Below, piece after piece: positions 1 through 16,987 of a DNA stretch of 16,987 nucleotides. The DNA comes from an uncultured archaeon (lineage in GTDB: Archaea; Iainarchaeota; Iainarchaeia; Iainarchaeales; CSSED10-239). The translations under genes were made by a program, and so were the position numbers. Each line of letters starts with the position of its first letter. Position 1 is the stretch's first letter. Location of the stretch: positions 1 through 16,987 of the forward strand of contig CAYXAY010000014.1 of NCBI GenBank assembly GCA_964463155.1, read 5' to 3'. Under the pieces are notes generated by a model, which did not search any database, was not told the DNA's origin, and saw only the letters and a list, made by a program, of their open reading frames with translations.

Positions 1-299
1 ATATCGGTATTTTGAAACAAAAGCAAAGTGAAACGAATTTCGGCGTTCATCAGCACATTAATGTGCAGTATACTGTCGAGGATTTAATTACAAAATGCGT
101 CTTTTATAAAATATTCAAGTGCGATACCCATTCCGTTCATTCTGTTTTTATAATTAGTTGAATTAACTAATTTGTATGATTTTCACAAACATATGTTAAT
201 TATTGCATTTAATATATTCTTATACATCATTTCACCTAATATGTATATATATATAGTTACTTTCTATTTTTATTGCTTATGCTTATAAGATCACAGAAT

Positions 300-1328
300 C
301 TAGTCTGTGATTCCGTTCTCTGTGACTTGGTAGACCGCTTCACCGTCTGGTAGGCTTGGAGAGTCTACAAGTTTTGCTATTCTTTTAGAACCAGAACTTT
401 TCCTTAAATAGATTCTTGTCTTTGATGCGTGTTTAACAATGTTTCCACCAATAGCATCTGTTGGATCACCAAACAAAACATCTGGTCTTGACATTACTTG
501 GTTTGTAACAAAGACAACGGCGTTATAAAGTTCCGCAACCTTTTGTAAAGTTCTCATATGTCCATTAAGCTTTTGCTGTCTATCTGACAATTGCCCTCTT
601 CCTACAAATTCTGAACGAAATTGGCTTGTTAATGAATCAACAATAACTAGCTTAATGTTCTTCTCTTTAATAACTTCTTGTGCCTTGTCTGCAAGAAGCA
701 TTTGGTGATTGCTATTGTAGGCTCTTGCAACATAAATATTTTTCATAACCTTTTCTGGGTCCATCCCTCTAAATTTAGCGATTTGAGCAATTCTTTCTGG
801 TCTAAAGGAATTTTCTGTGTCAATATAAAGAACTCCGCCGTCAAGGCCCCCTTTGTCTTTTGGTAATTGGGCGAGAACGCAAAGTTGGAAGCACCACTGG
901 GATTTACCAGAAGCAAACATACCATAAACTTCTGTTATTGACTGGCTTTCAATTCCTCCGCCAAGTAGTTCATCAAGCTCTTTTGAACCAGTTGTTAGTC
1001 TTGCTATTGTCTTTCTTCGGTCCAATATTTTTTCTGCTGTTTCAAAGCCCATATCTAGTGAATCTCTTGCGGCTTTAATTGCTTTAATTGCAGTTCCTTC
1101 GCCAATACCAGCAACAGTCACTAATTCGCTTGGAGAAGCTACAGCTATTGCTTCTAAAGAATCATAACCTGCAGATAAAAGTTTTTCAGCTGAAGCAGGG
1201 CCAATTCCTGGAAGGTCAGTAATAGACATATTCTTTCCAGTATTCCCGCTTACTTCTTCAAGATTTTCAGAACAATCTTCATTATCAAACTCTAAAGTCA
1301 TTTCTTCTTCCTTTTTTCCCTTCTTCAT
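300..1328 (-). CDS. radA: DNA repair and recombination protein RadA (archaeal RecA/Rad51-family recombinase)
   Basis: 342-aa ORF. N-terminal helix-hairpin-helix region ([18 protein letters not shown]...[18 protein letters not shown]). Walker [10 protein letters not shown] fits GxxxxGK[ST]. Walker B-like [16 protein letters not shown]. The HhH domain argues for RadA rather than the shorter RadB. An acidic N-terminal extension of about 35 aa precedes the HhH. Confidence 0.93.
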
Positions 1329-1336
1329 ATATATTA

Positions 1337-1342
1337 CACCTC
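1337..1342 (-). promoter_or_regulatory. Shine-Dalgarno-like site GAGGTG upstream of radA
   Basis: The plus strand reads cacctc at 1337-1342, which is GAGGTG on the minus strand. It sits 8 nt upstream of the radA ATG (1326-1328) and is complementary to the conserved archaeal 16S 3' end (..CACCUCC..). Confidence 0.5.
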
Positions 1343-1390
1343 TTTTACTTTAAAAGTATTTGTTTTACTTATAATTATACTTGTATCTAA

Positions 1391-1526
1391 CTTTGGGGGT
1401 CATTTTCGGGGGGGTGGCTGTCCAGTGCGAGAGATCTTTTTCCCAAGAAAAATCAAAGAATTTTCTGGGCACAGAAAGCTTAAGTTTTCTTGTGTTTGAA
1501 AAGAAAAGTGCCTTCATCCCCAAAAG
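1391..1526 (+). ncRNA. Candidate small structured RNA of unclassified family (strand uncertain)
   Basis: This is a local G/C-rich island (gggggtcattttcgggggggtggctgtccagtgcgagag) inside an otherwise very AT-rich intergenic region. A closing helix pairs tttggggg (1392-1399) with tccccaaa (1517-1524). Nested helices are ggcac (1468-1472) with gtgcc (1508-1512), and agaaag (1473-1478) with tttTct (1485-1490). A TATA-like ttataatta lies about 20-25 nt upstream, and a T-run (gatttttaa, about 1560) lies downstream. I recognised no known family motif. Confidence 0.2.
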
Positions 1527-1635
1527 AACAAGATTAATTATATTGTCTACAGAAAGTTTTGATTTTTAACCAAAAAGCCTTTAAAAAGATTATATATTAT
1601 ATTATAGGAACTAATAAAGAATAATGTGAACAATT

Positions 1636-3420
1636 ATGGGAATGGACTATGAAAACATACGCTGGCTTAAAGAACTAGGTTCAACTGATTCTATAACTAT
1701 TGGAAGAAAAGCAGCAAGGCTTGCACAACTAGCATCAAGTGGAATAACGGTTCCAAGGGGCTTTGTTGTAACCTCTACTGAGTTTTTTAATTTTTTACAG
1801 ACTAATAATCTTAAATCAAAGATTTCTAAAATTTTAAGAAGCATAGATTATAATAATAAAGAAGATATTGAAAACAAATCTGCAGAGATTAAACAACTTC
1901 TTCTAAAAGGAAAATTAAACCAAGAAGCAGAAGTAAAAATCTACAAGTATTATGGAAAACTTGGAGACGCGGTTGGCGGTTGGCTTCCAAGCAGTGCTGA
2001 TGCCTTTGTTGCAGTCAGGTGTTCTGTTGTTTGTGAAGATGGAGAGGTATGTGATACTAAGTTTATTGAAAAAGAGGGGGGCGCCTTAAATATCAAAGGA
2101 AAGGCAGAATTAATAAAATGTTTAAAGGAAATTTGGGGAGTACTTTATAGTCCAGATGTTTTAATATATGCATACAAGAAAGGAATAAATGTTGAAAGAC
2201 TTGGAATTGGAGTAATTATTCAAAACATGATTACAGCAAAATATTCAGGAATAACAATTTCAAGCAAAAGTTCAACTGAACCTAACACCAGTGTTATTGA
2301 AGCAGTTTATGGTTTTGGGGCAGCGCATGTAATTAAAGAAATAATTCCTGATCATTATGAAACTCAGAAGAAGCCATATCAAACACTTGGAAAAACCATT
2401 TCAAGACAAGATTGGGAACTTAAAAGAATAAAGGGACGAACTGTTAAAGATGTTGTTCCTGAATCAGAAAGAGAAAAGCAAAAGGTTAATACCCATATCC
2501 TAAAAGACTTAACAAACACAGCAGTAAAGCTTGAAGAGTTTTTTGGAACACCACAAATAATTGAGTGGGCAATGGATAAAGCAGACATTTACATTATTTC
2601 TTCAGAAGCAATAAACCCTAATGCTGCAGAAAAGACAAAGAAAAGCCCTCAGCAAAAGATTAGCTCTTTTAAAAATCAATTATTGTTAAAAGGAGTTGGA
2701 GTAAATGGAGATATTATTAATGGTGGTGTTGTTAATGTCATGAACTATAATGATCTTGAAAAAGTAAATAACGAATCAATAATTGTAACTGCAATGACTG
2801 ATCCGGAAATGGTTGGAGCAATGAAAATTGCTAGAGGAATTATTACTAATGCCGGAAGTTCGCTTTGTCATGCGGCAGTGATAGCTAAAGACATTGATAA
2901 ACCGTGTATTGTCGGAACAAGATTTGCAACAGAACAACTTCTTGATGGTGAAAAGATTCAGATGAATGGTAAGACTGGAGAAATATATGCTGTTGTTTCT
3001 CTTGATGTTGTTGATATTCATCCAAAAGAAGATGATTTCTTAGATGAAAAAGAACAAAGAACAAAAAAACTTTGGGAAGAACAAAGAGAACTAAGAGAAA
3101 AAGGAGCAGTAATTATCAATAAAAAAAAACCAAAAAAAGCAACTGTTCCGGGACACATTATATTTAATGACCCTGTTGAGAATAAACCCTCTCCCAAATT
3201 AGAAATCAAAGAAGACAAATATGTTGATTCTCAAGGAAGACTAAACATTAAGGATTTAAACCATATTGATGTTGAAAAGGTCAAGCATATTGTTATACCA
3301 ATAGATGTGTTGTTTTGTGCTGCAGATATTGCTAAATTAAAAAACGAATATCCTGGTTCTGTTTGTCTGATTGCAAAAGAAAAGATAAAAAAAGTCTTAA
3401 AAGATATTAAAGAACTTTAA
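1636..3420 (+). CDS. PEP-utilizing enzyme family protein with a PpsA/PPDK-type N-terminal ATP-grasp nucleotide-binding domain and a phosphohistidine swivel domain, but no PEP/pyruvate-binding TIM-barrel domain
   Basis: 594-aa ORF. The N-terminus IGRKAARLAQLASSGITVPRGFVVT resembles the vGgKnAsLgem..g..vP.GF motif of pyruvate,water dikinase. The mobile domain IVTAMTDPEMVGAMKIARGIITNAGSSLCHAAVIAKDIDKPCIVGT retains the catalytic His (CHAA, versus canonical TSHAA). The final ~130 aa are a Lys/Glu-rich tail plus a short hydrophobic segment, not the C-terminal PEP-utilizers_C domain. Confidence 0.8.
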   Translation: MGMDYENIRWLKELGSTDSITIGRKAARLAQLASSGITVPRGFVVTSTEFFNFLQTNNLKSKISKILRSIDYNNKEDIENKSAEIKQLLLKGKLNQEAEVKIYKYYGKLGDAVGGWLPSSADAFVAVRCSVVCEDGEVCDTKFIEKEGGALNIKGKAELIKCLKEIWGVLYSPDVLIYAYKKGINVERLGIGVIIQNMITAKYSGITISSKSSTEPNTSVIEAVYGFGAAHVIKEIIPDHYETQKKPYQTLGKTISRQDWELKRIKGRTVKDVVPESEREKQKVNTHILKDLTNTAVKLEEFFGTPQIIEWAMDKADIYIISSEAINPNAAEKTKKSPQQKISSFKNQLLLKGVGVNGDIINGGVVNVMNYNDLEKVNNESIIVTAMTDPEMVGAMKIARGIITNAGSSLCHAAVIAKDIDKPCIVGTRFATEQLLDGEKIQMNGKTGEIYAVVSLDVVDIHPKEDDFLDEKEQRTKKLWEEQRELREKGAVIINKKKPKKATVPGHIIFNDPVENKPSPKLEIKEDKYVDSQGRLNIKDLNHIDVEKVKHIVIPIDVLFCAADIAKLKNEYPGSVCLIAKEKIKKVLKDIKEL

Positions 3421-3427
3421 GATTAAG

Positions 3428-3498
3428 AGCCTTGGCAGAGAGTCGAACTCTGTTCTTTCACTCTGCAGGCGAATGCATAACCGGTCTGCCACCAAGGC
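3428..3498 (-). tRNA. tRNA-Cys (anticodon GCA), CCA not encoded
   Basis: The reverse complement folds by hand into a 71-nt cloverleaf. Acceptor stem is GCCTTGG/CCAAGGC. D arm is GCAG-ACCGGTT-ATGC. Anticodon arm is TTCGC-CTGCAGA-GTGAA, giving U33 and anticodon GCA. Variable loop is AGAA. T arm is CAGAG-TTCGACT-CTCTG. The discriminator is U73, the known Cys identity element. The segment is GC-rich relative to its flanks. Confidence 0.9.
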
Positions 3499-3579
3499 AT
3501 CTCTGTTCTTTATATAATTTAGGAACAAATATGTTTTTAAAAGAACAACTTCTTAAAAAGTTCTATCTATTATTTATTT

Positions 3580-4761
3580 ATGAGAATTGCAATTATTAGT
3601 GATTGGCATCTTGGAGTTGATTTTGATTCTGAACTTGGGAAGGATTCCTTTACTAATCTTTATTCTGCGTTTAAGCAGCTTGAAAAACAAGATATTGATC
3701 TTTTGCTAGTACCTGGAGACCTTTTTGATGTTCCTGTTCCAAGCCATGAGGTGCTTTTTGAGACAATTTCAATTTTAAATGATTTAAATTTAAAAAATAA
3801 GTTTTCAGAAATTTCTGGAAAGCTTCCAATCTTAGCAATCATTGGAAACCACGAGTATCGCTCAAAGGACTATGTTACAACTGTTGAACTTTTGGAGTCC
3901 CTTGGCTTTTTAAAACTTTTAAAGGCTGATTGCTTGAAGTTTGAAAAAGAAAAGGTTGCGGTTTTTGGAATGACTGGGCTTCCCGAAAAATATGCTAAAG
4001 ATTATCTTCTTGAAAAGTTTAATCCAAAGCCATTAAGCGGGCATTATAATATCTTGATGATACATCAATCAATTGTTGAATATCTTCCATTTGAAGACGA
4101 GATGGTTGCTACAATTTCTTTAAGCGACCTTCCAAGTGGTTTTGATTTAATAATCAATGGTCATCTACACTGGGCAAGCGTTGTTGATCTTCCTAAAGGG
4201 GAAAAGTTTCTTCTTCCTGGCTCAACAGTAACTACACAAATTAAACAAAAAGAAACAGAAAAAGAAAAAGGTTATTTTATTCTTGATACAGACAAGAAAT
4301 CTATGGATTTCTTTGAAATAAAAGATATAAGAAAAAGCCATTATATTGATTTGAAGTTTTCTAAAAAACCAATTTCTGAAATTATTTTACAAATAAAAGA
4401 AAGGCTTGAAAAGTTAGAGAAAACCCCTAAAAAAAAAGCGCTTGTAAGAATTAGGCTTAAAGGAGAACTAGAGGTTGGAGAGATTTTAAAAAACCTTGAT
4501 ATCAATTCTATCAAAAAGGAATACTCTGATTCTTTTTTTATTTCAATTAAAAATGACATTTCTGAAAAGAAACTAAAAGAAAGCATAGAGCAGCTAAAAA
4601 AACTGCAAACAGACAACAAAAACATAACTGAACTTGCAAAATCAATTTTTTTGGAACAGATAGAACAGACAAAAGTTTCAAAAGACTTTGAGTATAGGCG
4701 AATCTATGAGCTTTTGGAGAACGGCGATGTGGAAAAGGCAAAAGAACTTTTAAAAACATAA
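3580..4761 (+). CDS. mre11: Mre11-type DNA double-strand-break repair nuclease (calcineurin-like metallophosphoesterase)
   Basis: 393-aa ORF with the ordered phosphoesterase motifs ISDWHLG (DxH), GDLFD (GDxxD), GNHE, MIHQS (H) and GHLH. The C-terminal half is a charged, probably helical region. Confidence 0.82.
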   Translation: MRIAIISDWHLGVDFDSELGKDSFTNLYSAFKQLEKQDIDLLLVPGDLFDVPVPSHEVLFETISILNDLNLKNKFSEISGKLPILAIIGNHEYRSKDYVTTVELLESLGFLKLLKADCLKFEKEKVAVFGMTGLPEKYAKDYLLEKFNPKPLSGHYNILMIHQSIVEYLPFEDEMVATISLSDLPSGFDLIINGHLHWASVVDLPKGEKFLLPGSTVTTQIKQKETEKEKGYFILDTDKKSMDFFEIKDIRKSHYIDLKFSKKPISEIILQIKERLEKLEKTPKKKALVRIRLKGELEVGEILKNLDINSIKKEYSDSFFISIKNDISEKKLKESIEQLKKLQTDNKNITELAKSIFLEQIEQTKVSKDFEYRRIYELLENGDVEKAKELLKT

Positions 4762-4770
4762 ATCAAAAGC

Positions 4771-4780
4771 AATATATATT
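4771..4780 (+). promoter_or_regulatory. Putative TATA box for a leaderless ArsR/Fe-S operon transcript
   Basis: aatatatatt is centred about 26 nt upstream of the ATG at 4801. No SD-like purine tract lies between them. This spacing fits an archaeal TATA-to-TSS distance with a leaderless mRNA. Confidence 0.35.
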
Positions 4781-4800
4781 ACTTTATACCTAATATACAT

Positions 4801-5106
4801 ATGAAATGCGTATCATATGACTTCTTCTCTGTAATTGGAAATAGACTTAGATGGAATATTGTTAAAAAACTTTATAAGTCAGAGATGACTGTAACTGCGC
4901 TTTGCCTTGCTCTTGAGGAAGAACAATCCAAGATTAGTCATAGCCTAAGGGTCTTACTTGATTGTAATATTGTTTTTTCCAAAAGGTCTGGAAAAAATAT
5001 CATTTATTCCATTAACAAGAAAACAATAAGGCCACTTGTTAAGATTGTTAACCAGCACACAAAGGACTTTTGCAAAAAATGCCATAAAAAAGAGGACCAG
5101 AAATGA
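4801..5106 (+). CDS. ArsR/SmtB-family winged-helix transcriptional regulator
   Basis: 101-aa ORF. LRWNIVKKLYKSEMTVTALCLALEEEQSKISHSLRVLLDCNIVFSKRSGKNIIYSIN matches the ArsR HTH plus wing pattern (R..IL..L....v.eL...l...qs.vShHL..L...g.v...r.G....Y.l). The C-terminus has CKKCH (CxxC). The stop overlaps the next gene's start (ATGA at 5103-5106). Confidence 0.8.
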   Translation: MKCVSYDFFSVIGNRLRWNIVKKLYKSEMTVTALCLALEEEQSKISHSLRVLLDCNIVFSKRSGKNIIYSINKKTIRPLVKIVNQHTKDFCKKCHKKEDQK

Positions 5107-6266
5107 AAAAAACAATCTATCTTGATAATGCTGCAACAACAAAGATGCATTATTCTGTAAAGGAAGTAATGGCAGAAGCTGAAGAAAAATGGTTTGGTAA
5201 TTCCTCTAGTCTTCATAAAATTGGAAGGGACTCTAAGGATGAACTTGACAAGGCTAGAGAAAAGATTTTAAAAAAAGTCAATTCAAAGAACCACAAACTA
5301 ATCTTTACTTCTGGGGGAACCGAAAGCAATAATTTTGCTATTAAGGGTCTTGCTGAAGCTAACAAAACCAAGAAACACATAATAACAACAAAGATAGAAC
5401 ATGATTCTGTTATTAACACTACTAAGTTTTTAGAAAAGCAAGGATATCAAGTAACTTATCTTGATGTTGATAAGTTTGGTTTTGTTAAGATTGATGGGCT
5501 TGTTAAAGCATTAAAAAAAGAAACATTATTGGTGTCAGTAATACAAGGAAACAATGAGATTGGAACTATACAAAATATTAAAGAGATTTCAAAGATTGTT
5601 CGTGACAACGGAAGCCTTTTGCATGTTGACGCCTGCCAAAGCTTTACAAAGATTCCAATTGACATTGAAAAAGAAAATATTGATCTTTTAACAATTAACG
5701 CTCATAAGATTTATGGACCAAAAGGTGTTGGGGGTCTTTTTATAAGAGAAGAAATTAGATTTGAACCATTGCTTCTTGGCGGAGGACACGAATATAAACT
5801 TAGAAGCGGAACCGTTAATGTTCCTGGAATAGTGGGGTTTTCTAAGTCTACAGAGGTTATTGGTGAAAAAGAAATAGAACACATGACAACTCGTAGAAAC
5901 CAACTAGTTAATGGTCTAAAAAATATTGAAGACTCTTGGCTAAATGGCCCTGGTCTTGATTCTGGAAAAAGACTTTGCAATAATGCAAATATTTCGTTTA
6001 TGTATGCTGAAGGAGAAGCTATTCTTCTTTATCTTGATGCTCTTGGAATTTCTGTTTCAACTGGTTCTGCCTGTTCTTCAAATACCCTTGAACCAAGCCA
6101 TGTTCTAAAGGCCATTGGCTTAAAGCAAGAACAGACGCACGGAACTGTTAGGCTTTCTGTTGGAATTGATAACACTAAAGAAGAAATTAAATTTGTTGTT
6201 GATTCTGTTAAAAATGTTGTTGAAAGATTGCGAAAAATAAATCCATATAAATACAAGGGGAAATAA
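5103..6266 (+). CDS. iscS: Cysteine desulfurase (NifS/IscS class, PLP-dependent)
   Basis: 387-aa ORF. N-terminus IYLDNAATT, then FTSGGTESNN. PLP-lysine motif INAHKIYGPKGVGGLF. Active-site cysteine loop STGSACSS. AGAGGA SD-like tract about 8 nt upstream. Confidence 0.92.
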   Translation: MKKTIYLDNAATTKMHYSVKEVMAEAEEKWFGNSSSLHKIGRDSKDELDKAREKILKKVNSKNHKLIFTSGGTESNNFAIKGLAEANKTKKHIITTKIEHDSVINTTKFLEKQGYQVTYLDVDKFGFVKIDGLVKALKKETLLVSVIQGNNEIGTIQNIKEISKIVRDNGSLLHVDACQSFTKIPIDIEKENIDLLTINAHKIYGPKGVGGLFIREEIRFEPLLLGGGHEYKLRSGTVNVPGIVGFSKSTEVIGEKEIEHMTTRRNQLVNGLKNIEDSWLNGPGLDSGKRLCNNANISFMYAEGEAILLYLDALGISVSTGSACSSNTLEPSHVLKAIGLKQEQTHGTVRLSVGIDNTKEEIKFVVDSVKNVVERLRKINPYKYKGK

Positions 6267-6268
6267 TT

Positions 6269-6721
6269 ATGGAAAAATATTCAAAAAAAGTTATGGAAAA
6301 CTTTATGAAACCAAAGAATATGGGCGAAATAAGAAACGCAGACGGTGTTGGAAAAGTGGGCAACCCTTCCTGTGGTGACATTCTTTGGTTATACATTAAG
6401 GTTTCAAAAAACAAGCAAGGTAAAGAAATAATTAAAGACATAAAGTTTAAGACTCTTGGTTGTGCTGCCGCAATTGCAACATCTTCAATGATAACAGAAC
6501 TTGCAAAAGGAAAGGCACTTGAAGACGCTTTTAATATTACAACGGCAGATGTTGCTGCTTCTCTTGATGGTCTTCCGCCAATCAAGATGCATTGCTCAAA
6601 TCTTGCTTCAGATTGTCTTAAAGCAGCAATAAATAATTATTATTCCAAACAAGGAAAGAAAACAAATATAAAGAAATCCACTCATTGTTGTTCTAATAAG
6701 AAGTGTAGTCATAAAAAATAA
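6269..6721 (+). CDS. iscU: IscU/NifU-N-type Fe-S cluster scaffold protein with a Cys/His-rich C-terminal tail
   Basis: 150-aa ORF with the three scaffold cysteine motifs GNPSCGD, LGCAAAIATSS and MHCSNLASDCLKAAI. An extra tail STHCCSNKKCSHKK follows. The gene starts 2 nt after the desulfurase stop. Confidence 0.9.
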   Translation: MEKYSKKVMENFMKPKNMGEIRNADGVGKVGNPSCGDILWLYIKVSKNKQGKEIIKDIKFKTLGCAAAIATSSMITELAKGKALEDAFNITTADVAASLDGLPPIKMHCSNLASDCLKAAINNYYSKQGKKTNIKKSTHCCSNKKCSHKK

Positions 6722-6734
6722 AGGGGGTAGATAT

Positions 6735-7007
6735 ATGAAGGTAGATCAACATACTAAACTAGGGAAAATAATGAAGCTAAAGGGAATAAACAAAATACTT
6801 GAAAAACATAAAGTCCCTTGCGTTAGCTGTCCAATGGCTAAGTTTGAAATGGATTCGCTTGAGATTGGAACTGTTTGTGACATGTATGGTTTGAACAAAA
6901 AAGAGCTTATATTAGATATCAATCATATTCTAAAGCATAAAAGCAAAGTAGAAAAACCAAAACCCAAAAGAAAAGTCAAAAGGGCAGAATTATTATCATA
7001 CCTATAA
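6735..7007 (+). CDS. DUF1858-like protein (hybrid-cluster-protein-associated redox disulfide domain) with a basic C-terminal tail
   Basis: 90-aa ORF. ILEKHKVPCVSCPMAKFEMDSLEIGTVCDMYGLNKKELILDIN resembles the DUF1858 pattern (f...gm.C.gCp.s..esleeaa..hgid...ll.eLn). GGGGGT SD-like tract about 8 nt upstream. It is the last gene of the Fe-S operon. Confidence 0.65.
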   Translation: MKVDQHTKLGKIMKLKGINKILEKHKVPCVSCPMAKFEMDSLEIGTVCDMYGLNKKELILDINHILKHKSKVEKPKPKRKVKRAELLSYL

Positions 7008-7287
7008 TTGCAGTTAATAGGTTTGCAACAAAAGAAATTATGGTTGCTTTTTTATAATTTATTTCAAATAGCCACTTTATTAAAAATATTTCTGTCAAAA
7101 AAACGCCGATTTCTATTATTATTAAGTAATTAAATTTTGCATAAGCTATTGTTGCAATTGGATGGGTAAAACAATTAATAAGTATTACAAAAAACACCAT
7201 TCTTGTGATTGGTTTTTTTATAAAAAAGAAATAGGTAATTAATTCAAAAATAATTGTAATAAATAACAAAAAAAAATAGCTATACAT
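6976..7287 (-). CDS. Small polytopic membrane protein (about 4 predicted TM helices), function unknown
   Basis: 103-aa, very hydrophobic ORF (YFFLLFITIIFELITYFFFI, MVFFVILINCFTHPIATIAY, YLIIIEIGVFLTEIFLIKWLF, ATIISFVANLLTAIIGMIIILPF). Its ATG (7285-7287) directly abuts the TAA stop (7288-7290) of the upstream gene, implying co-transcription. Confidence 0.6.
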   Translation of the reverse strand: MYSYFFLLFITIIFELITYFFFIKKPITRMVFFVILINCFTHPIATIAYAKFNYLIIIEIGVFLTEIFLIKWLFEINYKKATIISFVANLLTAIIGMIIILPF

Positions 7288-7962
7288 TTATTTCTTTTTT
7301 TTATGTTTTCGGATAATAAATATTGCTAATATAATTAACAATGCAATTAGCGAAATCCCTAGGATCCAATAATATTTTTTGTTCATGTTATTTGAAGGAA
7401 TCGGTCTTGTATTGTTTAGGTAGGGTTTTTCTTCAATGGTTTCATTTGCATATGTGTAAATTACTTTTATTTTTGTGAAAGTTGATTCAGCATCTGAAAA
7501 ATTTGGAAGACTCATAACATCCACTACTTTTGTTAGCGAGTCGCTTTCTTTAACATCTCCTGGTGGTTTAAAATCTATTTCTTTACAAGAGAACTCTTTT
7601 GAATTTTTTATTACTTCTATTGCTGAAATATCAAAATTGATTTGGTCGATATTAGCTTGGTTAAATATAAATTGATTTAATATACTGGAATTTTCTTTTT
7701 TTGTAGAACAAACTTTAAAATTACAAAATTTATACATGCTATAACAACCATCTGGATTTGTCATTTGGTAAATATCATTCATTGCTGTGTCGCAAACTGC
7801 AAAAAAATCGTAATCTGGATATTCTGACAAATTATCAAATTTGATACAATAACTTACTCGTTTATATCCTTCCCTTATGCTGTCGGCAAAATGATTTGGA
7901 ATATATAAGCTAAACAATACAAAAACCACTAACGCAAAAATTATTTTTTTATACATAAACAT
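7288..7962 (-). CDS. Predicted surface protein with an N-terminal signal/anchor, a Cys-containing ectodomain, and a C-terminal TM anchor with a poly-Lys tail
   Basis: 224-aa ORF. N-terminal hydrophobic segment KKIIFALVVFVLFSLYIPNHFADS. Six Cys and several N-x-S/T sequons (NLS, NSS, NFS, NET, NNT) in the middle. C-terminal YYWILGISLIALLIILAIFIIRKHKKKK. No PGF-CTERM-type sorting motif is visible. Confidence 0.7.
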   Translation of the reverse strand: MFMYKKIIFALVVFVLFSLYIPNHFADSIREGYKRVSYCIKFDNLSEYPDYDFFAVCDTAMNDIYQMTNPDGCYSMYKFCNFKVCSTKKENSSILNQFIFNQANIDQINFDISAIEVIKNSKEFSCKEIDFKPPGDVKESDSLTKVVDVMSLPNFSDAESTFTKIKVIYTYANETIEEKPYLNNTRPIPSNNMNKKYYWILGISLIALLIILAIFIIRKHKKKK

Positions 7963-8013
7963 ATTAAGAACTGTCCCTTTTTTAAAAGATGTGTTTTTAT
8001 AAGGTTTTTACCA

Positions 8014-9345
8014 TTATTTTAGATATTTCAAAATATCAGATAATTCGGAAGGGTCTCTAAAACAAAGGACCTTTCTTTTTTCAAAATTCTCTAGTTGCCT
8101 TTCAGTCTTCTTTCCGCCAATTGTAACTATCATTATTGGTTTTTTGGTTTTTGCTTTTAGTTTTGCAATCTTTTCTGGAATCTTATTTGATATGCTTGCA
8201 ATCTGTAACAGCATTAAGACAGATATTGAAGAAATATTTTTGTCTTCTAACAAACACTCTATAACTTTGACAAACCGCTCATCATCTGCATCCCCAGTCA
8301 AGTCTGTGGGATTGCCAACAGAGGCATAGATTGGAACTATTTTTTTTATTTTTTCTTTGGTTGTCTTTTGCATTTCTGCTAGATTTATCTTTTGTAAACT
8401 TAGCTTGTCTGTTGTTAATACTCCAAAGCCCCCACCATTTGTTATGATTTGGGTGTTTTTTATTTTTGAAACATTGTACCAAGAATAGAATTTTGCAAGA
8501 TTAAACATTTCTTTAATTGTTTTTACTTCTTTTGCTTCTGCTTGAAGAACCGCTGCAGAAAATATTTTTGAGGCTCCTGCAATTGCTGCTGTGTGGCTTC
8601 TAACAGCCGTTGTTCCGTTATCTGTTACCCCCCCTTTAATAACAATTACTTTCTTTTTCGGTGAAACTTTTTTTATGGTTTCAAAAAATCTTTTGCCGTT
8701 TGCTATTCCTTCGACATAGCAAAGTATTATGTCTGTTTCTTTATCTTTTTCTAGATGTTTTAAAAGATCGCATTCATCAATATCTATAGCATTACCATAA
8801 GAAACAAACCTATTTATTTCTAGTTGTTCTTTGCTTGCAAGGTCAAGTATGGCAAGCCCTAGTGCCCCTGATTGAGTAATTATTGAAACTCTTCCTTTCT
8901 TTGGTAAATCATATTTTTCTCTTGCATTAAATGTTAAATCTAGATTATTGTTAAAATCCATTATTCCAAGACAATTTGGTCCGATAAGGTTGATTTTTTC
9001 TTTGTCTATTATTTTTTTTATTTCTCTTGTTATATCTGAAAACCCAGAAGTTATCATCAAAACATTTTTTATTTTCTTTTTTGCAATCTCTTTTATTACA
9101 GGTAAAGATACTGTTGCTGGAACTGCAACTACTGCAAGGTCTATTGGATCAGTTATGTCAAGCACTGAAGAAAATACTTTTTTTGATAGAAGTTTTTTGT
9201 CTGCCAATCTTGGATTGATAAAAAATACTTTTCCGTTGTAGTGGCTTGCGTTTTTAGCTATTGTGTTGCCTATGCTTCCGTTCTTATCAGAAGCTCCAAT
9301 AATTGCTACGCTTTTTGGTTTAAAGAAATTATCTAAATTTTTCAA
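8014..9345 (-). CDS. acdA: Acetate--CoA ligase (ADP-forming) alpha subunit / CoA-binding succinyl-CoA-synthetase-like protein
   Basis: 443-aa ORF. The N-terminal CoA-binding Rossmann motif FFKPKSVAIIGASDKNGSIG matches lf.PkSvAviGAS. It also has LIGPNCLGIM, IITQSGALGLAILD and a phosphohistidine-like loop RSHTAAIAGA (compare SHTGsLAG). The only in-frame start after the upstream stop is TTG at 9343-9345. Confidence 0.85.
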   Translation of the reverse strand: MKNLDNFFKPKSVAIIGASDKNGSIGNTIAKNASHYNGKVFFINPRLADKKLLSKKVFSSVLDITDPIDLAVVAVPATVSLPVIKEIAKKKIKNVLMITSGFSDITREIKKIIDKEKINLIGPNCLGIMDFNNNLDLTFNAREKYDLPKKGRVSIITQSGALGLAILDLASKEQLEINRFVSYGNAIDIDECDLLKHLEKDKETDIILCYVEGIANGKRFFETIKKVSPKKKVIVIKGGVTDNGTTAVRSHTAAIAGASKIFSAAVLQAEAKEVKTIKEMFNLAKFYSWYNVSKIKNTQIITNGGGFGVLTTDKLSLQKINLAEMQKTTKEKIKKIVPIYASVGNPTDLTGDADDERFVKVIECLLEDKNISSISVLMLLQIASISNKIPEKIAKLKAKTKKPIMIVTIGGKKTERQLENFEKRKVLCFRDPSELSDILKYLK

Positions 9346-9436
9346 GATTTAATCACATTAAAATATACTATAAATAGTATTTAAAAATATATATCTAATC
9401 ATTTCTTTATCTAATACTAGTAAATTTAGAATAAAT

Positions 9437-9979
9437 ATGGCTGAAAACTTTGAAATTATTGTTTATGGGAGAGGGGGGCTTGGAGCTAAGACTTGCGCAC
9501 AAGTAATTGCTGAAGCTGCATTACTTTCTAGAAAAGAAATACAGGCTTTTCCTGAGTATGGACCTGAAAGAAGGGGGGTTCCTGTTAGGGCGTTTGTTAG
9601 AGTTTCTGATAAGCCTATAAGGACAAGTTCAACAATCACAAAACCTGATTTTATTATAGTTATTGATTCTGGTCTGTTTTCGGTGATTACAGAATTAAAC
9701 AGCTACACTTGTCCAATAATTGTTAATACTACAAAGGACAAAAAAGAATTTAATATTAAAAGCAAAGAACTTTACGTGATTGATGCGACAAAAATATCAA
9801 TGGATAATCTTAAATCAAATAATCCAAATATGGTTTTGATAGGTGTTCTTCTTAAACTAACAAATATTATTAAGTTTGAAGATGTAAAAAAGGTAATTGA
9901 AGAAGAATTTACAAAGAAAAATAAAAAAGAAATGATTGAACCTAACCTTGTTTGTCTAAAGGCAGGGATGAAAAAGTGA
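9437..9979 (+). CDS. porG: Pyruvate:ferredoxin oxidoreductase gamma subunit
   Basis: 180-aa ORF. IIVYGRGGLGAKTCAQVIAEAA matches the GrGGqG...a..ila motif of the POR/KOR gamma family, and FPEYGPERRGVPVRAFVRVSDKPI matches s.yg.E.RGap. It is the first gene of the por cluster. Confidence 0.88.
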   Translation: MAENFEIIVYGRGGLGAKTCAQVIAEAALLSRKEIQAFPEYGPERRGVPVRAFVRVSDKPIRTSSTITKPDFIIVIDSGLFSVITELNSYTCPIIVNTTKDKKEFNIKSKELYVIDATKISMDNLKSNNPNMVLIGVLLKLTNIIKFEDVKKVIEEEFTKKNKKEMIEPNLVCLKAGMKK

Positions 9980-9985
9980 TAATTT

Positions 9986-10258
9986 ATGGCTGAAAGAAAA
10001 ATTGCAGGAATCTTAGATAAAGGAACCTCTGTTGTTAATAAGACCGGAAGTTGGAGAGATGTCAAGCCAGAATGGGATTCTAAGAAATGTATACAATGTC
10101 TTATTTGTTATACAACTTGTCCAGAGAACTGTATCTTGCTAGTCAAAGACAAGCAAGAGAATCCTAAAAGAGACAAGACAAATCTTGATTACTGTAAAGG
10201 TTGTGGGATTTGTGCTAATGTATGCCCTGTAAAATGTATAAAGATGGTAAAAGAATGA
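9986..10258 (+). CDS. porD: Pyruvate:ferredoxin oxidoreductase delta subunit (2x[4Fe-4S] ferredoxin-like)
   Basis: 90-aa ORF with two CxxCxxCxxxCP motifs (CIQCLICYTTCP and CKGCGICANVCP) and the typical TGSWR lead-in. It lies immediately after porG. Confidence 0.9.
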   Translation: MAERKIAGILDKGTSVVNKTGSWRDVKPEWDSKKCIQCLICYTTCPENCILLVKDKQENPKRDKTNLDYCKGCGICANVCPVKCIKMVKE

Positions 10259-10833
10259 CAGATATATTTGAAGATATAGAAAAGATTGAGACAATAATTA
10301 AAGTCAAGGAAAGCCAAAGGTTTGGAATAGTTGGTGATAGGCTTGAAAGCTCTGCTGAACACACTTTTAGCTGTATTCTTTTGGCACAATATTTTATTAA
10401 AAAAATTCCATATAAGCTTGACGAATTGACAGTAATCAAATTATTGAGCTATCATGATATTCAAAATGTCTTTTTCAAAGACATCAATCTTAACACATCT
10501 GATTGGAAACAGAAAAAGGACTTAGAGAAAGAAGCCTTTAAAAAAACAATAAAAAATCTTCCAAACGCTATTGTTGGAGACTATGAAAAATATTACTTGG
10601 AATTTGAAGAGCTAAAGACTACAGAAAGCAGATTTGCAAAAGCCATTGATGTCTTGGAGCCAATTATTCATGCATATAACAAGAAGGAACATTGGAAAAA
10701 CGGCAAATGGACTGAACTGGATTTAAGAAAACATAAAGAAAAATATTTAATAGAATTTCCAATACTTCTAAAATTTTTAAATGACTTTATTGATTTTGCA
10801 AACAAGAATGATTATTTTATAAGGAAGAGATAA
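10255..10833 (+). CDS. HD-domain metal-dependent phosphohydrolase, YfbR-like (HD_3) 5'-nucleotidase family
   Basis: SSAEHTFSCILLAQYF resembles nvAEHS..vA. LSYHDIQNVFFKDI is an HD..x..GD-like motif, and AKAIDVLEPI resembles the distal metal-ligand Asp motif aDkle. I chose the ATG at 10255-10257, which overlaps the porD stop (ATGA) and gives MTDIFEDIEK. The six-frame ORF opens earlier at 10222. Confidence 0.8.
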   Translation: MTDIFEDIEKIETIIKVKESQRFGIVGDRLESSAEHTFSCILLAQYFIKKIPYKLDELTVIKLLSYHDIQNVFFKDINLNTSDWKQKKDLEKEAFKKTIKNLPNAIVGDYEKYYLEFEELKTTESRFAKAIDVLEPIIHAYNKKEHWKNGKWTELDLRKHKEKYLIEFPILLKFLNDFIDFANKNDYFIRKR

Positions 10834-10834
10834 A

Positions 10835-11998
10835 ATGAATAAAATAGCATTGACTGGTGGCGAAGCAATCGCTTACGCTTTTAAGCAAATAAATATTGGT
10901 GTGTTTTCAATGTATCCTATTACGCCGCAAACACCAATCATTGAGACATTTTCAAGATTTGTAGCTAATGGGGAGGTGGATACTGAAATTATCAGAGCTG
11001 AGTCTGAACATTCTGCGCTTTCGGCAACAATTGGAGCTAGCGCTTCTGGAGCAAGAGCAGTAACTGCGACCGCCTCTCAAGGTCTTCTTTATATGTTTGA
11101 GATGCTTTCTATTGCTTCTGGTTTACGCCTTCCTATTGTTATGCCTGTAGCAAACAGAGCAATATCTGCACCAATTAATATACATTGTGATCATAGTGAC
11201 TCTATGTCTGCACTTGACCAAGGATGGATGCAAATATATTGTGAGAATGCCCAAGAAGCATATGAGATGACTATCTTCTCTCAGAAGCTTGCAGAGAAAT
11301 CTTATCTTCCAATAATGATTTGTATTGATGGTTTTTTTACAAGCCATAATCTTATATCAGTAAATGTCTTTGAAGATAGAAAGGTAAAAGATTTTGTTGG
11401 AGAATATAAGCCAGCTTATAATCTTTTAGATACTGATAAACCAATAACTGTTGGAGCATTAGCATTACCAGACAGTTATTTTGAAATAAGAAAAGAAATG
11501 TTTGATGCTTTTAGAGAAGTCAAGAATAATTATCTATCTATTGCTAAGGATTTTAAGAAAAGCTTTGGAAAAGACATAAATTTTTATGAGGACTATTTTG
11601 CAAGCATTTCTGAAACAGTAATAATTGTTCTAAGCTCAACAGCACAGAACACTAAAAATGTTGTTGATAAACTAAGAGAGCAAAAGATTAATGTCGGGTT
11701 ATTAAGACCAATACTTTATAGGCCTTTCTTATATGAAGAATATATTAAACCATTAAGCAAAGCAAAAAACATTATTGTTCTTGAGAGAAGCGAAGGCGCT
11801 GGTAGTTTTTCTGCTGTATACAAGGATATTGTTCTAACAATATTTAATCATTGTAAGACAAAAGAAAAACCAAATATCTATAATTATGTTTTTGGGTTAG
11901 GTGGCAGGGAAATTACTGAAAAACAAATAGAAGAACTGCTGGTTTCTGTTCATCAAGGAAAAGCAATTAGTAAAAGATATGTTGGGTTAGAAAAATGA
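10835..11998 (+). CDS. porA: Pyruvate:ferredoxin oxidoreductase alpha subunit
   Basis: 387-aa ORF. LTGGEAIAYAFKQINIGVFSMYPITPQTPIIE and AESEHSALSATIGASASGARAVTATASQGLLYMFE match the conserved POR alpha N-terminal domain (G.eA.a.ga......v.a.YPITPst.i.e ... ESEhsA.s...GAs.aGaR..TaTSsqGl.lM.E). AGGAAGAG SD-like tract upstream. Confidence 0.92.
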   Translation: MNKIALTGGEAIAYAFKQINIGVFSMYPITPQTPIIETFSRFVANGEVDTEIIRAESEHSALSATIGASASGARAVTATASQGLLYMFEMLSIASGLRLPIVMPVANRAISAPINIHCDHSDSMSALDQGWMQIYCENAQEAYEMTIFSQKLAEKSYLPIMICIDGFFTSHNLISVNVFEDRKVKDFVGEYKPAYNLLDTDKPITVGALALPDSYFEIRKEMFDAFREVKNNYLSIAKDFKKSFGKDINFYEDYFASISETVIIVLSSTAQNTKNVVDKLREQKINVGLLRPILYRPFLYEEYIKPLSKAKNIIVLERSEGAGSFSAVYKDIVLTIFNHCKTKEKPNIYNYVFGLGGREITEKQIEELLVSVHQGKAISKRYVGLEK

Positions 11999-12801
11999 GT
12001 ATCAAATATAGAATTAAAACAGCAGTTAATAAAATCTTTAAACGAAAGAATAAGATAAATACAATTAAAGAACTAAACGAATATGTTAGAGAGAAAAAAA
12101 TAATCGGCCAAGCAGAAATTAAAAAACTATATTTAGAACTTTTAGAAAATAGGGGATTTTTACAACATTATACAAATTTGAAATTTTTAGCAAGAGAAGC
12201 AGTAATCACTGAAATGTTTGTGAACAGATTAAGAAGACAAACAAGTCGTCCAATCGTGGTTTTAGGGATATCGCGCACAGGGGTGCCATACACCTGGTCT
12301 ATTAAGCCAACAAGGGGTTTGGTTGTTGATAAATTGTATTATCCCTCATCATATATTGAAGAAAAACTTGTGGATGTTCAAAAAAAAGTTCTAGCTAAAT
12401 TAAAAAAATATAGACGAATAAGACCTTTGTTTGTTTTTGTAGATGCCTCGTCTTCACAAAGAATGCCTTCATCTTTTGTTGGAAGTAACTACTATCATTT
12501 TATTAATGAAAAACAATCACTAAACACTCTTTTAAAAGCAAATGGCTATAAGACAAAAGTGATTGGTTATGATTGGAGTATGAAGGACTCAAGTAAATAT
12601 CTTCCAAAAGATATTGCTCTAGAAAAACTAAATGCAATACTTTTTAATCCAAGCAAGCGTTCGCAACCAAGAGAATTTCTAGGAGAGAAAAAAGAATATT
12701 CTTCAGCTCCACATGATGACAAAACTGACTATATCTATAGTGAATTTTTTGAAGAATTGGTAAAGGATTTGTGTGCTAAAGAAAAACGGAGATATTCATG
12801 A
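11995..12801 (+). CDS. Hypothetical protein, paralog 1 of a tandem pair inserted between porA and porB (possible divergent phosphoribosyltransferase-like fold, speculative)
   Basis: 268-aa ORF. Its ATG overlaps the porA stop (ATGA, 11995-11998). Conserved blocks are shared with the next gene: ITEMFVNRLRRQTSRPIVVLGISRTGVPYTWSI, PLFVFVDASSSQRMPSSFVGS, and KTKVIGYDWSMKDSSKYLPKDIALEKLNAILFNPSK. I recognise no known family with confidence. Confidence 0.85.
   Translation: MSIKYRIKTAVNKIFKRKNKINTIKELNEYVREKKIIGQAEIKKLYLELLENRGFLQHYTNLKFLAREAVITEMFVNRLRRQTSRPIVVLGISRTGVPYTWSIKPTRGLVVDKLYYPSSYIEEKLVDVQKKVLAKLKKYRRIRPLFVFVDASSSQRMPSSFVGSNYYHFINEKQSLNTLLKANGYKTKVIGYDWSMKDSSKYLPKDIALEKLNAILFNPSKRSQPREFLGEKKEYSSAPHDDKTDYIYSEFFEELVKDLCAKEKRRYS
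12568..12656 (+). repeat. Copy 1 of an 89-nt perfect direct repeat shared by the tandem paralogs
   Basis: tatgattggagtatgaaggactcaagtaaatatcttccaaaagatattgctctagaaaaactaaatgcaatactttttaatccaagcaa is identical base for base at 12568-12656 and 13302-13390 (offset 734 nt). I checked this by hand. Confidence 0.97.
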
Positions 12802-13535
12802 GAAGAAGCAAAAGGGTTGAAACACCAAATCAAAAAATAAAAAAAATAATGCCTATCTATAGATATTACTTGCGATTAGCTCATCCACTGCCAAAACTGA
12901 AATATTTGGCGAAAGAAGTTCTAATAACTGAATTGTTTGTGAATAGATTAAGAAGACAAACAACGCGCCCAATTGTGGTAATAGGAATAGAAAGAACAGG
13001 AGTGCCATACACTTGGTCTATTACTCCAGATAATAAAAGAGTGTTTTTAGATTCTTTAGTTTATAGTTCAACAAAGATACACACTACTGTATTTGCACAA
13101 AAAACCAACTTGCTTAGAAAGATTGGAGAATATAGAAAAGAGCTGAGAGATCCTTTGTTTGTTTTTGTAGATGCGTCATCATCTGCAAGAATGCCTTCGT
13201 CTTTTGTTGGATCGCCAGAATTAAACGGACCATATAAACTCCGAAAAGATTGCATGGAAACTGTTCTTAATCAAAATAATCTTAAAACAAAAGTGGTTGG
13301 GTATGATTGGAGTATGAAGGACTCAAGTAAATATCTTCCAAAAGATATTGCTCTAGAAAAACTAAATGCAATACTTTTTAATCCAAGCAAAGAGCGAAAA
13401 ATAAAATATAAGTTTGAAGGAGAAAAGATAGAATATTCCTCTGCGATACACGATGATAAATGTTCGTTAATGGACTCTCTTGAATTTAAAGAAACAGTAT
13501 TAGATATTGTTAAATATTATAAAAGAAATTTGTGA
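12798..13535 (+). CDS. Hypothetical protein, paralog 2 of the tandem pair inserted between porA and porB
   Basis: 245-aa ORF. Its ATG overlaps the paralog-1 stop (ATGA, 12798-12801), with a GGAG SD-like tract about 8 nt upstream. It shares the same conserved blocks (ITELFVNRLRRQTTRPIVVIGIERTGVPYTWSI, PLFVFVDASSSARMPSSFVGS, KTKVVGYDWSMKDSSKYLPKDIALEKLNAILFNPSK). The N- and C-termini are divergent. Confidence 0.85.
   Translation: MRRSKRVETPNQKIKKIMPIYRYYLRLAHPLPKLKYLAKEVLITELFVNRLRRQTTRPIVVIGIERTGVPYTWSITPDNKRVFLDSLVYSSTKIHTTVFAQKTNLLRKIGEYRKELRDPLFVFVDASSSARMPSSFVGSPELNGPYKLRKDCMETVLNQNNLKTKVVGYDWSMKDSSKYLPKDIALEKLNAILFNPSKERKIKYKFEGEKIEYSSAIHDDKCSLMDSLEFKETVLDIVKYYKRNL
13302..13390 (+). repeat. 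Copy 2 of the 89-nt perfect direct repeat shared by the tandem paralogs
   Basis: Same 89-nt string as 12568-12656. Flanking sequence drops to scattered identity within a few nucleotides on the 3' side and within about 20 nt on the 5' side. Confidence 0.97.
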
Positions 13536-14467
13536 TAAATATGGACATAAAAGAACTAGCTAAAAAAATTAATGAGAAAAACACAATGGTTAGTGGGCAT
13601 CGAACTTGTGTTGGATGTCCAATTGGAGTAATCTGCAGAACCGTTGCTTCTGCTAGCGATAAACCGGTTGTTGCTGTTAGCGCTACATCTTGTGCAGAAG
13701 TTACAACTACTGTTTATCCTCAGACATCTTGGAATATTCCATGGATACATTCTGCGTTTGCTAATGCGGCTGCAACAATTTCAGGAGTTGAATCCGCATA
13801 TAAGGCACAAAAGAAAAAAGGAAAAATAAAAAAAGACATTAATTTTTTAGTTATTGCTGGGGACGGCGGAAGTTTTGACATAGGTTTACAAAGTTTGTCT
13901 GGTGCTCTTGAAAGAGGACATGATTTCGTATTTTTGTGTTATGATAACGAAGGTTATATGAATACTAATAACCAACGTTCATCAGCAACGCCAAGAGGAG
14001 CAATAACAACAACTACCCCTGCTGGAAAAAATTCTTTTGGAAAAGTTGAGTTTAGTAAAGATCTTGTTAAAATTGCAACCGCTCACAATATCCCTTATGT
14101 TGCTCAAGCAAATACTAGTAACTTAATTGATCTTTATAACAAAGCAAAAAAAGCATTTGAAAAGAAAGGTCCAGCAGTGCTTGTTGTGTTTGCGGCTTGT
14201 CCAACAAACATGAAGGCAGAGTCTTCAAAAACAATTGAAATTAGTAAACTTGCAACAGAAAGTAATTTCTGGCCACTTTATGAAATTGAAGATGGGAAAT
14301 TAACTCTCAATTACAAGCCAAGCAAAAGAATAGCAATAGAAGAATTTCTAAAAGCCCAGAGCAAATTCAAAGAAGTACTAAAACCAAAAAACAATGGTGT
14401 TTTAAAAACAATTCAAGAAGAAGTAGATAGAAGATATAATGAATTATTAAAACTTGAAAAAATATGA
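13532..14467 (+). CDS. porB: Pyruvate:ferredoxin oxidoreductase beta subunit (TPP- and [4Fe-4S]-binding)
   Basis: 311-aa ORF. It has GHRTCVGCP, SATSCAEV and FAACPTNM cluster cysteines. The TPP motif is IAGDGGSFDIGLQSLSGALERGHDFVFLCYDNEGYMNTNNQRSSATPRGAITTTTPAGK. The start is either GTG at 13532, overlapping the upstream stop (GTGA), or ATG at 13541. Confidence 0.92.
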   Translation: MINMDIKELAKKINEKNTMVSGHRTCVGCPIGVICRTVASASDKPVVAVSATSCAEVTTTVYPQTSWNIPWIHSAFANAAATISGVESAYKAQKKKGKIKKDINFLVIAGDGGSFDIGLQSLSGALERGHDFVFLCYDNEGYMNTNNQRSSATPRGAITTTTPAGKNSFGKVEFSKDLVKIATAHNIPYVAQANTSNLIDLYNKAKKAFEKKGPAVLVVFAACPTNMKAESSKTIEISKLATESNFWPLYEIEDGKLTLNYKPSKRIAIEEFLKAQSKFKEVLKPKNNGVLKTIQEEVDRRYNELLKLEKI

Positions 14468-15672
14468 ATAGCAATAAAACAAAACTTAGTGGTCTAAAGA
14501 AGATACTTGTCGGAATGCAGATGCTTTTTGTGGCGTTTGGTGCTGTTGTTCTTGTTCCTTTGCTTGTCGGCATTGATCCTGCAATCGCTCTTTTTACTGC
14601 AGGCTGTGGAACATTAATCTTTCATTTGATTACAAGAGGGAAAGTTCCTGTTTTTTTAGGAAGCTCTTTTGTGTTTATTGCTCCAGTCATTAAGGCAACA
14701 GAACTCTATGGCTTTCCTGGAACTTTTGGAGGACTTATGGCTGTTGGTGTTGTTTATATGACAATGTCTTTTATAGTAAGGAAAAAAGGAATCGCTTTTG
14801 TTCAAAAACTTTTCCCACCAATTGTTGTTGGACCAGTAATTATGATTATTGGTCTTTCCCTTGCTGGTGTTGGAGTAACAATGGCAAGCAAAAACTGGCT
14901 TCTTGCTATCATTGCCTTACTTACTGCGATTTTTGTTGTAATCTTTGGTAAAGGGACAATAAGGCTTTTGCCAGTAATTATTGGAATAATTGTTAGTTAT
15001 ATTGTTGCTGTAATATTGGGACTTGTTGACTTTACAAAACTTATTAATGCTCCGTGGTTTTCTGTTCCTTCATTTAGTATGCCTGTTTTTAATATTCATG
15101 CAATCTTGTTTTTGATACCTGTTGCTGTTGCTCCAATCATTGAACATATTGGAGACATGTATGCAATTTCTAAAGCAACAAACAATAATTTTGTAAAAAA
15201 ACCTGGAATCCACAGGACCCTTCTTGGAGATGGACTTGCAACTTTCTTTTCAGGGTTTGTTGGAGGGACACCAACAACAACTTACTCTGAAGTAACTGGT
15301 GCAATAATCTTAACAAAAATAACTGATCCTGTTATCTTAAGGATTGCTGCAATTACTGCTATTTGCTTTGCGTTCCTTGGAAAGATTACTGGTTTTTTAT
15401 ACACTATACCTGAAGCAATACTCGGGGGAGTTATGATTCTATTGTTTGGAATGATTAGTATTGTTGGAATCAAATCTCTAGTAGAATCAAGAACAAACAT
15501 GAACAACACAAAGAACATGGTGGTTGTTGGGATAATGCTTAGTATTGGTGTTGGCGGAGCCTTAATTGGTCTTGGAAATTTTGTTTTAACTGGAATTGCT
15601 CTTGCAAGCATTGTTGGAATAACATTTAATCTAGTATTGCCTGACAAAGAAAAAGATCTAAGAAATATTTAA
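14464..15672 (+). CDS. uraA: Uracil permease (NCS2/NAT nucleobase:cation symporter family)
   Basis: 402-aa polytopic ORF that aligns by eye along its whole length with E. coli UraA. MQMLFVAFGAVVLVPLLVG matches LQHLFAMFGATVLVPVLF. VPVFLGSSFVFIAPV matches IPAYLGSSFAFISPV. IIEHIGD matches IAEHVGH. TTTYSEVTG matches NTTYGENIG. Its ATG overlaps the porB stop (ATGA, 14464-14467). Confidence 0.93.
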   Translation: MNSNKTKLSGLKKILVGMQMLFVAFGAVVLVPLLVGIDPAIALFTAGCGTLIFHLITRGKVPVFLGSSFVFIAPVIKATELYGFPGTFGGLMAVGVVYMTMSFIVRKKGIAFVQKLFPPIVVGPVIMIIGLSLAGVGVTMASKNWLLAIIALLTAIFVVIFGKGTIRLLPVIIGIIVSYIVAVILGLVDFTKLINAPWFSVPSFSMPVFNIHAILFLIPVAVAPIIEHIGDMYAISKATNNNFVKKPGIHRTLLGDGLATFFSGFVGGTPTTTYSEVTGAIILTKITDPVILRIAAITAICFAFLGKITGFLYTIPEAILGGVMILLFGMISIVGIKSLVESRTNMNNTKNMVVVGIMLSIGVGGALIGLGNFVLTGIALASIVGITFNLVLPDKEKDLRNI

Positions 15673-15696
15673 TTAGAATTATTTAAAAAACACAAA

Positions 15697-15915
15697 TTAT
15701 CTTTTAGTATTCCAATTTGGTCTTTGTCTAACTTTTAGTTCATCTAAAAAAGGCGTTTTTCTCCTTTTTCTGATTTTTCTAATTCCTTCAAGCTCTTCGT
15801 GACTTAGATTATCTAAATCTTTCAAACTAATTGCGTTTGCATCATGTCTTAGATTACTTAGATTTTGTTTTTCTCTTCTTAATTGCGGTTTTACCCTTGC
15901 GGTTATTCCTGGCAT
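15697..15915 (-). CDS. Small basic hypothetical protein (72 aa) co-oriented with and immediately downstream of top6A
   Basis: The ATG at 15913-15915 lies 18 nt after the top6A stop, with a GGAG tract (plus-strand ctcc, 15927-15930) 11 nt upstream. The protein is Arg/Lys-rich (RKIRKRRKT, KVRQRPNWNTKR). I recognise no family. Confidence 0.5.
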   Translation of the reverse strand: MPGITARVKPQLRREKQNLSNLRHDANAISLKDLDNLSHEELEGIRKIRKRRKTPFLDELKVRQRPNWNTKR

Positions 15916-15933
15916 ATTGTTTCAAACTCCTTT

Positions 15934-16987
15934 TTATAAAAATATTTCTTTTCCAATTTTTTCTGGAAGATATTTCTTAGCAACAAAGTCAAGAGACTTG
16001 TTTGCTAGAGCCTGTTGCTCTATTCTGATTTTTTTATCAATTGCAAGCTTTAGTTCTGCTTGCCACTCCTTTGACTTGAACCAATCATAGTTCATTAGCT
16101 CTTTTGCTCTCTTAACATCTCCATCTTTCATTTTTTCAGTAACATTTTGTAGACCGTAAGTGTCAACATCTGTTAAAGTCATACCAACATACTTTGCATC
16201 AGGAACAGCCATATATTTGGAGTGCGCAGCAAGAGCCATTGATCCACTCTTGATTACAGAATAAATATACCAACCATATGGATCTCCATCAGTAAACACA
16301 ACAACTGGAAGATCATATTCGTATCTTAATCTGTGAATTAATCTTCTTGCACCTCTTGCTGCTTGACCAGATGTTCCTACAAGTATTGCATTGTGCTCTC
16401 TTGCATATTTTTCCTCAATAAGTCGGTTATACATTGCTGCAGTCTCAATAACAAGCACCATGTCAGCATTAACATCAACAATCTCAACTTCTTCTGGCTC
16501 AATCCTTGACATTATGCTCCAGCCACCTCTTCCAAGAGAATTGCAATTGAAGACGTCGTTGTCGTGTTTAAGGTCTTTAAGAGTTATGTCTCCGTAAAGA
16601 GAACCTTTTGCTTCAGCATGAAGCCCTAATTTTTCTCTTATAGTGTTAACTGCGTGTTCAACATCAACAATTACTTCGTCTGATTCTGTTTGTGCTTCAA
16701 ATGTGTTTTCTTTAGTGTTTGCAACTGTTCTTTTAAGTTCATAATAGATTTCTCTTATTGATGCTGTTTTTCCTTCTTTTAGATATTCATTACATTTGTC
16801 GTTAACAAGCATTGTTTGCATGAACTTACGAGCAGCACCAAGATTTAAAAAAGGTCTTGTGACCTTCTTGTCTCCAAGCTGTATATATTTTTTATCTTCA
16901 TCAAAATAAACATTACTAAGCCCCCTTACCTTTGTTGTAAAGGTTGGAGAGGTTCCTCTTTTTATTTGATCCACAATATTTTTTGCA
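15934..16987 (-). CDS. top6A: DNA topoisomerase VI subunit A (Spo11 family), with the 5' end probably beyond the window edge
   Basis: REIYYEL carries the catalytic-Tyr region. The Toprim domain has MVLVIETAAMYNRL (Glu) and VVFTDGDPYGWYIY (DxD). The first in-window start candidate is GTG at 16972-16974, but the frame stays open to 16987 (..AKNIV-DQIKRG). Homologs usually have about 15-30 more N-terminal residues, so the gene likely continues off-window. Confidence 0.93.
   Translation of the reverse strand, partial: AKNIVDQIKRGTSPTFTTKVRGLSNVYFDEDKKYIQLGDKKVTRPFLNLGAARKFMQTMLVNDKCNEYLKEGKTASIREIYYELKRTVANTKENTFEAQTESDEVIVDVEHAVNTIREKLGLHAEAKGSLYGDITLKDLKHDNDVFNCNSLGRGGWSIMSRIEPEEVEIVDVNADMVLVIETAAMYNRLIEEKYAREHNAILVGTSGQAARGARRLIHRLRYEYDLPVVVFTDGDPYGWYIYSVIKSGSMALAAHSKYMAVPDAKYVGMTLTDVDTYGLQNVTEKMKDGDVKRAKELMNYDWFKSKEWQAELKLAIDKKIRIEQQALANKSLDFVAKKYLPEKIGKEIFL

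Follow-up and report, generated by a model that had tools for sequence, protein, structure and literature searches.

A POR operon interleaved with other genes in a Diapherotrites-like archaeon and its relatives

Why the genes of a four-subunit POR should be interleaved with genes of other kinds is the question raised by the 16,987-nt stretch of DNA from an uncultured DPANN archaeon analysed here (the window). The cluster consists of eight plus-strand genes at 9437-15672, in the order porG, porD, an HD-domain phosphohydrolase gene (HD), porA, two orphan genes (X1 and X2), porB and an NCS2 permease gene. According to the ORF list and the junction script, the gaps down the eight genes are 6, -4, +1, -4, -4, +5 (or -4) and -4 nt. 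This order, which an earlier note on the same DNA had described, was confirmed by the ORF list, the junction script and the Pfam and NCBIfam assignments, and the junction script also agrees with its claim of almost no intergenic DNA. All of its coordinates were reproduced, but its porB start at GTG 13532 is most likely wrong. The orthologous PorB proteins all begin MN.KEL..., matching MDIKEL at ATG 13541 in the window, so the GTGA overlap placed between X2 and porB (13532-13535) is probably no real start and most likely a mechanical ORF extension. The X2/porB junction, as read from the sequence, is most likely a 5-nt gap. For HD, orthologues back the start at 10255 over an ATG further upstream at 10222.

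The sole sizeable non-coding stretch upstream of the por cluster is an AT-rich intergenic region of 91 nt (9346..9436, not assigned to a strand). Reading its sequence revealed a TATA-like run, TTTAAAAATATATA, at about 9381-9394, and the region is a candidate promoter for porG. On its other side lies a divergent ADP-forming acetyl-CoA synthetase (ACD) alpha-type gene on the minus strand (8014..9345; Succ_CoA_lig 2.4e-45 and CoA_binding_2), which is equally placed in L001, L003, L012, L017, L019, L021 and L037. ACD catalyses the step next after POR. Because of the -4, +1, +5 and +6 nt junctions, and because ATGA overlaps in archaea have been associated with translational coupling (PMC6728339, PMC10666635), we infer that all eight genes form one transcript with coupled translation.

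Searches against Pfam and NCBIfam, together with the motifs in the translations, support the earlier claim that the four POR subunits are intact. The gamma subunit PorG (9437..9979, 180 aa) matched PF01558 (4.8e-33) and TIGR02175 (161.5 bits, cut-off 81.1). The 2x[4Fe-4S] delta subunit PorD (9986..10258, 90 aa) matched Fer4 families and TIGR02179 (87.6 bits, cut-off 60), and both CxxCxxCxxxCP motifs are present. The alpha subunit PorA (10835..11998, 387 aa), whose gene begins 1 nt past the HD stop, contains POR_N (2.1e-71) and PFOR_II (5.9e-21). The beta TPP-binding subunit PorB has 308 aa from ATG 13541 (13541..14467) and would be 3 residues longer from GTG 13532; it matched TPP_enzyme_C (3.8e-20), its best NCBIfam match is PorB (7.8e-103), and CVGC and GDGG...NTNNQ motifs were found. 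Since PorA (best NCBIfam match PorA_Arch, 419.5 bits against an equivalog cut-off of 550) and PorB both score below their equivalog cut-offs, the pyruvate specificity of the enzyme stays putative. The NCBIfam models of NADH-dependent phenylglyoxylate dehydrogenase match the window subunits weakly. A LAGLIDADG intein interrupts porB at GYMN|T in relatives but is absent from the window's copy.

The HD gene (10255..10833, 192 aa), which overlaps the porD stop by ATGA, encodes a phosphohydrolase of the HD_3/YfbR/HDDC2 type (HD_3 6.8e-20), with similarity to the solved structures of PDB 3kh1 (1.3e-8) and HDDC2 (3e-4). The metal ligands (H36, H67-D68 and D132) do not vary among five por-embedded HD orthologues, and the most likely activity of the protein is that of a metal-dependent (deoxy)nucleoside-monophosphate phosphohydrolase. 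In one public gene call, P0042, HD and porA are erroneously joined across TGA stops. At the other end of the cluster, the gene overlapping porB by ATGA (14464..15672, 402 aa) encodes an uracil-permease-like NCS2 nucleobase:cation symporter (PF00860 2.2e-80; TIGR00801 339.9 bits, cut-off 291.8), which is predicted to move nucleobases and falls below the uracil-permease equivalog (326 bits, cut-off 477). The earlier note counted it among the embedded foreign genes, but it is a different case. Its orthologue in L012 and L019 (79% identical) is 1.3-2.4 kb downstream of porB, separated from it by a minus-strand acetate kinase gene and, in L019, also by an NYN gene. The direct porB/permease junction was found in the window only, with no independent copy, and probably arose via a deletion in the window's lineage.

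X1 (11995..12801, 268 aa) and X2 (12798..13535, 245 aa) are tandem paralogues with 59% identity over 210 aa (E = 1e-76); X1 overlaps porA, and X2 overlaps X1, by ATGA. No match was found for X1 in Pfam, NCBIfam, PHROG or PADLOC, nor for X2 in Pfam or NCBIfam, and only 36 relatives of the family were found in 1.84 billion representative proteins. An AlphaFold2 model of X2 residues 30-245 (pLDDT 89.8, pTM 0.89) has an alpha/beta structure, and searching it against the PDB returned nothing with E below 0.05. A similarity of X to phosphoribosyltransferases (PRTases) was tried and rejected. Gly, Tyr, Asp, Ser and Asn-Pro residues are invariant over 29 sequences and a His-Asp motif, lost in the X of L012, is near-invariant; with its modelled alpha/beta fold, the protein looks like an enzyme. 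X1 is 84% identical to its L037 orthologue with a dN/dS of 0.27, compared with 0.09 for porA, which indicates purifying selection. This value and the invariant HD ligands agree with the earlier view that the operon is not decaying, and at the sequence level the passengers prove to be real genes under selection.

A synteny comparison, as the earlier note had proposed, revealed that HD and X recur inside related Iainarchaeota/Diapherotrites-like por operons; the closest named RadA homologues are from Candidatus Diapherotrites/Iainarchaeum. Presence and absence of X and HD were scored within the por operons of these relatives. X is found in the porA|porB slot of L001-L003/L013, L004-L006, L009, L012, L023 and L037, and in the porD|porA slot of L004, L009 and L010/L011; in L007/L008, whose contigs begin within or just after porA, it is directly upstream of porB. 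HD occupies the porD|porA slot in the window, L037, L021, L022/L024 and L009. With HD at this slot in several operons and X inside nine distinct ones, calling the genes foreign is not supported if the word means a single insertion event, and the interleaved por is a lineage trait, no accident. The order might, the earlier note allowed, be widespread and already described: it does recur widely in this clade, but no description was found in the searchable literature.

Neither HD nor X is always embedded, and occupancy differs even among close relatives. Across the clade, the porG|porD slot holds SAM methyltransferases or an opposite-strand kinase-like gene, the porD|porA slot an X copy followed by HD or by the orphan gene Y194, and the porA|porB slot an X copy, at times with a second X or a methyltransferase behind it. 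Five methyltransferases stand in tandem in L023, and HD is the only passenger of L021, whereas L017 has a clean porGDAB with a PorA 87% identical to that of the window and L019 a contiguous one with an intein in porB only. Relatives with PorA 85-88% identical lack X, some of them also HD, and have clean junctions. PorA and PorB are equally long in operons with and without X, and none of 400 PorA columns separates X-bearing from X-less operons. The clean relatives and the PorA columns demonstrate, as far as sequence comparison can, that the passengers are dispensable for POR.

In neighbour-joining trees of X and PorA, which have long branches, the X copies of the porD|porA slot and those of the porA|porB slot fall into separate clades, each spanning two deep PorA clades. 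Together with the recurrence of HD, this suggests that the passengers are old residents of the clade's por operon, and their history may be one of ancient residency followed by losses, or of repeated gains. The X in the porA|porB slot of L004 joins that of L009 rather than those of L001 and L023, which are the neighbours of L004 by PorA. Between the window and L037, nucleotide identity jumps from ~75% to ~91% inside porA; the window PorA most resembles the X-less L017 type in its N-terminal half (91%) and L037 in its C-terminal half (92%). This breakpoint suggests that passengers may have spread by homologous recombination through the conserved por flanks.

We lean slightly towards the reading that por is a long-lived, still changing host operon in which passengers sit at cistron boundaries and use por transcription and stop-start coupling. 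The transcript would start in the 91-nt region, and the -4, +1, +5 and +6 nt junctions would pass ribosomes from gene to gene via termination-reinitiation, so that passengers would be made whenever POR is made. In the window's version, HD would have been kept and X tandemly duplicated, and loss of the acetate-kinase and NYN genes would have drawn the nucleobase permease up to porB. It is very improbable that the interleaving is instead an artefact of chimeric metagenome assembly or gene calling. The window consists of just one MAG contig of 17 kb, no second copy of the porB/permease overlap was found, and P0042 illustrates a calling error at this very place; yet L037, from another metagenome, shares 83% nucleotide identity with the window over 3.4 kb and has porG-porD-HD-porA-X1 with the same junctions, ending ~20 nt past the X1 stop. 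X-porB adjacency also occurs in four other lineages, in several independent assemblies, and L012, L017 and L019 share with the window the flanking order IscS-IscU ... ACD | por ... permease ... Top6A. The GC content is even throughout the region (0.30-0.36), and all ORFs terminate where their homologues do under genetic code 11.

The embedded genes could instead be tied to POR, either as a nucleotide-scavenging module (HD, permease and X), which would then be co-expressed with pyruvate oxidation and ACD, or through X as a POR subunit, assembly factor or regulator, which would be made in a fixed ratio with PorA and PorB; we regard this as doubtful. Diapherotrites are predicted to salvage nucleotides to pyruvate, acetyl-CoA and acetate plus ATP, with POR central (PMC5905446), and an HD of the 5'-deoxynucleotidase type with intact ligands and an uracil-type permease that remains near por in L012 and L019 would fit such a lifestyle. 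X occurs at two different por junctions, a pattern that random insertion does not predict and that hints at either a role related to por or some mechanism of targeting, and it has stayed in por despite divergence to 35-45% identity. Proteins encoded by overlapping gene pairs often belong to a single complex as its subunits (PMC10666635), and on that ground a physical X-POR link would be preferred to the passenger reading; real electron-transfer partners (NuoE/NuoF-like) lie between porA and porB in L028/L030. Against a tie to POR stand the close relatives with clean junctions, the PorA columns and subunit lengths indifferent to X, the loss of His-Asp in L012, an X fold that yields no functional lead, the rejection of PRTase similarity, and a permease joined to porB in the window only. 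The other occupants (methyltransferases, the kinase-like gene and Y194) have no evident POR link; Y194 is usually beside RadA/Rad50, and its neighbours in Ca. Iainarchaeum are RadA on one side and a Rad50-like gene on the other. A targeting mechanism would be at work if X, and perhaps other passengers, were selfish mobile genes aimed at junctions between cistrons in an operon that is conserved and highly expressed, which we consider improbable. X is patchy in close relatives, variable in copy number and inserted exactly at gene boundaries, L007 has an additional frameshifted X outside por beside DDE transposase and toxin-antitoxin genes, and inteins in porB, one also in the nearby iscU, imply that homing elements have visited the por operon. 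The placement of the L004 copy would also fit mobility, as would the fact that the window and L037 resemble each other more in the half of the locus that carries X than in the rest. However, searches of Pfam, NCBIfam, PHROGs and PADLOC linked X to no family of nucleases, integrases or transposases, and no relative was found among 2.9 million viral contigs. The 4-nt overlaps leave recombination sites no room, the slot-specific clades suggest vertical descent, and the dN/dS (0.27) speaks for a function in the cell. Distant X relatives (L014, L015, L016, L038 and L039) each stand alone as one gene among housekeeping neighbours; with the place of Y194, this fits the passenger reading, in which such genes are otherwise ordinary and independent of por.

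The canonical archaeal four-subunit POR operon is porG/C-porD-porA-porB, as in Pyrococcus/Thermococcus and methanogens. The window has the same four subunits, domains, cofactor motifs and relative order, and its relatives L017 and L019 retain the contiguous form, but three non-POR genes separate its subunit genes and a permease gene is joined 3'. In Methanococcus maripaludis, the accessory genes porE and porF follow the POR subunit genes, are co-transcribed with them and encode cysteine-rich Fe-S proteins thought to pass electrons to POR. Extra genes likewise accompany the subunit genes in the window, presumably in one transcript; unlike porE and porF, HD and X lack Fe-S motifs, are placed among the subunit genes and are missing in close relatives. 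The 2-oxoacid oxidoreductase operons of L028/L030 are similarly tight and have non-subunit genes between porA and porB, but there the inserts can be recognised as electron-transfer modules and an Fe-S domain is added to porB, whereas the window inserts have no redox motifs. With the YfbR/HDDC2 5'-deoxynucleotidases (HD_3, PF12917), the window HD shares scores above the Pfam cut-offs for HD_3 and YfbR-like, the H...HD...D metal ligands and its closest solved structures; it differs in reaching only 18.8 bits against the NCBIfam YfbR equivalog cut-off of 122, in the Asn that replaces the Glu of the usual HDxxE in its subgroup, and in its por-internal setting, which is new. Finally, the free-standing homing endonuclease genes of T-even phages are small, lie exactly between conserved co-oriented essential genes, are patchily distributed and spread through flanking homology. 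The window passengers are likewise lodged exactly at gene boundaries and patchy among close relatives, but X and HD carry no nuclease motif, no viral copies were found, and X forms slot-specific vertical clades.

The gene coordinates of the cluster proposed in an earlier note were matched exactly by a six-frame ORF list and a junction script. The cluster begins with porG (9437-9979), which encodes the POR gamma domain (TIGR02175, 161.5 bits versus a cut-off of 81.1), and porD (9986-10258), which encodes the delta subunit with two 4Fe-4S motifs (TIGR02179, 87.6 bits versus a cut-off of 60). These are followed by HD, an HD_3/YfbR-like phosphohydrolase gene (10255-10833), porA (10835-11998; POR_N PF01855, 2.1e-71, and PFOR_II PF17147, 5.9e-21), two genes of an orphan family X without any family match, X1 (11995-12801) and X2 (12798-13535), porB for the TPP-binding beta subunit (ending at 14467, with an ATG at 13541; PF02775, 3.8e-20) and an NCS2 permease gene (14464-15672). 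The porB translation shows GDGGSFDIG...YDNEGYMNTNNQ together with CVGC, SCAEV and AACP, i.e., the TPP GDG...NN motif and cluster-binding cysteines. By Pfam, NCBIfam and translation, the window has the alpha, beta, gamma and delta domains and motifs of a four-subunit POR/VOR-type enzyme. The best equivalog matches in NCBIfam, PorA_Arch (419.5 bits versus a cut-off of 550) and PorB (343.8 versus 405), are both under the curated cut-offs, and specificity for pyruvate is therefore likely, not proven.

The subunit genes are not contiguous, as HD lies at the porD|porA junction and X1 and X2 at the porA|porB junction. The junction gaps scripted from the ORFs are 6, -4, +1, -4, -4, -4 and -4 nt, in agreement with the junctions described previously. 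The GTGA overlap between X2 and porB, however, is probably an ORF-extension artefact, because the orthologous porB genes all begin with MN.KEL, corresponding to the window ATG at 13541; the real junction would be a 5-nt gap. The sole sizeable non-coding stretch, 9346-9436, contains a TATA-like run. An Rfam scan found no RNA element in the cluster, its sole match being a tRNA-Cys outside it. A sigma-70 promoter and terminator scan, using a model unsuited to archaea, gave counts no higher than the shuffled expectation, and a pattern scan for oligo-T and TATA had no discriminating power in the AT-rich window DNA.

Misassembly as the source of the interleaving is essentially excluded. Locus L037, from a different metagenome, shows 83% nucleotide identity to the window over 3.4 kb and contains porG-porD-HD-porA-X1 with identical junctions; its contig stops about 20 nt beyond the X1 stop and is too short to show the presence or absence of X2. 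X directly before porB was found in at least four further independent lineages, and the flanks IscS-IscU ... ACD | por ... permease ... Top6A, where ACD is ADP-forming acetyl-CoA synthetase, are common to the window and the loci L012, L017 and L019. The porB/permease overlap (14464-14467) is the only window junction that lacks an independent copy. In the public IMG gene call for L037, HD and porA are fused into one 606-aa protein (P0042, 4586-6406), with a TGA read as sense and an extension beyond the porA stop. This fusion is a gene-caller artefact without recoding, because under genetic code 11 all genes stop where their homologues stop.

The por operon is commonly regarded as an invariable block of four genes. 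We gathered por loci through X homologues and a metagenome scan with PorA, and the resulting clade (PorA 62-91% identical) shows many gene orders. With G, D, A and B denoting the subunit genes, the window and L037 have G-D-HD-A-X-(X)-B. The earlier note had asked whether the HD and X genes are always embedded in relatives; they are embedded in many por operons, but not always, since L017 (PorA 87% identical to the window) has an uninterrupted G-D-A-B. The order is also G-D-A-B in L018/L019 (87%), with a LAGLIDADG intein in porB, G-D-HD-A-B(intein) in L021 (86%) and G-D-HD-A-B in L022/L024 (73%). L012 (72%) has G-D-A-X-B(intein) with a kinase-like gene on the opposite strand between G and D, L001-L003/L013 (69%) have G-D-A-X-B(intein), and L023 (69%) has five tandem methyltransferase paralogues between G and D, followed by A and X. 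The more distant members are L004-L006 (68%; G-MT-D-X-Y194-A-X-MT-B, where MT is a methyltransferase and Y194 another orphan family), L010/L011 (63%; G-D-X-Y194-A...) and L009 (62%; G-D-X-HD-A-X-B). Typical occupants are thus methyltransferases at porG|porD, X and then HD or Y194 at porD|porA, and X at porA|porB, and eight of the ten operons visible at all three junctions have at least one embedded gene. Searches of the accessible literature on interleaved por operons, on inteins in POR and on the order of por genes in DPANN returned nothing relevant.

Several features of these loci deserve a separate description. The five Methyltransf_23-type paralogues of L023 (1963-5693) are 40-46% identical to the single copy of L004, and PHROGs and PADLOC gave no more than generic fold-level matches for the methyltransferases and the kinase-like gene. 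The porB intein occupies one fixed site in the TPP motif (...GYMN|CLSKD...VVHN|TGNQ) in many relatives (L001 5717-7762, L007 1117-3156, L012 8703-10751, L019 7168-9207, L021 6534-8579 and L026 1470-3521); the window porB reads GYMNTNNQ and is intein-free. Y194, which stands in for HD in two por operons (L004 6258-6842 and L010 4228-4827), is a well-conserved DPANN-wide orphan family of 82 clusters, 52-80% identical and without a Pfam match, and its Ca. Iainarchaeum member is flanked by RadA and a Rad50-like gene (L040 7001-7576). A LOG/MogA-like assignment of Y194 was given no support by PDB or Pfam. POR operons further away (PorA 31-47%) are contiguous, except those of L028 (3321-8267) and L030 (5944-10742), which belong to a higher-GC lineage (PorA 45%) and have a NuoE-like (151 aa) and a NuoF-like (612 aa) gene at porA|porB. 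Their porB has a 196-aa N-terminal extension with cysteine-rich 2Fe-2S/4Fe-4S-like motifs, and these sequences suggest that the enzyme is an NAD(P)H-linked 2-oxoacid oxidoreductase. The case shows that the porA|porB junction can house true redox partners too.

The rest of the window encodes RadA, a PPDK_N/PEP-utilizer protein, tRNA-Cys, an Mre11-like phosphoesterase, ArsR, IscS, IscU, three small unmatched genes, ACD alpha (divergent from porG) and, downstream of the permease, topoisomerase VI subunit A. GC content ranges from 0.25 to 0.38 over the window and is even within the cluster. Because the nearest named RadA homologues (82-88% identity) belong to Candidatus Diapherotrites and Candidatus Iainarchaeum MAGs, the source organism is assigned to the DPANN archaea of the Diapherotrites/Iainarchaeum group. 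In a complete Diapherotrite genome, the route from nucleotide salvage through pyruvate and acetyl-CoA to acetate, in which POR is central, was the sole energy-yielding route found (PMC5905446). The PPDK_N/PEP-utilizer protein (1636-3420, forward strand; 594 aa) contains PPDK_N and the PEP-utilizer mobile domain without the C-terminal PEP/pyruvate-binding domain, and falls short of a full PEP synthase or PPDK. The small genes between IscU and ACD (6735-7007 on the forward strand, 6976-7287 and 7288-7962 on the reverse strand) have no family match; the first (90 aa) is also kept in L003, L012, L017, L019, L021, L024, L025 and L037, and the other two (103 and 224 aa) are conserved in L017, L021 and L025 only. 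The window IscU (6269-6721; 150 aa) is intein-free, and those of L012 (1005-2600) and L019 (1253-2875) are 531-540 aa long with a LAGLIDADG intein inside.

The passengers, i.e., the genes embedded between the POR subunit genes, are functional genes as judged by their sequence conservation, because X1 has a dN/dS of 0.27 between the window and L037 (porA, 0.09; porG, 0.13), five por-embedded orthologues of HD share the metal ligands H36, H67-D68 and D132 without variation, and all family-invariant X residues are kept in both X1 and X2. The HD product scored 72.1 bits for HD_3 (cut-off 22.5) and 32.3 bits for YfbR-like (cut-off 25.9) with its H/HD/D ligands intact, which places it in the HD_3/YfbR-like 5'-deoxynucleotidase family, and falls short of the YfbR equivalog NF003009 (18.8 bits versus a cut-off of 122). 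The permease reaches TIGR00801 (339.9 bits versus 291.8) and not the uracil-permease equivalog NF007995 (326.4 versus 477). The POR itself appears to be independent of these passengers. Relatives with PorA 85-88% identical lack X, some of them also lack HD, and their junctions are clean. Among 400 PorA columns, none distinguishes X-bearing operons from X-less ones, and POR subunit lengths are equal in both.

X1 and X2 are paralogues with 59% identity. A word-indexed search of 5.8 billion proteins yielded 11 relatives, and an exhaustive HMM search of 1.84 billion representative proteins found 36, of which 26 had E < 1e-30; the exact window X2 sequence was not in the contig index. The family motifs are LA(R/K)E..ITE.F.NRL, RTGxPYTW, FVDxSxSxRMPSSF.G, ILFNPS and A.HDD, with invariant Gly, Tyr, Asp, Ser and Asn-Pro and near-invariant Thr, His-Asp and Arg. 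X had no match in Pfam, NCBIfam, PHROGs or PADLOC (nor did HD in PADLOC), Pfam on 29 aligned members found no family common to more than two, and single-sequence and profile searches against PDB sequences returned only noise (AvpA, E = 0.16; a sugar-binding protein, E = 1.1). The AlphaFold2 model, built from 29 sequences, is an α/β structure with a pLDDT of 89.8 and a pTM of 0.89. Each parallel strand in it terminates in a conserved motif, a predicted layout as expected in an active site. Foldseek searches with two X models found no match with E < 0.01 in PDB or BFVD; PDB gave none with E < 0.05 for the second model, and BFVD gave nothing convincing. The best fold suggestions from PDB (SIS, HDAC/arginase and phosphoribosyltransferases) had TM scores of at most 0.34. 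An SIS phosphosugar-binding domain or an HDAC-arginase fold was rejected (best Foldseek E 0.012-0.09, TM 0.23-0.34). A type I phosphoribosyltransferase, an idea raised by the motifs GIERTG and FVDASSS and by the uracil permease close by, was also rejected: hhalign of the 29-sequence profile with E. coli Apt gave a probability of 0.1, Foldseek matches had probabilities of at most 0.60 and TM scores of at most 0.48, and D-A-S-S-S stands in place of the PRPP loop (two acidic residues, then TGxT).

The core subfamily of X is por-embedded; the remoter members of the family are stand-alone genes of other archaea. Of the latter, L016 (6001-8391) adjoins an Rpr2/ribosomal-protein cluster, EMG1 and a CDP-alcohol phosphatidyltransferase, L039 (140-1548) adjoins a CDP-alcohol phosphatidyltransferase and L015 (6001-8099) a geranylgeranyl reductase; L038 and L014 also have stand-alone X. 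The lipid-synthesis neighbours in the former three may be due to chance. An extra, frameshift-split X copy outside por was found in L007 (5842-6728), near a DDE transposase, a PemK toxin and a HEPN/nucleotidyltransferase pair. In L012 (7539-8699), the X ORF of 386 aa has a 140-aa N-terminal extension and has lost the His-Asp motif (SAYPNNND), and this gene may be degenerating. P0035, a 3834-aa giant with a weak protein-kinase domain match, has three stretches that resemble the N-terminal part of the X profile (E = 5e-11).

In neighbour-joining trees, which have long branches, the porD|porA-slot X genes of L004, L009 and L010 fall into one clade, those in the porA|porB slot of L004 and L009 into another, and both slot-specific clades cross two deep PorA clades. 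The window X1 and X2 form a clade of their own, and the L037 X is orthologous to X1. This pattern fits an old duplication of X and long residence followed by losses, with a recent tandem duplication in the window lineage. Because the branches are long and the porA|porB-slot X of L004 lies apart from those of its PorA neighbours L001 and L023, X may also have been transferred. Compared with L037, the window has a nucleotide identity of about 75% over 9430-11100 and of about 91% over 11300-12800, with the jump near 11200-11300, within porA. In the window PorA, the N-terminal half is nearest to the X-less L017 type (91%) and the C-terminal half to L037 (92%). Taken together, the jump and the different nearest relatives of the two halves indicate a recombination breakpoint within a mosaic porA, and suggest that occupied and empty slot states could be exchanged via conserved flanks.

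L012 and L019 have the permease 1.3-2.4 kb downstream of porB, beyond a minus-strand acetate kinase (region 10752-11951 in L012; 9349-11286 in L019, with an NYN-domain gene beside it). Acetate kinase is uncommon in archaea, and no phosphotransacetylase was seen near either copy. Because the acetate kinase and NYN genes that separate porB and the permease in these loci are absent from the window, the window permease was most likely pulled up to porB through a deletion.

We favour the reading that the por operon of this clade is a long-lived host operon for lodged genes, because the passengers are genes of diverse kinds that otherwise stand alone, close relatives differ in carrying them, and the POR gives no sign of adapting to them. 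Passengers at cistron boundaries would be transcribed from a por promoter in the 9346-9436 region and translated via termination-reinitiation over the -4 to +6 nt junctions. Termination-reinitiation at ATGA overlaps has been demonstrated in archaea (PMC6728339, PMC10666635). The genes are tightly packed throughout the window, as would suit a genome that can spare little space for separate promoters.

Chief among the rival readings is a genuine functional link of the passengers to the POR or its pathway. In one form of it, a YfbR-type HD and a nucleobase permease would be co-expressed with pyruvate oxidation for nucleotide scavenging, which fits the predicted lifestyle of the group. In another, X would be a POR partner; in favour of this, X is present at two junctions of one operon, and overlapping gene pairs tend to encode subunits of one complex (PMC10666635). 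We nevertheless consider it unlikely that X is a hitherto unknown extra POR subunit, assembly factor or modifying enzyme of Iainarchaeota/Diapherotrites, a new fold family almost only inside por whose ratio to PorA/PorB is fixed by the overlaps. A selfish, homing-like origin of X would account for its patchiness and for the company of inteins, but X lacks a nuclease signature: no nuclease, integrase or transposase domain was found by Pfam, NCBIfam, PHROGs or PADLOC, and neither a mobile-element copy nor a relative in IMG/VR viral contigs was detected. The genomic oddity itself is solid and reproducible, and there is so far no evidence that interleaving changes POR function.

Energy conservation in these tiny fermentative archaea centres on POR, and throughout a whole clade unrelated genes are tolerated, retained and swapped within the por block. 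This offers a natural system for how new genes acquire expression where intergenic DNA is almost nil. For annotators, it is a caution that 'split' por genes in DPANN MAGs represent a true arrangement, not a misassembly. For the orphan family X, whose confident model is unlike any solved structure, the address inside por is the sole functional clue; if either X or HD did turn out to have POR, or the carbon flow from nucleotides, as its target, a missing piece of DPANN energy metabolism would be supplied.

Four-subunit POR, HD phosphohydrolases and NCS2 permeases have each been described before, as have operons with extra genes, such as porEF in Methanococcus. However, Methanococcus porE and porF encode cysteine-rich Fe-S proteins and follow the subunit genes, whereas X and HD have no Fe-S motifs and lie between them. 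The NuoEF-type inserts of L028 are another example of extra genes in such an operon. No description of clade-wide por interleaving was found in the searchable literature, and what is new here is the clade-wide, slot-structured and still-changing interleaving of POR subunit genes, together with an orphan family at home inside the operon.

Follow-up and report, generated by a model that had tools for sequence, protein, structure and literature searches.

The window (the whole stretch of DNA that was analysed, 16987 nt in length) is archaeal and carries an operon for pyruvate:ferredoxin oxidoreductase (POR). Two tandem paralogous genes, here called parA and parB, are located inside this operon, between porA and porB, which encode the α subunit and the thiamine pyrophosphate (TPP)-binding β subunit of the enzyme, respectively (Table 1). 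The operon also contains porG and porD, followed by a gene for an HD-domain protein that is placed between porD and porA. The next gene after porB encodes a uracil/xanthine-type permease. Besides RadA (a Rad51-family protein with an HhH motif) and an Mre11-like metallophosphoesterase, topoisomerase VI subunit A is encoded in the window. The open reading frame (ORF) call for porB opens at a GTG codon at position 13532, and its homologues align from the ATG codon that is given in Table 1; tblastn alignments of relatives begin at residue 3–4 of the ORF. Both the porA/parA and the parA/parB junctions are 4-nt ATGA overlaps, in which the start codon of one gene overlaps the stop codon of the preceding one. 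These overlaps suggest that porA, parA and parB are co-transcribed and that their translation is coupled.

Table 1. Positions of the genes and sequence features discussed in the text (numbering of the window)
Feature	Start	End	Strand	Remarks
porG	9437	9979		POR operon
porD	9986	10258		POR operon
HD-domain gene	10222	10833		Between porD and porA in the POR operon
porA (POR α subunit)	10835	11998	+	Upstream flank of the pair; Pfam POR_N and PFOR_II
parA (upstream tandem paralog, 268 aa)	11995	12801	+	From ORF list; ATGA overlap of its start codon with the stop codon of porA
23-nt exact stretch, copy in parA	12424	12446	+	Codes for PLFVFVDA, the motif best conserved in the family
Tract copy 1	12568	12656	+	parA codons 192–221, YDWSMKDSSKYLPKDIALEKLNAILFNPSK; exact identity, dS = 0, permutation tests
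parB (downstream tandem paralog, 245 aa)	12798	13535	+	From ORF list; ATGA overlap of its start codon with the stop codon of parA
23-nt exact stretch, partner in parB	13152	13174	+	Exact match to the copy in parA
Tract copy 2	13302	13390	+	parB codons 169–198; exact identity, dS = 0, permutation tests
porB (POR β subunit, TPP-binding)	13541	14467	+	Downstream flank of the pair; Pfam TPP_enzyme_C

The parA/parB family and its genomic setting

The family to which ParA and ParB belong is small. A protein search recovered 11 members among 5.8 billion clusters, and an exhaustive profile search recovered 36 representatives among 1.84 billion proteins. Nothing significant was found for the two proteins in Pfam (searched with single sequences and with all 11 members at E-values up to 5), NCBIfam, PHROGs, PADLOC or the sequences of PDB entries (searched by sequence and by profile). 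AlphaFold models, which were calculated for the full-length protein and for the core, contain a confidently predicted α/β core (pLDDT 83, pTM 0.84) that is preceded by long basic helices. In Foldseek comparisons of the model with the PDB and BFVD, the best E-value was ∼0.02, and TM-scores were mostly below 0.4, with a highest value of 0.45. Matches to SIS, HGPRT/PRTase and HDAC-like structures were weak and generic for α/β proteins, and they were not taken as evidence. Residues that are invariant in the family include R78, Y99, D150, S152, N218, H240, D241 and K264, and several of the invariant positions come just after strands of the sheet in the model. In its predicted structure, the family would thus have the look of an enzyme or a ligand-binding protein. 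Signs of a viral or mobile origin were also sought, and neither a relative in IMG/VR contigs nor a compositional anomaly was detected.

In related archaeal contigs, members of the family usually occur within the por operon, either between porA and porB (loci L001, L011 and L018) or between porD and porA (loci L004, L014 and L023). In locus L018, as in the window, porA and porB enclose a tandem pair. This is the only other tandem pair that was found, and its two copies belong to different subfamilies. Of the more distant members, one lies between a PRTase gene and the OMP decarboxylase gene (L019), and two are located in unrelated neighbourhoods (P0026 and P0009). The lineage is low in GC, and the genes inserted in its por operons comprise the parA/parB family, two kinds of methyltransferase and other orphans. 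Two candidate relationships among these neighbouring genes were rejected. The gene downstream of the family member in L004, considered as a diverged paralog, is a TehB-like methyltransferase (18% identical), and the 194/199-aa orphan located beside the family copies in L004 and L023 was not accepted as a homologue of the HD-domain gene of the window.

An 89-nt identical tract within diverged genes

Base-by-base comparison of the two tract copies confirmed that they are the same at 89/89 positions, synonymous positions included, as had been claimed from the sequence alone. A repeat finder gave a start-to-start spacing of 734 nt, and no other repeats of comparable length were present within the window. 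The 89 nt constitute the maximal exact match between the parA and parB copies, both of which are codon-aligned and contained within their own gene. At the 5′ edge, the match is broken at positions 12567/13301 by a synonymous difference (GGT versus GGG, both encoding glycine), and the 18 nt directly upstream of the tract are identical between parA and parB at 15/18 positions. The match is broken at its 3′ edge at positions 12657/13391. This is the point at which alignability of the two genes ends, with an indel that is followed by unrelated residues.

The remainder of the two genes is much more diverged. The proteins are identical at 134/239 aligned residues (∼56%; 59% by BLASTP), in line with the moderate paralog similarity described in the sequence-only reading, and 376/627 DNA positions outside the tract (60%) are the same. 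The same codon is used outside the tract at 61 of 101 identical degenerate residues, compared with 48.2 expected if silent sites were saturated (the expectation was taken from the window's own codon usage, with synonymous saturation assumed), so the silent sites of parA and parB outside the tract are near saturation, though not fully saturated. Inside the tract, the same codon is used at 27 of 28 residues, compared with 13.3 expected, which corresponds to a joint probability of ∼10^-9.5 under saturated codon usage. When silent sites were permuted, a run of at least 27 matches arose in 58/200000 trials; this test is conservative, as the tract's own matches stay in the pool. When nucleotide matches were permuted, a run of 89 was reached in 0/20000 trials, and the longest run was 36. 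By the Nei-Gojobori method, pS is 0.535, dS is 0.94 and dN is 0.50 outside the tract, whereas the tract, which comprises 16.3 synonymous and 70.7 non-synonymous sites, is free of differences. A sliding analysis over 30 codons, of the kind that the sequence-only reading had proposed for synonymous divergence, gave pS values of 0.37–0.74 elsewhere in the alignment, and the drop to 0.06, from values of 0.43–0.74, was confined to the tract region, occurring only in the position centred on the tract. The tract is a contiguous segment with divergence significantly below that of the rest of the alignment, silent sites included, which is the pattern that GENECONV-type criteria call for. The 0 differences over 89 nt set a 95% upper bound of ∼3.3% on its divergence, compared with ∼40% (uncorrected) outside.

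The same does not hold for the second, near-identical stretch to which the sequence-only reading had drawn attention, which covers the FVFVDA motif. It is indeed exact over 23 nt, but its signal does not go beyond chance, as it amounts to a run of 9 at silent sites (P = 0.32). The possibility that it represents an older conversion was rejected on this basis; the stretch is explained by a conserved motif combined with codon bias.

The tract segment was further compared across the family in an alignment of 13 genes for which DNA was available, together with three other conserved blocks, referred to as D2 (12173–12309), D3 (12424–12483) and the HDD block (12697–12725). Residue identity to ParA across the 11 other family genes is 0.49 for the tract segment, 0.60 for D2, 0.68 for D3 and 0.55 for the HDD block. 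The tract segment is therefore the least conserved of the four, and it holds the indel hotspot of the family. In the model, it runs from the end of one strand through a loop of low confidence and a short helix into the following strand. The fraction of identical residues that are encoded by the same codon is 0.52 in the tract segment and 0.46–0.55 in the other blocks, and a value such as that of the tract segment is what codon bias predicts. Since the segment varies in an ordinary way across the family, family-wide selection, at the level of either the protein or the nucleotides, does not explain why it is frozen between parA and parB. In other paralog pairs that reside in one genome, the longest shared stretches measure 19 nt (the tandem pair of L018) and 24 nt (L004) and lie at other positions, and no long shared run was found in these pairs. 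Neighbour-joining places parA and parB together as sisters on long branches, both with the tract columns included and with these columns masked, and the nearest outgroups are P0003 and P0022 (the latter being the single copy of L011). This topology points to a lineage-specific duplication whose products have strongly diverged since.

Origin of the tract

Several explanations of the tract do not involve an exchange between the two genes. The possibility that chance, together with purifying selection on the protein and strongly AT-biased codon usage, produced the 89-nt identity is extremely improbable. The genome has a GC content of 32.6%, and two independent draws agree on the codon at ∼48% of identical residues, so these causes do account for the 23-nt stretch. 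For the 89 nt, however, they are statistically rejected, both under saturated codon usage (∼10^-9.5) and by the conservative permutation (3 × 10^-4). The D2 and D3 motifs are more strongly conserved in the family than the tract segment, yet they retain pS values of 0.37–0.52 between parA and parB. A nucleotide-level element located in both coding sequences (a structured or antisense RNA, an internal promoter or regulatory site, or a pause signal) would freeze silent sites, and 27 consecutive degenerate codons of the tract are fully frozen. In folding of the 89-mer compared with 200 dinucleotide shuffles, the minus strand folds slightly better than the shuffles (z = -1.77; 10/200 as good), but neither this value nor that of the plus strand (z = -1.14) is out of the ordinary. 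A scan of the whole window against Rfam 15 at E-values up to 1 gave no match in 11995–13535, a scan for promoter- or terminator-like sites, which does not cover archaeal promoters, detected none in the tract, and the only antisense ORFs over the tract are short ones that start with TTG or GTG. Furthermore, the segment is without excess silent-site conservation across the family, the 89-mer was absent from the 20 related loci in which it was searched, and its residues are 100% identical in an otherwise variable segment, which a constraint on RNA does not demand. The embedded RNA, regulatory or pausing signal that had been offered as an alternative in the sequence-only reading is accordingly very unlikely. 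We attach a similarly low probability to the notion that the assembler or polishing created the perfect identity or the tandem arrangement. The window is a complete metagenome (MAG) contig of 16987 nt that occurs in a single record, and exact look-ups of parA and parB returned no other contig or independent assembly. A few differences between repeats that are nearly identical can be lost through bubble-popping or polishing with short reads. However, the copies differ at ∼40% of positions outside the tract, and the parA/parB junction (ATGA, 12798–12801) lies in unique sequence; an assembly duplication would place the junction in a repeat and yield copies that are near-identical overall. If assembly had gone wrong through a chimera or collapse at the one sequence that the copies share, a single hybrid gene would be expected instead of two complete ones, and the segment between the tract copies, flanked by the repeat on both sides, could, judging from its sequence, have only a tandem origin. 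A tandem family pair between porA and porB is also present in an independent contig of 977 kb (L018). At most, an artefact could have turned near-identity into identity, in which case a conversion would still be needed and the interpretation would be unchanged.

Two further readings accept an exchange and assign it a wider role. In the first, homogenisation is selected: the loop and its flanking strands are kept the same in both paralogs by conversions that are repeatedly fixed. The segment would then be a variable surface loop that binds a common partner (e.g. POR) or a common ligand, and the pair would represent concerted evolution on a sub-gene scale. The tract does cover the indel-prone and least conserved block of the family, the modelled loop between the two strands of the sheet is of low confidence (pLDDT below 50 at residues 196–201), and such variable regions could determine specificity. 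Long-lasting concerted evolution of complex-forming proteins is known in prokaryotes (PMC6053082). However, the pair is present in one genome only, the zero differences fit a single recent event equally well, and the other tandem pair (L018) is without a homogenised loop, so we consider selected homogenisation unlikely. The second reading concerns the operon as a whole. In related archaea, the genes that are inserted in the por operon vary, and turnover of accessory cassettes was observed. The patch may be one footprint of an unusually recombination-active cassette region, in which orphan genes are inserted, duplicated, truncated and patched between the subunit genes through short homology, with the family acting as a new POR-associated factor or as a new kind of selfish gene resident in the operon, and with the loop perhaps kept identical by selection. 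As a complete account, this is possible but rather doubtful.

The tract most probably results from one recent short-tract gene conversion, i.e. non-reciprocal homologous repair, between the tandem paralogs parA and parB. A recent intra-locus conversion was among the explanations offered in the sequence-only reading, and it is favoured by the zero synonymous divergence of the tract, its sharp edges and the near saturation of the flanking silent sites. The other form of exchange that was offered there, unequal recombination, does not account for the observations, as simple crossing-over gives a hybrid gene or a change in copy number and not an internal patch. In the proposed history, the pair would have been born of a tandem duplication specific to its own lineage, after which the duplicates would have drifted apart until their synonymous sites were near saturation. 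Long afterwards, one copy would have suffered a break or a stalled fork, and the damage would have been mended with the other copy as the template, 734 nt away on the same or the sister chromosome. Repair would probably have proceeded by RadA-mediated invasion or template switching and would have involved a short stretch of synthesis. The overwritten length would be ∼89 nt, or at most ∼110 nt if the 18 nt of partial identity upstream are counted. It would follow from this history that the tract is a footprint of recombination, without a function of its own.

Several features of the locus bear on this proposal. Since the divergence of the tract is at most ∼3.3% (95%) compared with ∼40% outside, the event would belong to the last few percent of the time since the pair arose. 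The sister relationship of parA and parB, with or without the tract, indicates that the donor and the recipient are the two local copies. Recombination machinery is present, as the RadA and Mre11-like genes are encoded in the same window. However, flanks with ∼60% identity are poor homology for canonical RadA-dependent strand invasion, so the proposal needs a mechanism based on short homology or template switching. Viewed within this single genome, the two tract copies may have a lineage-specific function in common. Orthologues of the pair were sought by protein search, exhaustive profile search and scans of genome and metagenome loci; in none of the collections searched was an orthologous tandem pair found in a close relative, and the nearest homologues are ≤42% identical and occur either as single copies or in a different placement.

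Significance and comparison with known systems

The tract itself is of little import. It is a clean and statistically solid case of short-patch conversion in an uncultured archaeon, between tandem paralogs that have diverged greatly. It would also show that conversion can act at only ∼60% flanking identity, which has some bearing on the homology requirements of archaeal recombination. The exact 89-nt repeat is also a hazard, either for mis-assembly or for real in-frame deletion to a hybrid gene. The sequence-only reading was right to regard these direct repeats as deletion substrates, and recombination between the two tract copies would produce an in-frame hybrid gene of 269 aa, in which residues 1–221 of ParA are joined to the C-terminus of ParB. 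The context may outweigh the tract: a very rare orphan family with a confidently predicted α/β core and no known structural relative is repeatedly embedded among the subunit genes of an essential metabolic operon, in which accessory genes turn over quickly between related genomes.

Among known systems, cis-acting RNA or regulatory elements within coding sequences resemble the tract in having a well-delimited stretch of frozen silent sites. Unlike these elements, the tract has no significant structure, Rfam family or silent-site conservation in homologues, and its silent sites were seen to be frozen only in the comparison of two copies from a single genome. Recombination among tandem paralogs has been described for the tandem lipoprotein cluster of Staphylococcus aureus (PMC2568036), and the cluster resembles parA/parB in its mosaic similarity, which does not follow ORF boundaries. 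The conserved unit of the S. aureus cluster takes in the 3′ end of one ORF together with the spacer and the 5′ end of the ORF that follows. In contrast to that cluster, the parA/parB patch lies inside each of the two ORFs, and the sequence that joins the genes is unique.

Close parallels are provided by interlocus (ectopic) gene conversion and concerted evolution of paralogs, which are documented in both bacteria and archaea (PMC6053082). The documented cases include tufA/tufB in bacteria and mtrA, mtmB/mtmC (methylamine methyltransferases are among the cases) and histones in methanogenic archaea (PMC6053082), as well as euryarchaeal chaperonins (Archibald and Roger 2002, as cited in PMC6053082). 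In tuf/mtrA-type cases, as in parA/parB, paralogs of the same genome are homogenised at both silent and replacement sites, and the event is detected as a run of identity far beyond the background divergence. The tuf/mtrA-type cases, however, involve whole genes and long-lasting concerted evolution, whereas parA/parB display one 89-nt patch in genes that are near saturation. In addition, parA and parB belong to an orphan family, the homology flanking the patch is unusually low (∼60%), and the event is seen in one genome. In summary, as a gene conversion the tract is a new instance of a known and ordinary type of event, and not a new type.

Accessory genes within the por operon

The por operon encodes four subunits in the order porG-porD-porA-porB. 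In the window and in L001, L004, L011, L014, L018 and L023, homologous loci on related archaeal contigs, it is split by accessory genes that differ from genome to genome, and the accessory set differs even among closely related genomes. The accessory types are family X copies, an HD-domain gene, orphans of 194/199 aa, a TehB-like methyltransferase and, lying between porG and porD, Methyltransf_23 genes, of which L014 has a tandem pair. The start and stop codons of these genes frequently overlap with those of adjoining genes. The ADP-forming acetyl-CoA synthetase-like gene (acd) adjoins the por operon of the window, and the acd, por and top6A synteny is also present in relatives.

Coordinates of features in the window and at homologous loci
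Locus	Feature	Position	Strand
Window	RadA, Mre11-like phosphoesterase, ArsR-type regulator, cysteine desulfurase and NifU-like scaffold pair	within 300-1328, 3580-4761, 5103-6721	-, +, +
Window	tRNA-Cys(GCA)	3427-3498	-
Window	ADP-forming acetyl-CoA synthetase-like gene	8014-9345	-
Window	por operon	9437-14467	
Window	HD-domain gene	10222-10833	
L001	Intein-bearing porB	5717-7762	
L007	Intein-bearing porB	1117-3156	
L011	Intein-bearing porB	6814-8862	
L014	Extra TehB-like methyltransferase gene	7936-8673	
L014	Direct duplication, two copies	7922-7958, 8663-8704	
L018	Counterpart of the duplication	4890-4931	
L004	TehB-like methyltransferase	6768-7485	
L007	Second family X copy	5845-6728	
L007	tblastn pieces of this copy	6046-6450, 6540-6692	
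L019	P0015 and its flanking genes	5158-7713	

Insertions, a truncated copy and a probable pseudogene at por loci

Compared with the closely related L018, L014 contains an extra TehB-like methyltransferase gene located directly 3' of porA. A direct duplication of ~37-42 nt borders the inserted gene on both sides; it spans the stop codon of porA, the spacer and the initial nine codons of the family X gene (MPxIIKKP). This family X gene has lost ~286 nt relative to its L018 counterpart and is thereby truncated (P0028). L004 has the same methyltransferase, at 90% nucleotide identity, at another por junction. The pattern looks like cassette movement via short-homology recombination.

In several relatives (L001, L007 and L011), porB is interrupted by an intein that contains a LAGLIDADG homing-endonuclease domain, so that the intein-bearing proteins comprise 679-682 aa (about 310 aa otherwise); the porB of the window (311 aa) has no intein. 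L007 also contains an additional family X copy several kb 3' of porB, which is seemingly broken across two frames, in which genes of 219 and 77 aa were called, and is probably a frameshifted pseudogene. Genes for a DDE transposase and a PemK toxin are located near this copy.

Family X beyond the por operon and its protein features

The family X protein P0015 (282 aa) is encoded in L019 between genes for a pyrE-like phosphoribosyltransferase and orotidine-5'-phosphate decarboxylase, away from por, so the link between family X and POR is not a strict one. Two more distant members, P0026 and P0009, likewise have no por operon around them.

Family X, to which the paralogs parA and parB of the window (11995-13535) belong, is a small orphan family with 36 representatives among 1.84 billion proteins. 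Its alpha/beta core was modelled confidently (pLDDT 83, pTM 0.84), and a search for structural neighbours of the core in PDB and BFVD returned none that were significant. Invariant residues in the family alignment (A2) include R78, Y99, D150, S152, N218, H240, D241 and K264 (parA numbering). The N-terminal part is helical, basic and variable. Within it, profile positions 25-93 correspond to a conserved helix region, and this region is matched by three separate stretches of P0035, a giant protein of 3834 aa (E = 5e-11).
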